The notes under the pieces: generated by a model
What the model saw: only the letters and a program-made list of their open reading frames with translations
Database searches by the model: none
What the model was told of the DNA's origin: nothing
Program-made: the position numbers and the translations under genes
Origin: Candidatus Binataceae bacterium
GTDB taxonomy: Bacteria > Desulfobacterota > Binatia > Binatales > Binataceae
DNA: 64,000 bases
Assembly: GCA_041491005.1 (NCBI GenBank)
Contig: JBGPUE010000002.1
Coordinates: 17,218 to 81,217, forward strand
Direction of reading: 5' to 3'
Shown here: positions 1 to 64,000 of the stretch, piece after piece
Numbering within the stretch: the first letter of the stretch is position 1
Layout: the number at the start of each line of letters is the position of its first letter

Positions 1-1186
1 CTACTTTCAGGCCGCCGATATCGTCAGCCAGGTTCTGAACTTCGGCTTGTCGGGTCCCATCGACGTCCAGGTCTCTGGACTCGATTTGAACCAGATCCAC
101 GGCGTCGCGCAGGACATCAAACGCTACATGCAAACAGTGCCGGGCCTGACCGACATTCGCATCCAGCAGCTGCTCGACTATCCGACCATCCGGCTCAATA
201 TCGACCGGGCGCGGGCGCTGGAGCTGGGCGTCAGCATGAACGACGTCGCGTCGAGCATGCTCACTTCGCTGAGCTCGAGCTTTCTGGTGTCGCCGAACTT
301 CTGGCTCGATCCGCGCAATGGCGTCAACTACAACGTCGCGGCGCAGACGCCGCAACACATAATCAGCTCGCTGGGCGCACTCGGCAACACGCCCATCGCG
401 CCGGCGCAGCGGGACGGCACGCGGCCCGCGGCGCAGTTCTTGTCCAATCTCGCGACCGTCAGCCACGACGTCATTCCGTCATCGATCTCGCACTACACGG
501 TGCAGCGTACGATCGACGTCAACTGCAACGTCGAGGGCCGCGACCTGGGCAGCGCCAGCGGCGCCGTCGAGAGCTACGCGAAGGCGATGAAAAACCTACC
601 GCCCGGCACGCGCATCAAACTGCTCGGACAGAGCGACGCGATGCGCGAATCGTTCGGCAGCCTCGGTCAGGGCCTGATTCTCGCGGTCATTCTCGTTTAT
701 CTGCTGATGGTCGCGAACTTCCAGTCGTGGCTGGAGCCGTTCATCATCATGCTCGCGGTCCCCGGCGCCCTCGCGGGCGTGCTCTGGATGCTGGTGCTGA
801 CTGGTACGACGCTCAATGTCGAATCGCTGATGGGCGCGATCATGGCGGTGGGCGTGGGTGTCGCCAACGGTAACCTCGTGATCACTTTCGCCAACGAATT
901 GCGCGAGCAGGGTTACAGCGCGATCAACGCGGCGATCGAGGCCGGGCGCATCCGACTTCGGCCCGTCATCATGACCGCATTGGCGATGATCCTCGGCATG
1001 TTGCCGACCGCGCTCGGCAAAGGGCAGAACGGCCCGCTCGGCCGCGCAGTGATTGGCGGGCTGATACTGGCGACTCTGATGACGCTGTTCGTGGTGCCGA
1101 CGGTATATTCGATCTTCGGCCGCAACCTTATTACCAAGGCGCAGCGCGACGCCGAGGTCGATGACGCTAATCTGCCGGGCGCCTAA
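1..1186 (+). CDS. RND (AcrB/CzcA-type) efflux permease, C-terminal ~390 aa, 5'-truncated by the window edge
   Basis: Frame is open from the window start. Translation carries the conserved AcrB C-terminal transmembrane motifs (PFIIMLAVPGALAGV, VVPTVYSIFGR). The real start lies upstream of the window. Confidence 0.85.
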   Translation, partial: YFQAADIVSQVLNFGLSGPIDVQVSGLDLNQIHGVAQDIKRYMQTVPGLTDIRIQQLLDYPTIRLNIDRARALELGVSMNDVASSMLTSLSSSFLVSPNFWLDPRNGVNYNVAAQTPQHIISSLGALGNTPIAPAQRDGTRPAAQFLSNLATVSHDVIPSSISHYTVQRTIDVNCNVEGRDLGSASGAVESYAKAMKNLPPGTRIKLLGQSDAMRESFGSLGQGLILAVILVYLLMVANFQSWLEPFIIMLAVPGALAGVLWMLVLTGTTLNVESLMGAIMAVGVGVANGNLVITFANELREQGYSAINAAIEAGRIRLRPVIMTALAMILGMLPTALGKGQNGPLGRAVIGGLILATLMTLFVVPTVYSIFGRNLITKAQRDAEVDDANLPGA

Positions 1187-1200
1187 GGCTCGCGGGAACC

Positions 1201-2349
1201 ATGGAAGACGATCCGAGGAAATACGTTCCCGAATGGCCGGGCGGCCGCTTCGCCGTCCGCTGGGTTAGCGCCGTCGTCATCGCGCTGGTTGCGATGGGCG
1301 GGATGGTGCTTGCGCGCGAACTCCGGATTCGGTCGCAGACCGAGGATCGAGTTCAGGCGCTACAGCGCGGGCCGCGGGTGCTGATCAAGCCGCTGCGGCG
1401 CGCGGCGGCCGAGCGCACGCTCAGGGTTCCCGCCGACGTGCATGGGTATGTCGAGACGCCGATCTACGCGAAAATTCCCGGCTATCTGAAGACCATGCTG
1501 GTGGACAAAGGCGATCGCGTGAAGAAGGGGCAGCTGCTTGCGCTGCTGCTGTCGCCCGAAACCGATCAGCAGGTGGCCAACGCCGAGGCCGACCTGCGCA
1601 TCAAGGATCTCACCAATCGCCGCTACCAGGACATGGTCAAGTTCGATGCCGCTTCGCAACAGCAGGCGGATGTCACCCGCGCCGAATGGCTCCAGGCGCA
1701 GGCAACACTGCGCCAGCTCAAGGCGATGCAGGGCTATGAAGGGATTCGTGCCGACTTCGACGGTCTGATCACGGCGCGCAACGTCGATCCCGGCACGCTG
1801 ATTACCCAGACCACGACCAGCACCGGCTCCGCACCGATGGCGATCGTTTCGATGGCGACGATGAGTCCGCTGCGCGTGTACGCATACCTGCCGCAGCGCG
1901 ACGCGCCGCTGGTGAAGAACGGCGACGCCGCCGCCGTCACGGTATACGAATATCCCGGGCGAAAATTCGAAGGCGCCGTGACGCGCCATCCCGAGGCGCT
2001 GAGCCGCTCCACCCGCACGATGTTGGTCGAGGTTGACTTGCCCAACCGGGATCTCGCGCTCTATCCCGGGATGTACGCGATGATGGAGCTGCAGGTGGCC
2101 GGGGCGGCGGGCGCGCCGATGGTGCCTGACGACGCGCTCATCTTCCGCGACGCGAAGACCTGGGTGCCGATCGTGCAGGGCAACCGCTTGCGCGTCATCG
2201 AGGTCAAGCTCGGCTACGATGACGGCCAGTACTCAGTCGTTGCGGAAGGTCTCAAGGGCGATGAGATGGTCGCGATGAACGTCGGGCAGACCGCGCGCGA
2301 CGGCGAAGTGGTCGAGCCGGTCGCCGCACCTCCCGACAAATCCGGCTAG
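1201..2349 (+). CDS. RND efflux periplasmic adaptor (membrane fusion protein, HlyD family)
   Basis: 382 aa with an N-terminal TM segment, a biotin-lipoyl-like and alpha-hairpin region (VPADVHGYVETPIYAKIPGYLKTMLVDKGDRVKKGQLLALL), and a beta-barrel C-terminus. Starts 15 bp after the RND pump stop. Confidence 0.75.
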   Translation: MEDDPRKYVPEWPGGRFAVRWVSAVVIALVAMGGMVLARELRIRSQTEDRVQALQRGPRVLIKPLRRAAAERTLRVPADVHGYVETPIYAKIPGYLKTMLVDKGDRVKKGQLLALLLSPETDQQVANAEADLRIKDLTNRRYQDMVKFDAASQQQADVTRAEWLQAQATLRQLKAMQGYEGIRADFDGLITARNVDPGTLITQTTTSTGSAPMAIVSMATMSPLRVYAYLPQRDAPLVKNGDAAAVTVYEYPGRKFEGAVTRHPEALSRSTRTMLVEVDLPNRDLALYPGMYAMMELQVAGAAGAPMVPDDALIFRDAKTWVPIVQGNRLRVIEVKLGYDDGQYSVVAEGLKGDEMVAMNVGQTARDGEVVEPVAAPPDKSG

Positions 2350-2472
2350 TGAGGGAGCTTAAGTCGGCGTCGCACGACTGTCCCTGGCGGGTTCTAGCCA
2401 GGCATCTGCAGACCATTCCAGTTTGATACTGCGGCGGATCGCGATAGCCCCCCATTGGGTATTTGCTCACCG

Positions 2473-3273
2473 TCACGCGACTGGAGCGGCTTCTGCTGGC
2501 GATCGCAGATTCAGCGCCGGTCGCAGCCCGATCCCATAGTCGGCTTCAAGGTCGTAACGGCGCCCGTGAAGGACGCCTTCACCGTTGGCGATCACGAGCT
2601 TGCGCGCTCGCACGTCTTCGATCCAGCGCGGATGCGACGCTTCGGCGCGCCGGTTCGCGATCGCGCGCAGGTGCGCTGGTTCATCAATGCCGACAGACAT
2701 CTGCGCGTAATCATGCTCGATGCGCCTCCGCACTGTCTCGCCGATGCCACCGTTCTGGACGCGGATATCGAACATCAACGCCACCGCCCGCTCGCTCATC
2801 ACGCCATGGGCGAGGGATAGCGCCCGCGCTGTCGCGAACATCCCGGCCGCATGCCGCAGTTGTATCGCTCGGAATTCCGGCGATCGTCCGAGTCCGGTGA
2901 ACATCACGCGCCAGGGCCCGGCGATCGCATGACGCGCATCCTGAATTGATCGCGCCCATCGCAGCTGCTGGGCGCGCGGCGCGGTGAGCATGTTTCTGAA
3001 TTCGGCGGCGCCCGCGCCGAAGATCTTGTCGACAAGCGCGGCATGGAGCGTGGCCATCTCGATTAGCAACTGCTGCAGGCTGCCCTCGCCCAGATTCCAC
3101 TGGCATGCACCCAAGCTTAGTCCTTGACCGTCGAAATCGCCGGCAATCCCGGCGAAGCAATCCGGCGGCGCAAATCCGGTCTCGAATGAACCCGTCAGCG
3201 CGAGGCAGCGCATCGCGAGATCGTCCGATCGGAGATCGACTACACCACGGGCACCCGTCGCGCCGGACGCCAT
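2473..3273 (-). CDS. hypothetical protein, possibly a lysozyme-like fold glycoside hydrolase (GH46 chitosanase-like pattern)
   Basis: 266-aa ORF with coding-like composition. The E...(18 aa)...D spacing and the GIAGDFDGQGLSLGACQWNLGEG segment recall GH46 N-terminal catalytic motifs. The family assignment is speculative. Confidence 0.35.
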   Translation of the reverse strand: MASGATGARGVVDLRSDDLAMRCLALTGSFETGFAPPDCFAGIAGDFDGQGLSLGACQWNLGEGSLQQLLIEMATLHAALVDKIFGAGAAEFRNMLTAPRAQQLRWARSIQDARHAIAGPWRVMFTGLGRSPEFRAIQLRHAAGMFATARALSLAHGVMSERAVALMFDIRVQNGGIGETVRRRIEHDYAQMSVGIDEPAHLRAIANRRAEASHPRWIEDVRARKLVIANGEGVLHGRRYDLEADYGIGLRPALNLRSPAEAAPVA

Positions 3274-3339
3274 CCTGAATGCCCCCCTGGAATGTACTGA
3301 CTGCCAGCGGTTGCGTACCGAAAAGCCGCCGGCGGCGCG

Positions 3340-3990
3340 CTATGCGCCCTGTTCAGTATCGACCTGCCGCACCTTCTGCTGGAGCTGCTTGACCAGCTCG
3401 GGAAAGCCCTGGTTGTTGATCACGCGATTAAACTGATTGCGATAGTTGCCGACGATGCTGATATCTGCGACGAGCACATCGTAGACCTTCCACTCGCCGT
3501 CAACCTGCCGCAGACGGTAGTTGATGTTGACCGGCTTGGCGCGGCTCGGGACGCTGACCAGCGTATTGACCTGACTGTAGCCGTCGCCCTCGGAGACTTC
3601 CTTGAGGTACTCGATGGAGAGGCCGTCTGACTGTTGCTGCGCTTTGGAGAAGTTGCTGCGGTTCAGATAGATGCCTTCGAGCAGGGTTGCGAACAGCTTG
3701 GTGAATTGCTGGCGATCTTGGTCGTTGAGTTCCCTCCAATGGACGCCGAGCGCCGAGCGCGACATCTCGACCGTGTCCCAGCGGACTTCGACGAGCTGGC
3801 GGAGCTTTTCGCGGCACGACTGCGCATCGGCCTTACAGTCGGGATTGCGCAGGATCGTGAGCAGCTGATCGCCCAGCGTCTGCATCGTCGCCAGCGGCCC
3901 GGCAGATGAAGCCTCGGTGCGCCCGGCTCTGAATGCGCCCGTCGCGAGCGCGATAATCGCGACAGCCAGAAGTGCCTTACGAACAACCAT
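3340..3990 (-). CDS. mlaC: MlaC/Ttg2D family phospholipid-binding periplasmic protein (ABC transporter auxiliary component)
   Basis: Signal peptide MVVRKALLAVAIIALATGAF followed by a toluene-tolerance Ttg2D-like domain (RWDTVEMSRSALGVHWRELNDQDRQQFTKLFATLLEGIY). Start chosen at the Met immediately before the signal peptide. Confidence 0.65.
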   Translation of the reverse strand: MVVRKALLAVAIIALATGAFRAGRTEASSAGPLATMQTLGDQLLTILRNPDCKADAQSCREKLRQLVEVRWDTVEMSRSALGVHWRELNDQDRQQFTKLFATLLEGIYLNRSNFSKAQQQSDGLSIEYLKEVSEGDGYSQVNTLVSVPSRAKPVNINYRLRQVDGEWKVYDVLVADISIVGNYRNQFNRVINNQGFPELVKQLQQKVRQVDTEQGA

Positions 3991-4195
3991 ACCCATCACC
4001 TTACCGTCACCCTTTTTCATCAACCCCCGCAGTTCCACATCATATCACACCGATCAGCCCTCGCGAGGTACACCCTGCGCTTCAAGACGGGTTCATTCGT
4101 GTTTTCATTTGGTCGGCTGTACAGGTTGGTGTTTCCATCTGCCGCGCGAGCGGGCCAGAATCCCGCGCTCGTCCAAGATTTAACGCGGGTGATAT

Positions 4196-4627
4196 ATGCT
4201 GCCGGCCGTGAATCGCATCTCATATCGCGCCAAGCCCGCGGCCTCCAACGCGGTCCTCAATGGCTTGTTCAAGGCGAGCTGGCCGAATCACCGGGCGCGC
4301 GACTTCCAGCCCATGCTGCGCCGTAGCCTCACTCATGTGTGCGCCTACGATGCGCGGCGGCTGGTCGGCTTCGTCAACGTGGCTTGGGATGGCGATAAGC
4401 ATGCGTTCCTGCTCGACACCACCGTGCATCCGTCGACACGTCGGTGCGGCATCGGCAGCGAACTCGTGCGTCGCGCGGCGGAGTTAACGAAGCAGGCCGG
4501 CGCCGAGTGGCTGCATGTGGACTTCGAAGCTGAGTTGACGCATTTCTATCGCGTGTGCGGCTTCCGCAGTACGAGAGCCGGGCTGATCCATTTGTCGGGA
4601 GCCGTCATCCAGCGGCGTGCGAAGTAG
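4196..4627 (+). CDS. GNAT family N-acetyltransferase
   Basis: 143 aa with a GNAT acetyl-CoA-binding motif (LLDTTVHPSTRRCGIGSELVRRAAELTKQAGAEWLHVDF). Confidence 0.7.
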   Translation: MLPAVNRISYRAKPAASNAVLNGLFKASWPNHRARDFQPMLRRSLTHVCAYDARRLVGFVNVAWDGDKHAFLLDTTVHPSTRRCGIGSELVRRAAELTKQAGAEWLHVDFEAELTHFYRVCGFRSTRAGLIHLSGAVIQRRAK

Positions 4628-5228
4628 TCGCTTGAGGCTGCCTCGCGATTTCTATGCGCGGCCAGTCCTGATCGTCGCGCGCGAGTGCATCGGCAAGGTT
4701 CTGGTTCATCGCACGCCCGAGGGTGAGGCGGCGGGGCGGATCGTCGAAGCCGAGGCCTATCGCGGCCCGCTGGATCGCGCCGCGCATAGCTGGCGCGGAT
4801 TGACGAAACGGACCGCAGCGATGTTCGGCCCGCCGGGATACGCCTACATTTACCTGCTCTATGGAACGAGCTGGGCCTTGAATCTGGTCGCCGCATCGGA
4901 AGGCGAGCCGCATGCGGTGTTGATTCGGGCACTGGAGCCGCTGCGCGGACTGGAATTGATGGCGCGGCGTCGAAGCAGGTTTGCCGATTCGCGCGATCTG
5001 ACAAATGGTCCGGGCAAGCTGACTCAAGCCCTCGCGATCACTGGCGCTGACTACGGCCGCGACTTATGCGGGGAGGAACTTTTCCTCGAAGAGCCGGAGC
5101 GTCCGGTCGGGAGGATAGGACGCTCGATGCGCATCAACGTGGAATCCGCCGGCCGCCCGTGGAATGAGAAGCCGTGGCGCTTCTACGAGCGCGCCAATCG
5201 ATACGTGTCGGTCCGCCCCCGCGATTGA
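4617..5228 (+). CDS. mpg: DNA-3-methyladenine glycosylase (Mpg/AAG family)
   Basis: 203 aa. N-terminus LPRDFYARPVLIVARECIGKVLVH and GPPGYAYIYLLYG are typical of Mpg. Its last 102 bp are repeated at 9538..9639. Confidence 0.8.
   Translation: MRSSRLRLPRDFYARPVLIVARECIGKVLVHRTPEGEAAGRIVEAEAYRGPLDRAAHSWRGLTKRTAAMFGPPGYAYIYLLYGTSWALNLVAASEGEPHAVLIRALEPLRGLELMARRRSRFADSRDLTNGPGKLTQALAITGADYGRDLCGEELFLEEPERPVGRIGRSMRINVESAGRPWNEKPWRFYERANRYVSVRPRD
5127..5228 (+). repeat. Direct repeat copy 1 (3' end of mpg), ~88% identical to 9538..9639
   Basis: atgcgcatcaacgtggaatccgccggccg...cgcgattga is found twice, encoding ...RINVESAGRPWNEKPWRFYERANRYVSVRPRD* here and ...RINVESAGRLWNEKPLRFYERANRYVSLHPRD* downstream. 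Confidence 0.9.
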
Positions 5229-5383
5229 TATCTGCCGCTATCCGACAGATATCCGTTGGACCCATGGCAAGTGATATTGAGCCTACGCCTTTTTAGTTCG
5301 CTAGATATAAGCTTTGAAAGGTTGACTTTCTCTTTTAGGCCGATAAGTTGCGTCTACGCTCGCCGATGCGCTGAATCACCTGA

Positions 5384-8300
5384 ATGGCGGCGAAGCCGGA
5401 AGTTCGAAGGGATATGACTGGTAACTCCACCGGAAAGGCAAGGATTCTCGCGGCGATTGGACTTACTATCGCCGCTTTGCAAATCGGTGGTTGCACCTCC
5501 AGCGACGAGCCGCAAACGAATACTGGCAATAGCGCGATCGCCGGTCTGTGTTCGGCCGCCTTCCAGCCAGCGGCGAGAGTCACGTCGGGACGTTCTCTCT
5601 TGGGAGTAAGGGGTGCCGCCGAGATTGTCGCGCCGGTTCCGCTTTCAGGATGTTCCAAGGACGCGAACAACAATGTGACGATCGGCTCCGGCGGTTGCGG
5701 GCCCAACGTCTACGTCGACCAGTCGTTCACCGGAAGCCAAAAATTGGGAAAGATAACCATCGCATCCGACGGCGGACTGGCTTTCCTCCACGATGGATCC
5801 TTCGACCTCGAAACGACCGGTATCGAAGTCAATGGCCTGCTATCGGTTGGGACTTCGACGTGCTCGGTCGGAAACGACAGCATCAACGACAAGATCACGA
5901 TCAGGTTTCTCGGGTCGAAGCCAACGTCAGGCACCGATCATAGCAAGGGAATCATCGTCAACAGCGGCGGCATCCTGCGGATGTTCGGCAGGAAGGGAGT
6001 GCCCGTCAATACGAAGCAGGTAGGCATCAGCTGGACGTACCTGGCGGATGCGGCGGGGCCGGCGACGCCCGGCGCGGGCAGCGCGCCAACCGGAACGACC
6101 GTCCTGCAATTGGCCGATCCAGTCGATTGGCAGCCTAACGATTGGATCGTCGTGGGAACCTCGACCTTCAGTCCGTTCGAAAGCGAGTTCGTGCAAATCC
6201 AGACCGTCACGCCCCGTCCCGCAACCACCAACTTGCCGGCGGGAAGCATGATCACCCTCAATCCAATAACGCCGCTGGTGCATTATCACTTCGGCGGACC
6301 CGCTCCCAGTGCAGGCGCGTCGAACCCGAATTGCAAAGACCACGATGACAAGCTGATTCCCGCGTCGTTCTGCGATGGTGCGGACAGGAACTACGGCGTG
6401 GACGAACGCGCCGAGGTCGGGCTTGTCACCCGCAGCGTCAAGCTGACCTCTGATACCTCCAGCAGCGCCCATTGGGGCGGCGAGATCATGGTCATGGCGG
6501 GTTTCAAGGAAGTATCGATCCAGGGGGTCGAAATCGAGAAATTCGGCAAAGACCAACTCGCCAGTTATCCAATCCACTTTCACAAGGCCGGCGCGCTGGT
6601 CAACCCTCCCGACGCGCCGATTGTCACGGTCAACGCGAACAGCGTTCATCACAGCTACAACAAATGCATGACCATTCATTCCACCAGCAACCTGACTATC
6701 CAGAACAACGTCTGTGCGCGGATCGTCGGGCATATCTTCTACGAGGAAATCGGCGACGAAGCTGGCATCAGCTTTCAGAATAACCTGGGCCTCGGCGCGA
6801 TGAGCCACTATTTCGGCTTGGCGCCCAGCGTTCCCCTCAATCCCGTTACCAACAAGCCCAAAGACTTTTGGGAGGGTGACTACCTCGGCAACAACATCGG
6901 TTACGACGGCTTCGGCATCCCCAACACCGATGACCAGACCAATCCGACACATAGCTCCTGCTACACGTCCAACGGGGCGGGTGGACTCGCCTTCGCGAAC
7001 CTGGTGCCCTGCACGGCGACCCAGTACTACGTAGAGCCCGCCAGCGGATTCTGGCTTGTCAACCCGAGCGCCGTGCTGCAGGGCAATTCGATTGGCGGAT
7101 GCCAGGGCGTCGGCGTCGGTTACTGGTATCTTCCACCATCAGACCCGCCGACGCCGGTGACAGTCCCGCCGACGCCTCCGATTTTGCATACCGAGAAGTT
7201 TCAGCCGGTTGGTTTGTTCAAGAACAACCGAGCCCACGCCTGCTACGACGGCATCTTTGGCGAGACCCAATTTGGCGTGAAGTCGGAGCAACTGCAGCCG
7301 CGCGTGGGCGGGGTCAACGCGGGGAAGTCGCTGATCGCCAGGTTTGACGGATTCACCTCGACGCGCAATCGCGACCGCGGCGTCTGGATGAGACCGGTCT
7401 GGTTTCTCTTCGAGAACGCCCGGCTGGCAACCAATCGCGACGATGTTTCGCTCTTGAGCTCAGGCGGAAATGACGGCAACGGCCCCGGCGTATGGGCGAT
7501 GCTCAAAGATTCGGTGCTGGTCGGACTGAGCCGCAACAATGTGGATCGCTTCGGGCCGTGCCCAGCCAACGCGGCACAGAGCTTCGGATGCGTAGACCAC
7601 AATCCGCAAGCAAACGACGAAGTTGAGAGAGGCTATCCCATCGCCCGTTGGAACATGGCGGGCTACTACATCTACGATGGCCCAGTCCGCATGTTTCACG
7701 ACCGCTTCGTCAACTTTAACAAGACCATCGCTCCGAGCTTGACGACGGCTGATCAAACGACGCTTGCGGGCTTCACTAACTATCCAAATGCCAACACCTC
7801 TGGACCATACGAGGGCGACGCCGCATTGGGATGGTTCCAGAACAATCAGAGCGCATATCCTACTGCGACCGTAGCCCGGGAACTGGTCTTCGAAAACGTC
7901 GATCTCCGGCATCAGATCTTCACAGAAAAGGTCAACTTCGGGAACTTCGATGACGGCGACAAGAACACCGCGATCCTTGATGAGGACGGTTCGCTGACCG
8001 GCTTCCAGGCTGTCAACAGCACCGGCGTGCAGGTGCCGACCCTGATTCCGATCTCGCTCAACAATCTTCCGTTCAACGCTTCGTCGAACTCGGTGGATGA
8101 GTGTCACGCCCAAGGCGGACAGGATGGCGCCCTCGAAGGTCGGCCGACTTCGCTGATCTCGCCTGGGAACATGGGAACGCTGGAATTTGGCGCGCTCTTT
8201 CCGGCCCGTGATACCATTCCGATCCCGCCCACGGATTCGACTCAGCTGATGACGTTTGCGAAAGACTCGACTGACTACGGCGCCCATCAGACGATGACCC

Positions 8301-9457
8301 TGCACAGCCGCAACGGCCAAGGCATCTGGGAACCCAAGGTAACCAGTGGCTTTGGCTATACGATCAGCGCGGCCCCGGCGCTCGACAAGAATATTTATCC
8401 AAACACCAGCGGCAAGGCGGGTATTCCGAACCTGGTTGATGTCGGCGTGGGTGACGTCGTGAAGCCCGGCATCAGCAAGGCCAATCCGTTCTACGTTCGT
8501 CTCGGCATCTGCTACACGAATCAGGACGGCAGCCATCCAGCGGCGGGACATTTCACTATCACACGCGGCTACAAGTCATACGGCGGCAATGCCGTAAATC
8601 AGAGCGACGCTGATCTTCAGCTGTTGTTCAACTACCTCGACCAGCGCTTCCAAGGGCAAACCTGCATCAATCTCGACGACGGCAACGCGCGCAATCTGGA
8701 CCCGAACAATCTCGGGAAAGGATGCCCGGCCAATGGCGTCACTGCCAAACCGACGGGAGGATGCCCGGCCGATTCAAGCGCAGGAACGGCCCAAGACAAC
8801 AACCCGGCCTGCATCTACTCGATCCAGTGCACCCAGGGCGATCCGAATTGCCCATGCCCGGGCGGGGGTAGCGCCTGCGGCCGCACGAGCGACGCGAGCA
8901 ATCCGATGCTTCCGATCGATGCCGCCAACACGATGACTCCCGCTGACGACATCAAGGAGTTGACCAATACCGACGGTACTTTCAAGAATCTCAACGCATT
9001 CTACTACGATCAAACCACCGGGATGCTTTTTTTCTACGTCACCCAGGATTCGCCCAATGCGTTTGGAGCGTCACCGCTGGGCAGCTGCAGTAATCCGCCC
9101 AATCCGGCGACCGATGATCCGGCTTGTCCAAATCTCAGTAAGGGGGAGAGTTACTATTCGTGCCCGAAGCAGGGCTGCACTACGTATATCGTGAAGCTCA
9201 ACGATTCGACCTACAATCCAGGACCGTCAAAGTGCCCGAGTACCGATCCGACTGCGATCTACGGCGTCAGCAGCGGCATATATGCTCAGCCTGTACCGCC
9301 GAATCAGAACAAGCTGGTGTATGTCGAGAACATCAGCAACGTCGTCACGCGGGTTCAGCCCGATCCGCAGGTATCAGGGCAGGGCTTCCAACATTCGGTG
9401 GCGGCAGCCAGTCCGGTCTGCCCCAACCCGACGCCGACCGCCACGCCTGGACCGTGA
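5384..9457 (+). CDS. Very large (1357 aa) lipoprotein with a G8-like domain plus parallel beta-helix (CEMIP/TMEM2/PKHD1-like), Pro/Thr linkers and Cys-rich C-terminal modules; putative secreted polysaccharide-active enzyme or adhesin
   Basis: Lipoprotein signal with lipobox (LAAIGLTIAALQIGGC). Residues ~100-210 look G8-like (ITIASDGGLAFLHDG...ITIRFLGSKP...IIVNSGGILRMFG). Beta-helix-type stretches follow (HHSYNKCMTIHSTSNLTIQNNVCARIVGHIFYEE). The C-terminus is Cys-rich (CPANGVTAKPTGGCPADS...CIYSIQCTQGDPNCPCPGGGSAC). GC and codon usage are lower than in flanking genes. Confidence 0.6.
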   Translation: MAAKPEVRRDMTGNSTGKARILAAIGLTIAALQIGGCTSSDEPQTNTGNSAIAGLCSAAFQPAARVTSGRSLLGVRGAAEIVAPVPLSGCSKDANNNVTIGSGGCGPNVYVDQSFTGSQKLGKITIASDGGLAFLHDGSFDLETTGIEVNGLLSVGTSTCSVGNDSINDKITIRFLGSKPTSGTDHSKGIIVNSGGILRMFGRKGVPVNTKQVGISWTYLADAAGPATPGAGSAPTGTTVLQLADPVDWQPNDWIVVGTSTFSPFESEFVQIQTVTPRPATTNLPAGSMITLNPITPLVHYHFGGPAPSAGASNPNCKDHDDKLIPASFCDGADRNYGVDERAEVGLVTRSVKLTSDTSSSAHWGGEIMVMAGFKEVSIQGVEIEKFGKDQLASYPIHFHKAGALVNPPDAPIVTVNANSVHHSYNKCMTIHSTSNLTIQNNVCARIVGHIFYEEIGDEAGISFQNNLGLGAMSHYFGLAPSVPLNPVTNKPKDFWEGDYLGNNIGYDGFGIPNTDDQTNPTHSSCYTSNGAGGLAFANLVPCTATQYYVEPASGFWLVNPSAVLQGNSIGGCQGVGVGYWYLPPSDPPTPVTVPPTPPILHTEKFQPVGLFKNNRAHACYDGIFGETQFGVKSEQLQPRVGGVNAGKSLIARFDGFTSTRNRDRGVWMRPVWFLFENARLATNRDDVSLLSSGGNDGNGPGVWAMLKDSVLVGLSRNNVDRFGPCPANAAQSFGCVDHNPQANDEVERGYPIARWNMAGYYIYDGPVRMFHDRFVNFNKTIAPSLTTADQTTLAGFTNYPNANTSGPYEGDAALGWFQNNQSAYPTATVARELVFENVDLRHQIFTEKVNFGNFDDGDKNTAILDEDGSLTGFQAVNSTGVQVPTLIPISLNNLPFNASSNSVDECHAQGGQDGALEGRPTSLISPGNMGTLEFGALFPARDTIPIPPTDSTQLMTFAKDSTDYGAHQTMTLHSRNGQGIWEPKVTSGFGYTISAAPALDKNIYPNTSGKAGIPNLVDVGVGDVVKPGISKANPFYVRLGICYTNQDGSHPAAGHFTITRGYKSYGGNAVNQSDADLQLLFNYLDQRFQGQTCINLDDGNARNLDPNNLGKGCPANGVTAKPTGGCPADSSAGTAQDNNPACIYSIQCTQGDPNCPCPGGGSACGRTSDASNPMLPIDAANTMTPADDIKELTNTDGTFKNLNAFYYDQTTGMLFFYVTQDSPNAFGASPLGSCSNPPNPATDDPACPNLSKGESYYSCPKQGCTTYIVKLNDSTYNPGPSKCPSTDPTAIYGVSSGIYAQPVPPNQNKLVYVENISNVVTRVQPDPQVSGQGFQHSVAAASPVCPNPTPTATPGP

Positions 9458-9503
9458 TGTCCGCCGGGATTCGAGCAGCGCTTCGCGTCGATTCCTTCCG
9501 TTC

Positions 9504-9531
9504 TGGTGGGCGGTGCAGGGATCGAACCTGC
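9504..9531 (-). repeat. 28-nt partial copy of the tRNA-Val 3' end (att-like remnant)
   Basis: tggtgggcggtgcagggatcgaacctgc is identical to the 3' 28 nt (including CCA) of the tRNA-Val at 10474..10548, in the same orientation, and diverges immediately afterwards. Confidence 0.8.
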
Positions 9532-9537
9532 AACTAC

Positions 9538-9639
9538 ATGCGTATCAACGTGGAATCCGCCGGCCGTCTGTGGAATGAGAAGCCGTTGCGCTTCTACGAA
9601 CGCGCCAATCGCTATGTCTCGCTCCACCCGCGCGATTGA
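9538..9639 (+). pseudogene. Displaced duplicate of the mpg 3' end (direct repeat copy 2); not an intact gene
   Basis: 102 bp ~88% identical to 5127..5228, encoding the last 33 codons of Mpg plus stop. The upstream frame is fused to an unrelated sequence (ORF 9160..9639 is chimeric). Confidence 0.8.
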
Positions 9640-9672
9640 TCGCCTTCTGAATAACGGCTCGAAGCTTCCCGC

Positions 9673-9692
9673 TGGTGGGAGGTGCAGGGGTC
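9673..9692 (-). repeat. Degenerate second partial copy of the tRNA-Val 3' end
   Basis: tggtgggaggtgcaggggtc matches tggtgggcggtgcagggatc at 18 of 20 positions, in the same orientation. Confidence 0.5.
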
Positions 9693-9733
9693 TAAAATGC
9701 GACCGGCCGAATCCCGGCCATCCAGGCGACCGA

Positions 9734-10159
9734 CTAACTCCGGCTGCGGGCCGACTGAAGTGAACCGGCGCGTGCTCGACGACCTCGGATCGTTCGAGGA
9801 CGACGGTTCGGGTGCCCGCCCGTTGCGCCCGCGCCAGCGGCCAGCAATGCCACAAGCTCCTGATTCAGAGAGACGCCGTCCACTGCGGCAAGGCGTGTAA
9901 GGCGTTCATGAAGGGAACGCGGGAGGCGCAGGCGTAGCTGGCCGGAATGCCCTGAAGTCACATCCGTAGGAGGGACAGCGGAGCCGTGGTGGCGCATCGA
10001 GGCGATGATGGCTCGGGCGGCAATTACTGCCTCACGGGTGGCCTCTTCAGGCCGGTGGCCATGGGCTGCGCATCCCGGCAGCGCGGGTACACGGGCGATA
10101 AAGGCATCATCCTCATCGCTCCACTCCACAACGACACGATATCCGAAAGTCTCTGCCAT
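9734..10159 (-). CDS. hicB: HicB family antitoxin (type II toxin-antitoxin)
   Basis: N-terminal HicB/UPF0150 fold (YRVVVEWSDEDDAFIARVPALPGCAAHGHRPEEATREAVIAARAIIASM) plus a C-terminal RHH-like DNA-binding segment (LRLPRSLHERLTRLAAVDGVSLNQELVALL). Overlaps the hicA stop (ATGA). Confidence 0.75.
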   Translation of the reverse strand: MAETFGYRVVVEWSDEDDAFIARVPALPGCAAHGHRPEEATREAVIAARAIIASMRHHGSAVPPTDVTSGHSGQLRLRLPRSLHERLTRLAAVDGVSLNQELVALLAAGAGATGGHPNRRPRTIRGRRARAGSLQSARSRS

Positions 10160-10416
10160 CAGTCTACCTTGAGTTCATAACTTTCGATGAGTCCCAAGAT
10201 TTGCCGGACCTGGTACGGCTTGGCTTTTCCCGATGCGCCCTCTTGAAGGTTGACAAGCGGCAGATCCGGCCGCGACGGATGCCGATAGATGCGGTGCGAC
10301 CCGCGTTTCCGGTCGAGCACATAGCCCAGATGCAACAGAAGTCCGCACAAGTCGCGAAAGCGGATGTTCGCTGGACTGCGTCGCGCCGTCTCGGCAAGCT
10401 CCGCCCATCGCCCCAC
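10159..10416 (-). CDS. hicA: HicA family mRNA interferase toxin (type II toxin-antitoxin)
   Basis: 85 aa in the YcfA/HicA family (RKRGSHRIYRHPSRPDLPLVNLQEGASGKAKPYQVRQILGLIE), sitting upstream of hicB. Confidence 0.8.
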   Translation of the reverse strand: MGRWAELAETARRSPANIRFRDLCGLLLHLGYVLDRKRGSHRIYRHPSRPDLPLVNLQEGASGKAKPYQVRQILGLIESYELKVD

Positions 10417-10473
10417 CAGCGAGACGATACCGCATATGGAACCACGGCACTAGCCCCGGAGCGGCTCGGCTCC

Positions 10474-10548
10474 TGGTGGGCGGTGCAGGGATCGAACCTG
10501 CGACCCTCGGTGTGTAAGACCGATGCTCTACCGCTGAGCTAACCGCCC
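10474..10548 (-). tRNA. tRNA-Val (anticodon UAC)
   Basis: The reverse complement is GGGCGGTTAGCTCAGCGGTAGAGCATCGGTCTTACACACCGAGGGTCGCAGGTTCGATCCCTGCACCGCCCACCA. It forms a canonical cloverleaf (7-bp acceptor, D and T arms) with a CTTACAC anticodon loop and an encoded CCA, 75 nt in total. Confidence 0.9.
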
Positions 10549-10608
10549 TCGATCGAAACCAGCAACCTGTCGCGCATCAAAGGCGCCTCGGCATCTCGCA
10601 CGGTCGCC

Positions 10609-10647
10609 CGCAAAGCAAAGGCGCGGGCCACTCGCGCGGCCCGCGCC
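10609..10647 (-). terminator. Rho-independent terminator downstream of hup
   Basis: Perfect 10-bp GC stem (ggcgcgggcc / ggcccgcgcc) with an 8-nt loop, followed on the minus strand by TTTGCTTTG. Confidence 0.55.
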
Positions 10648-10673
10648 ATAATCACACCCCGATGCGCGCCGCG

Positions 10674-10976
10674 CTACGCGCTCTGCGCCGCCCCTACCAT
10701 TCCCTCGTTGAGCGTGTCCTTGAGCTGCTTGCCGGGCTTGAACTTGGCCGAACGGCTGGCGGAAATCTGGATCGCGGCGCCGGTCTTGGGATTGCGCCCG
10801 GTGCGCGGCTTGCGCGAGGAGACCGCGAAAGTGCCGAAGCCCGAGATGTTCACGCGGTCGCCAGCCTTCAGTGCCGCGGTGATGTCGTCGAGGATGATGT
10901 TGAGGGTCTTCTCGGCGTCGGTCTTGCTGACGCCAAGCTTGTTGGACAGGGCCTCGATCATGTCGGTCTTGGTCAT
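10674..10976 (-). CDS. hup: HU family DNA-binding protein
   Basis: MTKTDMIEALSNKLGVSKTDAEKTLNIILDDITAALKAGDRVNISGFGTFAVSSRKPRTGRNPKTGAAIQI is the HU/IHF signature. Start set at the MTKTD Met (the ORF-finder start further upstream is unlikely). Confidence 0.85.
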   Translation of the reverse strand: MTKTDMIEALSNKLGVSKTDAEKTLNIILDDITAALKAGDRVNISGFGTFAVSSRKPRTGRNPKTGAAIQISASRSAKFKPGKQLKDTLNEGMVGAAQSA

Positions 10977-11060
10977 CGAATCTCCCCCGATCCGTTGCTG
11001 AGGAACCGATGGGACGGCGCATCGCACCGCCCCGTCAGGCAGGCCTGGCGACGGCGCACC

Positions 11061-13553
<2,493 letters not shown>

Positions 13554-13577
13554 TTTTGAGTCTCGAGGTCCCCTGTG

Positions 13578-14828
<1,251 letters not shown>

Positions 14829-14843
14829 ACTACCTCCGACGGC

Positions 14844-15440
14844 TCACTTCGAGGCGCTCCGATTTACGATTACCTCATCGATCAGTCCGTATTCAACCGC
14901 TTGTTCGGGGCTGAGGAAGTTGTCGCGATCGGTATCCTTCTCCAGCTTGCGCAGGCTTTGGCCGGTGTGATGAGCGTAGATGCTGTTGATCTCTTCACGC
15001 ATCCGCAGAATTTCTCTCGCATGGATCTCGATGTCGGTCGCCTGGCCCTGTGCGCCGCCCAACGGCTGATGAATGATGATGCGCGAATGTGGCAGCGCAT
15101 AGCGCCGCCCCTTGGCGCCCGCCGCGAGCAGCATCGAGCCCATGCTGCCGGCCTGGCCGAGGCAGAGGGTCGAGATAGCCGGCCGGATGAACTGCATCGT
15201 GTCGTAGATCGCCATCCCGGCCGTTACCGATCCGCCGGGTGAATTGATGTAAAAACTGATCTCGCGATCGGGGTCATCCGATTCGAGGAACAGCAGCTGC
15301 GCGGTGATCAGATTGGCGGCGTCGTCGTCGACCTCACCGCTGAGGAAAATGATGCGATCCTTGAGCAGGCGAGAATAGATGTCGTAGGCGCGTTCTCCGC
15401 GGCCGGTTTGCTCAACTACGATCGGAACCAGGCTGCTCAT
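14844..15440 (-). CDS. clpP: ATP-dependent Clp protease proteolytic subunit ClpP
   Basis: 198 aa with the ClpP catalytic-region motifs ([14 protein letters not shown]). Confidence 0.95.
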
Positions 15441-15559
15441 AATGCGGGCAAGCGCGTCCCGACCGTGTCACCGGCGTCGGTCACGCTAGCCAGGTAAAAT
15501 TGTAACTGCTTTGAAAAAATCGGGCAACCGCGCGTCAACCAAGCTGCCCGCGCCTAAGC

Positions 15560-16864
15560 TCAAGCATCGCCTTCGATCTGCGCACGGCTCAACAGCAGAT
15601 CAAGCGTCCGCTCGCGGCGCATCGCGCGGCGCAAGCCCTCGCGATGCTCCTCACCTGCATACAATTTGGCCGCGCGCTCGCGATCGCGGCCCGCCTGCGT
15701 CACCAGCTCCGCGATCTTGCGGCCCAGCGCCTCGTCGTCCACCGCGATTTTCTCCTGTTCCGCGATCGCATCGATGATCAGCGCCGAGCGGGCGCGTTTC
15801 TCGGCGCGTGTGCGGAGATCGTCGCGATTGGCCTGCGCCCGCTCGGCAGCCTGTTCATGCGACATGCCGGCGGCTTCCAGCGCATTGTGAATCTCGGCCT
15901 CGAGCACCTGCTGTTCGTGTGCGACCAGCGAATCCGGAACCTCGATCGGATTGCGCTCGATCACGATATCGAGCAGTCCCTGGCGCACCCGCGCGTCGCC
16001 CTCACGCTTGGCCTGCGCACCGAGGTCGTCGCGGATCCGGACTCGCAGTTCCTCCAGAGTGTCGCACTGGCCCGAATCCTTCGCGAATTCGTCATCGAGA
16101 TTGGGCAGTGCGCGGTAGAAAATATCCTTGACCGTGCCGCGCCATTCGACACTCTTCCCGGCGAGGTCTTTCTCGCTGTAATCGGCCGGGTAGCTGCGCG
16201 GCTTGACGAACGGTTTGCCGACCTCGGCGCCGGCCAGCACTTCATGCAGACCATGCGTCAGAGTCTGATCGGTGACCTGGAGCAGGCGCGATTCGACCTT
16301 CGAGCCGGCGATCGCCTTGCCGCCATCGAACGCTTCGAGCTCGACGATCGCGAAGTCACCTTGCTGGACGGCCGTGCGTCCTTCGACTTTCTTGAGCGGC
16401 GCAAGTCGTTCGCGCAGCCGCTCCAGCGCCGCATCGACGTCCTTGTCGCTGACTTCGATCTTCGGCGCGGGCACCTTGAGGCCCTCGTAGTCCTTGACGG
16501 TGATTTCGGGCTTGACGTCGAAAACCGCGCTGAACTTGAGTGACTTCGAGAGATCCGATTCTTCCGTGACAATCTCGGGATCGACCACCGGGCTCAGCTC
16601 GTGATCCTTGAGCGCTTTCTCGGTCGATTCGCGGATCAGCTTCTGCACCACTTCGGTGCGCACCTGCTCTCCGAAGTAGCGTTCGAGCAGGTTGCGCGGC
16701 GCATGCCCGGGGCGGAAGCCCTTGAGATGAGCATTGCGCCTGAGCTCGTTGTAAGCCGAGTCGAGCTCGTGGCGGATCTCGTCGGGTTCGAGTTCGATGG
16801 TGACTTTGCGCCGGAGCGCGGACGGGGTTTCGATATTTACCTGCATGGCTTGCGAAGCTGACAA
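15560..16864 (-). CDS. tig: Trigger factor
   Basis: 434 aa with a trigger factor N-terminus (MQVNIETPSALRRKVTIELEPDEI) and the PPIase-domain region. Sits in the conserved tig-clpP-clpX-lon-hup order. Confidence 0.9.
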   Translation of the reverse strand: MSASQAMQVNIETPSALRRKVTIELEPDEIRHELDSAYNELRRNAHLKGFRPGHAPRNLLERYFGEQVRTEVVQKLIRESTEKALKDHELSPVVDPEIVTEESDLSKSLKFSAVFDVKPEITVKDYEGLKVPAPKIEVSDKDVDAALERLRERLAPLKKVEGRTAVQQGDFAIVELEAFDGGKAIAGSKVESRLLQVTDQTLTHGLHEVLAGAEVGKPFVKPRSYPADYSEKDLAGKSVEWRGTVKDIFYRALPNLDDEFAKDSGQCDTLEELRVRIRDDLGAQAKREGDARVRQGLLDIVIERNPIEVPDSLVAHEQQVLEAEIHNALEAAGMSHEQAAERAQANRDDLRTRAEKRARSALIIDAIAEQEKIAVDDEALGRKIAELVTQAGRDRERAAKLYAGEEHREGLRRAMRRERTLDLLLSRAQIEGDA

Positions 16865-16950
16865 CTAAACACGGGAGGCGCCAAACAATCAATTCCCCGA
16901 ACCGGCCCGATCGGCGCGTCACGCCGCCGCGCCGGGGCTACAATCGCGGC

Positions 16951-17316
16951 TCAGCGATCGTCCGGGGCGTCGTCGGGTGCTTCGTTCGACGGCGGCGCCA
17001 CGCGATGGGTACCTAGACCGTGGTGCTCGAGGGGTTTGTGCGTCGGCTCGGAAGCCGCCGGGTCGTCCTCGGCTCCTTCGAGTGCGACTCCCTGGTACAG
17101 CGGGCGATACTCCGAGCCGAGGTCGCGGACTCGCGCCGACAACTCGAAGGCCCGGTCGGCCAGCTCGGGCGTCTCCGCGCGTGCCGTTCCGGTCGCTGCT
17201 GTGAGCGCGAGCCCACAGACGAATGCAGCGGACCATCCGAGCGCTGACGCCCGGCTGCATTCGCGACCTCGCGCGTTGTGGGAACGTTCCACCTTCCTCC
17301 GCCTATTATAGCCCAT
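16951..17316 (-). CDS. hypothetical small secreted protein
   Basis: Signal-peptide-like segment (LGWSAAFVCGLALTAATGTARA) followed by an acidic C-terminus. Weak evidence: no clear RBS, and the ORF-finder's longer version is implausible. Confidence 0.25.
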   Translation of the reverse strand: MGYNRRRKVERSHNARGRECSRASALGWSAAFVCGLALTAATGTARAETPELADRAFELSARVRDLGSEYRPLYQGVALEGAEDDPAASEPTHKPLEHHGLGTHRVAPPSNEAPDDAPDDR

Positions 17317-17566
17317 AACAAGCGCGCGTGTTCTTTCAAGCGGCCCCGGGCGGGAGTTTCGATGCGAGTCGGAGTGCCGCTCGGGTTGCGCGATGGAAGC
17401 ACCCGCCTGACATCGCGCGAGCGAAAAACTGATGATGAACGAGCCGGTGCTACCGACGATGGCAGTCGGTATTCTCTGGGTGATTTGGGGGACAGAGATT
17501 CCCGACGAATCTTTGGAACTCAACGAGAGTTAGTGTGAACGCTTCTCTTCGGCGTCGCCGCGAAAG

Positions 17567-18004
17567 CTATTTCGAGGTAACAGGGGGCGTTTGAACGGCA
17601 GGCGGGGTTTGAACGGCTGGTGGGGTTTGAACGGCTGGTGGGGTTTGAACGGCTGGTGGGGTTTGAGCGGCCTTCGCGGTGTTCACCACGTCTCCAACAA
17701 CCCGGATGCATTGCCGGTTGTACAAAATTGTAAGGAGCATGTCGTTGTAGGCGGTGACATTAGTCATCATGTCGCCATCTGGAACCTGGGCTACGGCTCG
17801 ATCTACCGCATCTTGCAGATTCGGATTTAGCGTTCCTATCGGGATAAAGAGCACCATATTGACGCAGTCCTCTCCTGTTACTCCCTGCTGCAAGGGCGGA
17901 TACGTGTAACCGAGATTCTTGGTGGACGCCATCGTGAAACTACCCAAGCGAAGAGAACAACCTCCGACTACGAGAGTCAAAACCACCAGGCAGAGCTGTT
18001 TCAT
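17567..18004 (-). CDS. Lipoprotein of unknown function carrying a C-terminal (AVQTPP)x5 tandem repeat
   Basis: Lipobox LVVGGC. A conserved core (GEDC...NPNLQDAVDRAVAQVPDGDMM...C.RVVGDVV) is shared with the adjacent paralog. The C-terminal repeats are encoded by 18-bp tandem units. Confidence 0.6.
   Translation of the reverse strand: MKQLCLVVLTLVVGGCSLRLGSFTMASTKNLGYTYPPLQQGVTGEDCVNMVLFIPIGTLNPNLQDAVDRAVAQVPDGDMMTNVTAYNDMLLTILYNRQCIRVVGDVVNTAKAAQTPPAVQTPPAVQTPPAVQTPPAVQTPPVTSK
17589..17675 (-). repeat. Coding tandem repeat of ~5 x 18 bp (ggggtttgaacggctggt)
   Basis: Directly visible as a tandem repeat and in frame within the lipoprotein gene (AVQTPP units). It is not a CRISPR: units are contiguous with no spacers. 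Confidence 0.85.
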
Positions 18005-18390
18005 GGCCGTACTATCCCCGCGCCCGGCGTCTGAGCAATTTTGACCACATCTCCCTTAACCCGGAAGCACTCGCTACTCCCCAAGATGTAGAAAGTCGGG
18101 TCGTCGTAGAGCGCGACATTCGCCATGGCGTCGCCTTCTGGCAGCTGTGCCATGGCGCGATCGATAGCCTCCTGCAAGTTGGGAACGAGGCTGCCGCTGA
18201 CGGGAAGTCCGAGAACCGTATAGATGCAATCGGTACCCTCGACTTCACGGCCGAGGGGCTTGGAAGGAATGTTAACGTTGTGTGTAGCCAGTGCGGTCAT
18301 CGTGCCCATATTGAACGAGCACCCCGCAGCCGCACACGCTGCACCAAGATAGACTAGGCACGCTAGCCGGGACCTATTCACTCGCGACAC
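18001..18390 (-). CDS. Paralogous lipoprotein of unknown function (no tandem repeat)
   Basis: Lipobox AAAGC. Shares GTDC...PNLQEAIDRAMAQLPEGDAM...C.RVKGDVV with the neighbour. The GTG start at 18390 is preceded by a G-rich SD-like run; the exact start is uncertain. Confidence 0.5.
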   Translation of the reverse strand: MSRVNRSRLACLVYLGAACAAAGCSFNMGTMTALATHNVNIPSKPLGREVEGTDCIYTVLGLPVSGSLVPNLQEAIDRAMAQLPEGDAMANVALYDDPTFYILGSSECFRVKGDVVKIAQTPGAGIVRP

Positions 18391-18650
18391 TTTCTGGGAG
18401 CCCCCCCACAGCTTTTGACGGGTTCTCTCTTCGGAGCCCGTTGAGCGGGAGGTACAGGATGGAGCCTCAATTTGCAAGCTTGGGAGCGAAAAAGACAGGC
18501 GCCTCTGGCCGGCGCGCCGCCTTCATCGCGAGTACGATCCCCGCGATGACCGAGTCGTCGACGGCTCTAGCGGGCATCGCGGTCGGGTCTCAACATCCGA
18601 ACGCTCTCCTCTGGCGTGTGCAGGCGGAGCGCTTCGTGCCGGGTTTGGGA

Positions 18651-18783
18651 TGTCATTCTGAGCGGAGCGAAGGCATCGCCGGAGCGAAGTCGAAGAATCT
18701 ACGCGAAGCGATTTTCTGCCTGTCTGCGAACGGGTTCCAGGCAAATCGCTCCGCGTAGATCCTTCGCTGCGCTCAGGATGACA
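18651..18783. mobile_element. MITE/REP-like palindromic element (~133 bp) with imperfect ~40-bp terminal inverted repeats
   Basis: Left arm tgtcattctgagcggagcgaagg...gaagaatctacgcgaagcgatttt. Right arm aaatcgctccgcgtagatccttcgctgcgctcaggatgaca, which is its reverse complement apart from one ~21-bp indel. The same core recurs at 26256..26361 and 53808..53906. Confidence 0.6.
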
Positions 18784-18832
18784 AGAGAGCCGGGTCGCGT
18801 AGAGTTCATCAAGTTAATTGCGGGACGCCACG

Positions 18833-19633
18833 CTAGCGGCCCTTGAAGTTCGGCTTGCGCTTGTCGCGGAATGCGCGCATGCCCTCGCGCACGTCCTCGC
18901 TGGGATTGGTGATCTGCACGTTGAGTGCCGCGTCTTCCAGCGCATCGGCCAGCGTCATGGTGCGCTGCTTGTACATCATCCGCTTGGCGCACCGGATCGC
19001 CAGCGGCGGCCCATCGGCGAGCCGCTGCGCGAAGTCATTGACCCGCGCGTCCAATTCGGCGTGAGCCACGACTTCAGTCACGAGGCCTAACTCGCAGGCC
19101 TGGCGCGCGTCATAGACCTCGGAGAGCAGCGACATCTTGAGCGCCCGATCCATCCCCATCGCGCGCGGGAAGAACCATGCGCCGCCTTCGTCGGGCAGTA
19201 GCGCGAACTTGAGCGAAGTGTCGCCCAGCCGTGCCTGGTCCGATGCGATGCGGAAATCGCAGCACAGTGCCAGCGTCAGGCCGCCTGCCACCGCCGCGCC
19301 GTTGATCGATGCGATCACCGGCTTGTCGAAGCGGTTGAGCGAGAGCACCAGCTGATGGAAGTTCTCGCGCATCTCGAGCAGATGCTCCATCGGATGGCCC
19401 TCGAAGCGCGAGCGGCTCTCCGGATTGCCGCTGATATCGCCGCCGGCGCAGAACGCACGCCCGCTACCGCCGATGATCAACACGCGGATCGCGTCGCTCA
19501 GCCGCGCGTCGTCGATCGCGGCCAGCATCTCATGCACCATCGCGCCGTGATAACCGTTCATCGTGCGCGGGCTATTGAGCGCGATGCGCGCGATCGCGCC
19601 TTGCTTGTCGAACAAGATGTACTTGAAATCCAT
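18833..19633 (-). CDS. Enoyl-CoA hydratase/isomerase (crotonase) family protein
   Basis: Crotonase fold motifs (IALNSPRTMNGY..., FCAGGDISG). Start set at the MDFKYILFD Met. Confidence 0.8.
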   Translation of the reverse strand: MDFKYILFDKQGAIARIALNSPRTMNGYHGAMVHEMLAAIDDARLSDAIRVLIIGGSGRAFCAGGDISGNPESRSRFEGHPMEHLLEMRENFHQLVLSLNRFDKPVIASINGAAVAGGLTLALCCDFRIASDQARLGDTSLKFALLPDEGGAWFFPRAMGMDRALKMSLLSEVYDARQACELGLVTEVVAHAELDARVNDFAQRLADGPPLAIRCAKRMMYKQRTMTLADALEDAALNVQITNPSEDVREGMRAFRDKRKPNFKGR

Positions 19634-19676
19634 TGCCGCGTTGCTCCCTGCGAAGGACTCGGCGATCCGTTTGCGC

Positions 19677-20492
19677 TCAGCGTCCCTGGAACTTCGGCTC
19701 GCGTTTCTCCACAAATGCCTTGGCGGCTTCGCGATGGTCTTGCGTGCGGCCGGTCAATGACTGGCCGAGCGCCTCGCGATCGAGGATGGCCGCGAGGTTG
19801 GAGTTCAGCGCCGCATTCAGATTGGCCTTCATATACGAGTAGGCGATTTGCGGCCCCGCCGCGATACGCATCGCGAGCTTCTCGACTTCTTCTTTGAACG
19901 ATGCCGCCGGGACGACGCGGTTGACCAGTCCGATCCGCAGCGCCTCCTGTGCATCGAACACGTCGGCCATGAAATAGAGCTCGCGCGCCTTGGCCGATCC
20001 AACCAGCCGGGTGAGCAGGTAGGTGCCGCCGAAGTCGCCCGAAAAGCCGACCTTGGCGAACGCGGTGCCGAAGCGCGCCACGTCCGACGCGATGCGAACA
20101 TCGCATGCCATCGCGAGGCTCAGGCCCGCGCCTGCCGCGGGGCCGTTGACCGCCGCGATCGTCACCTTGGGCATTTCGTAGAGCAGCGCGCTGGCCTGTT
20201 CGGAGCGCCGCAGCCGGCTAACGCTCTCTTCCAGCGAGGGCGGCGGCGCGGCGCCTGTCTGCGCCTGCGTGTTGGCCTGATTCATGCCGCCGACGTCGCC
20301 GCCGGCGCAGAAGCCGCGGCCCGCACCGGTGAGCACGACCGCGCGCACTTGGGGGTCAGCCGAAGCGCGCGTCAGCTCCTCCAGCATCGCGGGCATCATC
20401 TCATTGCTCATCGCGTTGAGCTTTTCGGGCCGGTTCATCGTGAGGGTCAGTACCCCGTTGCGCAGTTCGCTCAGTAGATGATCGGTGGCCAT
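19677..20492 (-). CDS. Enoyl-CoA hydratase/isomerase (crotonase) family protein, tandem paralog
   Basis: LTLTMNRPEKLNAM...FCAGGDVGG oxyanion-hole motif, 271 aa. Confidence 0.8.
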   Translation of the reverse strand: MATDHLLSELRNGVLTLTMNRPEKLNAMSNEMMPAMLEELTRASADPQVRAVVLTGAGRGFCAGGDVGGMNQANTQAQTGAAPPPSLEESVSRLRRSEQASALLYEMPKVTIAAVNGPAAGAGLSLAMACDVRIASDVARFGTAFAKVGFSGDFGGTYLLTRLVGSAKARELYFMADVFDAQEALRIGLVNRVVPAASFKEEVEKLAMRIAAGPQIAYSYMKANLNAALNSNLAAILDREALGQSLTGRTQDHREAAKAFVEKREPKFQGR

Positions 20493-20539
20493 GGTTTCCT
20501 CCGTAGTACGATCCTAATTAAAGTGTCACTTGAGATTCG

Positions 20540-21418
20540 CTATTCGACGCGCGCGACCTTCTGGAGCGCCGCCGCCAGCGCCTGGGTGCCGTCATGATCG
20601 TGCCCCAGCGCTGAGGCGGTGTTGAACATCGAGGCGACCATCGGCAGGCCCGGCAGCGCCAGCCCCGCCTCGCGCGCTGCCTCGGCGACCAGGCGGAGAT
20701 CCTTGCGCATCAGCTTGATGAAGAATCCCGGGCGCCAGTCGCGTGCGATGATCTTCGGGCCGAGGTTGCTCAGTTGCCATGACGCCGCCGCACCGGCGCC
20801 GATCGCTTCGAGCACGCGCTCCGGATCCAGTCCGCCGCGCTCCGCGAACAGCAGCGCCTCAGCTGCGGCTTCCAGCGTCAACGCGACCGCAATTTGGTTG
20901 GCGAGCTTGGTCATCTGGCCCGCGCCAGACGGGCCCATATGCGTGATGCGCTTGCCGAGCACTGCCAACAGCGGTTCGGCCTTGGCGAATGCCGAGGCTT
21001 CGCCGCCCACCATGATCGTGAGCGTGCCCTCGATCGCGCCGGACTCGCCGCCGGAGACAGGCGCATCGAGATAGGCGATATCGCGCTCGGCCAGCCGCGC
21101 GGCGATCGATCGCGCGGCGGCGGGGGCTGTCGTGCCCATGTCGATCACAAGCTGGCCGCTCGCAAGCACTGGCGCGATCCGCTCGATCGCCTGCTCGAGA
21201 TCGGGTGTATCCGGAACCATGATGAAGATCGCATCGGCGCCGCGGGCCGCCTCCGCTGCGTCAGCCGTCACGATCGCGCCGTCGGCAGCGAGTGCGCGGG
21301 CCTTCTCTGGTGTACGGTTGAATACCCGTACGTGATGGCCGCCGCGAAGCAGCCGCCGCGCCATCGGCGCGCCCATGATGCCGGTGCCGATCCAGCCCAG
21401 TTCCACGCGGCGCAGCAT
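20540..21418 (-). CDS. NAD(P)-dependent 3-hydroxyisobutyrate dehydrogenase-like oxidoreductase
   Basis: Rossmann N-terminus (GWIGTGIMGAPMARRLLRGGHHVRVFNRT) and the HIBADH/6-PGDH-like family. Together with the two crotonases this suggests a valine-catabolism cluster. Confidence 0.75.
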   Translation of the reverse strand: MLRRVELGWIGTGIMGAPMARRLLRGGHHVRVFNRTPEKARALAADGAIVTADAAEAARGADAIFIMVPDTPDLEQAIERIAPVLASGQLVIDMGTTAPAAARSIAARLAERDIAYLDAPVSGGESGAIEGTLTIMVGGEASAFAKAEPLLAVLGKRITHMGPSGAGQMTKLANQIAVALTLEAAAEALLFAERGGLDPERVLEAIGAGAAASWQLSNLGPKIIARDWRPGFFIKLMRKDLRLVAEAAREAGLALPGLPMVASMFNTASALGHDHDGTQALAAALQKVARVE

Positions 21419-21515
21419 AGCGCGGCCGCGCGCACGATTGGAAATGCACGACGCTACCGCGGCGCGAACTTCAGGCTGATCGCGCCAGCGGGTCGACTTG
21501 AGGCGTCAGCGGCGC

Positions 21516-23798
21516 TTACGCGGCGGCCCGCGCGGACGGCGCGGCCTCATCCTCCGCGATCGAGCCGCGCTTGGACAGCACCACTGCGACGGTGATCAGC
21601 GCGATCGCCACTGCCACCACCAGCACGCTCCCCGCCGAGAAGTCGAAGAGGTCGGACGGCACGAAGGGCGCCGCGAGGATGGCGACGAGGTTCATCACCT
21701 TGATCATCGGGTTGAGCGCCGGGCCGGCCGTATCCTTGAACGGATCGCCAACCGTATCGCCGACCACGGTGGCCTTGTGCACGTCGGTGCCTTTGCCGCC
21801 GAGGAAGCCGTCCTCTACCTTCTTCTTCGCGTTGTCCCAAGTGCCGCCGGCATTCGACATGAAGACCGCCATCAGCTGGCCGGTGAGGATCGCGCCGCCA
21901 AGGAATCCGCCCAGCGCGCCGGCGCCCAGCCCGAACCCGACCAGCAGCGGTCCGAAGATCGCCAGGATGGCCGGCCCGAGCAATTCCTTCTGCGCGCTGG
22001 CCGTCACGATATCGACGCAGCGGCTGTAGTCGGGCTTCTCGGTGCCTTCCATGATTCCCGGATGCTCGCGGAACTGGCGGCGCACCTCGACCACAACCTG
22101 GTAGGCGCTGCGTCCGACCGCCTTGATCGCGAACGAGCTGAACAGGAACGGCACCGCGCCGCCGATCATCATCCCGACGAACACCGTCGGCATGTTCACC
22201 TGCACGCCTATCAGCGTCAGATGCGCCTCATCGATGAAGGAGCGGAACAGCGACACCGCCGCGATTACCGCGCTCGCAATCGCCAGCCCCTTGGTCAGCG
22301 CCTTGGTGGTGTTGCCGATCGCGTCCATCCACGACAACGTGCGCGACGCCTCCTCTTGATGGATGCCGCCCATCTCGAAGATGCCGTGCGCGTTGTCGGT
22401 GATCGGACCGTAGGTGTCCATCGCAAGGATGAAACCGGTGGTGGTGAGCAGGCCCAATCCAGTCAGCGCGATTCCGTAGAACTGCAGCGCCGGAGACTCG
22501 CGGAAGAGAAGCATCGCGCCGATGATCGATGCCGCGATGACCATCAGCGCCCACACCGACGATTCCAGTCCCTCGGCCAGCCCCGCCAGGATCAGCGTTG
22601 CGGGGCCGGTCTTCGCCGCCGTCGCGCATTCGGTGACGGGGGGGTAGTCCGGATGTGTGAAGTAGTTGGTCAGCCACAGCGTGACGACCGACAGCGCCAC
22701 TCCGATCGTCGCGGCGAATGAGAAGCGCCAGTCGATCGCGCCGGTGCGCGGATCGTCGAGATAGAGTGCGTTGACGATGAAGAAGCCAATCACCGACAGG
22801 ACCGCGGAGGTAAGGTAGCCACGGATAATCGGGCGCATCGGATCGCGCATCGTAGTGCCTTCGGCCACCCGCACCGCCATGATGCCGGCAATCGAAGAGA
22901 ACACGCCGACTGCGCGCAGCATCAGCGCGAAGATGATGAGTTTCATCGCGAACGCGCCGGCCATCGCACCGTAAGCCGCGATGAAATCCTTCTCGCCGAT
23001 CGCGTAGGCCGCCAGAATAATCGCCGCGACCAACGTCACCTCGTACGATTCGAAGACGTCGGCCGCCATCCCCGCGCAATCGCCGACGTTGTCGCCCACG
23101 TTGTCGGCGATGGTCGCGGCGTTACGCGGGTCGTCCTCGGGGATGCCCGCCTCGATCTTGCCGACGAGGTCGCCGCCGACGTCAGCCGCCTTGGTGAAGA
23201 TGCCGCCGCCCACGCGCATGAACAGCGCCGCCAGCGAACCGCCGAAGCCGAACCCGACCAGCACTTTCATCGCGTCCTGGCCGTAGATCAGAAAGATGAT
23301 CGTTGCGCCGAGCAGGCCCAGCCCGACCGTGAACATTCCGGAGACGCCGCCCGCCTTGAAGGCGAGTTCCATCGCGGCCTTGAAGCTCGTCAGCGCGGCA
23401 TTGGCGCTGCGCACGTTGCCTTTGACGGCCAGCCACATACCTACGAAGCCCGCGCCGTACGAAGCGGTGACGCCCATCAGGAATGCGACTGCCACGCCGA
23501 TCGGGAGATACAGCCCCTGTCCGGCGTACGAATGCCGGTACATCATGAACAGCCCGACGAAGACGATCAGCACGAACCATCGCATCGTGCGGATCTGGCG
23601 CCGCAGGTAGGCCATCGCGCCTTCCTCAATTGCCGACGCGACGTCGGTCATCGACTTGGGGCCGGGGTCCGCGGCCAGCACAGCACGCACGAGATGGAGG
23701 CCATAAAGCAGCGCGATGACGGCCGACAGCAGGACGCCCCAGAGGATCATTCTCTGCGCGTCGGTCAGAATTGGCAGGGCAATACTGGCTTCACTCAT
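21516..23798 (-). CDS. hppA: Membrane-bound proton-translocating pyrophosphatase
   Basis: 760-aa polytopic protein with H+-PPase signature segments (GGIFTKAADVGGDLVGKIEAGIPEDDPRNAATIADNVGDNVGD, DNAKK). Confidence 0.9.
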   Translation of the reverse strand: MSEASIALPILTDAQRMILWGVLLSAVIALLYGLHLVRAVLAADPGPKSMTDVASAIEEGAMAYLRRQIRTMRWFVLIVFVGLFMMYRHSYAGQGLYLPIGVAVAFLMGVTASYGAGFVGMWLAVKGNVRSANAALTSFKAAMELAFKAGGVSGMFTVGLGLLGATIIFLIYGQDAMKVLVGFGFGGSLAALFMRVGGGIFTKAADVGGDLVGKIEAGIPEDDPRNAATIADNVGDNVGDCAGMAADVFESYEVTLVAAIILAAYAIGEKDFIAAYGAMAGAFAMKLIIFALMLRAVGVFSSIAGIMAVRVAEGTTMRDPMRPIIRGYLTSAVLSVIGFFIVNALYLDDPRTGAIDWRFSFAATIGVALSVVTLWLTNYFTHPDYPPVTECATAAKTGPATLILAGLAEGLESSVWALMVIAASIIGAMLLFRESPALQFYGIALTGLGLLTTTGFILAMDTYGPITDNAHGIFEMGGIHQEEASRTLSWMDAIGNTTKALTKGLAIASAVIAAVSLFRSFIDEAHLTLIGVQVNMPTVFVGMMIGGAVPFLFSSFAIKAVGRSAYQVVVEVRRQFREHPGIMEGTEKPDYSRCVDIVTASAQKELLGPAILAIFGPLLVGFGLGAGALGGFLGGAILTGQLMAVFMSNAGGTWDNAKKKVEDGFLGGKGTDVHKATVVGDTVGDPFKDTAGPALNPMIKVMNLVAILAAPFVPSDLFDFSAGSVLVVAVAIALITVAVVLSKRGSIAEDEAAPSARAAA

Positions 23799-23964
23799 CG
23801 TGGGCGAATCTCCGGGAGAGCGATCTCATCGGATGCTTATGGATGTTTGGCCGATTCATCAGCGGCACGTAGCCGACCATGCTTATCCAATCCGGAGGAT
23901 GTATCTCAAGGAAGTGAACCGGTCCAGCCAATTGCCGCGCAACTTCGCTCGGGATCCCTGCGCT

Positions 23965-24336
23965 TTACGGCTCGCCGTTCGAGGTCGGCGTCGAATTTTC
24001 GACGCCCGTGCTGAGCGCACGCAGAGCATCGCCGAGACCGTTGGATGGCAAGTTCTCGCTGGCTCCGCCTTCATCTCCGCTCGCCGCATGCATGTGGATC
24101 GCGGACTGCACTTGGCTCTCCGATACCTTGACCTGCAGACCATCACCGCGCCGCAGCCGGTTTCGATCCTCACTGCTCATTGACTGATAGATCTGCGCAG
24201 CTTGCGCGCCTTGGCTGCGGTTCAAGGCTTCGACGAATTGCTGTTGGGGTGACGTCTGGTGCGAACACGCACCAAGCGCCGTCGCGGCCGCCAAGATGAG
24301 CGCGATCCGCTTGGATGATCGTCCGCGACGTGCGAC
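23965..24336 (-). CDS. hypothetical small lipoprotein
   Basis: Signal peptide with lipobox (KRIALILAAATALGAC) ahead of a Q/S-rich ~100-aa body. GTG start inferred; the longer ORF-finder version would overlap the start of the + strand gene. Confidence 0.35.
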   Translation of the reverse strand, partial: VARRGRSSKRIALILAAATALGACSHQTSPQQQFVEALNRSQGAQAAQIYQSMSSEDRNRLRRGDGLQVKVSESQVQSAIHMHAASGDEGGASENLPSNGLGDALRALSTGVENSTPTSNGEP

Positions 24337-24363
24337 TTTCGCCCCTGAAGGAGGACCAACCCG

Positions 24364-24786
24364 ATGGCGATGTCGAAGGAACATGTCGATCAACTCCTCT
24401 CCCAACCCAACATCGCGGTGGTGGCGGTCACCGCTCCCGACGGCCATCCGCATGCCGTCCCGACTTGGTACGAGTACCGCGATGGCGAGGTGGTCTTTCA
24501 CACCGCCGCCAGCGCGTTCAAGTACCGCTGCCTTCAACATGATAACCGCGTCGCGCTATGCGTCGATACCCGCGTGGCGCCCTGCAAGGCCGTGATCGTC
24601 AAGGGGCGCGCCTCGATGATCGAAACTATGGACGACGAGAGGCTTGAACGAATGTCGATCGCGTATCTTGGCGAGAAAGCCGGGCGCGCCTACGCGAAGA
24701 CGCTCAAGGGCCAGAAGATGGTCGTGGTGCGCTTCAAACCCACGCGAACCATCTCTTGGGATTACACGGGCGAACTACCGACATGA
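24364..24786 (+). CDS. Pyridoxamine 5'-phosphate oxidase family protein (PPOX class, putative F420-dependent)
   Basis: 140-aa split-barrel FMN/F420-binding fold pattern (NIAVVAVTAPDGHPHAVPTWYEYRDGEVVFHT...VALCVD). Confidence 0.6.
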   Translation: MAMSKEHVDQLLSQPNIAVVAVTAPDGHPHAVPTWYEYRDGEVVFHTAASAFKYRCLQHDNRVALCVDTRVAPCKAVIVKGRASMIETMDDERLERMSIAYLGEKAGRAYAKTLKGQKMVVVRFKPTRTISWDYTGELPT

Positions 24787-24850
24787 TAGAGGCGTGCGCC
24801 CGGAGACCAAGCCGCTTCAAGGTCGCATCGGATCCAGGGAGGAACGCGCG

Positions 24851-25858
24851 ATGCTAAGGACCAGGATTTGCGATTTGTTCGGAATCGAGTTGCCGATCAT
24901 CGGAGCCGGGATGGGTGGTGTCGCGATGGCGGAGTTGGCGGCGGCGATCTCCAATGCGGGCGGCCTCGGCACCCTTGGTCTGGGCGGGCTGCCTCCGGAA
25001 GTGATGCGCGCTCAGATCAAGGCCACACGCGAACTCACCGTAAAGCCGTTCGCAGTCAACCTCCTGGTTCCGTTGATGCCCCCCGGGGCGGTCGAGGCCG
25101 TGCTTGAGGCGGGCGCGCGAATCGTCACGTTCTTCTGGGGCGACTGCGACGACCGCGTCGCGAAGTGCAAACGCGCCGGCGCCAAAGTGATCTGGCATTG
25201 TGGATCACCTGAAGAAGCGGCGGCCGCTCGCGGCGCAGGTGTCGATGCAGTAATCGCGCAAGGCTTTGAGGCTGGTGGACATGTGCGCGGCACGACTACC
25301 ACGATGGCGCTGATCCCGCAGGTGCGCGATGCGATCGGCGATCTGCCGCTCATCGCAGCCGGCGGGATCGCGGACGGACGGGGCTTTGCCGCGGCTTTGG
25401 CGCTTGGCGCTGATGGCGCGGCGTTCGGCACACGCTTTCTGCTCGCGCACGAATGCCTCGCGCATGCGGACTATAAGCGAGCCATCTCAAGCGCCCGCTC
25501 CGAAGACACTCTTCACACCACGCTTTACGACATCGAATGGCCAAATGCGGCGCATCGTGTACTGCGCACGCCGCTGGTTAAGAGATGGGAAGACGCGGGC
25601 CGGCCCGCGTCGGGCAAACGTCCCGGCGAAGGTGAACAGGTCGGCAAGCTCAAGATGGGCGAAATCGAGGCGCCGCTGGTGCGCTATTCGGCGCAGCCTC
25701 CTGTCTCGTACTTCGAGGGCGATACCGGCGGGCTTGCATGGTATGCGGGCCAGTCATGCGCGCTGGTGCGCGAAGCGCTCCCGGCTGGCGAGATCGTCCG
25801 GCGCATCGCCGCCGAGGCGCGCGAAGTCATCGCAAAGCATCTGGCTCCGCTAGCGTGA
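24851..25858 (+). CDS. Nitronate monooxygenase / 2-nitropropane dioxygenase family (FMN-dependent, FabK-like TIM barrel)
   Basis: MLRTRICDLFGIELPIIGAGMGGVAMAELAAAISNAGGLGTLG is the canonical NMO N-terminus. Start moved to that Met. Confidence 0.8.
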   Translation: MLRTRICDLFGIELPIIGAGMGGVAMAELAAAISNAGGLGTLGLGGLPPEVMRAQIKATRELTVKPFAVNLLVPLMPPGAVEAVLEAGARIVTFFWGDCDDRVAKCKRAGAKVIWHCGSPEEAAAARGAGVDAVIAQGFEAGGHVRGTTTTMALIPQVRDAIGDLPLIAAGGIADGRGFAAALALGADGAAFGTRFLLAHECLAHADYKRAISSARSEDTLHTTLYDIEWPNAAHRVLRTPLVKRWEDAGRPASGKRPGEGEQVGKLKMGEIEAPLVRYSAQPPVSYFEGDTGGLAWYAGQSCALVREALPAGEIVRRIAAEAREVIAKHLAPLA

Positions 25859-25868
25859 CAGGATACCC

Positions 25869-26222
25869 TTGGCCGCTCGCCGCCATTCTGAGCCCTTCGA
25901 CTCCGTTCACGATAGACTGCGCGAAGAAAGCCCGGCGTGGGACGTGGAATACTACGTATACATAGTGAGCAGCCCGTCGCGCGCGCTATACACAGGCGTC
26001 ACGAACGACATCGTACGCCGAGTCGATGAGCATAGGCGTGGAGAGGGAAGCCGCTTCGCCAAAAGGTACCGGATCACTCGGCTCGTCTATGTTGAAGAGA
26101 CTGATAGCCTTGAGGCGGCGATCGCTCGAGAGAAGCAGCTCAAGGGCTGGGTTCGCACCAGAAAGATTAGGCTGATCGAATCCTTGAACCCAGAGTGGAA
26201 CGACCTCATCGAGCAGAGGTGA
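25869..26222 (+). CDS. GIY-YIG nuclease family protein (small, stand-alone)
   Basis: YYVYIVSSPSRALYTGVTNDIVRRVDEHRRGEG... matches the GIY-(x10)-YTG(V/I)T motif with downstream R and E. A MITE-like repeat sits immediately downstream. Confidence 0.7.
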   Translation: MAARRHSEPFDSVHDRLREESPAWDVEYYVYIVSSPSRALYTGVTNDIVRRVDEHRRGEGSRFAKRYRITRLVYVEETDSLEAAIAREKQLKGWVRTRKIRLIESLNPEWNDLIEQR

Positions 26223-26255
26223 CCAATGCTTGACCCGTCACCCCGGCAGTGAGAT

Positions 26256-26361
26256 CCGGGATTCTTCGCTTCGCTCAGAATGACGACAACCGTAGCGAAG
26301 CCCCGATCTCGCTTCCTGGCCCTCCAATTTTCGTCATTCTGAGCGAAGCGAAGAATCCCGG
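26256..26361. mobile_element. MITE/REP-like element: perfect 31-bp inverted repeats flanking a 44-bp spacer
   Basis: ccgggattcttcgcttcgctcagaatgacga (26256..26286) and tcgtcattctgagcgaagcgaagaatcccgg (26331..26361) are exact reverse complements. Same core as the 18651 element. Confidence 0.7.
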
Positions 26362-26450
26362 TGTCTTTCGTCTGCCACGCATCAAGTAACTCGACGCTGT
26401 GGCGGCGCCGATTCGTTTCGCAAGGCCGTATCGTCTGCGATAATCCGCGC

Positions 26451-27500
26451 ATGGCGAAGGCAGTGCCGATGGAGGCGGTGGTCGAGGCGCTGGGGAAGAT
26501 AAAATACCCTGGCTACAGCACCGACATCCTCACGCTCGGATTGATCGACGATCTCGCCGCGACGCCGGATGGCGGTTTCAAGCTCACGCTCCGCCAGGCG
26601 ACCGAACGCGACGAGCTGATGCGCGAACTCGCCAGCGCGATCCATCGCGAACTCACGCATGACCTCGGCATCGCCAACCTCGAGCTCAAGGTGCGGCGGC
26701 TCGAGCCCGAACTCGGCGAGAAGACCGGCAAAGTCAGGCTCGAAGGCGTCCGTCATGTAATCGCCGTCGCCAGCGGCAAGGGCGGCGTCGGCAAATCGAC
26801 GGTCGCAGCGAACCTCGCTGTCGCGCTGAGCCAACTCGGGCATAAGGTCGGCCTGCTGGATGCCGACATCTATGGGCCGTCGGTGCCGATGATGTTCGGC
26901 ACGGGTGAGATGCGCCCGAAATCGAAGGACGGCCGCACCTTCTACCCGATTGAGATGCACGGATTGAAGCTGATCTCGATCGGCTTCTTCCTGGGCGAGA
27001 AGGCGCCGATCATCTGGCGCGGTCCGATGGTAATGGGGGCAGTGAAGCAGTTCCTCAAGGACGTTATCTGGGGTGAGCTGGACTTTCTGGTCGTCGATCT
27101 GCCGCCCGGCACCGGCGATGCGCAGTTGACGCTTGCGCAGCAGGTCTATCTGGACGGCGCGGTCATTGTCACCACGCCCCAGGATGTCGCGGTGCTTGAC
27201 GCGGAGCGGGCGGTCAAGATGTTCCGGCAGGTGCATTGCCCGATGCTCGGCGTGGTCGAGAACATGAGCTACTTCGTATGCTCTGATTGTGGCGAGCGCG
27301 CCGAATTGTTCGGCGCGGGCGGCGGAGAGCGGATGGCGAAGACGGAAGAGATGGAATTGCTGGCGCGGCTGCCGCTGTATTCCGAGCTGCGCGAGGCGGG
27401 CGACGCCGGCCTGCCGATCGCGATCGCGCATCCCGACCATCCGGCCAGCAAGGCCTTCGTTGAGCTTGCCAAACGGGTCATCGCCCAGATGAGCCGCTAG
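26451..27500 (+). CDS. apbC: Mrp/NBP35 family iron-sulfur cluster carrier ATPase (ApbC)
   Basis: N-terminal MIP18-like domain, Walker A (GKGGVGKST) and CxxC motif (CSDCGE). Start set at MAKAVPMEAV; the ORF-finder start lies inside the repeat element. Confidence 0.85.
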   Translation: MAKAVPMEAVVEALGKIKYPGYSTDILTLGLIDDLAATPDGGFKLTLRQATERDELMRELASAIHRELTHDLGIANLELKVRRLEPELGEKTGKVRLEGVRHVIAVASGKGGVGKSTVAANLAVALSQLGHKVGLLDADIYGPSVPMMFGTGEMRPKSKDGRTFYPIEMHGLKLISIGFFLGEKAPIIWRGPMVMGAVKQFLKDVIWGELDFLVVDLPPGTGDAQLTLAQQVYLDGAVIVTTPQDVAVLDAERAVKMFRQVHCPMLGVVENMSYFVCSDCGERAELFGAGGGERMAKTEEMELLARLPLYSELREAGDAGLPIAIAHPDHPASKAFVELAKRVIAQMSR

Positions 27501-27650
27501 CGGGCAACCCCCCTTGCTCATGCGCCAAGCCGCCGTTATTCTTCCCGACTAATTGATCGGAACTGAAAGGCAAGACCGCTTCATTCGGCGCTGCCCGCGG
27601 CCGAACCTCCCAGCCGCTCCATAACGATACAAGGAACGCTTTGAAACGGG

Positions 27651-27986
27651 ATGTCCACGCTTATCACCGAGGAATGCATCAACTGCGGCGCCTGCGAGCC
27701 GGAGTGTCCCAACACCGCGATTTACGAGGGTGGCGCGCAATGGGAACTGGAGGGCGCGACTCATCCCGCGATCAAGGAAGACATCTATTATATTGTCCCG
27801 GACAAATGCACTGAATGTGTCGGCTTCTTCGATCAGGAGCAGTGCGCTGCGGTATGTCCGGTGGACTGCTGCGTGCCCGATCCCAACATCCCGGAGAGCG
27901 AAGAAGTGCTGATCGAGCGCGCAAAGAAGATGCATCCGGATCAGGCCTTCAGCGCGGACTTTCCTTCGCGTTTCAGAAAAAAGTGA
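27651..27986 (+). CDS. Ferredoxin (2x[4Fe-4S] type, YfhL-like)
   Basis: [12 protein letters not shown] and [18 protein letters not shown] cysteine clusters. Confidence 0.8.
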
Positions 27987-28204
27987 CCGCGCTTGCACCG
28001 GGGGTGAGGTGAAGAAGAGCGGGAGGAATCGGAGCGACGGAGTCGCGCAGGCATCGAGCCCGGCAAGCGTGGGGCCGCTGTTTACATCGCGGGACCGCTC
28101 CGATACAAGGCACGAGAGCCTGCGTTTGGCTATGGGGGCGCGGGCTGGTGTGTGCGCCGCATCAACGGGGGAGCGGAGCGCCGTCCCTGAACTGAGTGGG
28201 TGGA

Positions 28205-29308
28205 ATGTCCAAGATTAGGGTGGCAATCGCTGGTGTCGGCAACTGCGCCTCGTCGCTGTTGCAGGGAATCGAGCACTACAAACACGCTCCGCTCAACGAG
28301 AAGGAACCGCCGATCGGCCTGATGCACTACGATCTCGGCGGCTACCGGCCCGGCGACATCGAGGTCGCTTGCGCATTCGACGTCGATGCGCGCAAGGTCG
28401 GCCGTCCGCTCGAGGAAGCCTGCTTTGCGCCGCCCAACAACACGCTGACCATCTGGCCCGACCTGCCGGAATACGGCGTCCATGTGGACATGGGCGAGAT
28501 TCACGACGGGATCGCCGAGCACATGTCTGCCTATCCGCCTGAGCGCTCTTTTGTGGCCGCCAAGGAGCCGCCGGTCAATATCGAGAAGCGGCTCAGCGAT
28601 ACTGGCGCTGAGGTACTGCTCTGCTATCTGCCGGTCGGCAGCCAGAATGCCGTCGAGCGATACACCCGCGCATGCCTCGCCACTGGCGTCAGCCTGCTCA
28701 ACTGCATGCCGGTATTCATCGTTTCCACCGAGAAGTGGGCCAAGCAGTTCAGCGAGCGCGGCATCCCGGCGATTGGCGACGACGTCAAATCGCAGCTTGG
28801 CGCGACGATCCTGCATCGCACGGTGATGCGCCTGTTCGCCGAGCGGGGCATCAAGATCCGCCACACCTATCAGCTCAATACCGGCGGCAACACCGACTTT
28901 CTCAACATGCTCGATCGCAAGCGGCTGGGGTCCAAGCGCGTCTCCAAGACCGAGGCGGTGCAGAGCGTGCTCGCCGATCCGATGCCCGCCAACGATGTCC
29001 ACATCGGCCCGTCTGACTACGTTCCGTGGCAGAAGGACAACAAGGTCTGCTTCATCCGCATCGAGGGTGAGGGCTTCGGTGGCGTGCCGGTCGAGCTGGA
29101 GGCACGCCTGTCGGTCCAGGATTCGCCCAACTCCGGCGGCATCGTGATCGATGCGATCCGCTGCTTGCGCCTGGCGCGCGATCGCAAGATCGGCGGCCCG
29201 CTGTACTCGATGTCGGCCTATTCGATGAAGCATCCGCCGCAGCAGATGATCGACGACGTCGCACGCGAACGGGTCGAGAAGTTCATCGCCGGCGAACTCG
29301 AGCGCTAG
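28205..29308 (+). CDS. ino1: myo-inositol-1-phosphate synthase (archaeal/bacterial short type)
   Basis: MSKIRVAIAGVGNCASSLLQGIEHYK is the characteristic MIPS N-terminus. Rossmann fold plus C-terminal catalytic domain, ~368 aa. Confidence 0.8.
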   Translation: MSKIRVAIAGVGNCASSLLQGIEHYKHAPLNEKEPPIGLMHYDLGGYRPGDIEVACAFDVDARKVGRPLEEACFAPPNNTLTIWPDLPEYGVHVDMGEIHDGIAEHMSAYPPERSFVAAKEPPVNIEKRLSDTGAEVLLCYLPVGSQNAVERYTRACLATGVSLLNCMPVFIVSTEKWAKQFSERGIPAIGDDVKSQLGATILHRTVMRLFAERGIKIRHTYQLNTGGNTDFLNMLDRKRLGSKRVSKTEAVQSVLADPMPANDVHIGPSDYVPWQKDNKVCFIRIEGEGFGGVPVELEARLSVQDSPNSGGIVIDAIRCLRLARDRKIGGPLYSMSAYSMKHPPQQMIDDVARERVEKFIAGELER

Positions 29309-29480
29309 CCGACTTTTCTTCTTCCAGTCCCCTTTGCATGAGTCTCCTCATTCCCTCTCCCTGTCCGGGGAGAGGGTAGGGCGAGGGTTCTGTCTGCGGT
29401 CTTGAACGTTAGGGTCTCCTTATGGCCCGCGCCGCGCTATCTTCCGTATCGCATTCGGGTGCGCCTAGAATCAGGCGGCG

Positions 29481-30710
29481 ATGGTGCTTAAGGACAAGCG
29501 AATCCTGGTTGGAGTCAGCGGCGGCATCGCGGCTTACAAGGCGGCCGAACTGATCCGCCAGCTCGTTAGTCGCGGCGCGAACGTCCGCGTCATGATGACG
29601 CGAAACGCGGCCGAATTCATCACACCGCTGACGTTGCAGACGCTCAGCGCCAATCCGGTTGCGAGCGATACCTTCAGCCTCACGCAGGAATCCGAAATCG
29701 GCCACATCCGGCTCGCCGACACCTCCGATGCGATCGTGATTGCACCTGCGACTGCTGACGTGATTGCCAAGGCCGCGGTCGGCATCGCTGACGACATCGT
29801 CACAACTGTGCTGCTCGCGGCGCAATGCCCGATCGCGTTTGCGCCCGCGATGAACGTCCACATGTACGCTCATCCTACGGTCACCGAGAACCTCGCGAAG
29901 CTCGCCGCGCGCGCCGTCACTATCATCGAACCGGGCGAGGGCGCGCTGGCCTGCGGCTACGAGGGCAAGGGCAGGATGGCCGAGCCGGCCGACATCGTCG
30001 AAGAGCTCGAGCGGATGCTCTCCGCGCATGATCTTGCCGGCGAACGCGTACTGGTCACTGCAGGCCCGACTCAGGAAGCGATCGATCCGGTGAGATTCGT
30101 CTCGAATCGTTCGTCGGGCAAGATGGGTTTCGCGATCGCGCGGGCTGCATGGCGCCGTGGCGCCGAGGTCCGCATCGTAGCGGGACCCAGCGCGCTGGCT
30201 ACGCCTCGCGGTGTCGAGCGGATCGATACCGTAAGCGCGGCCGAGATGTTGCGCGCGACGGCAGAGAACTTCCCGTGGTGCACGGTGCTGGTGATGGCGG
30301 CGGCGATTGCCGACTTCCGCCCGGCTCGTCCGTCAGCGCATAAGGTCAAGAAGAATTCGCGCGGGATGAGCCTCGAAATGACCGCGATCGCCGATGAGCT
30401 GCCGCGGCTGGCCGCGCGCAAGGGCAACCGCGTGCTAGTCGGCTTCGCGGCGGAGACCGAAGATCTCGAGCGCAACGCCGCGGACAAGCTGCGCCGCAAG
30501 AAGCTCGATCTGATTGTCGCCAACGACGTGATGGCCGAGGGCGCCGGCTTCGGCGTCGATACCAACATCGTCACTGTGATCGGCGCCGATGGGAGTTCGC
30601 GCAGCCATCCGATGCTGCCCAAGGACGAGGTCGCCGACCTGATCCTCGATCGAGTTGCGACGATGCGCAGCGTCCGCACGAAGGTCCGTGCACTCAGAGC
30701 CGTCCGCTAG
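29481..30710 (+). CDS. coaBC: Bifunctional phosphopantothenoylcysteine decarboxylase / phosphopantothenate-cysteine ligase
   Basis: Flavoprotein N-domain (KRILVGVSGGIAAYKAAELIRQL) and DFP ligase C-domain (VSNRSSGKMG...KKK). The stop overlaps the left direct repeat of the insertion. Confidence 0.9.
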   Translation: MVLKDKRILVGVSGGIAAYKAAELIRQLVSRGANVRVMMTRNAAEFITPLTLQTLSANPVASDTFSLTQESEIGHIRLADTSDAIVIAPATADVIAKAAVGIADDIVTTVLLAAQCPIAFAPAMNVHMYAHPTVTENLAKLAARAVTIIEPGEGALACGYEGKGRMAEPADIVEELERMLSAHDLAGERVLVTAGPTQEAIDPVRFVSNRSSGKMGFAIARAAWRRGAEVRIVAGPSALATPRGVERIDTVSAAEMLRATAENFPWCTVLVMAAAIADFRPARPSAHKVKKNSRGMSLEMTAIADELPRLAARKGNRVLVGFAAETEDLERNAADKLRRKKLDLIVANDVMAEGAGFGVDTNIVTVIGADGSSRSHPMLPKDEVADLILDRVATMRSVRTKVRALRAVR

Positions 30711-30739
30711 GAGCCGCCCCGGCATGAGTTCCGCGCCGC
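30699..30739 (+). repeat. Left copy of a ~41-bp imperfect direct repeat (coaBC stop + UDG start codon region)
   Basis: gccgtccgctaggagccgccccggcatgagttccgcgccgc versus gccgcccgctaggagcgcgtcgcgatgagttccgcgccgc at 33222..33261. Shares gcc-g-ccgctaggagc and atgagttccgcgccgc, i.e. the first 5 codons of the UDG gene. Confidence 0.8.
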
Positions 30740-30857
30740 TCCCCCACGACGAGGAATCGCGAACCCCGCTGAGATGCACGGTCTACTTTTGCCGAAACTG
30801 ATGTCGGGCGAGGTGCGCGTACGCTACGCCGAGCACATGATGGGGGGAGACCGACGG

Positions 30858-33161
30858 ATGATCAACAAGTTGCGGTTGCTTAGGAACATTGGGCAGTTCG
30901 ACTCGGTCGATAGCGCTGCGACCATCGCGTTAAATTGACTCACCCTGATCTACGCAGAGAACGGGAGAGGAAAGACAACCCTCGCTGCCGTGCTCCGGTC
31001 GCTCGGGACCGGCGATCCGATTCCGATCATGGAACGACGCAGACTTGCGGCCCAGCGCGCTCCACACGTCGTCATCGAGTGCGATGGAGGACCGCCGTCT
31101 GCGATGTTCGAGAACGGTGTGTGGAACCGCACGTTACCGAACATGGTCGTGTTTGACGACCTATTTGTTGACCAGAACGTCTACTCGGGTTTGGCGGTCG
31201 GGGCAGAACACCGGCAGAACCTGCACGAGCTCATCCTAGGTGCCCAGGGCGTGACCCTCAACACGAAGCTTCAAGGGTTGGTCGAGCGCGTCGAGGAGCA
31301 TAACGCTGCGTTGAGGAACAAAGCGGCCGCCATACCTCCGGCAGAGCGCGGCGCGCTGTCAGTTGACGAGTTTTGCTTGCTCCCGCCACGGACGGACGTA
31401 GACGAAGCGATACAAGCTACCGAGCGCATGCTAGCGGCGGCGCGCGAACAAGCCCCAGTTCGGAACGCTTCCCTCTTCGACCCGCTGAGCCTTCCGGCTT
31501 TCGATGTCGCGGCCACTGACCGCGTCCTTCAGAAAGACTTGGCCACGCTCGATGCGGCGGCGGCGGCTCGCGTCCAAGCGCATGTGGCAGGACTGGGTCC
31601 AAGCGGTGAAACGTGGATTGCTGAAGGAATGCGCCGTCTCCCGCGGGCGGCTCCAGGCGCGGGAACGGCCATCTGCCCATTCTGCGGGCAGGATCTGGCC
31701 GGCGCGCCCCTTATTGCCCACTACCGGGCCTACTTTAGCGCTGGCTACGCCGACCTTAAGCGTAAGGTTTCGGAGGCTCTTGCAGAGATAAACCGCACGC
31801 ACGGGGCCGATGTGCCAGCGGCGTTTGAACGCTCGATCAGGGTGGCTGTGGAGCGGCGGCAGTTCTGGTCACGGTTCTGCGATGTACCCGACCTCGTCGT
31901 GGATACGGCCACGATTGTGCGCGATTGGCGCGCTGCCCGCGAGGCCGTCATCGCGGCGCTTACCTCGAAGCAGGCAGCGCCGCTGGAGCGCAAGACACTT
32001 GCGGCGGAGGGCCAGGCAGCGGTCGCGTTATACCACACTCATCGCGACAGGATTGCGGCTCTCAGCGGCGCGCTCGTGAAGACAAATGCTTCTATCCGAC
32101 TGGTCAAAGAGCAGGCGGCAGTGGCCAACCCGCAACTCATCGCTTACGATCTCTCTCGCCTCAAGGCGGTCAAGGCCCGCCACAGCCCAGGCATCGCAGC
32201 GCTTTGCGATGGCTATCTGGCGGAGAAGGCCGCCAAGGCGCAAACAGAGCAGCAACGGGACCAAACCCGAGCGGTGTTGGACCAGTACAGAATGAACGTG
32301 TTTCCGGGATACCAGACTGCGGTCAACCTTTATCTACAACGATTCAATGCGGGGTTTCGGCTCGACAGTGTGACTCCCGTCGACACTAGGGGAGGCCCGG
32401 CTTGCACGTACAACTTACTGATCAACGACATACCCATCGCCGTCGCGGGAGCGCCCCCTTCGCCTGGCGAGCCTTCATTCCGCAACACCCTGAGCTCGGG
32501 CGACCGCAATACACTTGCGCTCGCCTTCTTTTTCGCTTCCCTTGACCAAGATCCGGGACTCGCAAACAAAGTCGTTGTGATCGACGACCCGATCTCAAGC
32601 CTTGACGATCATCGCTCGCTAACCACCGTGCAGGAGATACGAGACCTCGCGAAACGCGCCGGCCAGGTCATCCTGCTCTCCCATAGTAAGCCGTTCCTAT
32701 GCCGCACTTGGGAGCGGGTCGATCCTTCGACCCGTACCGCGCTCCAGGTAGCCCGCGACAACCTTGGCTCGACCATTCGCTCCTGGGACGTGGACGAGGA
32801 CTGTATCACTGACCACGATCGGCGCCACGCCACTATGCGCGAGTACCTTGCCAATGGCATGCCGAACAATCGGGAAGTCGCCGGATCAATTCGCCCTCTG
32901 CTGGAAGCGTTTCTTCGCGTAGCTTGCCCGGAGCATTTTCTTCCAGTAACGAAGCTTGGACAATACCATGACCTGTGTAGGCAGCGCGTAGGCACGCCCC
33001 AGCAGATCCTCGATACGAGCGCGACTGCGGAACTAGGCAAACTGATCGAATACCCGAATAGATTTCATCACGACACGAACCAGGCGTGGGAGACCGAGAC
33101 TATCAATGAGACTGAGCTGGCAGGCTTCGTCCGGAGAGCAATGAGTTTCGCCAAACGGTGA
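30858..33161 (+). pseudogene. AAA_13/RloC-like Rad50-type ABC ATPase with CXXC zinc hook, disrupted by an in-frame TGA at 30936..30938 (possible anticodon-nuclease/abortive-infection type module)
   Basis: ATG at 30858 has a strong SD (ggggggag) and encodes MINKLRLLRNIGQFDSVDSAATIALN-TGA-LTLIYAENGRGKTT. This is the typical AAA_13 N-terminus with the stop sitting where a conserved residue (W or K) precedes the P-loop. Downstream: ~450 aa of coiled-coil-like sequence with a central CPFCGQ zinc hook, ABC signature (LSSGDRNTLALAFFFA), Walker B/D-loop (VVVIDDPISSLDD), H-loop (LLSHSKP) and a ~170-aa C-terminal domain. Lower GC3 than the host genes. Confidence 0.6.
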
Positions 33162-33221
33162 GCCCGTGACCAGTGGCCACTTCAGTGAGTCCGACGTGGA
33201 AGACGCCGCCCTAGCATCCGG

Positions 33222-33261
33222 GCCGCCCGCTAGGAGCGCGTCGCGATGAGTTCCGCGCCGC
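33222..33261 (+). repeat. Right copy of the ~41-bp direct repeat
   Basis: See 30699..30739. Here the ATG is the genuine start of the UDG gene. Confidence 0.8.
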
Positions 33262-34061
33262 CGCTGGACCGCAAGATCGTGCTGGCCACGATGCGCGATT
33301 ACGTCGAGCAATTGCGCGAGGAAGGACTCGAAGGGCTGCCCGCGAGCGAAGCTGTAGCGCCCGTCCTCGTGTCGGCCGCGTCCCGCGCTATGCAGCCTCC
33401 TGCTGCGGCGCTCAAAGCTCCGTCAGCAGCTGGCGCGCCCGCGGAGGAGCTCTTTTCGCCGTACCCCGGATTGGAGCAGACTGCGGAACTGGGTGCGTTG
33501 CGCGCCTTTATCGGCGATTGCCAACGATGCAAGCTCGCGCCGACCCGCACGAACCTCGTCTTCGGGATCGGCAATCCGCATGCGGAATTGGTCTTCGTCG
33601 GCGAAGCGCCGGGCGCGGACGAAGATGCGCAAGGCGAACCGTTCGTCGGGCGCGCGGGCCAGCTACTGACCGATATTATCGAGCGCGGCATGGGAGTGAA
33701 GCGCGCTGACGTTTACATCTGCAACGTGATCAAGTGCCGCCCGCCGGGCAATCGCAATCCTGAGCCCGACGAAGTCGCGGCCTGCCAGCCCTTCCTGTTC
33801 CGCCAGATCGATTTGATCAAGCCGCGCGCGATCGTAGGCCTCGGCAGTTTCGCAGTGCAGGCGCTGCTGCGCGTCAAGACGCCGATCGGCAAGTTGCGGG
33901 GCGCCTGGCAGGAGGTGCGCGGTGTCCGCATGATGCCGACCTTTCATCCTGCATACCTGCTGCGCACTCCCGGCGACAAGCGGCTGGTGTGGAGTGATAT
34001 ACAAGAAGTTATGAGGGAACTGGGGTGGCCGATTCCAAAGCGTGGCGGACCGGCGGCATGA
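33246..34061 (+). CDS. Uracil-DNA glycosylase, family 4
   Basis: [23 protein letters not shown] and a downstream HP motif (TFHPAYLLR) are family-4 UDG signatures, 271 aa. Confidence 0.85.
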
Positions 34062-35383
34062 GGCGCACGTGGCTGCCAATCGCGCTGGTGCTGGCGATCG
34101 CCGCTTTGCCATCGGACGGCGCGGCTGCGGTCGCGAGCACTCCAGCCCGCGGCGAGAGCTCGCGTGGCTCGGTTGTTTTAATCCGTATCAACGGTTCGAT
34201 TAATCCAGCCGTCGTGGCCTATATCGAAGACTCGCTCGATGCCGCCAACAAAGAGGGCGCAAGCGTGCTGGTGATCCAGCTCGATACTCCCGGCGGCCTG
34301 CTCAATTCCACCCAACGCATCGTGAAGGACTTGTTAGGTTCGGCGGTGCCCGTGATCGTCTATGTCGCGCCATCGGGCGCCAGTGCCGCATCGGCCGGCA
34401 TGTTCATCACCGAGGCGGCGAACATTGCCGCGATGGCGCCGGGCACGACGATCGGTGCGGCCCATCCGGTGGAGAGTGGCGGCGGCGAGCCCAACGCCGT
34501 GATGGGCAAGAAGATCGAGAACTTCGCCGCATCGTTCGCCAAGACCGTCGCGCAGGAGCGTGGGCACAATCCGCAATGGGTGGAAGACGCCGTGCGCAAC
34601 AGCGCCGCGATCGGCGACCGCGAAGCATTGTCGCAGCATGTGGTCGATATCGTCGCGCGCGATCTCACCGACCTGCTGCTGCAATCCACCGGCGTTGAAG
34701 TGAAGCTCGGCGAGCGCAAGATCACCCTGATGCTCACTGGCGCCGCCGTGCACGAGCGCACGATGAGCCTAGCGCAGCGTTTTCTCAACGCGCTGGCCGA
34801 TCCCAATCTGGTTTATCTGCTGCTGATGGGCGGTCTTATCGGGCTGTATTTCGAGTTCGCCCATCCTGGGGTCTACATGCCCGGCGTCGCAGGTGCGATC
34901 TGCCTGCTGCTCGCATTGACTTCATTTCAGGTGCTGCCGATCAACCTTTCGGGGCTGCTGCTGCTGCTGCTCGGTGTCGGCCTGCTGATTTCGGAGGCGT
35001 TCCTGACCAGCTACGGGATTCTCGGGATCGGCGGGATCGTGGCATTCGTGATCGGTTCGCTCTTCCTGATCGACGGTGCACAGACCACAATGGCGGTCAG
35101 CCGCGGGCTGATCGCGGGCGCGGCGCTGGCGCTGACCGCAATCATCGTTGGACTGGGCTACCTGATCGTCCACGATCGCCGCGGCCAAGCCGCCACCGGC
35201 CGCGAAGGGCTGATCGGCGAGGTCGGCGAAGTCCGGGATCTAATCGCGCCGGGCGTCGCGGGACGAATCTTCGTGCACGGCGAGCATTGGCGCGCAGTGG
35301 CCGACGAGCTGATCGCATCGGGCGAGCGCGCGCAGGTGACGGCGGTTCACGGGATTGAAGTCGAGGTGCGGCGGATCAGCTAG
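34058..35383 (+). CDS. nfeD: NfeD family membrane-bound serine protease
   Basis: Signal peptide, ClpP-like fold region (VLVIQLDTPGGLL), a C-terminal multi-TM region and an OB-fold. Followed by an SPFH gene, the classic nfeD-stomatin operon. Start set at [10 protein letters not shown]. Confidence 0.8.
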   Translation: MRRTWLPIALVLAIAALPSDGAAAVASTPARGESSRGSVVLIRINGSINPAVVAYIEDSLDAANKEGASVLVIQLDTPGGLLNSTQRIVKDLLGSAVPVIVYVAPSGASAASAGMFITEAANIAAMAPGTTIGAAHPVESGGGEPNAVMGKKIENFAASFAKTVAQERGHNPQWVEDAVRNSAAIGDREALSQHVVDIVARDLTDLLLQSTGVEVKLGERKITLMLTGAAVHERTMSLAQRFLNALADPNLVYLLLMGGLIGLYFEFAHPGVYMPGVAGAICLLLALTSFQVLPINLSGLLLLLLGVGLLISEAFLTSYGILGIGGIVAFVIGSLFLIDGAQTTMAVSRGLIAGAALALTAIIVGLGYLIVHDRRGQAATGREGLIGEVGEVRDLIAPGVAGRIFVHGEHWRAVADELIASGERAQVTAVHGIEVEVRRIS

Positions 35384-35407
35384 CGCGGAATCCGCGCGAG
35401 CGCCCGC

Positions 35408-36205
35408 ATGGAGGCAACTATGGCTGGCGGTGTTGGCATCGTGATCCTGATTGGCGTGATGTTCGTGCTCAGCGGACTCAAGGTGTTGCGCGAGTACGAG
35501 CGCGCGGTGATCTTCCGCCTCGGCCGGCTGACGCCGTATCGCGGGCCAGGACTCATCTTCATCATTCCGATTCTCGAACGCGCGGTGCGAATCGACGTCC
35601 GCACGATCACGATCGAGATTCCGCCGCAAGACGTGATCACGCGCGACAACGTCACGGTAAAAGTTAGCGCAGTGCTCTACTTCCGCGTGATCGACGCGTC
35701 GCGAGCCGTCGTCGAGGTCGAGAACTATCTGTTCGCCACGATGCAGCTGGCGCAAACCACGCTGCGCTCGGTCGGCGGGCAAACCGAACTCGACGACCTG
35801 CTGAGCCAGCGCGAGAAGGTCAACGCGCGCATCCAGGAGATCGTCGATGCGCAGACCGAACCGTGGGGCATCAAGGTGACGCTGGTCGCGCTCAAGAACA
35901 TCGACCTGCCCCAGGACATGCAGCGCGCGATCGCCGCGCAGGCCGAGGCCGAACGCGAGCGCCGCGCCAAGATCATTGCCGCCGAGGGTGAGTTCCAAGC
36001 CGCGCAGAAGCTCTCCGAGGCGGCCGAGATCATGGCGCACAACCCGATCACGCTGCAGTTGCGCTACCTGCAGACGCTTGCCGAGATCGCGACCGAGCAC
36101 AACTCCACAACGATCTTCCCCGTGCCGATCGATCTGTTCGAGCCGTTCATCCAGATGCGCCGCGCGGCCAACACCGCTGCACCGCCCGGCAAACCCAACC
36201 CGTAA
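35408..36205 (+). CDS. SPFH/band-7 (stomatin-like, slipin) family protein
   Basis: N-terminal TM, then an SPFH domain ([13 protein letters not shown]...[32 protein letters not shown]) and a coiled-coil C-terminus. Confidence 0.85.
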
Positions 36206-36272
36206 CCGATTGCGCCCAGAGCCCGAAACCGGCTAGCTTGCGCGCGCGTTCAGATCTCAAACGAGGTGAGCT

Positions 36273-36677
36273 GTGGAAGTCGCAAAGGATTCGATTGACC
36301 TCGGGATCGTCGTGACCGATGAAAACGCCGCGCTCGCATTCTATCGCGACGGGTTGGGCATGGAGGATGCCGGCAATCTTATGCTGCCCGGCGGCCGGAT
36401 GTATCGCCTGATGTGCGGCACCACCGTGATCAAGCTGCTTAAGCTCGACAAGACGCCCGATGTGAAACCGGCTGGCGGCGGCCCGATGGGCGGGCTCGGT
36501 CTGCGCTATTTCACGATCACGGTGCCCGACATCCACGCTCTGATGGCGCGTCTGGAGCAAAAGGGGATCAAGCCGCTGATGCGGGTGACGGAATTCCGTC
36601 CCGGCGTGACGATCGCGATGGTTGCCGATCCGGACGGCAACACTGTCGAGTTCCTGCAGCAGGCCGCCGCGAACTGA
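36273..36677 (+). CDS. VOC (glyoxalase/bleomycin-resistance/dioxygenase) family protein
   Basis: 134 aa with paired beta-alpha-beta-beta-beta module pattern (IDLGIVVTDENAALAFYRDGLGM...RYFTITVPDIHAL). Confidence 0.6.
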   Translation: MEVAKDSIDLGIVVTDENAALAFYRDGLGMEDAGNLMLPGGRMYRLMCGTTVIKLLKLDKTPDVKPAGGGPMGGLGLRYFTITVPDIHALMARLEQKGIKPLMRVTEFRPGVTIAMVADPDGNTVEFLQQAAAN

Positions 36678-36680
36678 GCC

Positions 36681-37259
36681 GTGGGGAAACTGATCCTCGT
36701 CCGCCACGGCGAGAGCGAGGGCAACGTGGTTCGGGTCTTTACCACCACCCCGATGGAGCTGCCGCTGACTGATCTCGGCCGGCGGCAGGCGCGCGCAGCG
36801 GCGGATAAAATCGCGCGGCTTTTCAAACCCGAATTGGTGGTCGCGAGCTCATACATTCGCGCGCGCCACACCGGCGAGATAATCGCGAGCGCTCTCGACC
36901 TGCCGATCGAAATCGAACACGAGTTGCACGAGCGCGACATGGGCGGGCTGGTCGGTAAACCCTACGACGCCATCGTCGACGATCCGGCATACGACCCCAA
37001 GCGGCCGTGGGAGTGGAAGCCGCCGGGTGGGGAAACCCTCGAGGAGGTTCGCGCCCGCACCGCACCGGTGCTCGATCGCCTGGCTGCACAGCATGCCGGC
37101 CGCGAAATCGTGGTCGTGAGCCACGGCGGCGTGATGGCGGCATTGTGGGCGCATGTCACAGGCAGCTGGGAAGATGCGCACGTACTGCCCAACGCCGGTA
37201 TCGTGCTGATCGAGCATAGCGCCGGCCGATACCTGCGACCCGGCGTTGTCACGGACTGA
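36681..37259 (+). CDS. Histidine phosphatase family protein (phosphoglycerate-mutase-like)
   Basis: LILVRHGESEGN (RHG catalytic motif) and downstream SHGG motif (VVSHGGV). Confidence 0.8.
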   Translation: MGKLILVRHGESEGNVVRVFTTTPMELPLTDLGRRQARAAADKIARLFKPELVVASSYIRARHTGEIIASALDLPIEIEHELHERDMGGLVGKPYDAIVDDPAYDPKRPWEWKPPGGETLEEVRARTAPVLDRLAAQHAGREIVVVSHGGVMAALWAHVTGSWEDAHVLPNAGIVLIEHSAGRYLRPGVVTD

Positions 37260-37318
37260 CGCGCGACCAACCCGCTGCCGGCGCAGCTGTCTCAGACCTT
37301 GCCGCTCTCGGTGTCGTA

Positions 37319-37612
37319 TCAGCGCTTGCGCCGCGGGCGCTTGGGCTTGGGCCGCCATCGCCCGCCCGGTCCGTAGCTGGAGACCGGCCCGAGCACGTCG
37401 GTGTAACGCCATTCCTTGATTTCCGCTTCGGGATGACGCGCGCGCCATGCTTCGATCCATCCGGCCCGGCTGCGGGCGCGTCCTGCCTCGACTTGGAACT
37501 GGGATCGGTCGTCACGCAACAGGACGATCTTGCCAACACGATGGACGAAGACCCGCACCAGCGTCCAGTCCTCCAACAGAATGCGGAGCTGGCCGGTCTC
37601 TTCGTCCCTCAA
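37319..37612 (-). CDS. hypothetical small basic protein
   Basis: 97-aa ORF with a strongly basic tail (KPKRPRRKR). No recognisable family. Coding status uncertain. Confidence 0.25.
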   Translation of the reverse strand: MRDEETGQLRILLEDWTLVRVFVHRVGKIVLLRDDRSQFQVEAGRARSRAGWIEAWRARHPEAEIKEWRYTDVLGPVSSYGPGGRWRPKPKRPRRKR

Positions 37613-38037
37613 GACAATGCATCCCTCGCCGACCCGGCCTAGCAGGCGCCAGCTGGATGAGGTTCCAGCACGGCGGCGCGCAGGGCCGCGCGCTTCACCG
37701 CGCGCCTATCGAGAGAGGTCGGCGATCGTTGTCGAAATGCTCAGACACTGGCCTTCAAGCGTCAGGCGCCCTATGACACTAGAGCGCCAGTTGCGGAAGG
37801 CTGGCAATGGGCAGAACGAAACTGGGAATAGCTATCGGTGTTGAAGTTGGTATTTGTTGTAACTGTTAAGTAACACACTGTAGAGCAAGCCTGGTCGTGA
37901 CAGGAGTGTGATGGGCGTAGTCCGGCACGACTGAGCTGTGTTCCCCATGGTCAAACGCATGATCATACCCAACCAAGAGTTGTTGGTATTACACACAATG
38001 GCTTGCTCGCTTAGTGAAAACCGGTCCGAAGGCGCGC

Positions 38038-39108
38038 TTAGCGCAGACGGCGGAATGAATGCGTCTTGATCGCGATAGTGACTTCGCGGTCGACTGTCAG
38101 CCCAAGTTCAGCGACCGAGACCGAGGTGAGTTTTGCCCGCCAATGCACACCGCCAGCGGCGACCCGCACCAGCGCGTCCGCACCGACGGCATCGATGCCG
38201 ATGATCACACCCCCGAGCAGGTTGCGCGCGGAAATGCCTTGCAGCGGATGAGACGATAGCAGCACGTCCTCGGTCGGCACCGAGTAAGTCGCGACTAGGG
38301 GTGCGGAAGGGGAATCGCCGGGCACGCTCAACACGGTGCCGTTGGCAAGCCGCAGCCGCGGAGCTTCGGCGGGCGAAGCCGCAGGCAGGAGCGAGCCGCT
38401 GACGATATTGTCGAACGCGATGCCGCCATCGAGCGCCGTCAGGCGCCCTATGTCGAACACCTCGCCCGGCGATCCTTGCGCCTCGATGCTACCCGCGCGC
38501 ATCAGCAAGGCCTCATGCGCGAAACCGATCGCTTCACCGAGGTTGTGCGTTACATAGATGATCGCGGTGTCCGCACGATCGCGAATCCGCAGAATGTAGG
38601 GGAATATCCGCTCTTTGAGTTCGACATCGATCGCGGCTAGCGGCTCGTCGAGCAGCAATAGCTGCGGACGAGTCGCCAGCGCGCGCGCTAGCGCAACCCT
38701 TTGGCGTTCGCCGCCCGACAGCGTCGCCGGATAGCGGCCGAGCAGCGGGGCGATCTCGAGGATCGACACGGCCTCGTCGAAGACGTTGCGCGACTGGGCG
38801 GAAGCAGCCAGCCCGAAGCGGACGTTGCCGGCCACCGAGAGATGCGGAAACAGAGCCGCGTCCTGCGGGACATAACCGACGCGGCGTCGCTCCGGCTTTA
38901 GCGAGATCCGCGCGGGGGAGTCGAGCAGAACCTCGCCATCCAACACGATCCGCCCGCTGGCCCGCCGCCTGAGCCCCGCCACCGCCTCGAGCAGCGACGT
39001 CTTGCCACAGCCGGACGGGCCCATGATCGCGACGGCCCGGGTCGCCAAGCGCGTCTGGATGCGGAGCTCGAAGCGATCCAGCGGCAGCCTGAAATCAAGT
39101 TCGATCAC
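38038..39108 (-). CDS. modC: Molybdate ABC transporter ATP-binding protein with C-terminal TOBE/MOP domain
   Basis: Walker A (GPSGCGKTS), signature (LSGGERQR), Walker B (LLLDEP) and a C-terminal MOP-like domain. The likely GTG start at 39108 overlaps the modB stop (GTGA); the ORF-finder ATG at 39156 would overlap modB by 52 nt. Confidence 0.85.
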   Translation of the reverse strand: MIELDFRLPLDRFELRIQTRLATRAVAIMGPSGCGKTSLLEAVAGLRRRASGRIVLDGEVLLDSPARISLKPERRRVGYVPQDAALFPHLSVAGNVRFGLAASAQSRNVFDEAVSILEIAPLLGRYPATLSGGERQRVALARALATRPQLLLLDEPLAAIDVELKERIFPYILRIRDRADTAIIYVTHNLGEAIGFAHEALLMRAGSIEAQGSPGEVFDIGRLTALDGGIAFDNIVSGSLLPAASPAEAPRLRLANGTVLSVPGDSPSAPLVATYSVPTEDVLLSSHPLQGISARNLLGGVIIGIDAVGADALVRVAAGGVHWRAKLTSVSVAELGLTVDREVTIAIKTHSFRRLR

Positions 39109-39785
39109 TGAGCCAGCCGCCGGCTGCGGCGCATCGTGGCGAATTCCCCGATCCAAACGGCCGCGAATGCGATCAGCGCGGTGATGCCCGCCAGCCGCAT
39201 CGCGCCGGCGTCATCGCCGAGTTCGGCGCGCGAGAAGATCGCCAGGGCCAGCGTCTGCGTGCGGCCCGGGATGTTACCGGCGATCATGATCGTCGCACCA
39301 AACTCGCCCAGCGCGCGCGAAAAGGCGAGCAGCGCGCCGGCCAGAATTCCGCGCCACGCCAGCGGCATCGCGACCCGCACAAACGATGAAAACGGGCCTG
39401 CGCCAAGCGTTCGTGCGACGGCCATTAGCCGCGGATCAACTTCCTCGAATGCGGCGCGCGCCGGGCGCACCAGCAATGGAAACGACATCACCGCCGTCGC
39501 CATCACCACCGCCTTCCAGGTGAAGACGACCTGCACGCCCATGTGCGCGAACAGCACGCCCAACGGGCCGTGGCGCGCGAGCATCTCCAGCAGCAGCAGG
39601 CCGACCGCCGTGGGCGGCAGCACCAGCGGCAGCGAGAGTACCGTGTCGACGATGCCACGCACGGTGCCGGGCCATCGGCTCAGGCACCAGGCGGCCGCAA
39701 TCCCGACGGGCAGAATCGCGATCGTGGAAATCGCGGCTATCCGCAGCGTGAAAAACAGGACCGAGAAATCTTCGGCGCTCAGCAA
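39105..39785 (-). CDS. modB: Molybdate ABC transporter permease
   Basis: 226 aa with an EAA-type permease motif region (ALGEFGATIMIAGNIPGRTQTLALAIF), typical of ModB. Confidence 0.85.
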   Translation of the reverse strand: MLSAEDFSVLFFTLRIAAISTIAILPVGIAAAWCLSRWPGTVRGIVDTVLSLPLVLPPTAVGLLLLEMLARHGPLGVLFAHMGVQVVFTWKAVVMATAVMSFPLLVRPARAAFEEVDPRLMAVARTLGAGPFSSFVRVAMPLAWRGILAGALLAFSRALGEFGATIMIAGNIPGRTQTLALAIFSRAELGDDAGAMRLAGITALIAFAAVWIGEFATMRRSRRLAQ

Positions 39786-39791
39786 GAAGGC

Positions 39792-40541
39792 CTACATTAG
39801 GATGAAACCCATCCGGGTGAAAACGGCGCGCGCCTTTGCACCGCCAAGATAGTCAACGAAGCTCCGCGCGGCCGGCTTTTTGGAACGGATCAGGCGGGCG
39901 ACTGGATAGGTGATGGGTGGTCCATCTATGACCGCGTATACAACTTGGACTCTCGGTGAGCTCGTGGCATCGGTCTTGTAAACGAAGCCGGCCTCCGCCG
40001 CGCCGGTCTCGACCGCCGCCATAGCAGCGCGAACGTCTAGAGTTGGGATGATTTTGGGTTCTAGCCGCTTCCACAGCCCGATCGATTCAAGCCACTTGCG
40101 CGCGTAGACGCCGACCGGCACCGATTTCGGATCGCCGGTGACAATCGCGCTGAAGTTCTCAAGGTCGGCAGGCGCTGCAACCTTCGCCTTGGAGTCTGCT
40201 GGAACGATCACCACCAGCTGGTTCGAAAGCAGATTGCGCACGTCCTTTTTGTAAACCAGGCCAGCGTTTTCGAGCTGTTCCATCTTCGCGAGATCGGCCG
40301 CGAAGAAGATGTCGGCGGGTGCGCCCTCGATGATCTGCCGGGCCAGCATGCTGGACGCCCCGAACGAGCAAGTCACATCATTGCCGCTGTCCTTATGAAA
40401 CTCCTGCCCGATCTCCCTGAGCGCATCGGTCAGGCTGGCGGCGGCGAACACCAGGATCTCATCGGCGCGCGCCGCGATCGGAACCATCGCGACGTAAGCG
40501 ATCACGATCAGCGAAAACAGGGTTCTTCGGGCGACAGGCAT
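39792..40541 (-). CDS. modA: Molybdate ABC transporter substrate-binding protein
   Basis: Signal peptide MPVARRTLFSLIVIAYVAMVPIAARA, then a ModA fold (ILVFAAASLTDALREIGQEF...VTGDPKSVPVGVYARKWLE). Start moved to the Met before the signal peptide. Confidence 0.85.
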   Translation of the reverse strand: MPVARRTLFSLIVIAYVAMVPIAARADEILVFAAASLTDALREIGQEFHKDSGNDVTCSFGASSMLARQIIEGAPADIFFAADLAKMEQLENAGLVYKKDVRNLLSNQLVVIVPADSKAKVAAPADLENFSAIVTGDPKSVPVGVYARKWLESIGLWKRLEPKIIPTLDVRAAMAAVETGAAEAGFVYKTDATSSPRVQVVYAVIDGPPITYPVARLIRSKKPAARSFVDYLGGAKARAVFTRMGFILM

Positions 40542-40549
40542 GGCGGCAA

Positions 40550-41431
40550 TCAGAAGGGAAGCCGTACCGACAGGACCCAGTTGTGATCGTACGAGCGATG
40601 CTCGCTGACGGCGGCCTGCAAACCTGCGCCGACGGTGAGTCCGAGCGTCTTCCATAGCGGAAGCCGCCCGATCACGAGGCCGGGCGTAACGAACAGCTGA
40701 TGCTGGGCGATGCGCTCGCCATTGGGCCAGTAGGTGTAATTGAACTCGACCTCCGGCCAGAACTTGCGCAGCACACGATATTGCAAGGCGGTGTTCCACG
40801 CCAGTGGCATCCCCAGCCGCGACATGCCGCCGGCTGGAAGACTCGCGCCAAGCGTGCTTTGGATGTCGAAATCGCCCCATCCTTTGCCGGCCGCAAGCGT
40901 GGGCGTGAACACGCCGTGGCGCGCGCCGAGCCTGGACGGGCCGGTTGGCGCAGTGGCGCCGATGAAGAGCGTCACGATGTAGTTGCCGCGCTCTTCGGGA
41001 GCCGCCAGCAGCCGGTATTTGACCAGAAAGGAAGTATCGCCCCAGTTGTCCAGCCCATGTGTGGCGGGAGGCGGCGAGTACCTGCTGCGCGCCACATAGG
41101 GCGGCGCGCCGAGAATGATCTCAGTGTTGGCAAACGGGATCAGCTCAAGGCGCGCGCCTCCAGAGACGTTTGTCGCGCGGCCGTGAGGCATTGCCTGCCA
41201 CTGCTCGTCATACCTGATCTCCTGTTCCATGCGCGGTGTCACCGTGACCAGCGGCGTTATCCAGTGCGGTTGTTCGGCTCTGATTCGTTCCGAACGTTCG
41301 ATCCACTCGGTGCCCGCGCCGTACAGCGCATCCAGCGGTCCGCTTTGCGCGCGGGCCGGACGCAGTGGTGTGACCAACACGACCACGATCAGGGTCAGGC
41401 AGCCGGCCGGCTGAACGGGACGATTTTTCAC
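40550..41431 (-). CDS. Outer-membrane beta-barrel channel, first gene of the mod operon (putative oxyanion porin)
   Basis: Signal peptide, alternating amphipathic beta-strand pattern, and a C-terminal aromatic (..VRLPF). Position upstream of modABC suggests a molybdate/tungstate OM channel. Confidence 0.55.
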   Translation of the reverse strand: MKNRPVQPAGCLTLIVVVLVTPLRPARAQSGPLDALYGAGTEWIERSERIRAEQPHWITPLVTVTPRMEQEIRYDEQWQAMPHGRATNVSGGARLELIPFANTEIILGAPPYVARSRYSPPPATHGLDNWGDTSFLVKYRLLAAPEERGNYIVTLFIGATAPTGPSRLGARHGVFTPTLAAGKGWGDFDIQSTLGASLPAGGMSRLGMPLAWNTALQYRVLRKFWPEVEFNYTYWPNGERIAQHQLFVTPGLVIGRLPLWKTLGLTVGAGLQAAVSEHRSYDHNWVLSVRLPF

Positions 41432-41462
41432 GGCGCGCGTAACATGCCACTATATCCGACAG

Positions 41463-42572
41463 ATGACAAGTATAGTTAACAACCTTAGACGGTTGCGGAT
41501 CGCGCGCGGGCTGGGACAGAGCGAGCTGGCGCGCCGCGCTGGCATCTCGCGCCAGGCGCTCAGCGCGATCGAGGGCGGGACTTATCAGCCTGGTGTGGCG
41601 ACCGCGTTGCGCATCGCGCGAGCGCTCGGTCAGAGCGTGGAGAGCCTGTTCGGTGAAGACCAACCCGTTGAGATCGTCGCGCGATGGCACGGCGTAGCCG
41701 CGTCCGCCCGCTCGAGCAGGGTCGCGCTGGCCCGAGTGGGCGGACGGCTCGTCGCGCTGCCGCGTTCTCCAGCGGCGCTGAGCCTTGCACCCGCGGCAGG
41801 GGTCTTGAAGCGGGTGCGGCCGGGCGGCCGAGCCGAAATCGCGGCCTATCGCACATCCCAGGAGATTGACTCGACCCTGATCGTCGCCGGATGCGACCCG
41901 GCGGTGGCGTTGCTGGCCGATCATATGGCGCGCCACTCCCCGACACTCGAAGTTGTGGCGGTCGGGCGCAGCAGCCGCGCGGCATTGCGGCTGCTGGCCG
42001 AACGCGGCGCGCATGTCGCCGGAGTTCATCTTCGCGACCCGCGTACCGGCGAGTACAATCTGGCCGCCGCGCGCGAAGCGCTGCGAGGTCATCGCGTGAC
42101 GATAGTGAGCTTCGCGCGATGGGAACTCGGACTTGCGACGCGCCACGGAATCCGATCGCCGCTCCGCGAGGTTGCCGATCTTGCCCGCCCGGGCGTCACT
42201 GTCATCAATCGTGAGCAGGGTTCGGGCGCGAGGCTGGTCCTCGATGAGGCGTTGGCTGTGGCAGGTATCAGTCCAACCCGACTCAAGGGCTACTCGCAGC
42301 TTGCCGCCGGGCATCTGGAGGTCGCAAGCGCTATCGCCAACGGACTGGCCGATGCTGGCGTGACGATCCGCGTCGCAGCGGATGCTTACGGCCTGGATTT
42401 CGCGGTGTGGCGCGAAGAGCGCTACGACCTGGTGGTCGGCCGCCGTGAAATGAACTCGCGGCCGGTGCTAGCGATGCTCGAAGCGCTCGGTTCGGGGCAG
42501 TTCGCGCGCGAGATCGCCGATCTGTGCGCGTACGATACCGGCGAGATGGGCAAGATCGCGGCGCGCCTATAG
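41463..42572 (+). CDS. XRE-family HTH regulator fused to a PBP_like (ModA-related) ligand-binding domain; putative molybdate/tungstate-responsive regulator
   Basis: N-terminal HTH_XRE (LRRLRIARGLGQSELARRAGISRQALSAIEGG) and a ~250-aa C-terminal PBP-superfamily domain. Divergently transcribed from the mod operon. Confidence 0.6.
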   Translation: MTSIVNNLRRLRIARGLGQSELARRAGISRQALSAIEGGTYQPGVATALRIARALGQSVESLFGEDQPVEIVARWHGVAASARSSRVALARVGGRLVALPRSPAALSLAPAAGVLKRVRPGGRAEIAAYRTSQEIDSTLIVAGCDPAVALLADHMARHSPTLEVVAVGRSSRAALRLLAERGAHVAGVHLRDPRTGEYNLAAAREALRGHRVTIVSFARWELGLATRHGIRSPLREVADLARPGVTVINREQGSGARLVLDEALAVAGISPTRLKGYSQLAAGHLEVASAIANGLADAGVTIRVAADAYGLDFAVWREERYDLVVGRREMNSRPVLAMLEALGSGQFAREIADLCAYDTGEMGKIAARL

Positions 42573-42586
42573 GAACGTGGGCGCAA

Positions 42587-43342
42587 TCAGAGGATGGATT
42601 CGAGGAACTCGGCCGAACGCAGGCGGCGATCGATTACACCCGCGATGAAGCGCGCCATCGCCAGCGCGCCATCGCTGCCCGCTGCCGACAAATCGCACGC
42701 CGTGGCGAAGTCGGCGAGCCCCAGCCGCGCGAGCGAGTTGACGCTCGCGGCGGCGAGCCCGATCGCACTCGCCTGAAGTCCGGCGCGGCATCGGCGGCAT
42801 ACGATGCCGCCGCGCGCGGTGATGAATGCGATCGACGTATCTTCAGGGCCCGGCAGCGCCGCGCATACGCGGCACCGCGCGAACTCCAGCCCGAATCCCG
42901 CCCATTGCAGCAGCTTGAGCTCGAAAGCCTGCCGCAATGATGCGCCTGCGCCGCGGCGCGCCAGCGTGCACATCGCATCGCATAGCAGCTGATACGCGCC
43001 CGATGCCTCCGCCTCTTCACGCGTGAGCGCATCGGTCAGCTCGGCCATGTAGCAGGCCAGCGCGATCTTGCCGAGATCGTCATCGAGATTGTGCGGCGGG
43101 AGTCCGCCGGCCTCCGCGCGCGTAATGAAAACCAGCTCCCCATGCGGCCTGCGCCGGAAATAGAGCATCACATGCGAAAACGGCTCGAGCTTGCGCTCGA
43201 AGCGCCGGCGCGAGGCCTTGGCCCCTTTGGCGATGCCGCTGAGCTTGCCGGCATCGCGGGTGAGCAGGCTGACGATGCGGTCGGCTTCCGAATAATCGCG
43301 CGCGCGCAGTACGATCGCGGGCGTGACTTCCTCGACCGGCAT
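42587..43342 (-). CDS. recO: DNA repair protein RecO
   Basis: OB-fold N-terminus (AIVLRARDYSEADRIVSLLTRDAGKLSGIAKGAK) and a C4 zinc motif (CRVC...CRRC). Confidence 0.85.
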   Translation of the reverse strand: MPVEEVTPAIVLRARDYSEADRIVSLLTRDAGKLSGIAKGAKASRRRFERKLEPFSHVMLYFRRRPHGELVFITRAEAGGLPPHNLDDDLGKIALACYMAELTDALTREEAEASGAYQLLCDAMCTLARRGAGASLRQAFELKLLQWAGFGLEFARCRVCAALPGPEDTSIAFITARGGIVCRRCRAGLQASAIGLAAASVNSLARLGLADFATACDLSAAGSDGALAMARFIAGVIDRRLRSAEFLESIL

Positions 43343-43354
43343 CGCGGATGCTCG

Positions 43355-44476
43355 CTACATCCGGCGCAGCATCGATTGCTGGATGCCGCGCACTTGCGAG
43401 CGCATCGCCTCGACGCCCGCGACGTTGCGCCCGCCGCCGGCCGCTTCGCGCATCAGGTTGTCGAACTTGGCCAGGATATTGGCGATCTTGGTATGCGCCT
43501 CGATCAGCGCGCGATTGCGCAGGTCGTCGCTCTCCCACTGCCGGGCGGCATACTCCTGCAGTTCCTGAGTCTGGATGAGCAGCTCGCGCGCCTCCTCCTC
43601 GTAGCCTTTGACCAGGCGCTGGATGGTATCGCGGACCTTGGGCCGTTCCTCGGGATCCTTCCACAGCGCGTGTTCGAGAAATGGCAAGTCATCCTCGGCC
43701 GCCTGCGTACGGCCCAGCAGCAGCGCATGTGCGCGGAGCAGATCGAGTGAATTGCGCCAGCGCCGATCCGAAGCGATGATCTGCTGGCGCGCGAGTTCCC
43801 GACGAAGATCGGCGATCGCGCGAAGGATCGGCCCGGGAATCGCAACCTTCATCATGGCGGCCTGCAATTCCTTCAGCTCGGCGAAGCCCAGCCGCGTACG
43901 CTCGCGCGCCGGCGCGGCTTCGAGCATCTTGAGGAAGCGAAATTCCTCCGCGATGTAGTCGACGACGTAACGCAGCATGAAACGGTCGTAGAGCGCGGTC
44001 AGTTCCTCCTCATCGGGCAGCTCGTTGGATGCGCCGAACATCGTGATCAGCGGAACGATGATTCGCTCGCGGCCATTATGGAACAGGCGTTCGTTGATAA
44101 CCGTCAGCAGCGCGTTGAGGATCGATGAGTTGGCCTTGAAGATCTCGTCGAGGAAGGCGATGTGCGCCTCGGGCAGCTTGTGCGAGGTCACGCGGCGATA
44201 GTCGTCGGCCTCCAGCGCCTTGAGGCTCACCGCGCCGAAGATTTCCTCGGGCGTCGAGAACTTGGTCAGCAGCCACTGGAAGTAGTTTGCGCCCTCGATG
44301 CGCTGGCACAGTTCTTCGGCGAGCATCGATTTGGCGGTGCCAGGCGGACCGATAATCAGGATGTGGCTGGAGGAGAGCAGGGCGCATAGCGCGCCATCGA
44401 TTAGATCGGCGCGTTCGAGGAAGAGCTGGTTCAGCTCATCGCGAATCTTGAGCAGTCTGGCTTGTGCGTCGGACAT
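43355..44476 (-). CDS. MoxR-like AAA+ ATPase (AAA_5 type), no vWA partner in view
   Basis: Walker A (IIGPPGTAKS), Walker B/sensor region (IAFLDEIFKANSSILNALLTVINER) and a long helical C-terminal extension. Confidence 0.65.
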   Translation of the reverse strand: MSDAQARLLKIRDELNQLFLERADLIDGALCALLSSSHILIIGPPGTAKSMLAEELCQRIEGANYFQWLLTKFSTPEEIFGAVSLKALEADDYRRVTSHKLPEAHIAFLDEIFKANSSILNALLTVINERLFHNGRERIIVPLITMFGASNELPDEEELTALYDRFMLRYVVDYIAEEFRFLKMLEAAPARERTRLGFAELKELQAAMMKVAIPGPILRAIADLRRELARQQIIASDRRWRNSLDLLRAHALLLGRTQAAEDDLPFLEHALWKDPEERPKVRDTIQRLVKGYEEEARELLIQTQELQEYAARQWESDDLRNRALIEAHTKIANILAKFDNLMREAAGGGRNVAGVEAMRSQVRGIQQSMLRRM

Positions 44477-44660
44477 TCCCAATCCGCGGGCGGCGGCGCT
44501 CCGCAATCGAGCCAGAAGCTATCAGAGCGCGGCGCGCCGCTTAAGGCCGTGCTATCATGCCGCCTTGCCGGGACGCATCGCCGGCGCTACTAAGAGAGGC
44601 GGGTCGCCGTGCAGGAATGGAGCCTGCGCGTGCCGGGCCATACAGCTCGCGGAGGCAGCG

Positions 44661-45857
44661 ATGGAAAAAGCATTGGCGGGCGTCAAGATTCTCGATCTCA
44701 CCCAGTTCGAAGCCGGCACTTCGTGCACCGAGATGCTGGCATGGCTAGGCGCCGACGTGATCAAGCTCGAAACGCCGGGCTCGGGCGATCAGGGCCGCGG
44801 ATTGCTCGGTGAGAAGGGCGTCGACTCGCACTACTTCATGCTGCTCAACGCCAACAAACGCAGCATCACGCTCAACCTCAAGAGCGAGCGTGGCAAGCAG
44901 ATCTTCATTGAGCTGGTGAAGAAGGTCGATATCCTGAGCGAGAACTTCTCGCTGGGTACGATGGAGAGCTTCGGGCTGGGCTACGATTACCTTCGGACCA
45001 TCAACCCACGCCTGATCTACTTGACGATCAAGGGCTTCGGAACATGGGGCCCATACAGCAAGTACAAGAGCTTCGACATGATTGCGCAGGCCGCCGGCGG
45101 CGCGATGACGATCACGGGCTTTCCGGGTTCGCCGCCGCTCAAGCCGGGCCCGACCATCGGCGATACCGGCACCGGCATCCATGCCGCAACCGGCGTGCTG
45201 GCCGCATACATCCAGCGCGAGCGCACCGGCAAAGGGCAGAAGGTCGAAGTCGCGATGCAGGAGGCGGTGCTGAACTTCGTACGCGTGCCGATGATGGGCA
45301 CTTACCTCACGAACAAGCCGGTCGTGCGCAATGGCAACCGGCTGGCCGGTGCCGCGCCCGCGGACATCTACAAGTGCGCGCCCGGCGGCGACAACGATTA
45401 CATCTATATCCTGTGCACCACGCGCGCGATGTGGGAGGCGTTGTGCAGCTCGCTCGGTCGCCCCGAACTCGCGACCGACGACCGCTTCAAGGATCAGCGC
45501 GCACGCAACCAGAATGCCGAAGCGCTCGCCACGATCATCAGCGATTGGACCGCAACGCGCAGCAAGCATGAAGCGATGAAGATCCTGGGCGAGGCGGGCG
45601 TGCCATGCGGCAAAGTGCTCGACACGGTGGAGCTGCTGAATGACCCGCATCTGCGCGAGCGCGGCATGATCGTCACCGTCAAGCATCCGGTCCGCGGCGA
45701 CTTCACGATGCCGGGATGCCCGGTGCGGCTGGACGATTCGCCAGTGAACGTGACCGCCGCGCCGCTGCTCGGCCAGCACAACGCGGAAGTGTACGGCGAG
45801 TATCTCGGGATGACGGTGGCGGACGTGGAGGGGTTGCGTGCGGATGGCGTGGTCTGA
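44661..45857 (+). CDS. CoA-transferase family III (CaiB/BaiF; formyl-CoA-transferase-like)
   Basis: MEKALAGVKILDLTQFEAGTSCTEMLAWLGADVIKLE is the typical family-III N-terminus. Start set at this Met with an upstream SD (ggaggcagcg). Confidence 0.8.
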   Translation: MEKALAGVKILDLTQFEAGTSCTEMLAWLGADVIKLETPGSGDQGRGLLGEKGVDSHYFMLLNANKRSITLNLKSERGKQIFIELVKKVDILSENFSLGTMESFGLGYDYLRTINPRLIYLTIKGFGTWGPYSKYKSFDMIAQAAGGAMTITGFPGSPPLKPGPTIGDTGTGIHAATGVLAAYIQRERTGKGQKVEVAMQEAVLNFVRVPMMGTYLTNKPVVRNGNRLAGAAPADIYKCAPGGDNDYIYILCTTRAMWEALCSSLGRPELATDDRFKDQRARNQNAEALATIISDWTATRSKHEAMKILGEAGVPCGKVLDTVELLNDPHLRERGMIVTVKHPVRGDFTMPGCPVRLDDSPVNVTAAPLLGQHNAEVYGEYLGMTVADVEGLRADGVV

Positions 45858-45918
45858 TTGAGACCGCGCCAACGGACACGTCGCGCATCCCGACGTACGC
45901 GAGACTAGCCAATCCAGC

Positions 45919-47499
45919 GTGAGTACCGGTGATCCGTTTGATGCGATCGAGTCGCTCAGGGGTCGCGCCCAAGAGCTGCTAAGCGGCTTCGCTCGTACCC
46001 ATCGCGGCGTTGCATACGCCGACCTGCGTATCGAAGCGGTCTTCGCGCGTTCGAGCGCGGCCGAGAATGGCGCGCCGCGGTCGAGCTCCGAGAGCGAGAC
46101 GCTCGCATTTGGCGTGACCGTGCATGCCGGGGGTAGCGGCGGAGTCATCGGACATGGGCAATGGGGCGGCGAGCTGGGACGGCCGGCGCTGCGCGGATCG
46201 CGGCCCGAGGCCGCGATCCGCGCAGCGCTGCAGAGCGCCTGGCGGCGCGCGCGCCTCAGCGCGCGCGAAAAGGCCGCGTTGATCCGCGATGCAGGCCAGG
46301 CGAGCATCGCGAGCCTGATACGCGCGGAAGTGCCGCCACGAGCGGCCATCCGCGATGATGTCGCGCCCGTGTTCGCCGGCGATCCGCGCGCAATCGATCC
46401 GCGGGAGTTGGAGCGGCTGAGCGTCGATGCCTCTGCGCAAGTTTCGGCGCTCGGAGCTGAGATCGCGTTCAACTTCGTCGGTGCGCTCAGCGAAATCCGC
46501 CGCGAGCTATTCGTCAACACTGAGGGCGCGTCGATCTCGCAGGGCTTCGCGTTCTCGCAGGGCGACTGTTACGTCGTCGCCGAGACTGCGCACGGCCATC
46601 AGGAAAGCTACGACACGATCGGCCAGCAGCGCGGCCCGGAATGCCTCGCCGAGGGATGGCGCGGCGAGCTGATGCCAAATCCCGACCTGGCCGGCTTCGC
46701 TGTGGCGCTCGGGATCGAGGCGCGCGAACTGGCTGCCGCGCCCGCGCTCAAACCGCCTGCGGGCGAGGTGACGGTGGTCACCGATCCGCATTTCAATGCG
46801 CTATTGGCTCACGAGATCATCGGCCATCCGTGCGAAGCGGATCGAGCGCTCAAGATGGAAGCGGCATACGCTGGCCGGAGCTGGTTGCTGCGTTCAATTG
46901 CCAAAAACGAGCTCGGCCACCGGGTCGGATCACCGCTGTTGTCGGCGTGTTCAGACCCGTCGCTCGAAGGCTACGGATTCTACCGCTACGACCATGAAGG
47001 CACGCCCGGCGCGCGTGTGATGCACATCGAGGGCGGCGTGTTCCGCGGCTTCCTCAACTCGCGCGCGACAGCCGCGGCGCTCGGCGTGGCGCCCAATGGC
47101 GCCGCGCGCGCCAGCGAAGCCCGCTACATGCCGCTGATCCGAATGTCGAACACCTTCTTCATGCCGGGCGAGAGCGATCCCGCTCGCATCATCGCCGACG
47201 TCGAGCGCGGCTACTATGTGTGTGGGCACAGTGTCCCGTCGATTGCCGAATCGCGCGAGAACTTTCGCATCTCGGCGCGGCGTATCTATGAGATCGAGCA
47301 CGGCCGGCTCGGACGCCTGTACCGTTCGGGTAGCGTGATAAGCGACAGCCGCCGCTTCTTCATGAACGTCGATGCGGTCGGTAATGACCTTCGCCTGATT
47401 GCGATCCCCAATTGCGGCAAGGGTCAGCCGATGCAGGTCAAGCGGATGTCGAACGGCGGCCCAACCATGCGCTCGCGCGCCTATCTGGGCGGCGCCTGA
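45919..47499 (+). CDS. TldD/PmbA family metallopeptidase
   Basis: 526 aa with a conserved C-terminal half of the PmbA_TldD family (HEIIGHPCEADR...GGVFRGFLNSRATAAALGV...MSNTF). Confidence 0.75.
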   Translation: MSTGDPFDAIESLRGRAQELLSGFARTHRGVAYADLRIEAVFARSSAAENGAPRSSSESETLAFGVTVHAGGSGGVIGHGQWGGELGRPALRGSRPEAAIRAALQSAWRRARLSAREKAALIRDAGQASIASLIRAEVPPRAAIRDDVAPVFAGDPRAIDPRELERLSVDASAQVSALGAEIAFNFVGALSEIRRELFVNTEGASISQGFAFSQGDCYVVAETAHGHQESYDTIGQQRGPECLAEGWRGELMPNPDLAGFAVALGIEARELAAAPALKPPAGEVTVVTDPHFNALLAHEIIGHPCEADRALKMEAAYAGRSWLLRSIAKNELGHRVGSPLLSACSDPSLEGYGFYRYDHEGTPGARVMHIEGGVFRGFLNSRATAAALGVAPNGAARASEARYMPLIRMSNTFFMPGESDPARIIADVERGYYVCGHSVPSIAESRENFRISARRIYEIEHGRLGRLYRSGSVISDSRRFFMNVDAVGNDLRLIAIPNCGKGQPMQVKRMSNGGPTMRSRAYLGGA

Positions 47500-47525
47500 A
47501 TCGATCAACCGCGAAACCAGCCGGA

Positions 47526-49106
47526 TCAGTCGTCGGCGCCGACCGCGGTGAGCGGTATCGCCTCAGCGGCGATCGCCGGCACATAGTAGGCTTCGGGCGA
47601 GCCCCACACGATCGCTGGTTCCGCCCGCGCACCGACCGCAATTGGGTGGGCAAACACCTGCTCGATGTTGCCATTGATGCGCAAGCAGTTGGGCACCAGC
47701 GGAGGCCCGATCTTTCCATTGCGGATGAGATATGAGTCGCCGCTCACCGTGCAGGTAAAATCGCCGGCCCGCTGCCCATTGATCGGGTAGGTGTACCAGA
47801 CGCGCCCGATGTAGATTCCGTCGCCCACCGCCGCGAGCATCCGTTTCAGATCCATTCCGCCGCGCGAGCGCATGAAGATGTTGGTGCCCGACGACCCCGG
47901 ATGCGCATCAAAGCGGCGCTCGCCGCCCTCGCCGATGCGGAAGCCATTGCCGGCGCCAAACGACACTGCGGCGTCGGCGCCCAACTTGTTGGCTCTATGT
48001 TCATCGGCCGCCAGCCGGCGCGAATCGTAGTGATTCGACAGCAGTCCGACCAGCCGCCCGGCGCGGATCAAATCAACCTTCGCTGCTGGCAGGCCCTCGC
48101 AACTGATCCGCCGTCGCACCGAGCCTCCGCTTGCGCAAGGATCGTCAGCGAGACTCAGCCGCTCGTCCATCACGGGCTGGCCGAAACGGCCATGATAGGC
48201 GGAGCTGGCAGTGTAAAACGCGCCGGTGGTGAGGCTCGGCACGATCATATAGTTCAGTATTTCCGCGATCGGCTGCGGGCCGAGGATCACGCGCCAGGTC
48301 CCCGATGGTGCACGCTCGCCACCGCTCAGCGCGAAGGCCCGCCGCATCGCATCCGCGCCCAATCGCGGGACCAGCCGCGCAATCGCAGCCCGCGAGCCAC
48401 CGAGCGCCGATGCGGTGGCCTTGGCTTCCAGAGCCTCGATCAGCACAGCCACCGAGGCGCGGAAGTGCGCGCTTTGATCCGCGCGTACAGCCGCGAAACG
48501 CGAGCCGCCGACCGCGATGCGATCGCGTATCAGCGTCAAGTCTCCGCCGATGATCAGTCCGCGAGGTTCGTCCTTGGGCGCGTTGCGGAACGCCTTTGCC
48601 GATCCGCACCTGAAGCTGGAGAGCGCGCCGCGGATGATCGACCATGCGCCCTGCACCAGCACGCCATCGCGCATCGCGATCAGATCATTCGCTTCTATTG
48701 GGCCGGGCTTCGGCTCGCGCGGTATGGCGGGAAGTCCGGAGAAGTCTGGATCGACGACCGATGCATTGCGGGCACGCTCAAGGCATCGGCGCAGCGCATC
48801 GAGCGAGGGTTCGCCGGGCTCAAATGCCGCACCGCTCTCATGCGGATTACGCTTCATCGCGATGCGCAGCGCGATTCCATCGCCTGCGAGCGACTTGAGC
48901 TCTTCGACGCCACGGCAGGGGATATCAGAGGTGTAGTTGAGCCGCGCCACGATCTGCTCGCTGCTCGAACAGTAGATCTCAAAGTCGCCGAGGTCGCGCT
49001 CGCGCCTGAGCGCGCCGGTCGCGACGCGCACGAAGGTGGACAGTTCACTCAGCCTGAGCATCCGGGATGGCGCGTCAGCGAGGCGCGGCGGCGAATGATC
49101 GGTCAT
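47526..49106 (-). CDS. TldD/PmbA family metallopeptidase (second, convergent copy)
   Basis: C-terminal PmbA_TldD region (GGDSYLIRNGKIGPPLVPNCLRINGNIEQVF). Start uncertain; MTDHSPPRL Met chosen. Confidence 0.65.
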   Translation of the reverse strand: MTDHSPPRLADAPSRMLRLSELSTFVRVATGALRRERDLGDFEIYCSSSEQIVARLNYTSDIPCRGVEELKSLAGDGIALRIAMKRNPHESGAAFEPGEPSLDALRRCLERARNASVVDPDFSGLPAIPREPKPGPIEANDLIAMRDGVLVQGAWSIIRGALSSFRCGSAKAFRNAPKDEPRGLIIGGDLTLIRDRIAVGGSRFAAVRADQSAHFRASVAVLIEALEAKATASALGGSRAAIARLVPRLGADAMRRAFALSGGERAPSGTWRVILGPQPIAEILNYMIVPSLTTGAFYTASSAYHGRFGQPVMDERLSLADDPCASGGSVRRRISCEGLPAAKVDLIRAGRLVGLLSNHYDSRRLAADEHRANKLGADAAVSFGAGNGFRIGEGGERRFDAHPGSSGTNIFMRSRGGMDLKRMLAAVGDGIYIGRVWYTYPINGQRAGDFTCTVSGDSYLIRNGKIGPPLVPNCLRINGNIEQVFAHPIAVGARAEPAIVWGSPEAYYVPAIAAEAIPLTAVGADD

Positions 49107-49620
49107 TCGCCGCCAGCAGTGGTAGCTGAGCGCCCTCATGAGCGAGCAGCCAGCGCTTGCGCTCGATCCCGCCGCCATAACCGACGAGCTTGCCGTTGGC
49201 GCCAATCACGCGATGACATGGGATTACGATCCCTACCGGATTAGCGCCGTTGGCGGCGCCGACCGCGCGCACGGCGGCGGGTGCGCCTATCCTGCGCGCC
49301 AGCTCGCCGTACGAGATCACCGCGCCGACGGGAATCGCGCGCAGTTCGTTCCATACCGCGCGCTGAAACGGCGAGCCGCCGGTATCGGCCGCGATTCCCT
49401 TGAGCGCGTCGAGCTCGCCTGCGAAGTAGGCGGCCAACCGGGTCGCGGCGTTCGCCGGATCTTGCGCGGGGCGGAATTCGATTGCGCCGAAGCGGCGCGT
49501 CAGATGCGCGCATGTGCGCTCATTGAGATCGCCGAAATCGAGCGCGCATAGCGCTCCCTCGAATGCGGCGACCGTGATCATGCCGATCGGCGATGAAATC
49601 GATGCGAGTTCGAGAATCAT
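49075..49620 (-). CDS. ogt: Methylated-DNA-protein-cysteine methyltransferase
   Basis: PCHRV active-site motif (IVIPCHRVIGANGKLVGYGGG) and an N-terminal Ada-N-like domain. Confidence 0.85.
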   Translation of the reverse strand: MILELASISSPIGMITVAAFEGALCALDFGDLNERTCAHLTRRFGAIEFRPAQDPANAATRLAAYFAGELDALKGIAADTGGSPFQRAVWNELRAIPVGAVISYGELARRIGAPAAVRAVGAANGANPVGIVIPCHRVIGANGKLVGYGGGIERKRWLLAHEGAQLPLLAANDRSFAAAPR

Positions 49621-49631
49621 GCGTGCCGCGC

Positions 49632-50108
49632 TCAAGACGTCACCTTCTTGCCGTCGCGATAGTGCTCTTCCCAGTTGCGGAAGCCGGCCGGATCCCATCG
49701 CTTCCACGTTCCGTCCTTCTGGCCCTTGACGTACCCGCCTTCAGCTGACTTCTGACCGTTGGGATACCATCCGCTGTGGGGCCCCTGCTGTACGCCGTTT
49801 TGGTAATGATCGATTGCGGAAAGCTGGCCGCTGTCGTACCACGAGCGCCACTCGCCGCTTTGCTTGCCGTCGTGATAGACGCCTTCCATGGTCGTCTCGC
49901 CATTGGGACCATACAACGTGAAGCGCCCCTCCTTGACCGGCTTGCCATCGACCATCTTCTCACACCAAGTCTCGGAGCCGTCCGGCGGTCCTTCGCCCAT
50001 CAGCCTGGCGCCGGGCGGGCAGGGCGGTTCACTCTTGCATGCGCTGGTCGCTGCGATCGCGACGATTGCAACCGCGATCGCGAGCAGCCTGCCTGAATTC
50101 GTCAGCAT
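49632..50108 (-). CDS. MORN-repeat (YwqK-like) lipoprotein
   Basis: Lipobox ATSAC. Repeated G.W..W...G motifs (EGVYHDGKQSGEWRSWYDSGQL, HSGWYPNGQKSAEGGYVKGQKDGTWKRW). Confidence 0.65.
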   Translation of the reverse strand: MLTNSGRLLAIAVAIVAIAATSACKSEPPCPPGARLMGEGPPDGSETWCEKMVDGKPVKEGRFTLYGPNGETTMEGVYHDGKQSGEWRSWYDSGQLSAIDHYQNGVQQGPHSGWYPNGQKSAEGGYVKGQKDGTWKRWDPAGFRNWEEHYRDGKKVTS

Positions 50109-50278
50109 CGCGATTGAGATGAGCGCGTCGCCATGATCATCACAATAGCGAAGCGGGGCCGGGGGTTCAGCATCGCCTGAAGGCCATCTGTCGCCGTCTC
50201 ACGCCAGCATGCCATCCGGATGCGAAATCGGACCGCCGGCCAGATGGCCGGCGGTCCGATGCGCCTACCAACGCTCGA

Positions 50279-51972
50279 TCAGCCCGCCGATCCCGTCGAA
50301 CCCAACAGATTCCCGCCCAGCGTCGCGTTGCCGACGCGCACATCGCCGATCACGTTGATCATAGATGGCTTGCCCGACTTGAACGCCCGCTCGAGCGCCG
50401 GAACGATCTGCTCGGGTGTCTCCACCTGCTCGCCGTGGCATCCCATCTCGGCGAAGATTTTGTCGTAGCGGATGTTCGGCAGCATGTTGAACGGGTCGGT
50501 GCGGCCCTTCAACCCGGGCATCTGATCGAAGCTCGGTCCCCATGAGCTGTTGTTCCACAACACCGTCATAACCGGCAGCTTGTAGCGCGCGGCGGTCTCC
50601 ATGTCCCAGCCGCCTATTCCCAGTCCGCCGTCGCCGCTGATCACGACCACCTGCGCACCCGGACGCGCGAGCTGCACGCCGATTCCCATACCCACCCCGT
50701 GTCCCACCGGCGCGAGCGGACCGGCGTCGACCACCTGGCCCATGAAGCGGCAGGTGAACGCCTGGCTCATCCAGCCCGACATCGTAAAGCTGTCGATGAC
50801 GGTGGTCGCGTTCTTGTCCAGCACCTTGATCAGATCCTGCGCGAGCCGCGCCGGGTGAATCGGCGAGGCGGTGCTGACCTTCTTTTGTTGGTCGGACAGC
50901 GCGGCGTCGAAGCGCGCGCGCGTCGCCTGCACTTCCTTGAACCATTCGGAACTGCGATTGCGCGAGAAGTCGAGCTTCAGTTCCTTGATCCGGTTGATCA
51001 TCTGGCGCAGCACGAGTTTGCAGTCGCCAACGATCGGCAAGTCCGCATTGACTTGCCATCCGATCCGGGTCGCCGTCGCATCGACCTGGATATACTTGGC
51101 CTTATCAGTCCAAGTCGGCGGCTGTCCGAAATGCTCGCCGCTCCAGAAGCGGAAGCCGAGCGCCAGGATCACATCGGCGCCGCCCGTGAACGGCTTTTTG
51201 AACGGTCCGCGGATCGCCAGCACATGCTCCTCCGAGACCGCTCCCTGCCCGGCGCGCCGCGCATAGACAGGAATTCCCGTCAGCTCGACGAATTCATTGA
51301 GCTCCGCACCGGCGCCCGACCAGAACAGCCCATCGCCGCCCGCGATCAGCGGTCGTTCCGCGCCATGCAACATCTCGATCGCGCGGTCGATATGCGAGGG
51401 GTCGCCCGCCGAGCGGATGTCGTCGGCGGTGAAGCCGCGCGCACCCTTGCGCTGCTTTGCGTCGTCGTCGTGATGGTAGAGGATGTTCTGCGGGATCTCG
51501 AACAGCGCGACGCCCTGCGGTGGCGCGATCGCCTCGCGGAACGCAGAGCGCAGGTCGAACTCGATCGTACTCCAGTCGGTCACCCGCTTGGTGAACTTCG
51601 AGAAGCTGCGCACGACCTCGGAGCCGTAAGCTTCCTGGAACGATCCCAGATGGTCCTCGGTGTTGGGATGCTGCCCCGAGAGGCACACCACTGCGCTGCC
51701 GGTGAGTCCCGCCACGCACAGCCCGGTCACTGCGTTGGTCAGGCCACATCCGGCGGTCACCATGCATACGCCCGGCTCGCCCGACGTGCGCGCGTAGGCA
51801 TCCGCGGCGTAGGCGGTCGCCTGCTCATGGCGCATGTGGATCATCCTGACGTCATTGTTCTTGAGGTTGGCGAGAATCGGAAAGAGATGCCCGCCGTTAA
51901 TCGTGAAGCAGTAGCGAACACGTTGCTCCTTGAGCACGCGCCCGACTATCGCGCCGCCGTCCATCTTTGCCA
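50279..51972 (-). CDS. Thiamine-pyrophosphate-dependent enzyme (acetolactate synthase / oxalyl-CoA decarboxylase-like)
   Basis: Three-domain TPP enzyme pattern with the TPP-binding motif (GDGGLGIGGWDMETAARYKLPVMTVLWNNSSWG). Start set at MAKMDGGAIVGRVL. Confidence 0.8.
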
Positions 51973-52221
51973 TCGCCCGAAATCCTCCTCGAAGTGCTGT
52001 CAGCGCATCGCTTGTTCCGAATCCTGCCACAATTCGCCGTCTGCCGAGAAGCGCGGCGCTCAGGCCCGAATCGAGGCGTCTGCCGCCTTGGGGATTTGAC
52101 GGTCTTGGGTAGTGGCGCGCACGCCCAGTCGATGGCACACTCTTACGCCAGTTGTGGCAACCCCGTGTGGAGTGGAAGTGGTGAGGCCTAGCGTTCCCAA
52201 CAACCGCTGTGCCGAGATTCG

Positions 52222-53706
52222 ATGACTTCGTCGATGAGACAGACGTTCGCGATCATCACCATGGTTGCGTGGGCCTGTTTTGCGGGAACCGCTCTGGCCA
52301 GCGAACCAATCGCAGAGACCGAGCCCTACGGCCGGCCGACGCCATCTGCCAAGCTCGTGCCTGCAGCTAAGCCGGCCAAGTCCAACGTCAAGGCCCCTTC
52401 CGGCAAGCAATCGGCCGAGGCAGCGGCCAAGGGTGCGAAGCCCTCGCAGGGGCCTCCAGCCGGCGTCGGGCATGAGCCCGCCGCGGCATTCGCAGCTGAG
52501 GCTGCGGAAATGAAAGGGGGCGCTTCGAAGGCGAATAGGCCATTCAGCTTGGTCGATCCCAAATCGTGGCCGTTTTCGTTCGTGCCCGTGCCCGAGGTTG
52601 CGACCGATCCCAACCAGGGCACGACCATCGGCGTGCTGCCGGTCTTCCTCTTCAACAATGAGCACCACGAGATTCGCAGCATCTTTGCGCCCGACGTCAA
52701 CTACAACACCAACATTGGAGCGGGCGGGACCGTGCGCTATCTCGCCTATCCGTCCGAGAACACCCAATGGTATGTGATCGGCTCCGCAGCGCAGCAAATC
52801 GCGCGCAGAGTCGATCTCTTCTACTCCACCGGCCGAACGCGGCATGATCGCTGGTCGCTTGACGGTCGTTTCTACTTCGAGCGCGATCCCACCGATCGCT
52901 TCTTCGGCATCGGTAACCAATCCAACCAGAACAACGAGACCAATTTCACCACCGAGCAGGTCTACGGCGATGTTCGGCTCAGCTACAACTTCTCGCCCGA
53001 GTTGCAACTGACGCTGTGGGAGAAGCCGCGCTATGTCCGAATCCAGCAAGGTGCGCTGGACAACCTGCCGTTCATCGGCACGCTCTTTCCCACCGTCAAG
53101 GGGCTCGGCGGCGGCAGCGACATCATGAACCGCCTGATGGTTTCCTACGACACGCGTGACGCGATCGACATACCCCGCCATGGCGGGCTGGCGCGGGTCT
53201 TCGGCGGCATCTCCGACCGCCGTTTCATGAGCTCAGTGTCATACACGCAATTCGGCGGAGAGTTCCGCCGCTACGTACCGCTCGGCAGCCGCATTACGCT
53301 GGCCGGCCATGCGTTTTTGCAGTACACGCCGGCGGGCAACGAGACCCCGTTCTGGGCGATGGGGCGCCTGGGCGGCGAGGACAGCCTGCTGACCAACCAG
53401 CAGACCCTGCGCGGCTACGGGGCAGGCCGCTACGTCGATAACAACCTCTCAGTCGCAAACCTTGAAATGCGCACGCGCGTCTACGAAGCCAACCTGTTCG
53501 ACACGCACGGCATCGTCGAGCTGGCGCCGTTCATCGAAGCCGGCAAGGTCTTCCACACGCCGCGCGACAACCCGATCAACCGGCTCCATCCGGTGGGCGG
53601 TATCGGCTTTCGCGGCATCGCCGAGCCCTTTGTCGTCGGCTATGTCGATGTCGGCTACGGCGGCGAAGGCACGTCGATCTTCTCCGGAATCAACTACCCG
53701 TTCTAG
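52222..53706 (+). CDS. Outer-membrane beta-barrel protein, Omp85/surface-antigen (D15) superfamily-like
   Basis: Signal peptide, low-complexity Ala/Pro N-region, and a C-terminal barrel ending ...GINYPF with Omp85-like terminal strands. Confidence 0.5.
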   Translation: MTSSMRQTFAIITMVAWACFAGTALASEPIAETEPYGRPTPSAKLVPAAKPAKSNVKAPSGKQSAEAAAKGAKPSQGPPAGVGHEPAAAFAAEAAEMKGGASKANRPFSLVDPKSWPFSFVPVPEVATDPNQGTTIGVLPVFLFNNEHHEIRSIFAPDVNYNTNIGAGGTVRYLAYPSENTQWYVIGSAAQQIARRVDLFYSTGRTRHDRWSLDGRFYFERDPTDRFFGIGNQSNQNNETNFTTEQVYGDVRLSYNFSPELQLTLWEKPRYVRIQQGALDNLPFIGTLFPTVKGLGGGSDIMNRLMVSYDTRDAIDIPRHGGLARVFGGISDRRFMSSVSYTQFGGEFRRYVPLGSRITLAGHAFLQYTPAGNETPFWAMGRLGGEDSLLTNQQTLRGYGAGRYVDNNLSVANLEMRTRVYEANLFDTHGIVELAPFIEAGKVFHTPRDNPINRLHPVGGIGFRGIAEPFVVGYVDVGYGGEGTSIFSGINYPF

Positions 53707-53807
53707 TGTGGTGCCCGCAAACAACTTGAATATGTCGGTCAAATCGCTTCGCGTAGATCCCTTCGGCAAGAGGAGTCTCAGGGCAGGCTCTTCGACACGG
53801 CTCGCGT

Positions 53808-53906
53808 CGCTCGCCGGCTCAGGATGACGAGAAGAAGGCTTTTTGTGTCATCCCGAGCGAGCCGAGCGTCCAGTGAGGCGACGAGGGATCGACGCGGAGC
53901 GATTCG
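53808..53906. repeat. Degenerate copy of the MITE/REP-like repeat (hairpin gctcaggatgac / gtcatcccgagc plus gacgcggagcgattcg)
   Basis: cgctcgccggctcaggatgac and gtcatcccgagcgagccgagcg form an inverted pair around a T-rich loop. The downstream gatcgacgcggagcgattcg matches the internal part of the 18651 element. Confidence 0.5.
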
Positions 53907-53971
53907 TTCAAGCGTCTTTTTGAAGTCATTTGCGGGACGGGACACTAGCGTCCCGCGATGCGCCGCTCGCG

Positions 53972-55045
53972 CTACATCCGCTCGATAATCTCGCGCGCGA
54001 AGTCTTCGATCGAGTCTCTGAATCCCTCCATCGGCGGATTGAGAAAGACCTGCGTCAGGCCTGCGCGTTCAAGCGCTCGCAGCCGCTCGATGATTTCCTC
54101 GCGCGGACCGACCATGGTCGTCGCACGGATGGTTTCGGGCGTCACGAAGCGGCGCTCGTCCGGCACGACGTATGTGCAATGCCCATCGTGGAGCTCGAGA
54201 TAGCGCTCCTCGGATGGCGTCTTCATCGCGTTCACGTATTCGAGATACGCATCATAGACGGGGCGGATCCCGGCAGGCAGCGTTTCGGCGCGCGCGTAGC
54301 CCGCGGCCATCGCATGGAAGCTCGCCATCACCCAATGTTCGGTCATCGCGGCGACGCGCGCCGAATCGATCTTCTCGCCCGGCCGCAGCACGCATACGTG
54401 CGTCAGCGATACGATCGGGAAGCCCGGCTTGATGTCGCGTCCCGCCTTGGCCGCGCCGATGCGCAGTGAGCCGAGCACGCGATCCATCCGATCGGGCGCG
54501 GCGATGCCGGTGGTCACCAAGCCGTCGCCGAACTCGCCCGCGATCGCGATCGCGTTGGGCGCGTTGCCAGCCACATACATCGGAATCGGACCGTCGAGGT
54601 TGATGAAGCGATAGTCGCGATGCAGGAAACGAATCTTGCGGCGCAAGCCCTCGGTCTCATAGAGGGCTTCGCCTGTGCGCAGCAGCTCGCTGATGACGCG
54701 CACTTCCTCGCGGAACGCGGCGAGCTTGACCGGCGGAAGGCCCATCACACGGCGGCCCGTGTGACCGGTGCCGAAGCCGAGGATTACGCGTCCGGGCGCC
54801 AGCTCGTTGATGGTCGCGATCGAATGTGCGGTGACGGGCGGAATCCGGTTCGATGCGATCGCGACGCCGGTGCCGAGCTTGATGCGCCTGGTGTTGACCG
54901 CAGCCAGCGCCATGCATGCGTAGGTGTCGCCCCAAATCATGTGCGAGTCGGGAATCCAGGCGTGGGTGAAGCCGAGCTGCTCGGCGAGCTTGGTTTCCCC
55001 GACGGCTAGTTGCGGCCGGGTGAAGATCAACGTTCCGAATTCCAT
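53972..55045 (-). CDS. LLM-class flavin (possibly F420)-dependent oxidoreductase
   Basis: Luciferase-like monooxygenase TIM-barrel pattern (MEFGTLIFTRPQ...LGFTHAWIPDSHMIWGD...RVILGFGTGH). Confidence 0.75.
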   Translation of the reverse strand: MEFGTLIFTRPQLAVGETKLAEQLGFTHAWIPDSHMIWGDTYACMALAAVNTRRIKLGTGVAIASNRIPPVTAHSIATINELAPGRVILGFGTGHTGRRVMGLPPVKLAAFREEVRVISELLRTGEALYETEGLRRKIRFLHRDYRFINLDGPIPMYVAGNAPNAIAIAGEFGDGLVTTGIAAPDRMDRVLGSLRIGAAKAGRDIKPGFPIVSLTHVCVLRPGEKIDSARVAAMTEHWVMASFHAMAAGYARAETLPAGIRPVYDAYLEYVNAMKTPSEERYLELHDGHCTYVVPDERRFVTPETIRATTMVGPREEIIERLRALERAGLTQVFLNPPMEGFRDSIEDFAREIIERM

Positions 55046-55188
55046 CGCGCGCCTCCGCGCCCGCGTTGGGATACGGGCGCGGCGAGTATAGCGGGTGCGC
55101 GCGGATTACGTCACGCCACCGGCGAGGCCTGTAAGGTCTCGCTGTTCGAGGCGCTCGCCGCAAGCTATATTCAGATGGGACCAGGGCC

Positions 55189-56196
55189 ATGATCAGCAGA
55201 ACCGACGATCCGCGCGACTGGAGTGAACAGGACGAGCAGCGCGACTTCAGCTCCGAAGCCGCCAGCTCAGCGATTCGCATCCGCCCCGACCAGCTCAAGA
55301 GCCTTTACGTGCTTGATTCGCAGCGCGCTCTCGCGGCGGTCGCCGGTACGTGGGCGTTGATCGCCACGGCAATTGGCGCCGCGCTATGGACCGGCAGTCT
55401 GCTGGTATGGGTCATCGCGATCCTCGTAATCGGACGCTCGCAGCATGCGCTTGCCGTCCTGATGCACGATGCGGCGCATTTCCGGATGTTGCCCAGCCGG
55501 CGCTGGAACGATTTCGTTGGCCAGTGGCTGTGCGCGTTTCCGATCGCGAGCAATCTCTACGCCTACCGCAATGTTCACCTGCGCCATCATCGCTACCTGC
55601 TCAGCGATCGCGACCCCGACCTGTCGCTGTCGCGTCCCTATCCCGTCACTTGGACGAGTTTCCGGCGCAAACTTCTACGCGATGCGACCGGCGTATCGTC
55701 GCTGGTGATGCGCGGATATGTGACGGTTGACAAAGGCCGCGCGCGGCTGGCGTTCGGCAATCTGTTCCGCCGACGGCTCAATACCACCACCGTCGCCCGC
55801 CGCTCCGCAGCGGTCGGCGCGATCGCGGCGCTCTTCTGGCTCGGCTACGGGTGGGCGTTCATCGGGTTATGGGTGCTGCCGCTATTGACGGTGTATCAGG
55901 TGATTCTGCGCGTCCGCGGCATCCTCGAACATGCGGCGGTACCCGATGCGGCTGACGGCCTGCGCAACGCACGCACGATCGTTTCGCACAACCCGGCGCT
56001 GCGCTTCATGCTCAACCCGCATCACGTCGCCTATCACCTCGAGCATCATCTCTATCCGGCCGTGCCGCACTACCATCTAGCAGCGCTGCATCGTGCGCTG
56101 GCCGAGGATCCTCGCTTTGCGGGCGCGCTGGTCGAAACCAGCTATGCGCGCGCCTTGGGCGATTTGGTCAAGCGGGAGCTTCCTGCGGCGGCCTGA
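55189..56196 (+). CDS. Fatty acid desaturase family membrane protein
   Basis: Three His boxes (HDAAH, HLRHH, LEHHLYPAVPHY) and TM segments. Confidence 0.8.
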   Translation: MISRTDDPRDWSEQDEQRDFSSEAASSAIRIRPDQLKSLYVLDSQRALAAVAGTWALIATAIGAALWTGSLLVWVIAILVIGRSQHALAVLMHDAAHFRMLPSRRWNDFVGQWLCAFPIASNLYAYRNVHLRHHRYLLSDRDPDLSLSRPYPVTWTSFRRKLLRDATGVSSLVMRGYVTVDKGRARLAFGNLFRRRLNTTTVARRSAAVGAIAALFWLGYGWAFIGLWVLPLLTVYQVILRVRGILEHAAVPDAADGLRNARTIVSHNPALRFMLNPHHVAYHLEHHLYPAVPHYHLAALHRALAEDPRFAGALVETSYARALGDLVKRELPAAA

Positions 56197-56962
56197 CTTG
56201 CGGCGAAGTCGCAATCGCTGCGAACACGCGATGGAATACGGCGAGCGGGTCTGAGGGGAAACGCGCGGCGAGCGTGGCCCGCAGCTCGTCGTCGAAGCGC
56301 GCGACCTGATCGGGTTGCAGCGAGGCCCCGACGCCCGCACTGGCGCGGACCCGTCCGCGCCATGCCTCATGCGAATACGGCACGTCGAGATCGAAGCTGA
56401 AGGTCTCAATCTCACGAAAGGCCGCTTCCGCGAGGTCGCGCAGCCACGCGGGATACATTCCCAGGCCCCGGCCGAACTTCCAGGCCGGGTTATGCTTCAT
56501 GATCAGCTGTTCGGTCGCCTCGGCGACGTTGCCGCTGACGGGAATCCAGTCGAAATGCGCGATCACGATGCGTCCGCCGGGAACCAGTAGTCTGCGCGCC
56601 TCCAGCGCGGCGCCGGCCCGGTCGAACCAATGCCAGCATTGGCCGGCCGTCACCAGATCGAACGACCCGTCCGGCAACCCACTCTGTTCGGCGCTCGCGA
56701 CAAGGTAGCGAGTTGCTACCCGCGCTTCGGCGTCGAGGCTGCGGGCCTGCACGATCATCTCGGCCGAGCGATCCAGTGCCGTCACTTCCAACCCGCGCCG
56801 CGCAAGTCCGCGCGCGAGCGTGCCCGTTCCGGTGCCGAGGTCGAGCGCGCGGATGCCGGCCCGCAGCACATTCATCGCGGCCAAGCGATCGTAGATGCGG
56901 TCGGGGAAGCCGGCGCGATGGCGGGCGTAGTCGTCGCTGGTTCTGCCGAATTCGATTTCCAT
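56168..56962 (-). CDS. Class I SAM-dependent methyltransferase
   Basis: Motif I (LDLGTGTGTLARGLARRG) and post-I acidic residue (ALDRS). Start set at MEIEFG. Overlaps the 3' end of the desaturase convergently by ~28 nt. Confidence 0.8.
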   Translation of the reverse strand: MEIEFGRTSDDYARHRAGFPDRIYDRLAAMNVLRAGIRALDLGTGTGTLARGLARRGLEVTALDRSAEMIVQARSLDAEARVATRYLVASAEQSGLPDGSFDLVTAGQCWHWFDRAGAALEARRLLVPGGRIVIAHFDWIPVSGNVAEATEQLIMKHNPAWKFGRGLGMYPAWLRDLAEAAFREIETFSFDLDVPYSHEAWRGRVRASAGVGASLQPDQVARFDDELRATLAARFPSDPLAVFHRVFAAIATSPQVRPPQEAPA

Positions 56963-57070
56963 TGTGAACCCCGCAAGTTGACTGCATATATCTATATATA
57001 TCTTGATGATTACACGCAACAACTGCACAAGGCTTGACGCTTTCGCCTCCCAAGTGCAGAACTGCTTGCA
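56963..57070 (+). promoter_or_regulatory. AT-rich divergent intergenic region with sigma70-like elements
   Basis: TTGACT at 56978..56983 followed by tatatctatatata, and a second TTGACG at ~57034. A sharp AT spike in an otherwise GC-rich window, between divergent genes. Confidence 0.35.
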
Positions 57071-58402
57071 GTGGCCGTACGCAACTCCGATCGCGGTGAA
57101 ATGCTCGGCGCAGCCGAGGCTGCCCAACAGCTTGGCGTCAAGCTTTCCACACTCTATGCATACGTCAGCCGCGGCTGGCTCAAGAGCTATCGGCGCAAAG
57201 TCGGCCGCCAGGCGCTCTACCGCCGCGGCGATATCGAGGCGCTGCGCGGGGTGGTCGCGCCCGAACGCGGCCGCCGCGGCCGCAGCTTGCCCGCGGCCGC
57301 TTCATGGGTGACGGTCGCGCAGCCCGCCAGCGCCGACAGCGGCTCGCCCGGTGTGATCGTCGCGGAATCGGCGGTCAGTTCGCTGCTCAACGGCCGTCTC
57401 GCTTACCGCGGCTACCCGATTGAAGAGCTGATCGAGCGCGCGAGCTTCGAGGAGGTCTGCCTCCTGCTGTGGGACGGCGAACGCCCTCGCGCCGAAGCCT
57501 TGGAAGCTCTGCGCGCGGAAATCTATGGAGCGCGGATGCCGGCGGCGGTCGCGGCATCGCTCGCCGCGGTCGGCCAGGATGCCTCGCCGCTGCTGCGGCT
57601 CACCGCTGTGATGCCAAGCCTGATCGCGATGGAACGTCAGCAATCGCCACGAACTCGCATCCGGCAAGCCGTGTTCATCATCTCGATGCTGCCGTTGGCG
57701 CTCGCGCGTACCCCCGCGGCTGCGGCGGGTCCGCTACCGGGTGAGGGCGGGATGGCGGCACGCCTGCTGATGACCGGGCGGCTGGCGCCAGCGCCGCCCG
57801 AGGATTGGGAAATCGCCGCGATGGATCGCGTGCTGATCGCTTGCGCTGAGCATGAGCTCAACGCCTCGACCTTCGCTGCTCGCGTGGTGGCGAGCACCGG
57901 CGCAGATCTTTACGCGTCGGTGTTGGCGGCGTTGTGCTCGCTGGCAGGGCCGATTCACGGCGGCGCATGCGATCGCATCGAACCGATGATGGAGAAGCTG
58001 CTGGCGGGCGGGCGCATTGACCAATCGCTGGCAGGCTTCGCGCGCGAGCGGATGCTGCCGCCCGGCTTCGGCCATGCGATCTATCCCGGCGGCGATCCGC
58101 GCGCGGTGCTACTGCGCAAGCTCGCCTCAACGATCGCGCGCAACAAGGGTCGCAAGCTTTACGAGTTGGCGCTCAGGGTTGAGGACGCAGTCTGGAAGCA
58201 GGAACGCCTGCGCCCCAATCTCGACTTCTACCTCACGGTCTGCACCCGGATGCTCGATTTTCCGCGCGGGCTGCCTGCCGCGATCTTCGCTGTCGGCCGT
58301 TCTGCCGGATGGATCGCGCACAGCCTCGAACAATACGCCGACAACCGCCTGATTCGTCCGCGTGTGCGCTACAAGGGCGCTGCGCTGCGCCATTGGCAGT
58401 GA
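57071..58402 (+). CDS. Citrate-synthase-family protein with an N-terminal excisionase/MerR-type HTH domain
   Basis: N-terminus LGAAEAAQQLGVKLSTLYAYVSRGWLKSYRRKVGRQALYRRGDIEAL is HTH_17-like. The C-terminal region carries citrate synthase signatures (EHELNASTFAARVVASTGADLYASVLAALCSLAGPIHGGA and GFGHAIYPGGDPRA). Confidence 0.7.
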   Translation: MAVRNSDRGEMLGAAEAAQQLGVKLSTLYAYVSRGWLKSYRRKVGRQALYRRGDIEALRGVVAPERGRRGRSLPAAASWVTVAQPASADSGSPGVIVAESAVSSLLNGRLAYRGYPIEELIERASFEEVCLLLWDGERPRAEALEALRAEIYGARMPAAVAASLAAVGQDASPLLRLTAVMPSLIAMERQQSPRTRIRQAVFIISMLPLALARTPAAAAGPLPGEGGMAARLLMTGRLAPAPPEDWEIAAMDRVLIACAEHELNASTFAARVVASTGADLYASVLAALCSLAGPIHGGACDRIEPMMEKLLAGGRIDQSLAGFARERMLPPGFGHAIYPGGDPRAVLLRKLASTIARNKGRKLYELALRVEDAVWKQERLRPNLDFYLTVCTRMLDFPRGLPAAIFAVGRSAGWIAHSLEQYADNRLIRPRVRYKGAALRHWQ

Positions 58403-58456
58403 GCAGTCACGCGCGGGCTTTGACGGCGAGGCGCGCGAGTCGTAAAGAGCGGTGAC

Positions 58457-59476
58457 ATGAAAGCAATCGCCAAGACCCGCGCCGCGCTCGGCGCCGAGAT
58501 CATCGATGTCGCAAAGCCGCGGCCGGCCGATGGCCAACTGCTCGTGAAGATCGCGGCGTGCGGCATCTGCGGCTCCGACTTGCACATCTATCTGTGGGAG
58601 CTGGGCGCCGAGCGCTTTGCGCCGCGCCTGCCGATGGTGATGGGCCATGAGCCGGCGGGCGAAGTCGCCGAGGTTGGCGCTGGAGTCTCCGGCTTCAAGC
58701 TCGGCGATCATGTCGCGCTCGATCCATTCGGGCATTGCGGACGATGCGGCCCGTGCCTGGCCGGCCGCTTTCATTTATGCAGCTCGCCAACGATGCTCGG
58801 CGGCGCATTCGCCGAGTTCGCGATCGCGCCGGTTGGCAATGCGCACTTGGTGCCGCCTTCTATGGACATGGAACAGGCCGCGTTGCTGGAGCCGTTCGGC
58901 ACGGGACTGCATGCGGTCGAACAATCGAGCCTTAAGGCTGGCGACAGCGCGGTGATCGAAGGTCCCGGCCCGATTGGGCTAAGCGTCGCGCTCGCTGCGC
59001 GCGCGCTGGGCGTGAGCTCGATCGTGATCACGGGCCTGCGCGAAGATGCTGAGCGGCTGGCGCTCGCGCGCCAACTCGGCTTCGCCACCGTATGCACCGC
59101 CGATCGCGACTGGATTGCGCAAGTGCGCGCGATGCTCCCGCCGGACGGCGCCGATGCGCTCTTCGACGCATGTGGCGCGATGGATTCGGTGCGCGAACTG
59201 GTGCGGCGCGGCGCCGAGCTGATCGAGGTCGGATGGCCCGCGCGCGACCTGCCCTCAGCCGAGCTGCGTGCGCTCTTCTTTCACGGCGTGACGATCATCA
59301 ACTCGCGCGTCCGCACGCCCGAGACCTGGCGGCGCGCGATCGCGATGGTCTCAAGCGGCGCGGTCGATCTGCGCCCGATGATCACGCATCGCTATCCGCT
59401 CAGCGACGGGCTGGCGGCATTCGAACTGCTGCGCGCGCGCAAGGGTGTCAAGGCGCTGGTCCGTCCGGCGTCGTAG
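58457..59476 (+). CDS. Zinc-dependent alcohol dehydrogenase (MDR superfamily; threonine/sorbitol-DH-like)
   Basis: GHEPAGEV zinc-ligand motif, structural-zinc Cys cluster (GHCGRCGPCLAG..HLC), and a Rossmann region (GPGPIG). Confidence 0.85.
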   Translation: MKAIAKTRAALGAEIIDVAKPRPADGQLLVKIAACGICGSDLHIYLWELGAERFAPRLPMVMGHEPAGEVAEVGAGVSGFKLGDHVALDPFGHCGRCGPCLAGRFHLCSSPTMLGGAFAEFAIAPVGNAHLVPPSMDMEQAALLEPFGTGLHAVEQSSLKAGDSAVIEGPGPIGLSVALAARALGVSSIVITGLREDAERLALARQLGFATVCTADRDWIAQVRAMLPPDGADALFDACGAMDSVRELVRRGAELIEVGWPARDLPSAELRALFFHGVTIINSRVRTPETWRRAIAMVSSGAVDLRPMITHRYPLSDGLAAFELLRARKGVKALVRPAS

Positions 59477-59535
59477 CAGTAGTGTCGATACGGTCGGACG
59501 CCCAAGGCAATCAGATAGTGAAGAGGTAAGCCACG

Positions 59536-60648
59536 ATGAGACACGGATGGAAAATCGTCGATACCGACACTCATCAGATGGAACCCGAGGGCATCTGGGA
59601 ACGCTACATCGAGGATCGCTTCAAGTCGGCTGCGCCGCGCGCGGGCAAGACCTCGGCCGGCCGCACGGCCATGATGGTGGAGGGCGAGTCGCTGACCGCC
59701 GAAGAGGGCAAGTATCCGATGGCCGCGCCGGAGTTCCTCGAGGCGGTGCGCAAGGCGATGAAGCGCTTCGAGCGCGCGCGCAAAACCAACTTCAGCGCCG
59801 AGAGCCGTATCCAGGACATGGACGAGGAAGGCGTCGACGTTCAGGTTCTGTATCCGACGGTCGGCGGCCAGATGCTCGGCAAGGAGTTCCATGATACCGA
59901 GCTGCTCGCCGCATGTTGCCGGGCGTACAACAACTGGAGCGCCGAATATTGCCAGGCCGCGCCGCAGCGGCTGCGCTTCGCCGCGATGCTGCCAATCCAG
60001 GACGTCGACAAGGCGATCGTCGAGGCGCAGCGCACAGCAGCGATGGGCGCGGTCAGCTATTACGTGCGGCCCAATCCGATCAAGGGCCGCAACCTGTACC
60101 ATCGCGACTACCTGCCGCTGTGGGGCGAGATCGAAAAGCTCAACAAACCGATCTCGATCCACGATTCCGGCTCGCCCCACATCCCGTCGTTCGGCGAGCG
60201 GATGGACAGCCACGTCACCGGCCACATTATCGCGCACCCGTTCGAGGCGATGGTCGCGATGATGAGCCTCATCTGGTACGGCATCTTCGAGCGCTTCCCG
60301 CGGCTGACGGTGGTGCACGTCGAGGCCGACGCGGGATGGGTTCCGTATTGGCTGCAGCGGATGGAACAGCACTGGGACTTCAGCGGCAACGCCGAACATC
60401 CTGAAATGAAGAAGCGTCCCACCGAGTACTTCAAGAGCAACATCTACGTAGCGTGCCGTGCCGATGAAGCGATGCTCAAGCCCGCGCTTGAGCTGGTCGG
60501 TGACGATAATTTCGTTTGGAACACCGACTACCCGCATCCGGACGGGACGTGGCCGTGGGCGCTCAAGAGCATGGAGGCCCAGGCGATCCCGGATGCGAGC
60601 AAGCGCAGGATCCTGTGGGACAACGCCGCGCGTGCATTCCGGCTCTGA
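59536..60648 (+). CDS. Amidohydrolase-2 family metal-dependent hydrolase/decarboxylase (ACMSD-like)
   Basis: N-terminal IVDTDTHQ metal-binding motif, TIM-barrel hydrolase pattern, and C-terminal DYPHPDG. Confidence 0.75.
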   Translation: MRHGWKIVDTDTHQMEPEGIWERYIEDRFKSAAPRAGKTSAGRTAMMVEGESLTAEEGKYPMAAPEFLEAVRKAMKRFERARKTNFSAESRIQDMDEEGVDVQVLYPTVGGQMLGKEFHDTELLAACCRAYNNWSAEYCQAAPQRLRFAAMLPIQDVDKAIVEAQRTAAMGAVSYYVRPNPIKGRNLYHRDYLPLWGEIEKLNKPISIHDSGSPHIPSFGERMDSHVTGHIIAHPFEAMVAMMSLIWYGIFERFPRLTVVHVEADAGWVPYWLQRMEQHWDFSGNAEHPEMKKRPTEYFKSNIYVACRADEAMLKPALELVGDDNFVWNTDYPHPDGTWPWALKSMEAQAIPDASKRRILWDNAARAFRL

Positions 60649-60702
60649 TATCGCAGCGCGTATGCAGAGCGATGTCGCTGCTAATGGAGAGGAGGAAAAC
60701 TG

Positions 60703-61101
60703 ATGGCTGAGGAATCGGAACGGGGTCCGATGCTGACGACCTTCGCGGTGCTGTTCGCCATCATGGCGATCTCCAACCTGTCCAAGCCCTTCCAGTTCCA
60801 CGGCGTGGGCTTCGTGTTCTTCGGCACAAAGCTCACCGGCGTCGCAAACATGATCGTCGGACCACTCTTCGGCATCATGCTGGCGGCCTATTCATTCGGG
60901 ATCTGGAACATGCGCCGATTTGCGGTACCAATCGGGCAGGCGTACGCCGCGTACGTGATCGCTAACATAGTCATGTTCAGTATCAAGCATCAGGCGCCGG
61001 GAGGGCCCGGCTGGGGCGCGTTCGTCTACATCAGCGTGGCAGTGGGCGTCTCGGCAGGATCCGCCATCATCCTGACGCGCCGGCGCGCCGAACTGACCTG
61101 A
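60703..61101 (+). CDS. hypothetical small integral membrane protein
   Basis: 132 aa with 3-4 predicted TM helices. Coding-like composition. Confidence 0.4.
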   Translation: MAEESERGPMLTTFAVLFAIMAISNLSKPFQFHGVGFVFFGTKLTGVANMIVGPLFGIMLAAYSFGIWNMRRFAVPIGQAYAAYVIANIVMFSIKHQAPGGPGWGAFVYISVAVGVSAGSAIILTRRRAELT

Positions 61102-61104
61102 CGC

Positions 61105-62343
61105 TCACGCCGCCAGCGTGCGTCGCCATGCCTCCTCGGTGAACAGATGCGAGGGAAATCGCTCTGGCCCCAGGAACGCGACACCGCCTATCACTGCCAG
61201 TTCCGGATCCGAAAACATCCGCGCCATCACTCGCTTGCGGCGCGCGCGCGCTTCCGGCCCGAACTCGACGAAAAGCTCTGAGTAGCGGCTGGCGGTGAAA
61301 CGCAAGCGGCGCATCCGCTCGGCCCGCTCTTCAGCGTAGGGCGCGAACAGCTCCGGCCGCCAATCACGATCGTCGAGCATCAGGTCGCGCACGATCCGCA
61401 CGTCGCGATACGCAATCGACAACCCCTGCCCGATGATCGGGTCGTTATGGCCGGCCGCGTCGCCGATCAGCACCACGCCCGGGACATATGGAGCGTCAGT
61501 CCAGGCATCCTCGTTCGCGTACGAATTGCACGGACCCGCGGGAAAGCCCCGGGCTAGGTACTCGCTGCCAGAAACGCACTTTAGCCGGAACGCTTCGAGG
61601 AAGCTTGCCGCGCCATCATCGCCGGCGAAGCGCCGCTTCTGATCGCGTCCATAGCAGATGTACAACCGCGCGCGGCTCGGGCCCTGCGGAAACACCAGGA
61701 AGTGGGTGTCACTCTCGGTGCCGATGGTCTCCAGACCGGCAGGCCATCCGTCGATCCCGTCGACGAGCAGGCCCGCCATCAGATGATGTGGCGTGCCACG
61801 ATGCAATTCGATGCCGAGTTGCCCGCGCACCACTGAATTGCGTCCATCGGCGGCAATCACGATGCGTGGCTTGAGCGTGTGCGATCGCCCGTCGTGATGG
61901 AAACTCACCTCGGGCCGTTCACCCGGTCTCACCACGATATCGGCGACGCCGCGCAGCAATATCGCGCCGTCGTCGGCCGCCTCGCGATTCAGCGTGTCGC
62001 ACATGACGGGATGGCGCATACACAGCGGGCTCTTCAGAGGCGGCGGCAGACCGCTGAAGTCCATCGCCCGCGCTTCGGCATCCGCGATCGGCGTCTCCTC
62101 GCTGTATGGGATGTGGCGCTGAAGATGATGGCCGCCCGCCGCACGCAGCACTGCGTAGAGTTGAAGCCGCTCGGTCTCGGCCACGCCCCACGGCGCGAGC
62201 CATTCGCCGCGCACTCGATCGACGTGCACGGTGGACTTCTCGAGGATGGTGACGGCGATGCCCGCGCGCGCCAGCGAGATTGCGAGCGCGCTGCCGGCAA
62301 CACCTCCGCCTACGATTGCTACTTCAGGCGATTGAGTTGTCAT
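61105..62343 (-). CDS. FAD-dependent monooxygenase (UbiH/salicylate-hydroxylase-like)
   Basis: FAD-binding GxGxxG (VAIVGGGVAGSALAISLARAGIAVTILEK) and a DG motif (VIAADGRNSVVR). Confidence 0.75.
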   Translation of the reverse strand: MTTQSPEVAIVGGGVAGSALAISLARAGIAVTILEKSTVHVDRVRGEWLAPWGVAETERLQLYAVLRAAGGHHLQRHIPYSEETPIADAEARAMDFSGLPPPLKSPLCMRHPVMCDTLNREAADDGAILLRGVADIVVRPGERPEVSFHHDGRSHTLKPRIVIAADGRNSVVRGQLGIELHRGTPHHLMAGLLVDGIDGWPAGLETIGTESDTHFLVFPQGPSRARLYICYGRDQKRRFAGDDGAASFLEAFRLKCVSGSEYLARGFPAGPCNSYANEDAWTDAPYVPGVVLIGDAAGHNDPIIGQGLSIAYRDVRIVRDLMLDDRDWRPELFAPYAEERAERMRRLRFTASRYSELFVEFGPEARARRKRVMARMFSDPELAVIGGVAFLGPERFPSHLFTEEAWRRTLAA

Positions 62344-62377
62344 CGTGCGCCGCGCACCGGTTTGTGCGGACGCGCGA

Positions 62378-62981
62378 TCAGCCGCCGGCCGCCTTGCGCG
62401 CCGCCGGACGCGACATCAACTCGCCGAACCAGCGCGCGGCGTTGGCGTGGCGATCGATCTTCAGGCCGATGAACGAAATCAGCGACAGCACCGAAGCGAC
62501 GTTGATATCGGCCACTGTGCAGGCGTCGCCGAGGACGTACTTGCGGCCTTTGAGCTGGCCGTCAAGGACGGCGAGGGGCACTTGTAGCGCTTCCTCAGCG
62601 GCCTTGGCGGCCTTCGCGTCGCGCTGGGCCTCGGGCAGGAACAGCTTGTTCATCAGGATCGTCATCAGCGGCGGCTCGAACTCGGTCATGGCCCAGATGC
62701 TCCACTGTACGGCGTGTGCCTGATCGACCAGCGACTTCGGCCACAGCGCGCCGCCGTACTTCTGCGCGAGATACAGGTTGACCGCCATCGACTCCCAGAT
62801 GATCGTGCCGTCGTCATCGACTAGCGTCGGGATGTGGCCGTTGGGATTGATCTTCAGGTAATCGGGCTTCCGGGTATCGCCGGTAAAGCTCGTCGGCACG
62901 TTCTCGTATTTGATTCCGCATTCATTGGCCATCCAGAGCGCGCGCATCGCACGCGACTGGGGCACGCCGTAGATCTTGATC
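62378..62981 (-). CDS. Glutathione S-transferase
   Basis: Thioredoxin-like N-domain (IKIYGVPQSRAMRALWMANECGI...INPNGHIPTLVDDDG) and a helical C-domain. GTG start inferred; the long N-terminal extension in the ORF-finder call is implausible. Confidence 0.7.
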
Positions 62982-63066
62982 ACAGCTTCCTCCGAGGGTT
63001 GGGGTTGAGAAGTGAAATAACTCGCATCTGGTTGAGAGGGCAAGCCTGATTCGTTGCCGCGCAGCT

Positions 63067-64000
63067 TCAACCGGCGAGCTTTTTCTTGAGAACGTCGGTG
63101 ATTACCTTGGGATTGGCCTTGCCGCCCATCGCCTTCATCACCTGGCCCATGAAGAAGCCGAACAGTTTGTCGCGTCCGCCGCGATACTCCGCGACCTTGG
63201 CGGGGTCGGCGGCAATCAGCTGATCGCATGCCGCCCCGATCGCTCCCTCATCGGAGACTTGCGCAAGTCCTAGCTCGGCGATCGTCGCCTCCGCACCCTT
63301 GCCCGATTTACACATCGCGCTGAACGCCGTCTTGGCCGCATTGAGGCTGATCGTCGAGTTCTCGACCATCCGGAGCAGCGCGCCGGTTTCGGCGGGCGCG
63401 GGGGCGGAGTCCGCCAACGGCTTCGCGCTTTCGCGTACGGCGCGCAGCACCTCGGTCATTACCCAGTTCGCCGCGGCCTTCTTATTCGCGAGTCCCGGCA
63501 ACACGGCCTCGAAATATTCGGCGACCTCATGCTCCGCGGTCAGCACGTCAGCTTCGTACGCAGTAAGCCCGAAATCCCGCACATATCGCGCGCGGCGTTC
63601 GCCCGGCAGCTCGGGCATCGACGCGCGAATCTCCTTGATCATCTCCTGCGATACCATCAAGGGTGGCAGGTCGGGCTCGGGGAAGTAGCGGTAGTCGTTG
63701 GCGAACTCCTTGGAGCGCATCGGCCGCGTCGCTTCACGATCGGCATCCCACAGCAAGGTCTCCTGGAGGACGCGGCCGGCTGATTCGATTACTTCGATCT
63801 GGCGGCCGATTTCGTACGCGATCGCCTTTTCGACGTTGCGGAACGAATTCAGGTTCTTGACCTCTGTCCGGACGCCGAGCTTCTCATCGCCACGCTTGCG
63901 CACCGAGACGTTGGCGTCGCAGCGGAAACTGCCTTCCTCCATCTTGCCGTCGGAAGCGCCGAGATAGAGCAGCATCGTGCGCAATTCCCGGAGATAAGCG
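63067..64000 (-). CDS. gatB: Asp-tRNA(Asn)/Glu-tRNA(Gln) amidotransferase subunit B, C-terminal part (gene continues past the window end)
   Basis: GatB core (EVKNLNSFRNVEKAIAYEIGRQ) and the C-terminal GatB/YqeY domain. A full-length GatB is ~480 aa, so the N-terminus lies beyond 64000. Confidence 0.85.
   Translation of the reverse strand, partial: AYLRELRTMLLYLGASDGKMEEGSFRCDANVSVRKRGDEKLGVRTEVKNLNSFRNVEKAIAYEIGRQIEVIESAGRVLQETLLWDADREATRPMRSKEFANDYRYFPEPDLPPLMVSQEMIKEIRASMPELPGERRARYVRDFGLTAYEADVLTAEHEVAEYFEAVLPGLANKKAAANWVMTEVLRAVRESAKPLADSAPAPAETGALLRMVENSTISLNAAKTAFSAMCKSGKGAEATIAELGLAQVSDEGAIGAACDQLIAADPAKVAEYRGGRDKLFGFFMGQVMKAMGGKANPKVITDVLKKKLAG

What the first reader, a model, noticed from the sequence alone, without database searches (positions are those of the whole stretch)
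5127..9639. 4.4-kb single-gene island (giant G8/beta-helix lipoprotein) bracketed by 102-bp direct repeats of the mpg 3' end
The last 102 bp of the 3-methyladenine glycosylase gene (5127..5228) reappear at 9538..9639 at ~88% identity, including the stop codon. The 4.3 kb between them holds only the promoter and ORF of a 1357-aa lipoprotein whose GC content and codon usage are visibly lower than the surrounding genes. This is the signature of an element that integrated into the 3' end of a protein-coding gene and regenerated that end from its own sequence. The 12% divergence between the two copies suggests the element brought its own version of the target rather than duplicating host sequence. 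No integrase/recombinase ORF is present inside the repeats, so either the machinery has been lost or it acts in trans.
Basis: seen in the sequence. Interest (0 to 1): 0.75.

Follow-up and report, generated by a model that had tools for sequence, protein, structure and literature searches.

The report
Gene insertions at a tRNA-Val hotspot
The repeat is real and the giant lipoprotein gene is a lineage-specific insertion, but the second copy of the mpg gene end lies inside a decayed island at the neighbouring tRNA-Val gene, so this looks like ordinary tRNA-hotspot turnover, not a new element that targets mpg.

Summary
Window 5127-5229 recurs at 9538-9640 (103 nt, 89%), with no other copy in the window, and several independent assemblies reproduce the arrangement.

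- T1 (9503-9534) sits 3 nt before the second mpg copy (B2).
- T2 (9672-9704) is degenerate.
- T3 lies in the intact tRNA-Val (10474-10548).

The layout is mpg(A-B1) | giant G8 lipoprotein | T1 | B2 | 32 bp | T2 | HicBA | tRNA-Val | hupB-lon.

One related contig (L085) is an empty site: mpg, a 191-bp spacer, tRNA-Val and hupB, with no giant gene and no HicBA. A sister lineage carries a tyrosine-integrase island at the same tRNA-Val.

B2 is a decayed pseudogene fragment of a roughly 10%-diverged mpg allele.

Best reading (about 0.5): B2, the 32-bp gap and T2 are a piece of a related donor's chromosome. A tRNA-Val integrative element captured it by imprecise excision and delivered it here, leaving a 938-bp remnant bounded by T1 and T3. 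The giant gene was inserted separately into the mpg/tRNA-Val spacer.

Available relatives cannot separate the two. This is an ordinary kind of locus, new only as an instance in Binataceae.

The parts
4617..5228 (+). mpg (3-methyladenine / methylpurine DNA glycosylase), intact
   Evidence: Pfam PF02245, E = 1.9e-61. 96% aa identical to lineage 2 and 88% to the empty-site lineage.
5127..5229 (+). B1: last 34 codons of mpg including the stop, plus 1 nt; first copy of the repeat
   Evidence: Its peptide matches all relatives at the conserved PW..KPWRFYER..RYVSVRPRD residues.
5230..5413 (+). AT-richer upstream region of the giant gene
   Evidence: Unrelated to the L085 spacer and to the 32-bp gap. 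Holds no tRNA relic and no consensus promoter. About 16% diverged from lineage 2.
5414..9457 (+). Giant G8 / CEMIP-type beta-helix lipoprotein gene (ORF opens at 5384; likely start 5414, after GAAGGGA)
   Evidence: Pfam G8 and CEMIP_beta-hel. The only solved relative by sequence is the TMEM2 hyaluronidase 8c6i. The only close homologue in the protein database is its own cluster (P0001, 100%); next best 54-56%. Near-identical DNA copies occur in sister-lineage contigs. Absent from L085.
9458..9502 (.). 45-nt spacer between the giant stop codon and T1; holds a fragment of a palindromic repeat (about 9479-9497)
   Evidence: A 19-nt match (p about 0.0007) to the palindromic repeat in the L085 mpg/tRNA-Val spacer.
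9503..9534 (-). T1: relic of the tRNA-Val 3' end (T-arm, acceptor 3' strand, CCA, plus 1 nt)
   Evidence: 29 nt exact, 31/32 overall, to 10473-10504. The T-arm dyad is intact.
9535..9537 (.). TAC: 3-nt joint between T1 and B2, of unknown origin
   Evidence: Matches neither the tRNA nor mpg at that position.
9538..9640 (+). B2: decayed copy of the mpg 3' end (pseudogene fragment)
   Evidence: 11 differences from B1, 10 from lineage-2 B1, 16 from L085. Its 4 amino-acid changes (P>L, W>L, V>L, R>H) are unique and hit residues invariant in all relatives.
9457..9639 (+). 60-codon ORF running from the giant stop codon (TGATG overlap) through T1 into B2
   Evidence: Called as a gene in the JGI and Logan contigs. 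No evidence that it is functional.
9641..9671 (.). Short spacer between the B2 stop and T2
   Evidence: No significant similarity to the sequence after B1, to the T1 or T3 flanks, or to the L085 spacer (by eye).
9672..9704 (-). T2: older, degenerate relic of the tRNA-Val 3' end; the T-loop and one T-stem strand are mutated
   Evidence: 81% identity to T1 over 32 nt; 5 mismatches in 33 against the intact tRNA end, T3 (counted on the copy in the 99.95%-identical L122 contig).
9734..10159 (-). hicB antitoxin
   Evidence: Pfam HicB and HicB_lk_antitox. Relatives at 63-79% aa sit in unrelated contexts.
10159..10416 (-). hicA toxin
   Evidence: Pfam HicA_toxin.
10474..10548 (-). Intact tRNA-Val(tac); its 3' 32 nt (10473-10504) is T3
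   Evidence: ARAGORN; repeat family D2.
10674..13553 (-). hupB (10674-10976) and lon (11061-13553), part of the core tig-clpP-clpX-lon-hupB cluster on the right flank
   Evidence: Pfam. 96-97% nt identical in lineage 2 and 86% in L085, up to the tRNA 3' end.

Best explanation
The interval between the convergent mpg and tRNA-Val genes is an integration hotspot driven by the tRNA-Val 3' end.

In the ancestor of this clade, mpg was followed after a short spacer by tRNA-Val-hupB-lon. Two separate things then happened in the window's lineage.

1. **The giant gene arrived.** The 4.3-kb giant G8/beta-helix lipoprotein gene was acquired horizontally. It replaced most of the spacer, ending 45 nt from the tRNA 3' end. 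How it got in is not shown.
2. **A composite segment arrived (9535-10472).** It recombined into the tRNA-Val T-arm region. This left the host's old tRNA 3' end as relic T1 and supplied a new one, T3. The segment carries:
   - the last 102 nt of an mpg gene (B2);
   - a 32-bp spacer;
   - an older dead tRNA-Val relic (T2);
   - a HicBA toxin-antitoxin pair.

B2, the spacer and T2 are read as a contiguous piece of a related donor's chromosome, in which mpg also neighboured tRNA-Val. A tRNA-Val integrative element would have picked it up when it excised imprecisely, because its outer att site T2 was already dead. This resembles specialised transduction. The integrase module was later lost, and HicBA stabilises what remains.

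On this reading, the mpg-end repeat bracketing the giant gene is a by-product of the neighbouring island, not the giant gene's own attachment sites.

**Shown:** the anatomy, the empty site, the decay of B2, and integrase use of this tRNA in a sister lineage.

**Inferred:** the donor origin of B2, the imprecise excision, and the order of events.
For: - T1 and T3 are 31/32 identical and bound 9535-10472. T1 starts at the first base of the T-stem, and T2 ends within 4 nt of the same tRNA position. This is expected if both mark the identity block of T-arm att sites.
- T2 (5 of 33 differences from T3) is much more decayed than T1 (1/32), although T2 lies nearer the tRNA. That contradicts simple stepwise accretion. 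It fits T2 arriving as an old internal relic inside one imported unit.
- The order of units fits. Under tRNA-directed integration, imported DNA always lies between the host's relic and the tRNA. The unit next to the mpg body (B1-giant-T1) is then the host's, and B2-gap-T2 is imported.
- T1's 45-nt flank holds a 19-nt match (p about 0.0007) to the palindromic repeat in the L085 mpg/tRNA-Val spacer. T1 with its flank therefore looks like the clade's native tRNA downstream region.
- L085 shows mpg and tRNA-Val as direct neighbours, so a donor from this clade would supply exactly mpg-end, spacer and tRNA-end.
- B2 is about 10% from every known allele and keeps an outgroup state at position 75. Seven of its 11 differences from B1 are third-position (P = 0.039). 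Its four amino-acid replacements are unique and hit invariant residues. This fits a foreign allele that was functional and then decayed.
- Lineage 2 (L123, L126, L127) carries a tyrosine recombinase, an excisionase-family HTH protein and an AAA_25 protein directly at the same tRNA-Val 3' end.
- A phage contig (L121) has this exact tRNA-Val 3' sequence as a fragment next to its integrase gene.
- Capture of flanking DNA by imprecise excision at tRNA islands has been proposed for tycheposons (10.1101/2020.12.28.424599).
Against: - No integrase lies in 9535-10472 or anywhere in the window.
- No donor genome with mpg(B2-type)-gap-T2-HicBA was found.
- No relative with giant-T-tRNA-Val and without B2/HicBA was found. 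Lineage 2 has lost the giant 3' part and everything up to its own island.
- The T1|B2 joint has 3-6 nt of unexplained filler. That suggests an illegitimate rather than a site-specific joint.
- How the giant gene entered is left unexplained. No tRNA relic lies between mpg and the giant gene.
- HicBA relatives elsewhere are not next to tRNA-Val or mpg.
Confidence: 0.5

Rival explanations
1. A segment made of an mpg 3' end, the giant gene and T1 entered as a circle. It recombined at the left edge of the 102-bp block inside the resident mpg, supplying a new gene end (B1) and displacing the original one (B2). B2 still sits in front of its native 32-bp spacer and the tRNA-Val relic T2. The recombinase acted in trans or has been lost.
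For: - B1 and B2 bracket the giant gene, and the block ends exactly at the stop codon.
- An empty site lacking the giant gene exists.
- B2-gap-T2 reads as an uninterrupted mpg-end/tRNA-end locus.
- B2 is decayed and B1 is intact, as expected for a displaced original end.
- Divergence between the copies fits an element bringing its own version.
Against: - The supposed element carries no recombinase or any other mobility gene.
- It does not explain why a tRNA-Val T-arm-to-3'-end fragment, with a flank resembling the native tRNA flank, lies at the element's end 3 nt from the joint.
- The circle would have to be cut out of a donor chromosome between mpg and an intact tRNA-Val, for which no mechanism is known.
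- At 89% identity with a longest identical run of 23 nt, the repeat is unlike the usual near-identical att cores.
- The one recombinase seen at this locus in a relative sits directly at the tRNA-Val 3' end, not in mpg.
Confidence: 0.2
2. B2-gap-T2-HicBA came from a related strain as naked or transduced chromosomal DNA, with no integrase involved. One end was anchored by homologous recombination in tRNA-Val/hupB/lon. The other end was joined illegitimately at T1|B2 (homology-facilitated illegitimate recombination).
For: - The T1|B2 joint has 3-6 nt of filler, typical of illegitimate joints.
- These lineages exchange short homologous patches frequently. L087 carries three lineage-2-type patches, and mpg 4680-5027 is a roughly 14% diverged patch.
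- No integrase is present.
Against: The breakpoint would have to fall by chance at the first base of the T-stem, within 4 nt of where relic T2 also ends. It would also have to duplicate the 32-nt tRNA end rather than replace it.
Confidence: 0.15
3. In-situ tandem duplication of the interval from the mpg 3' end to the tRNA-Val 3' end. This would be followed by loss of the giant gene from the second copy, decay, and a later HicBA insertion at the tRNA.
For: The two units, B1-giant-T1 and B2-gap-T2, lie head to tail with only 3 nt between them.
Against: - Seven of 11 differences are third-position (P = 0.039). Four or fewer replacements out of 11 is improbable under decay of one copy (P about 0.07, using an assumed 63% nonsynonymous share that I estimated by hand).
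- B2 keeps an outgroup state where the window, lineage 2 and L085 all share a derived one.
- The 32-bp gap shows no similarity to either end of the giant region.
Confidence: 0.1
4. Assembly artefact: strain variants joined in a metagenome-assembled genome.
For: The source is an uncultured Binataceae population with co-occurring strains.
Against: The same junctions recur at 99.9-100% identity in NCBI, JGI and three Logan assemblies from different samples.
Confidence: 0.02

Closest known systems
tRNA-gene genomic islands with accretion and remnants, and cargo capture by imprecise excision (tycheposon islands of Prochlorococcus, 10.1101/2020.12.28.424599; specialised transduction by lambda, from general knowledge)
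   Same: - Partial tRNA 3' ends in direct repeat bound the inserted DNA.
- Degraded remnants without an integrase sit next to the tRNA.
- Different islands occupy the same tRNA in sister lineages.
- Flanking donor DNA is proposed to ride along after imprecise excision.
   Different: - Here the captured flank is recognisable as the 3' end of the very gene that also neighbours the tRNA in the recipient. This creates a gene-end repeat around an unrelated resident gene.
- No integrase is left.
- No excision has been shown.
- The phylum (Binatota) is new for this kind of locus.
Integrative elements that target the 3' end of a protein-coding gene and restore it (for example SGI1 at trmE/thdF, PMC2297512; guaA-targeting islands, from my own knowledge)
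   Same: Direct repeats of a gene's 3' end flank an insertion, the gene stays intact, and the displaced end lies distal.
   Different: - Those elements encode their own tyrosine integrase and have short, nearly identical att cores.
- Here there is no recombinase, the repeat is 102 nt at 89%, and a tRNA att relic sits at the joint.
tRNA gene fragments left by integrative elements (PMC9897764, title and abstract only)
   Same: T1 and T2 are partial, non-functional tRNA 3' pieces of the kind that paper describes.
   Different: None in kind. ARAGORN correctly did not call them as genes here.
HicAB type II toxin-antitoxin modules on island remnants (general knowledge)
   Same: Adjacent, overlapping hicA and hicB genes with the matching Pfam domains.
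   Different: Activity was not tested. The closest relatives (63-79% aa) are in unrelated contexts.

Membership tests
tRNA-targeting integrative island (tyrosine integrase; att = tRNA 3' end) | Direct repeats of the tRNA 3' end bound the inserted DNA, one of them inside an intact tRNA gene | tested here: met
   T1 (9503-9534) and T3 (10473-10504) are 31/32 identical. T2 is a third, degenerate copy.
tRNA-targeting integrative island (tyrosine integrase; att = tRNA 3' end) | An integrase gene inside the island, usually next to the tRNA | tested here: not met
   Nothing in 9535-10472 or in the window. It is present at the same tRNA in lineage 2 (L123 4017-4880, Pfam Phage_integrase). The window therefore holds at most a remnant.
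tRNA-targeting integrative island (tyrosine integrase; att = tRNA 3' end) | Related genomes have the unoccupied tRNA site | tested here: met
   L085 has mpg, a 191-bp spacer, tRNA-Val and hupB. This rests on a single spanning contig.
tRNA-targeting integrative island (tyrosine integrase; att = tRNA 3' end) | Excision to a circle and a restored empty junction | not testable with these tools
   Needs PCR or reads. No contig with a T1 x T3 product was seen among the look-ups.
   B1 and B2 are 103 nt at 89%; mpg is intact.
   Only the giant ORF lies between the repeats.
   None of about 57 Binataceae mpg loci has a second mpg end, the giant gene or tRNA-Val nearby. One of the closest giant homologues checked (P0002, 54% identical) sits in an unrelated context.
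   L085 continues into tRNA-Val as predicted, but by eye its spacer is unrelated to the 32-bp gap. The lineage is only 84-86% identical.
HicAB type II toxin-antitoxin | Adjacent genes with HicA_toxin and HicB antitoxin domains | tested here: met
   PF07927, PF05534 and PF15919 score above their cut-offs; the genes overlap by 1 nt.
G8 / CEMIP-type beta-helix proteins | A G8 domain followed by a CEMIP beta-helix | tested here: met
   PF10162 (35.7 bits) and PF24606 (143.7 bits). The only PDB relative by sequence is TMEM2 (8c6i), E = 1.5e-29. Enzymatic activity was not tested.

The most novel reading that the evidence does not exclude
The giant lipoprotein gene, with its own copy of the mpg 3' end, is a minimal single-gene cassette without a recombinase. 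It inserts into the last 34 codons of mpg and rebuilds them, and it is mobilised in trans, for instance by the tRNA-Val integrases seen in sister strains acting on the T1 site at its end. That would be a cargo-only integrative element using a protein-coding target and a long (102-nt), diverged restoring segment.
Probability: 0.15. Interest if true: 0.55.

Novelty: new member of a known kind. Interest (0 to 1): 0.3.

Why it matters
- **A caution for scanning.** A gene-end direct repeat around an insertion is not by itself proof that the enclosed DNA integrated there. Here a neighbouring tRNA island remnant probably supplied the second copy.
- **A documented hotspot.** The locus is a compact example, in the uncultured phylum Binatota, of a tRNA-Val hotspot in three states within one clade: empty, giant gene plus toxin-antitoxin remnant, and giant gene plus integrase island.
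- **A possible footprint of flank capture.** If the capture reading is right, the 166-nt B2-gap-T2 piece is a rare physical trace of a genomic island carrying donor chromosome flank into a new host.
- **Nothing in it opens a long-standing question.**

Tried and rejected
- **Synteny in species representatives.** I checked 57 Binataceae mpg loci. None has tRNA-Val, lon, the giant gene or HicBA within 10 kb. They are too distant to show empty or filled sites.
- **Metagenome scans.** A scan with the giant C-terminus found nothing. A protein search with the same piece found no close fragments. So what follows the giant gene in lineage 2 came only from the hupB look-up, and there it is deleted.
- **HicB relatives.** In metagenomes and viral contigs they are 63-79% identical and in unrelated contexts, with no donor locus.
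- **A chimeric mpg.** I tested whether the mpg body goes with B2 and B1 is foreign. dS for mpg between the window and lineage 2 is 0.36 against 0.03-0.10 in the flanks. However, the diverged patch is 4680-5027 and ends 100 nt before B1. The four clustered L087 differences at 5096-5128 are one of three lineage-2-type recombination patches. This is an ordinary mosaic and does not discriminate between the models.
- **A tRNA relic between mpg and the giant gene.** This would have made the giant gene the cargo of an older tRNA-Val island. None was found.
- **Homology beyond the repeats.** I compared the sequence after B1 with the gap, and the T flanks with each other. Nothing was significant.
- **Integrases.** tblastn of the window with the L123 and L121 integrases found nothing. 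A viral scan with the L123 integrase found nothing.
- **Promoter scan upstream of the giant gene.** It found nothing.


Full report
**1. The observation**

Window 5127-5229 and 9538-9640 form a 103-nt direct repeat at 89% identity. Over the last 102 nt of mpg, stop codon included, there are 11 mismatches. The left edge is sharp. The right edge lies one base past the TGA. Local alignments with shuffling find nothing significant beyond either edge. No further copy exists in the 64-kb window.

mpg (4617-5228) is a full-length Pur_DNA_glyco protein. The only credible gene between the repeats is the giant ORF. It has G8 and CEMIP beta-helix domains. It has an IGGC lipobox if translation starts at 5414, which follows a GAAGGGA ribosome-binding-like motif. 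Public annotations call it at 1285 or 1357 aa.

The composition claim is only partly right. The region is 58.7% GC against 63.6% for the window. The gene's GC3 (0.73) equals that of mpg. The low value is in GC1 (0.55), which reflects amino-acid composition.

The arrangement is not an assembly artefact. A JGI 181-kb contig (L122, 99.95%), L125, and three Logan contigs from separate runs (L090, L092, L093, 100%) carry the same junctions.

**2.

The intact tRNA-Val(tac) lies at 10474-10548 on the minus strand. Its 3' end occurs three times:
- T3, in the gene itself (10473-10504).
- T1, at 9503-9534. It is 29 nt exact and 31/32 overall, and it begins at the first base of the T-stem.
- T2, at 9672-9704. 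It has 5 differences in 33 from T3. Its T-loop and one stem strand are mutated.

T1 ends 3 nt before B2. T2 starts 32 nt after the B2 stop codon. Between T2 and the tRNA lie hicB and hicA.

The layout is therefore: mpg body, B1, giant, 45 nt, T1, TAC, B2, 32 nt, T2, HicBA, tRNA-Val, hupB, lon, clpX, clpP, tig. In other words, two units of the form "mpg end ... tRNA-Val end" lie head to tail. One contains the giant gene and the other contains only 32 nt.

**3. Relatives**

The organism is an uncultured Binataceae. The best species-representative mpg is 81% aa identical. None of about 57 Binataceae mpg loci shares the neighbourhood.

Closer sequences came from the protein database and the contig look-ups.

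(a) *The empty site.* L085 (ENA, 1358 bp; mpg 88% aa) holds the GNAT gene end, mpg, a 191-bp spacer, tRNA-Val(tac) and the hupB end. It is 84% nt identical to the window on the left and 86% on the right. It has no giant gene and no HicBA. It shows that mpg and tRNA-Val were direct neighbours in this clade. It rests on one spanning contig; L086 confirms only the left part.

(b) *Lineage 2.* This is L082, L088, L089 and L094 on the left and L123, L126 and L127 on the right. L088 and L123 overlap by 77 nt at 100% identity.
- It has mpg followed by the giant gene at the same place.
- The giant gene breaks off at window position 7530.
- There it is fused to a 4-kb island encoding an AAA_25 protein, an excisionase-family HTH protein and a 287-aa tyrosine recombinase. 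The recombinase gene lies near the tRNA-Val 3' end, after a 59-aa ORF.
- The giant 3' part, T1, B2, T2 and HicBA are all missing there. This lineage therefore cannot tell which came first.

(c) *Giant homologues.* Beyond its own cluster, the giant protein's best hits are 54-56% identical. Where the assemblies are named, they come from other phyla. Named Binataceae hits are about 45%.

(d) *A phage precedent.* Phage contig L121 carries this exact tRNA-Val 3' sequence as a fragment directly after its integrase gene. So this sequence is used as an attachment site.

**4. The nature of B2**

B2 differs from the window's B1 at 11 positions, from lineage-2 B1 at 10, and from L085 at 16.
- Its four amino-acid changes (P>L, W>L, V>L, R>H) are unique to it. 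They hit residues invariant in every relative examined, so it is a dead fragment.
- Seven of the 11 differences are at third codon positions (P = 0.039).
- At position 75 it keeps the state of distant outgroups, where the window, lineage 2 and L085 share a derived base.

B2 is therefore best read as the end of a separate mpg allele of the same clade, about 10% diverged. It was functional for most of that divergence and decayed afterwards. This argues against a plain local duplication. It does not say which copy is foreign.

**5. Which unit is foreign?**

Two mirror-image histories fit the anatomy.

*The alternative.* B2-gap-T2-HicBA entered the tRNA-Val of a chromosome that read mpg-B1-giant-tRNA.

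I favour the alternative for these reasons:
- T1 and T3 are a near-perfect pair of tRNA 3' repeats with an intact T-arm dyad. They bound exactly the segment that contains B2. That is the standard signature of integration at a tRNA.
- T1 and T2 end within 4 nt of the same tRNA position. This is expected for att identity blocks and would be a coincidence for a random break.
- T2 is far more decayed than T1 although it is nearer the tRNA. Stepwise accretion cannot explain that. A composite import carrying an old internal relic can.
- With tRNA-directed integration, the imported DNA lies between the host relic and the tRNA. The unit next to the mpg body is then the host's.
- T1's 45-nt flank contains a significant match (p about 0.0007) to the palindromic repeat in the L085 mpg/tRNA-Val spacer. 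T1 and its flank therefore look native.
- The only recombinase seen at this locus in any relative sits at the tRNA-Val.

A mechanism for the alternative already has precedent. Imprecise excision of an integrated element that captures donor flank has been proposed for tRNA islands in Prochlorococcus. It is classical for lambda (general knowledge). The dead outer site T2 gives a reason why excision in the donor would have been imprecise.

**6. Weaknesses**

- No integrase remains.
- The T1|B2 joint has 3-6 nt of filler. That suggests illegitimate joining and keeps a recombinase-free import alive as a variant.
- No donor genome and no giant-tRNA-Val intermediate was found.
- The entry route of the giant gene stays unknown. 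No tRNA relic lies between mpg and the giant gene.
- An apparent clue that the mpg body might belong with B2 dissolved on inspection. dS for mpg between the window and lineage 2 is 0.36 against 0.03-0.10 in the flanks. However, the diverged patch is 4680-5027 and ends 100 nt before B1. Similar patches occur elsewhere. The cluster of L087 differences at 5096-5128 is one of three lineage-2-type conversion patches.

I therefore put about 0.5 on the capture model.

**7. Comparison with known systems, and verdict**

As a tRNA-Val island remnant, the locus meets the repeat and empty-site criteria. It fails the integrase criterion, so it is a remnant rather than an active member.

As an element that targets a gene's 3' end, like SGI1 at trmE, it meets only the repeat criterion. 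It has no recombinase, the repeat is long and diverged, and the element does not recur elsewhere.

The giant protein belongs to the G8/CEMIP-type beta-helix family. Its only solved relative by sequence is the TMEM2 hyaluronidase. It is probably a surface glycan-binding or glycan-cleaving lipoprotein; this was not tested.

Overall the finding is real and correctly located. Its interpretation is partly right: there was an insertion, and one repeat copy is foreign. The bracketing repeat most likely belongs to the adjacent tRNA-Val island. This is a new instance of a known kind of locus and is of modest interest.

Noticed in passing
window 18680-18777; partial copies near 53740-53765 and 53882-53904; L085 814-913; L086 698-743: A palindromic repeat of about 100 nt that folds into a long hairpin as single-stranded DNA (-32.6 kcal/mol, z = -4.25). 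It looks like a MITE or REP-type dispersed element. One copy sits in the mpg/tRNA-Val spacer of the empty-site lineage, and a 19-nt fragment sits next to T1 in the window.
   Followed up: partly
L123 3753-7797 (also L126, L127): The sister lineage has a 4-kb island at the same tRNA-Val. It encodes a 59-aa ORF, a 287-aa tyrosine recombinase, a 212-aa protein, an excisionase-family HTH protein, a 182-aa protein and an AAA_25 protein. Its far end is fused to the giant gene at window position 7530. This truncates the gene to about 743 codons and removes any distal att relic.
   Followed up: partly
L091 1-75 (Logan SRR35969133): A variant contig joins an internal 40-nt tRNA-Val fragment (D-arm to variable loop) directly to the middle of hicA at window position 10249. 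The fragment carries the L085-type base in the anticodon stem. The region 10250-10499 is missing. This may be another rearrangement at this hotspot.
   Followed up: no
window 9457-9639: A 60-codon ORF starts at an ATG that overlaps the giant gene's stop codon (TGATG). It reads through the tRNA relic T1 into the B2 mpg fragment. JGI and Logan annotations call it a gene, but it is probably not functional.
   Followed up: no
window 4680-5027, 5233-5510, 3109-3187; L087 4153-4262, 5096-5128, 5923-5943: Divergence between co-occurring strains is strongly patchy, at 14-16% within patches against 2-4% outside. L087 carries three short lineage-2-type patches. This indicates frequent short-tract homologous recombination in this Binataceae population.
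   Followed up: partly
window 25869-26222 and 30990-33161: A small GIY-YIG domain protein and a 723-aa AAA_13/SMC-like ATPase lie in a stretch of lower GC3. This may be defence-related or mobile content, and it is unrelated to the finding.
   Followed up: no
L003, L008 and other Binataceae mpg loci: In many other Binataceae, mpg sits about 0.8 kb downstream of tRNA-Gly(ccc) or is directly followed by tRNA-Arg(tcg). So mpg tends to lie next to tRNA genes in this family, but next to different ones.
   Followed up: no

What the first reader, a model, noticed from the sequence alone, without database searches (positions are those of the whole stretch)
5384..9457. 1357-aa lipoprotein combining a G8-like domain, parallel beta-helix repeats and Cys-rich C-terminal modules
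After a lipoprotein signal (lipobox IGGC) the protein shows a G8-like segment (eight spaced Gly in ITIASDGGLAFLHDG...IEVNGLLSVG...ITIRFLGS...IIVNSGGILRMFG), long stretches with beta-helix-type periodicity and Asn/His ladders (HHSYNKCMTIHSTSNLTIQNNVCARIVGHIFYEE), two Pro/Thr linkers (PPTPVTVPPTPP; PNPTPTATPGP at the C-terminus) and a C-terminal region with at least 14 Cys in CxC/CPxG arrangements. G8 plus beta-helix is the architecture of CEMIP/TMEM2 hyaluronidases and PKHD1. Bacterial members are essentially uncharacterised, and here one is mobile cargo. It could be a surface polysaccharide depolymerase or adhesin.
Basis: partly seen in the sequence, partly recalled or inferred. Interest (0 to 1): 0.55.

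Follow-up and report, generated by a model that had tools for sequence, protein, structure and literature searches.

The report
Bacterial CEMIP/TMEM2-like beta-helix lipoprotein
This gene encodes a large secreted, probably membrane-tethered bacterial relative of the animal proteins CEMIP and TMEM2 that keeps their conserved beta-helix core but lacks their sugar-binding lectin domains; it belongs to an already catalogued but untested family and could be a simple model for what that core does.

Summary
ORF 5384-9457 (+) encodes 1357 aa with a signal peptide and an IGGC lipobox. Pfam finds a G8 domain (E 9e-9) and a CEMIP beta-helix (E 8.5e-42). The only solved relative is the TMEM2 ectodomain (profile E 4.5e-64). 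An AlphaFold model (pLDDT 86.8, pTM 0.90) matches TMEM2 along its length (Foldseek E 2.5e-40). The C-terminal third matches only TMEM2, which fits its "domain X".

The bacterial protein differs from animal CEMIP/TMEM2. Both GG lectin-like domains are absent. The first "Pro/Thr linker" is a variable loop inside the helix. The CxC-rich stretch is a lineage-specific, poorly modelled insertion.

More than 400 full-length homologues (42-56% identical) occur in soil and freshwater bacteria, without conserved gene neighbours. None is characterised in the literature I could search.

The host is a Binataceae genome. The gene lies in core chromosome next to a tRNA-Val integration hotspot and is flanked by duplicated junction scars, but no recombinase gene is present. 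"Mobile cargo" is therefore only partly supported.

Most likely function: a stand-alone extracytoplasmic glycan-binding or glycan-depolymerising protein with an unknown, probably non-hyaluronan substrate. It is a new member of a known kind, of moderate interest.

The parts
5384..5494 (+). Signal peptide ending in lipobox I-G-G-C37 (residues 1-37). An alternative in-frame ATG at codon 11 gives the same mature protein.
   Evidence: Translation. Relaxed lipobox match; 39/121 homologues have a strict lipobox. Many homologue N-termini end in L-A-G/A-C.
5495..5644 (+). Poorly conserved tether between the lipidated Cys and the folded part (residues 38-87).
   Evidence: Highly variable and gapped columns in the family alignment. 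Not included in the model.
5645..5998 (+). G8 domain, forming the N-terminal turns of the beta-helix (residues 88-205).
   Evidence: Pfam PF10162 E 9.1e-9, residues 95-205. Aligns to TMEM2 chain 26-155. Strand-rich and confidently modelled. In TMEM2 the G8 domain is part of the helix (PMC10206443).
5999..6388 (+). Small beta-sandwich insertion with the W-x-P-N/G-D-W-I-V-V motif (residues 206-335). No GG-1 lectin domain is present here.
   Evidence: Strands at residues 217-292 in the model. TMEM2 chain 155-328 (sandwich plus GG-1) corresponds to only about 35 profile positions.
6389..7783 (+). CEMIP-type right-handed parallel beta-helix core (residues 336-800). It includes a long conserved loop (471-550) and the variable Pro/Thr loop (585-600).
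   Evidence: Pfam PF24606 E 8.5e-42. TMEM2 alignments. Model secondary structure. Foldseek hits to TMEM2 and beta-helix depolymerases.
6566..6748 (+). Most distinctive conserved patch: Y395-P-x-H398-x-H400, H422-H423-S, C428-x-x-x-H432, C444-x-R446, G449-H450, Y453-x-E455, on three consecutive helix rungs. This is the candidate functional site.
   Evidence: These residues are invariant or nearly invariant in the 34-, 55- and 105-sequence alignments. The His residues, C428 and E455 are identical in human TMEM2. The rung assignment is inferred from DSSP strands.
7784..8809 (+). Domain-X-like beta-sandwich region (residues 801-1142), containing the D857-G-D-K-N-T...D866-x-D868-G motif (nt 7952-7990).
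   Evidence: The C-terminal model matches only TMEM2, E 7.2e-9. The DGDKN...D.DG motif is shared with TMEM2. Conservation is high.
8810..8938 (+). Lineage-specific Cys-rich insertion (residues 1143-1185, containing CTQGDPNCPCPGGGSAC).
   Evidence: Present only in the window protein and its closest relatives P0002-P0007. pLDDT below 50. Mean most-common-residue frequency 0.14.
8939..9457 (+). Conserved C-terminal segment with the F-Y-Y-D-x-x-T-G-M-L-F-F-Y-V motif, paired Cys residues and a Pro/Thr tail (residues 1186-1357, plus the stop codon).
   Evidence: The motif aligns weakly to TMEM2 chain 1016-1078, stretch E 0.78. Invariant C1235, C1248, C1260, C1265. Model.
5127..5229 (+). Direct repeat copy A: the functional 3' end of the methylpurine-DNA glycosylase (MPG) gene (4617-5228).
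   Evidence: the repeat finder family D1. Alignment. Pfam Pur_DNA_glyco.
9538..9640 (+). Direct repeat copy B: an orphan copy of the MPG 3' end, 89% identical, in frame, with its stop codon retained.
9503..9534 (.). Fragment 1 of the tRNA-Val 3' end (31/32 identical to the true gene), 45 nt after the G8 stop codon and 3 nt before repeat copy B.
   Evidence: the repeat finder family D2. Alignment.
9672..9703 (.). Fragment 2 of the tRNA-Val 3' end (26/32), at the left edge of the hicBA islet.
9734..10416 (-). hicB (9734-10159) and hicA (10159-10416) toxin-antitoxin pair between fragment 2 and the tRNA gene.
   Evidence: Pfam HicB/HicB_lk_antitox. Pfam HicA_toxin.
10474..10548 (-). Intact tRNA-Val (TAC), a recurrent integration site in related genomes.
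   Evidence: ARAGORN. In L083 an integrase-bearing element follows the same tRNA. In L088 a primase/HTH_17 element follows it.

Best explanation
The gene encodes a secreted, disulfide-rich protein. It is probably lipid-anchored through Cys37 and, having no Asp at position +2, probably sorted to the outer membrane.

[quoted passage not shown] It lacks both GG lectin-like domains of the animal proteins.

I infer that it works alone, outside the cytoplasm, as an endo-acting binder and depolymerase of a polysaccharide. The proposed active region is a conserved surface along the helix: the His cluster at residues 395-455, the ladder of invariant Arg/Glu/Asp/Asn residues on following rungs, and two conserved covering loops. 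The shared DGDKN...D.DG motif may bind Ca2+.

The substrate is unknown. In a soil Binataceae bacterium it is unlikely to be hyaluronan. An anionic microbial, fungal or plant exopolysaccharide is more plausible.

Shown: the ORF, the signal/lipobox, domain membership, fold, collinearity with TMEM2, absence of GG-1 (no GG-2 equivalent detected), family-wide conservation and the lack of conserved neighbours. Inferred: membrane location, catalysis, the site of action and the substrate class.
For: - Domain and family: Pfam G8 and CEMIP_beta-hel above their cut-offs. TMEM2 is the sole PDB relative, at E 1.6e-29 and 4.5e-64.
- Fold: AF2 model with pLDDT 86.8 and pTM 0.90. Foldseek gives TMEM2 at E 2.5e-40 with TM 0.54-0.57. 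All other hits are beta-helix polysaccharide lyases, hydrolases and phage depolymerases: K1 capsule lyase 7w1c, K64-1 depolymerase, GH110, GH87 and tailspikes.
- C-terminal third: matches only TMEM2.
- Conservation: 42-56% identity over about 93% of the length in more than 400 homologues. Invariant polar residues are concentrated on consecutive helix rungs, and many are shared with human TMEM2.
- Export: signal peptides or lipoboxes across the family and 30 non-lipobox Cys point to an oxidising extracytoplasmic location.
- Stand-alone action: no conserved neighbour in 80 genomic loci.
- Calcium: it is reported as necessary for TMEM2 activity (PMC10474455).
Against: - No activity is known for any bacterial member.
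- The animal paradigm is itself disputed. The purified human TMEM2 ectodomain showed no hyaluronidase activity and no assignable active site (PMC10206443).
- In animals, HA degradation depends on the GG-1 domain, which is missing here (PMC12423501).
- No catalytic motif of any established GH or PL family was detected. Sequence searches hit only TMEM2.
- I could not read model coordinates, so the surface exposure and clustering of the invariant residues are inferred from strand periodicity only.
- No polysaccharide-utilisation or EPS genes lie nearby.
Confidence: 0.5

Rival explanations
1. It is a non-catalytic surface adhesin or glycan-binding scaffold. The beta-helix and domain X only bind a polymer or another cell-surface component, as proposed by those who find TMEM2 catalytically inactive.
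For: Purified sTMEM2 lacks detectable activity and has no assignable active site. Human TMEM2 is described as a regulator rather than an enzyme (PMC10276149, listed). The beta-helix adhesin PfbA appears among the structural matches (rank 18). A recurring partner lipoprotein lies next to 13 of 82 homologue loci, which could indicate a complex.
Against: The many invariant His, Arg, Glu and Asp residues on successive rungs, conserved from bacteria to human, are more typical of a catalytic groove than of an adhesin surface. The best structural neighbours after TMEM2 are enzymes.
Confidence: 0.25
2. It is a true hyaluronidase, functionally orthologous to CEMIP/TMEM2, that degrades hyaluronan or a closely related glycosaminoglycan.
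For: It is homologous and collinear with TMEM2, which the PDB entry names 'cell surface hyaluronidase'. Mouse TMEM2 is reported to be catalytically active (PMC10474455).
Against: The GG-1 domain is absent, and its residues (R265, D273, D286; H248/A303) are needed for HA degradation in animals. The host and its relatives are free-living soil and freshwater bacteria such as Binataceae, Burkholderiales, Bryobacteraceae and NC10, which have no obvious hyaluronan source. No uronate-utilisation genes lie nearby.
Confidence: 0.05
3. The conserved His cluster is a metal centre, and the family carries out chemistry other than classical glycoside hydrolysis or beta-elimination, for example metal-dependent or oxidative cleavage or modification of a polymer.
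For: Six His residues (398, 400, 422, 423, 432, 450) sit on three adjacent rungs and are conserved in TMEM2. The TMEM2 crystal structure is at 3.5 A, too coarse to exclude a bound metal. No canonical GH or PL motif was found.
Against: There is no direct evidence of metal binding. His residues also act as general acid or base in beta-helix lyases and epimerases (my own knowledge).
Confidence: 0.12
4. The gene is cargo of a mobile element. A 4411-bp circular segment carrying the gene integrated by a single crossover in the 3' end of the MPG gene, next to tRNA-Val.
For: 103-nt direct repeats (89% identical) lie exactly 4411 bp apart and flank the gene, and a 31/32 tRNA-Val 3' fragment abuts the distal repeat. 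The upstream spacer is AT-rich (GC 0.47) and the gene's GC is 0.59 against about 0.63-0.65 nearby. The same tRNA-Val carries an integrase element in a sister strain and another element in L088. Homologue neighbourhoods are variable and paralogues are multiple.
Against: There is no integrase, transposase or excisionase in or beside the unit. GC3 is 0.73, within the host range of 0.70-0.87. An equally simple alternative exists: the gene is native next to tRNA-Val, and the hicBA element imported a fossil 'MPG 3' end - 31 nt - tRNA fragment' junction from a former host. No donor with an MPG-G8 arrangement was found among 82 homologue loci.
Confidence: 0.4

Closest known systems
TMEM2 / CEMIP2 ectodomain (PDB 8c6i; human 'cell surface hyaluronidase')
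   Same: [quoted passage not shown] - Shared core motifs: YPxHFH, HHS, CxTxH, GH, NNR, YDGP.
- A domain-X-like beta-sandwich with the DGDKN...D.DG motif, and a weakly aligned F-Y-F/Y-D..TG-L/M-LF motif (stretch E 0.78).
- Many disulfides and an extracellular location.
(PMC10206443)
   Different: - No GG-1 lectin-like domain: TMEM2 chain 155-328 is unmatched.
- No GG-2 lectin-like domain or C-terminal helix equivalent detected.
- Anchored by a probable N-terminal lipid rather than a type II transmembrane helix.
- A longer covering loop (residues 471-550).
- An extra lineage-specific Cys-rich insertion.
- Only 16% identity in the structural alignment.
- Bacterial, free-living host.
CEMIP / HYBID (KIAA1199), secreted animal hyaluronan-depolymerisation factor
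   Same: The same Pfam families (G8 PF10162, CEMIP_beta-hel PF24606), and both carry an N-terminal signal rather than a transmembrane helix (PMC12423501).
   Different: CEMIP has two GG domains. Its GG-1 residue R187 is needed for HA depolymerisation, and it needs living cells for activity. None of this applies here.
Beta-helix polysaccharide depolymerases (Klebsiella K1 capsule lyase 7w1c, phage tailspikes, GH87 alpha-1,3-glucanase, GH110 alpha-galactosidase, PL6 enzymes)
   Same: A right-handed parallel beta-helix with a long groove, and extracellular action on polysaccharides. They are structural matches at E 1e-7 to 1e-2.
   Different: TM-scores are only 0.1-0.3 with 6-10% identity. No sequence-level relationship and no shared catalytic motif were detected. 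These enzymes have no G8 turns or domain X.
PKHD1 / PKHD1L1 (fibrocystin family) G8-PbH1 modules
   Same: This rests on literature titles and my own knowledge.
   Different: Those are very large multi-IPT/TIG receptors. I made no direct comparison here beyond the Pfam G8 hit.

Membership tests
CEMIP/TMEM2 superfamily (G8 + CEMIP beta-helix core) | G8 domain (Pfam PF10162) at the N-terminus | tested here: met
   35.7 bits against a cut-off of 22.9, residues 95-205. Aligns to TMEM2 G8 at chain 26-155.
CEMIP/TMEM2 superfamily (G8 + CEMIP beta-helix core) | CEMIP-type beta-helix (Pfam PF24606) | tested here: met
   143.7 bits against a cut-off of 27.3. TMEM2 is the only PDB sequence match, at E 4.5e-64 with the family profile.
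CEMIP/TMEM2 superfamily (G8 + CEMIP beta-helix core) | Overall fold collinear with the TMEM2 ectodomain, including the unique 'domain X' | tested here: met
   Foldseek E 2.5e-40, TM 0.57/0.54 for the full model. The C-terminal model hits only TMEM2, E 7.2e-9. Assigning that hit to domain X is my inference from the alignment positions.
Animal CEMIP/TMEM2 hyaluronan-depolymerising proteins (strict sense) | GG-1 lectin-like domain inserted after the third helix turn, with the residues required for HA degradation | tested here: not met
   TMEM2 chain 155-328 has no counterpart (profile positions 197-232 only). No GG/ILEI Pfam hit at E<=1. The role of GG-1 is described in PMC12423501.
Animal CEMIP/TMEM2 hyaluronan-depolymerising proteins (strict sense) | GG-2 lectin-like domain and C-terminal helix | tested here: not met
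   No Pfam hit. The profile alignment ends at TMEM2 chain 1078 of 1301. Only about 130 residues follow the shared motif, and they are mostly coil with short strands.
Animal CEMIP/TMEM2 hyaluronan-depolymerising proteins (strict sense) | Hyaluronan-degrading activity | not testable with these tools
   Needs biochemistry. The activity is disputed even for TMEM2.
Bacterial lipoprotein | Signal peptide with a lipobox ending in Cys | tested here: inconclusive
   I-G-G-C37 follows a hydrophobic h-region and fits a relaxed lipobox. The strict PROSITE-like pattern fails on Q at position -4. 39/121 homologues pass the strict pattern. No dedicated predictor (LipoP or SignalP) was available.
Established CAZy beta-helix lyase/hydrolase families | Sequence membership or the family's catalytic motif | tested here: not met
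   No PDB chain other than TMEM2 is matched by the sequence or the profile. Only the generic Beta_helix PF13229 appears, below its cut-off. The resemblance is structural only.
Integrative genomic island / mobile-element cargo | Recombinase (integrase or transposase) within or beside the unit | tested here: not met
   The neighbours are MPG, GNAT, MlaC, HicBA, tRNA-Val, Lon, ClpX, ClpP and trigger factor.
Integrative genomic island / mobile-element cargo | Flanking direct repeats and adjacency to a tRNA gene | tested here: met
   103-nt repeats at 5127-5229 and 9538-9640. tRNA-Val 3' fragments at 9503-9534 and 9672-9703. tRNA-Val at 10474-10548.
Integrative genomic island / mobile-element cargo | Atypical composition and presence/absence polymorphism among close relatives | tested here: inconclusive
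   GC is 0.59 but GC3 is 0.73, within the host range. The orphan MPG-tRNA junction implies an allele without the gene. The sister-strain contig L083 has the gene truncated at nt 7530 beside an integrase element.

The most novel reading that the evidence does not exclude
The beta-helix plus domain X core shared by this bacterial family and animal CEMIP/TMEM2 is the real catalytic module. It would have a previously undescribed active site built from the invariant His cluster (398, 400, 422, 423, 432, 450) with R446, E455 and E383, and a Ca2+-type DxDxN...DxDG loop. On this reading the bacterial proteins are autonomous endo-depolymerases of non-hyaluronan polysaccharides, and they would found a new carbohydrate-active enzyme family. 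They would also settle, in a GG-domain-free system that may be expressible in E. coli, whether the CEMIP/TMEM2 core is an enzyme.
Probability: 0.3. Interest if true: 0.7.

Novelty: new member of a known kind. Interest (0 to 1): 0.4.

Why it matters
Whether CEMIP and TMEM2 are enzymes, and where their active site lies, is an open and contested question in hyaluronan biology (PMC10206443, PMC10276149, PMC10474455). This bacterial family keeps the conserved beta-helix/domain X core, including a His-rich patch identical in human TMEM2. It lacks the lectin domains and the type II transmembrane anchor that complicate work on the animal proteins.

A bacterial member is therefore a simple test object for the core's chemistry. 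It may also be a source of new polysaccharide-degrading activities from little-studied soil phyla such as Binatota, Acidobacteriota and NC10.

For genome annotation, the result is ordinary. The gene is correctly described as a 'G8 domain-containing protein' of unknown substrate.

Tried and rejected
Searches that found nothing:
- NCBIfam: no meaningful hit.
- Exact-sequence contig look-ups for P0001 and for the 1357-aa protein: not on record. The source contig was reached through Lon instead.
- Literature on bacterial G8/CEMIP homologues: nothing found.
- Promoter and terminator scan: nothing above chance.
- tblastn for MPG, GNAT, HicA/B and Lon next to G8 homologues elsewhere: none, so no donor arrangement was found.
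- The recurring partner lipoprotein: no Pfam or PDB match, and no copy in the window.
- Viral structure library: only generic tailspike and depolymerase beta-helices.

Conserved gene neighbourhood:
- Clustering ORFs in 80 genome loci and running Pfam on all -1 and +1 neighbours gave no family in more than 4 of about 70 loci.
- I therefore rejected an operon- or PUL-based functional inference.

- Structure job with 105 sequences: too large.
I replaced it with a single-sequence search.

Readings rejected:
- The Cys-rich C-terminus as EGF-, CBM- or other known modules: no Pfam or fold match.
- The PPTPVTVPPTPP segment as an interdomain linker: it is a variable loop within the helix.
- The NCBI-style short start (1285 aa): homologues conserve the signal peptide.

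Full report
**1. The observation**

ORF 5384-9457 (+) is real and is the only long ORF across these coordinates. It encodes 1357 aa.
- The N-terminus has a basic n-region, a hydrophobic core and I-G-G-C37.
- The protein has 31 Cys, 15 of them from residue 1043 onward.

Pfam and PDB searches confirm the domain assignment.
- G8 (PF10162): 35.7 bits against a cut-off of 22.9, residues 95-205.
- CEMIP_beta-hel (PF24606): 143.7 bits against a cut-off of 27.3.
- NCBIfam finds nothing meaningful.
- The only solved structure matched by sequence is 8c6i, the human TMEM2 ectodomain. E is 1.6e-29 with the single sequence and 4.5e-64 with a 34-sequence family profile.

That did not happen.

**2. Anatomy**

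An AlphaFold2 model of residues 86-1285, built on 55 homologues, has mean pLDDT 86.8 and pTM 0.90.
- Foldseek against the PDB puts TMEM2 first: E 2.5e-40, TM 0.57/0.54.
- Every other significant hit is a beta-helix polysaccharide lyase, hydrolase or phage depolymerase with a low TM-score.
- The viral library gives the same picture.

A second model covers residues 886-1357 (pLDDT 82.9).
- It matches only TMEM2 (E 7.2e-9) and nothing else below E 0.05.
- The C-terminal third therefore corresponds to TMEM2's 'domain X', which its authors call unrelated to any other known structure (PMC10206443), plus a conserved tail.

The profile-to-TMEM2 alignment shows what is shared and what is missing.
- Aligned: the G8 turns, the small sandwich with the W-x-P-G/N-D...V-V motif, the helix core and the DGDKN...D.DG motif.
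- Aligned only weakly (stretch E 0.78): the F-Y-x-D..TG-x-LF motif near the C-terminus.
- Missing: TMEM2 chain 155-328, the sandwich plus GG-1 lectin-like domain, corresponds to only about 35 profile positions.
- Missing: nothing matches beyond chain 1078, where GG-2 and the terminal helix would lie.

- The 'PPTPVTVPPTPP linker' sits in a variable-length loop inside the helix.
- The CxC/CPCP stretch (about residues 1143-1185) occurs only in the window protein and its nearest relatives. It is modelled with pLDDT below 50, and its mean most-common-residue frequency is 0.14.

**3. The family**

The word-indexed search returned 436 proteins.
- The top 120 are full-length (about 1250-1530 aa), 42-56% identical over roughly 90-99% of the query, and nearly all carry the same two Pfam families.
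- Their only names are 'hypothetical protein' or 'G8 domain-containing protein'.

An exhaustive phmmer search of 1.84 billion 50%-identity representatives found 2483 proteins at E<=1e-3, 1267 at E<=1e-10 and 160 at E<=1e-30.

In species-representative genomes, 159 stretches encode relatives.
- Hosts include Binataceae, Burkholderiales (Variovorax, Xenophilus, Ramlibacter, Rubrivivax), Casimicrobiaceae, Bryobacteraceae and Acidobacteriota, Methylomirabilota and Methylobacter.
- Several genomes carry two or more copies.
- Some copies are in tandem (L037, L065).

Conservation is high across the helix core and the domain-X-like region.
- The most distinctive patch is Y395-P-x-H398-x-H400, H422-H423-S, C428-x-x-x-H432, C444-x-R446, G449-H450 and Y453-x-E455.
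- By the model's strand pattern, these residues lie on two adjacent sheets of three successive rungs.
- The His residues, C428, E383 and E455 are identical in human TMEM2.
- Further invariant residues follow on later rungs and in the two long loops: D499, E551, N568, Q574, N615, E627, R663, R665 and R670.
- In TMEM2 the equivalent loops cover the concave face.
- The TMEM2 crystal structure is at 3.5 A, so it cannot exclude a bound ion at such a site.

**4. Genomic context**

The gene sits in core chromosome.
- Upstream: an RND pump and its membrane-fusion protein, MlaC, a GNAT and methylpurine-DNA glycosylase (MPG).
- Downstream: hicB, hicA, tRNA-Val, then lon, clpX, clpP and tig.

The Lon protein is 82-87% identical to Candidatus Binataceae MAG proteins. 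The window is part of a 181.5-kb JGI metagenome contig.

There is no conserved partner across the family.
- I clustered ORFs in 80 loci and ran Pfam on all immediate neighbours. No family recurred in more than 4 of about 70 loci.
- The two closest homologues sit in unrelated neighbourhoods.
- One uncharacterised lipoprotein of 465-507 aa lies next to the G8 gene in 13 of 82 loci. It has no Pfam or PDB match and no copy in the window.

**5. Is it mobile cargo?**

There is no recombinase in or beside the gene. GC is 0.59, but GC3 is 0.73, within the host range of 0.70-0.87.

The flanks do carry scars.
- The last 103 nt of the MPG gene (5127-5229) recur at 9538-9640, at 89% identity, in frame and with the stop codon retained.
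- Two copies of the tRNA-Val 3' end lie at 9503-9534 (31/32) and 9672-9703 (26/32).
- The order is: MPG(A) - 155 nt - G8 - 45 nt - fragment 1 - 3 nt - MPG 3' end (B) - 31 nt - fragment 2 - hicBA - tRNA-Val.

Two histories fit this layout.
- (a) A 4411-bp circle carrying the gene integrated by a single crossover in the MPG 3' end.
- (b) The gene is native beside tRNA-Val, and the hicBA element integrated at the tRNA carrying a fossil 'MPG 3' end - 31 nt - tRNA fragment' junction from an earlier host.
- Either way, an allele with MPG directly next to tRNA-Val, without this gene, existed somewhere.

The tRNA-Val site is a hotspot.
- A sister-strain contig (L083) is 97.4% identical from lon to the tRNA.
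- Immediately after the tRNA it carries an element with integrase, HTH_17 and AAA_25 genes.
- That element then joins directly to the interior of the G8 gene (window 7530-7214, 97.8% identical), leaving a truncated 133-aa ORF.
- Another Binataceae contig (L088) has a primase/HTH_17/AcrVA2-like element after the same tRNA.

I therefore rate 'mobile cargo' as partly supported. It is an accessory-looking gene at a dynamic locus, not demonstrably carried by an element now.

**6. Mechanism**

Shown:
- The protein is exported and disulfide-rich.
- It is a single beta-helix/domain X body homologous to the CEMIP/TMEM2 core.
- It is strongly conserved.
- It has no conserved genomic partners.

Inferred:
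- Lipidation at C37 and outer-membrane sorting, because there is no Asp at +2. This applies the E. coli Lol rule from my own knowledge.
- A long conserved groove with His, Arg, Glu and Asp residues that binds and cleaves a polysaccharide.
- Possible Ca2+ binding at D857-x-D859-x-N861...D866-x-D868-G. Calcium is reported as necessary for TMEM2 activity (PMC10474455).

Three points argue against hyaluronan as the substrate.
- The hosts are free-living environmental bacteria.
- GG-1 is absent, and residues of this domain are required for HA degradation in animals (PMC12423501).
- No glycosaminoglycan-utilisation genes are nearby.

Confidence:
- Family membership: about 0.95.
- A carbohydrate-directed function: about 0.75.
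- True depolymerase activity: about 0.5.

The main rival is a non-catalytic binder, which echoes the negative enzymology on human TMEM2.

**7. Comparison and novelty**

The protein works like, and belongs to, the CEMIP/TMEM2 superfamily core. It fails the strict definition of the animal hyaluronan-depolymerising proteins because it has no GG domains. It shows no sequence membership in any established beta-helix GH or PL family.

Both Pfam families and the NCBI name already cover such bacterial proteins, so this is a new member of a known kind.

Its value is as a GG-free, bacterial version of a core whose catalytic status in animals is disputed. Interest is moderate, at 0.4.

Noticed in passing
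window 5127-5229 and 9538-9640; 9503-9534 and 9672-9703: A 103-nt direct repeat of the 3' end of the methylpurine-DNA glycosylase gene (89% identical, 4411 bp apart) and two partial copies of the tRNA-Val 3' end bracket the G8 gene and the hicBA pair. These are nested insertion scars that preserve an 'MPG - 31 nt - tRNA-Val' fossil junction.
   Followed up: yes
window 9734-10416 (-): A hicB/hicA toxin-antitoxin pair lies alone between a degenerate tRNA-Val 3' fragment and the intact tRNA-Val. It looks like the remnant of an integrated element that has lost its integrase. Its GC3 (0.60 and 0.67) is the most atypical among the genes measured in the window.
   Followed up: partly
L083 3754-8114 (sister strain, JGI 3300052992) versus window 7214-10472: In a contig 97.4% identical across lon-hupB-tRNA-Val, an element with integrase, HTH_17 and AAA_25 genes follows the tRNA and then abuts the interior of the G8 gene (window nt 7530). 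The last 1.9 kb of the gene, the scars and hicBA are missing there, leaving a truncated 133-aa ORF. There is no repeat at the junction, and assembly chimerism is not excluded.
   Followed up: partly
L088 12110-19832 (another Binataceae contig): The same tRNA-Val(TAC) downstream of lon-hupB is followed by a different mobile-looking gene set (HTH_17, Toprim primase, AcrVA2-like). This tRNA is therefore a recurrent integration hotspot in the family.
   Followed up: partly
L035 8207-9601, L082 6420-7943 and 11 other loci: An uncharacterised 465-507 aa lipoprotein (lipobox LTAC in L035, no Pfam or PDB match, 41-58% identical between loci) lies directly next to G8-family genes in 13 of 82 loci, mostly immediately upstream on the same strand. 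No copy is present in the window.
   Followed up: partly
L037 10013-18208; L065 9529-17965; L001/L004 (Xenophilus sp. L33): G8/CEMIP-type genes occur as tandem duplicates or as several dispersed paralogues within single genomes.
   Followed up: no
window 5384-5599: One database version of this gene (P0001, 1285 aa, NCBI source) starts 72 codons downstream and drops the signal peptide and lipobox. The JGI version (P0121) has the full 1357 aa. The short start is a likely annotation error.
   Followed up: yes
window 5229-5383: The 155-nt spacer upstream of the gene is markedly AT-rich (GC 0.47 in a 63% GC genome). No sigma-70 consensus match passed the scan's thresholds.
   Followed up: partly
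window 2473-3273 (-), 16951-17523 (-), 18001-18477 (-), 26382-27521 (-), 28130-29233 (-): Several sizeable ORFs in the window have no Pfam match at the thresholds used. In this high-GC sequence some may be spurious or on the wrong strand.
   Followed up: no

What the first reader, a model, noticed from the sequence alone, without database searches (positions are those of the whole stretch)
9504..10548. Decayed tRNA-Val-associated islet: two partial tRNA 3'-end copies plus a hicAB toxin-antitoxin
tRNA-Val(UAC) at 10474..10548 (minus strand) is followed, on its 3' side, by hicA-hicB and then by two same-orientation fragments of its own 3' end: an exact 28-nt copy including CCA at 9504..9531, and an 18/20 match at 9673..9692. 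Repeated tRNA 3'-end fragments are the footprints left by successive integrase-mediated insertions at a tRNA gene, and TA pairs are typically the last survivors of eroded islands. The exact 28-nt fragment sits immediately next to the displaced mpg 3' end copy (9538..9639), so the mpg-associated island and the tRNA-associated remnants are physically interleaved. This suggests nested or sequential integrations at one hotspot. No integrase is present anywhere in the window.
Basis: seen in the sequence. Interest (0 to 1): 0.6.

Follow-up and report, generated by a model that had tools for sequence, protein, structure and literature searches.

The report
Decayed tRNA-Val integration hotspot with hicAB
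In an uncultured soil bacterium (Candidatus Binataceae), a valine tRNA gene has been a repeated landing site for mobile DNA, and what remains is a 0.9-kb integrase-less remnant with a toxin-antitoxin pair and two tRNA-end scars; this is an ordinary kind of genome scar.

Summary
tRNA-Val(UAC) lies at 10474..10548 (-). An exact 28-nt copy of its 3' end lies at 9504..9531 and a decayed copy at 9673..9704. An intact hicA-hicB pair lies between them, and a 102-nt copy of the mpg 3' end lies at 9538..9639.

The exact copy spans precisely T-stem, T-loop, T-stem, acceptor strand, discriminator and CCA. That is the commonest tyrosine-integrase att block.

Comparative evidence:
- A sibling strain (about 97% identical) carries a 4-kb island with a frameshifted integrase at the same tRNA junction.
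- A sister lineage shows the empty site: mpg, a 191-nt spacer, then tRNA-Val, with neither hicAB nor the large 1357-aa G8/CEMIP gene.
- HicB relatives occur on a tRNA-integrated ICE/IME, and next to a tRNA-Val scar in another genome.

The mpg fragment is therefore not evidence of a separate mpg-targeting island. It is a relic copy of the native mpg/tRNA-Val junction.

The order of decay is inner scar 5/28, mpg relic about 7%, outer scar 0/28. This contradicts simple outward-is-older accretion.

Best reading: a 942-bp att-flanked, integrase-less (CIME-like) islet that carries hicAB plus a captured junction.

This is a known kind of feature in a little-studied phylum. Interest is low to moderate.

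The parts
10474..10548 (-). tRNA-Val(UAC), intact. It is the integration target. Its last 28 nt (10474..10501, called T3c here) form the proximal att repeat.
   Evidence: ARAGORN; Rfam RF00005 at 73.6 bits; exact repeat.
9504..9531 (-). T3a: exact 28-nt copy of the tRNA 3' end, made of T-stem 5 + T-loop 7 + T-stem 5 + acceptor strand 7 + discriminator + CCA. It is the distal att repeat of the 942-bp islet. The C at 9503 is also shared.
   Evidence: The boundary coincides exactly with the start of the T-stem, read from the cloverleaf of the sequence.
9478..9499 (.). Fragment of a palindromic MITE-like repeat just outside T3a. It matches 21/23 the repeat that sits in the mpg/tRNA-Val spacer of the empty-site lineage L178.
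   Evidence: none of 300 shuffles reached the observed score.
9532..9537 (.). 6-nt junction AACTAC between T3a and the mpg relic. It matches neither the tRNA nor mpg.
   Evidence: (family D4).
9538..9639 (+). A2: relic copy of the last 33 codons plus stop of mpg. It is 91/102 identical to the functional end at 5127..5228. It carries substitutions of an invariant Trp and of a Val conserved in all but one relative.
9640..9672 (.). Short spacer between the relic mpg stop and the decayed tRNA fragment. It is the presumed remnant of an mpg/tRNA-Val intergenic region.
   Evidence: It shows no significant similarity to the L178 spacer.
9673..9704 (-). T3b: decayed copy of the tRNA-Val 3' end. 23/28 positions match in the T-arm-to-CCA block, and 4 further matching bases lie in the variable loop. 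It is an older att scar.
   Evidence: (family D5).
9734..10159 (-). hicB antitoxin, 141 aa: HicB-like N-terminal domain plus a HicB/Arc-like DNA-binding C-terminus.
   Evidence: Pfam PF15919 and PF05534; homologues.
10159..10416 (-). hicA toxin, 85 aa, GTG start, GSH motif present. It starts 57 nt after the tRNA CCA end, on the same strand as the tRNA.
   Evidence: Pfam PF07927; JGI gene call in L084.
5127..5228 (+). A1: the functional 3' end of mpg (gene 4617..5228), partner of the relic A2.
5384..9457 (+). 1357-aa G8/CEMIP beta-helix protein gene, of low GC. It lies between mpg and the outer tRNA scar and is absent from the empty-site lineage.

Best explanation
The 3' end of tRNA-Val(UAC) is a tyrosine-integrase integration hotspot in this Candidatus Binataceae lineage.

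What is there now. Window 9532..10473 is a 942-bp integrase-less islet. It is flanked by a perfect 28/29-bp direct repeat of the tRNA's T-arm-to-CCA block: T3a distal, and the tRNA's own end proximal. This makes it a CIME-like decayed island.

Its cargo has two parts:
- an apparently intact hicA-hicB type II toxin-antitoxin pair;
- a passenger relic of a chromosomal junction, consisting of the last 102 nt of mpg (A2), a 32-nt spacer and an older, decayed tRNA-Val 3' scar (T3b).

Proposed history (inferred).
1. In this clade mpg natively converged on tRNA-Val.
2. A hicAB-bearing element integrated at the tRNA and displaced T3b.
3. That element later left a related chromosome imprecisely, taking T3b, the spacer and the mpg end with it.
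4. It re-integrated by site-specific recombination into the tRNA-Val of a chromosome that already carried the horizontally acquired G8/CEMIP gene between mpg and the tRNA. This displaced T3a.
5. The integrase and other genes were lost. hicAB persisted, plausibly through addiction.

Status of the steps. Shown: the repeats and their exact anatomy, the empty site, the sibling integrase island at the same junction, the decay ordering, and the mobility of the hicAB family. Inferred: the capture-and-reintegration step, the order of events, and the activity of hicAB.
For: 1. Repeats far beyond chance.
2. The T3a block is exactly T-stem to CCA, 28 nt. In Islander the T-stem-region attP class is the largest (1836 of 3919 islands), and 3760 of 3919 islands have 3' tDNA fragments (PMC4383910).
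3. The sibling strain contigs L085, L088 and L089 are 96-97.4% identical across lon-HU-tRNA. They diverge from the window 2 nt after CCA into a roughly 4-kb island. That island has a Phage_integrase gene (split by a frameshift), an HTH_17 protein and an AAA_25 protein.
4. The empty site in L178: GNAT, mpg, a 191-nt spacer, tRNA-Val, HU, with no hicAB and no G8/CEMIP gene.
5. The outer flank of T3a matches the repeat in the L178 spacer 21/23, as expected for a native tRNA trailer.
6. Decay ordering: T3b 5/28, A2 with 7 lineage-specific changes in 102 nt (3 synonymous, 4 non-synonymous; the non-synonymous ones replace an invariant Trp and a Val conserved in all but one relative), and T3a 0/28.
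7. A 79%-identical HicB sits on a tRNA-Gly-integrated ICE/IME with integrase, relaxase and T4CP. In L182, hicAB (75% nt identity) lies 117 nt after a degenerate tRNA-Val 3' fragment, 1.5 kb from an intact tRNA-Val.
8. The G8/CEMIP gene has low GC and rare, patchily distributed homologues.
9. The arrangement is reproduced in independent assemblies.
Against: - There is no integrase in the islet or the window, so mobility cannot be shown.
- No genome was found with the postulated donor configuration (full mpg, short spacer, T3b, hicAB, tRNA).
- No genome was found with the postulated recipient configuration (G8/CEMIP gene directly followed by an intact tRNA-Val).
- The 6-nt junction AACTAC is unexplained.
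- The 32-nt spacer has no detectable similarity to the L178 spacer.
- The statistics rest on short sequences. T3a versus T3b gives p=0.026 one-sided. T3a versus A2 is not significant by my own estimate (no test was run), so T3a and A2 could be the same age, as the illegitimate-recombination rival requires.
- The sibling island's integrase is frameshifted and its distal att site is deleted, so it gives no second example of a complete attL/attR pair.
Confidence: 0.6

Rival explanations
1. No integrase was involved in the T3a|A2 junction. A single illegitimate join fused a chromosome of type 'mpg, G8/CEMIP gene, tRNA-Val', broken in the tRNA, to one of type 'mpg, spacer, T3b, hicAB, tRNA-Val', broken in mpg. 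The join could have arisen by homology-facilitated illegitimate recombination after DNA uptake, or by unequal exchange between sister chromosomes. The result is formally a tandem duplication of the interval from the mpg 3' end to the tRNA 3' end.
For: - The structure is exactly two tandem copies of 'mpg end, spacer, tRNA end'.
- The 6-nt filler AACTAC is typical of illegitimate joins.
- T3a (0/28) and A2 (7/102) are statistically compatible with equal age by my own estimate (no test was run).
- An 8-nt near-identity exists between GACGCTCG, just left of A1 in mpg, and GACCCTCG, just right of the 28-mer in the tRNA.
Against: - The break in the tRNA falls exactly at the first base of the T-stem. 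That is the canonical att boundary and would be a coincidence of about 1 in 20 to 1 in 75.
- A microhomology-mediated join should leave GACSCTCG at the junction, but AACTAC is found.
- The same tRNA is demonstrably used by an integrase island in the sibling strain.
Confidence: 0.2
2. The 4.4-kb segment 5127..9537 is the remnant of an element that integrates into the 3' end of mpg and carries a replacement 3' end, as phage 21 and e14 do at icd. The segment comprises A1, the G8/CEMIP gene, the repeat fragment, T3a and AACTAC. T3a would be a passenger scar in that element.
For: - A 102-nt direct repeat of the ORF end flanks the insert.
- The upstream copy restores the ORF.
- The repeat ends 1 nt after the stop codon.
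- Differences on the functional lineage are synonymous.
- The insert has low GC and is absent from L178.
Against: - There is no integrase in the segment.
- A1 groups with the resident lineage (99/102 identity to L177) rather than looking element-borne.
- The model requires an unexplained perfect tRNA att block and a native-looking tRNA trailer at the element's end.
- mpg is not a recurrent insertion site in 57 other Binataceae loci.
Confidence: 0.1
3. Simple tandem accretion at the tRNA. Each new island inserts next to the tRNA body, so the scars are ordered oldest outermost: T3a, then T3b.
For: - Two same-orientation 3' fragments lie at increasing distance from the tRNA.
- Tandem arrays are known; Islander lists 125.
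Against: - The outer scar is perfect and the inner one is decayed (0/28 versus 5/28, one-sided p=0.026).
- The segment between the two scars is only 141 nt and consists of a chromosomal mpg fragment, not island DNA.
- Neither unit has an integrase.
Confidence: 0.07
4. The fragments are chance matches, or the remains of formerly complete paralogous tRNA-Val genes truncated by deletion.
For: HU is followed by tRNA arrays (Val-Asp) in some distant relatives.
Against: - Chance expectation is 0 for the 28-mer and 0.02 for the 20-mer.
- Only 3' parts are present, both in the tRNA's orientation, and one ends exactly at the T-stem.
- No cloverleaf or Rfam hit surrounds either fragment.
Confidence: 0.03

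Closest known systems
Genomic islands in tRNA genes, as catalogued by Islander (T-stem-region att class)
   Same: An intact tDNA plus same-orientation displaced 3' fragments mark the island ends. The identity block runs from the T-stem to CCA. The site is used by a tyrosine-integrase island in a sibling strain (PMC4383910).
   Different: There is no integrase in the interval. The element is only 0.94 kb. It contains a chromosomal fragment and an older scar as cargo.
[quoted passage not shown]
   Same: It is flanked by perfect att-type repeats and lacks recombination and transfer genes. It co-occurs in the population with an integrase-bearing element that uses the same site, which is the setting in which accretion and cis-mobilisation occur.
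   Different: Mobilisation is untested. No accreted tandem of the islet and an integrase island was observed. The known integrase partner is itself frameshifted.
HicAB type II toxin-antitoxin modules on mobile elements
   Same: hicA lies upstream of hicB with a 1-nt overlap, and both Pfam domains are present. Close homologues lie on a tRNA-Gly-integrated ICE/IME and in scattered chromosomal sites.
   Different: Nothing distinctive was found. Activity and any stabilising role are not tested.
Aberrant excision with capture of flanking host DNA (lambda gal/bio-type specialised transduction; 'gene capture' by ICE/CIME accretion). This comparison rests on my own knowledge and on the reference list.
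   Same: An att-flanked unit carries a piece of the chromosome that natively adjoins the att site, namely the mpg end plus an old scar.
   Different: The capture is inferred only from anatomy. The junction AACTAC is not explained by a secondary att site in mpg.
Phage 21 / e14 integration into icd with a replacement 3' end (own knowledge)
   Same: A duplicated ORF 3' end flanks inserted DNA, and the upstream copy keeps the gene intact.
   Different: There is no integrase. The functional copy looks resident rather than element-borne. The empty-site lineage shows that the mpg end natively abuts the tRNA.

Membership tests
tRNA-gene genomic island (Islander criteria) | Intact tDNA target | tested here: met
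   tRNA-Val(tac) at 10474..10548.
tRNA-gene genomic island (Islander criteria) | Displaced 3' fragment of the same tDNA, in the same orientation, in the same replicon | tested here: met
   9504..9531 is exact over 28 nt. 9673..9704 matches at 27/32 positions.
tRNA-gene genomic island (Islander criteria) | Fragment boundary at a canonical sublocation (T-stem region or anticodon loop) | tested here: met
   T3a starts at the first T-stem base. The boundary of T3b lies in the variable loop and is less clear.
tRNA-gene genomic island (Islander criteria) | Integrase gene inside the interval | tested here: not met
   Only hicA and hicB lie in 9532..10473. tblastn found no integrase-like hit in the window.
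tRNA-gene genomic island (Islander criteria) | Interval absent from related genomes (empty site) | tested here: met
   L178 has mpg, a 191-nt spacer, tRNA-Val and HU, without hicAB. L085-type strains have a different island at the same junction.
CIME (cis-mobilizable element) | attL and attR retained; integration and transfer genes lost | tested here: met
   Perfect 28/29-bp repeats flank 942 bp that contain no recombinase or transfer gene.
CIME (cis-mobilizable element) | Derived from an ICE or IME by deletion | tested here: inconclusive
   A HicB homologue (79% identity) lies on a tRNA-Gly ICE/IME. No nucleotide-level parent element was found.
CIME (cis-mobilizable element) | Mobilisable in cis or trans by an element with the same att specificity | not testable with these tools
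   This needs excision or transfer assays, or read-level detection of circular junctions.
HicAB type II toxin-antitoxin | HicA_toxin domain protein encoded upstream of, and overlapping, a HicB antitoxin with a DNA-binding C-terminus | tested here: met
   PF07927 (E=7e-10); PF05534 and PF15919, plus an Arc-like match; 1-nt overlap.
HicAB type II toxin-antitoxin | Toxicity of HicA (mRNA interferase) and its neutralisation by HicB | not testable with these tools
   Only sequence integrity and the GSH motif were seen.
Tandem island array | Each member has its own integrase and its own tDNA fragment | tested here: not met
   There are two fragments but no integrase. The segment between the fragments is 141 nt of chromosomal relic.
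ORF-3'-end-replacing integrative element (phage 21 / e14 at icd type) | Duplicated ORF 3' end flanking the insert, with the ORF restored | tested here: met
   5127..5228 versus 9538..9639, 91/102 identical, and the mpg ORF is intact.
ORF-3'-end-replacing integrative element (phage 21 / e14 at icd type) | Integrase in the insert, and recurrence of the same target in relatives | tested here: not met
   The insert holds only the G8/CEMIP gene. None of 57 other Binataceae mpg loci shows such an insert.

The most novel reading that the evidence does not exclude
The 942-bp unit is a still-mobilisable, integrase-less mini-island (CIME) of the uncultured phylum Binatota. It was formed by aberrant excision that captured the adjoining chromosomal junction (the mpg end plus an old att scar). 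It can be moved in cis or trans by the integrase island family seen at the same tRNA-Val in sibling strains. This would be a natural case of specialised-transduction-like gene capture, with hicAB as the only selfish cargo.
Probability: 0.2. Interest if true: 0.4.

Novelty: new member of a known kind. Interest (0 to 1): 0.27.

Why it matters
The finding documents a site-specific integration hotspot in Candidatus Binataceae, an uncultured soil lineage. I did not search for, and am not aware of, earlier descriptions of mobile elements in this group. The hotspot shows population-level polymorphism: an empty site, a hicAB islet and an integrase island.

It gives a worked example in which the relative decay of scars shows that the order of att scars along the chromosome is not their order of age.

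It also flags the 28-bp T-arm-to-CCA core of tRNA-Val as a candidate attB for integrases from this phylum.

Beyond that it is ordinary genome archaeology. It reveals no new mechanism.

Tried and rejected
1. mpg-based synteny in GTDB species representatives. The 57 Binataceae loci share only mpg with the window, so they gave no help on the tRNA neighbourhood.
2. HU-based scan of JGI metagenome contigs. It returned only distant relatives. L097 has ordinary chromosomal genes after tRNA-Val.
3. My first inference, that the 7 synonymous: 4 non-synonymous split between A1 and A2 (binomial p=0.004) means a foreign allele. I withdrew it after polarising with L178. The synonymous excess comes from the functional branch, and the A2-specific changes (3 synonymous, 4 non-synonymous) fit neutral decay.
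4. Microhomology-mediated duplication via GACGCTCG/GACCCTCG. The junction is AACTAC, not the expected hybrid.
5. A secondary att site in mpg (GGATAGGAC versus GGATCGAAC). The predicted junction does not match.
6. The cluster mate of the G8/CEMIP protein, P0282. It proved to be the window's own protein with a later start, and the look-up returned no context.
7. The AAA_25 protein of the L085 island against IMG/VR. No relatives were found.
8. The 28-mer in IMG/VR. It found tRNA-Val(cac) genes, mostly with integrase-like matches close by, and one partial fragment. This is supportive background only.
9. Other HicB contexts (L180, L191, L192). These are stand-alone modules with no tRNA nearby.
Full report
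**Observation**

The window carries a single tRNA gene, tRNA-Val(tac), at 10474..10548 on the minus strand (Rfam 73.6 bits). Its last 28 nt on the plus strand read TGGTGGGCGGTGCAGGGATCGAACCTGC. This sequence recurs exactly at 9504..9531, and no such match occurred in 100 shuffles.

A third, degenerate copy lies at 9673..9692 (18/20 identical; 0.02 matches expected by chance). Aligned in register, it extends to 9704. It matches 23/28 positions in the block and four more bases in the variable loop. I call the three copies T3c (the tRNA's own end), T3a and T3b. All three are preceded by the same C.

Between T3b and the tRNA lie hicB (9734..10159) and hicA (10159..10416). Both are confirmed by Pfam and they overlap by one base.

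The last 102 nt of mpg (gene 4617..5228, Pur_DNA_glyco) recur at 9538..9639 with 91/102 identity. The homology stops one base after the stop codon. I call the functional end A1 and the copy A2.

Independent assemblies from several samples reproduce the whole arrangement (L084, L087, L091-L094).

**Who it is**

The closest mpg, lon and HU relatives are Candidatus Binataceae MAGs.

**Anatomy of the exact scar**

Read on the tRNA strand, the 28 nt are GCAGG-TTCGATC-CCTGC-ACCGCCC-A-CCA. These are the T-stem, T-loop, T-stem, acceptor 3' strand, discriminator and CCA. T3a therefore begins at the very first base of the T-stem.

This is the commonest class of attP/attB identity block for tRNA-integrating tyrosine integrases. 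In Islander, 1836 of 3919 islands have a T-stem-region attP, and 3760 have 3' fragments (PMC4383910).

**The same site in relatives**

An exact-protein look-up with HU returned contigs of a sibling strain (L085, L088, L089). These are 96-97.4% identical to the window through lon, HU and the tRNA. They diverge two bases after CCA into a roughly 4-kb island. The island encodes:
- a tyrosine integrase, split by a frameshift into parts matching Pfam profile positions 2-85 and 119-171;
- an HTH_17 protein;
- an AAA_25 protein.

The far end of this island abuts the interior of the G8/CEMIP gene (window 7530 to 7214, 97.8% identical). There is no distal tRNA fragment. That strain has therefore lost the equivalent of window 7531..10471.

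A protein search with mpg then gave a sister lineage, L178 (mpg 88% aa, 84% nt). It shows the empty site: GNAT, mpg, a 191-nt spacer, tRNA-Val (same 28-mer) and HU. It has neither hicAB nor the G8/CEMIP gene. A 94%-identical lineage (L177) shares GNAT, mpg and the G8/CEMIP gene.

In 57 other Binataceae species, mpg sits elsewhere, in iPGM / ComF-like / mpg contexts.

**Consequence for the mpg fragment**

In this clade mpg natively converges on tRNA-Val. The block A2, 32-nt spacer and T3b is therefore a relic copy of that native junction. It is not the footprint of a separate mpg-targeting island.

The whole locus is formally two tandem copies of 'mpg end, spacer, tRNA end':
- copy 1 is A1, the G8/CEMIP gene, a repeat fragment and T3a;
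- copy 2 is A2, the spacer and T3b.

These are followed by hicAB and the tRNA.

The 22 nt just outside T3a (9478..9499) match 21/23 the palindromic MITE-like repeat in the L178 spacer. None of 300 shuffles reached the observed score. This is as expected if T3a plus its flank is a native tRNA trailer.

**Ages**

I polarised the A1/A2 differences with L178 and L177.
- A2 has 7 changes of its own, 3 synonymous and 4 non-synonymous. The non-synonymous changes replace a Trp that is invariant and a Val conserved in all but one of 57 relatives.
- The functional lineage has 2-4 changes, all synonymous.

A2 is therefore a non-functional relic. It separated before the split between the window lineage and L177.

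T3b has 5/28 mismatches and T3a has 0/28 (Fisher one-sided p=0.026). The outer scar is thus younger than the inner one. This contradicts simple accretion next to the tRNA, in which the outermost scar would be the oldest.

**Cargo**

The HicB family is mobile.
- A 79%-identical homologue lies in a tRNA-Gly(gcc)-integrated element with an integrase, HTH_17, a MobA/L relaxase, a TraG-like T4CP and TraD (L183-L185).
- Other homologues are stand-alone in unrelated chromosomal contexts.
- In L182, hicAB (75% nt identity to the window) lies 117 nt after a degenerate tRNA-Val 3' fragment (4/28 mismatches to that genome's own tRNA). That fragment is separated from an intact tRNA-Val by a 1.5-kb insert.

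The association 'tRNA-Val 3' end followed directly by hicAB' therefore recurs.

The G8/CEMIP gene has low GC (0.55-0.60, against 0.64 in the flanks). Its homologues are few and patchily distributed, with at most 62% identity. It is absent from L178. It is therefore horizontally acquired cargo at the same hotspot, by a route I could not determine.

**Best explanation (confidence 0.6)**

The 942 bp between T3a and the tRNA end form an att-flanked, integrase-less islet. It fits the definition of a CIME, a decayed element that retains attL and attR (PMC5704250).

The anatomy and the age ordering (T3b oldest, then A2, then T3a) are most simply produced as follows.
1. A hicAB element first integrated at tRNA-Val in an mpg/tRNA-Val chromosome, displacing T3b.
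2. It excised imprecisely, taking T3b, the spacer and the mpg end.
3. It re-integrated through the 28-bp core into a chromosome that already had the G8/CEMIP gene, displacing T3a.
4. The integrase was later lost, and hicAB persisted.

The repeats, the empty site, the sibling island, the decay ordering and the mobility of the hicAB family are shown. The capture and re-integration steps are inferred.

**Rivals**

- An integrase-free illegitimate join or unequal exchange between two chromosome types (0.2). This fits the 6-nt filler AACTAC and the equal-age possibility for T3a and A2. It requires the break to fall exactly at the T-stem by coincidence.
- An mpg-3'-end-replacing element of the phage 21/icd kind carrying the G8/CEMIP gene (0.1). 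There is no integrase, A1 looks resident, and the site is not recurrent.
- Simple sequential accretion (0.07). The decay order contradicts it.
- Chance, or decayed paralogous tRNAs (0.03).

**Verdict**

This is a known kind of feature: a decayed tRNA integration hotspot with a surviving toxin-antitoxin pair. It is documented here in a little-studied phylum, with a modest curiosity in the captured junction and the inverted age order of the scars. Interest is 0.27. Novelty: a new member of a known kind.

Noticed in passing
window 5384..9457 (+): 1357-aa predicted secreted protein with a G8 domain and a CEMIP-type beta-helix. Its GC is 0.55-0.60 against 0.64 in the flanks. Its C-terminal 450 aa have only 39 homologues at E<=1e-20, with at most 62% identity, in scattered taxa (Casimicrobiaceae, Nitrospira, Herbaspirillum). 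It is absent from the sister lineage L178.
   Followed up: partly
window 18693..18785 (-); fragment at 9478..9499; L178 814..937: A palindromic MITE-like repeat of about 125 nt with ends TGTCATCCTGAGCG...CGCTCAGAATGACA. One copy lies in the mpg/tRNA-Val spacer of L178. A 22-nt fragment lies next to the outer tRNA scar in the window.
   Followed up: partly
window 17583..17672: Five tandem copies of an 18-nt unit (GGNGGGGTTTGAACGGCT), reported as repeat family D2.
   Followed up: no
L085 3752..7797: The sibling-strain island at the same tRNA-Val has a frameshifted tyrosine integrase, with the same gene calls in contigs from two samples (L085 and L088). It has no distal att copy, and its far end is fused to the interior of the G8/CEMIP gene, which is truncated there.
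   Followed up: partly
L092 1..75 (Logan SRR35969133_148816): 35 nt of unknown sequence are followed by an internal tRNA-Val fragment. The fragment runs from the D-arm to the first 2 nt of the T-stem, with one mismatch in the anticodon loop. It is fused directly to the middle of hicA (window 10249). This is either a rearranged variant of the hotspot or an assembly chimera.
   Followed up: no
window 4196..5228; L004-L060, L175: In this clade mpg sits after a GNAT gene next to tRNA-Val. In 57 other Binataceae species it lies in a different context, often about 0.8 kb after tRNA-Gly(ccc) (iPGM / ComF-like / mpg was seen in L175). mpg has therefore been relocated to the hotspot region in this clade.
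   Followed up: partly
L085 3752..3830; L095 3771..3840; L097 4363..4440; L182 6132..6150: The sequences after tRNA-Val in four different genomes share GAAATCA 2-3 nt after CCA. Three of them also have GTGCC(A/C)AAT-like direct repeats 45-60 nt downstream. This may be a conserved arm of one island family, or a conserved tRNA trailer.
   Followed up: no
window 5119..5126 and 10502..10509: GACGCTCG lies immediately left of the functional mpg repeat. GACCCTCG lies immediately right of the 28-mer inside the tRNA. The two match at 7 of 8 positions, yet the actual junction between the outer scar and the mpg relic reads AACTAC. This is unexplained.
   Followed up: partly
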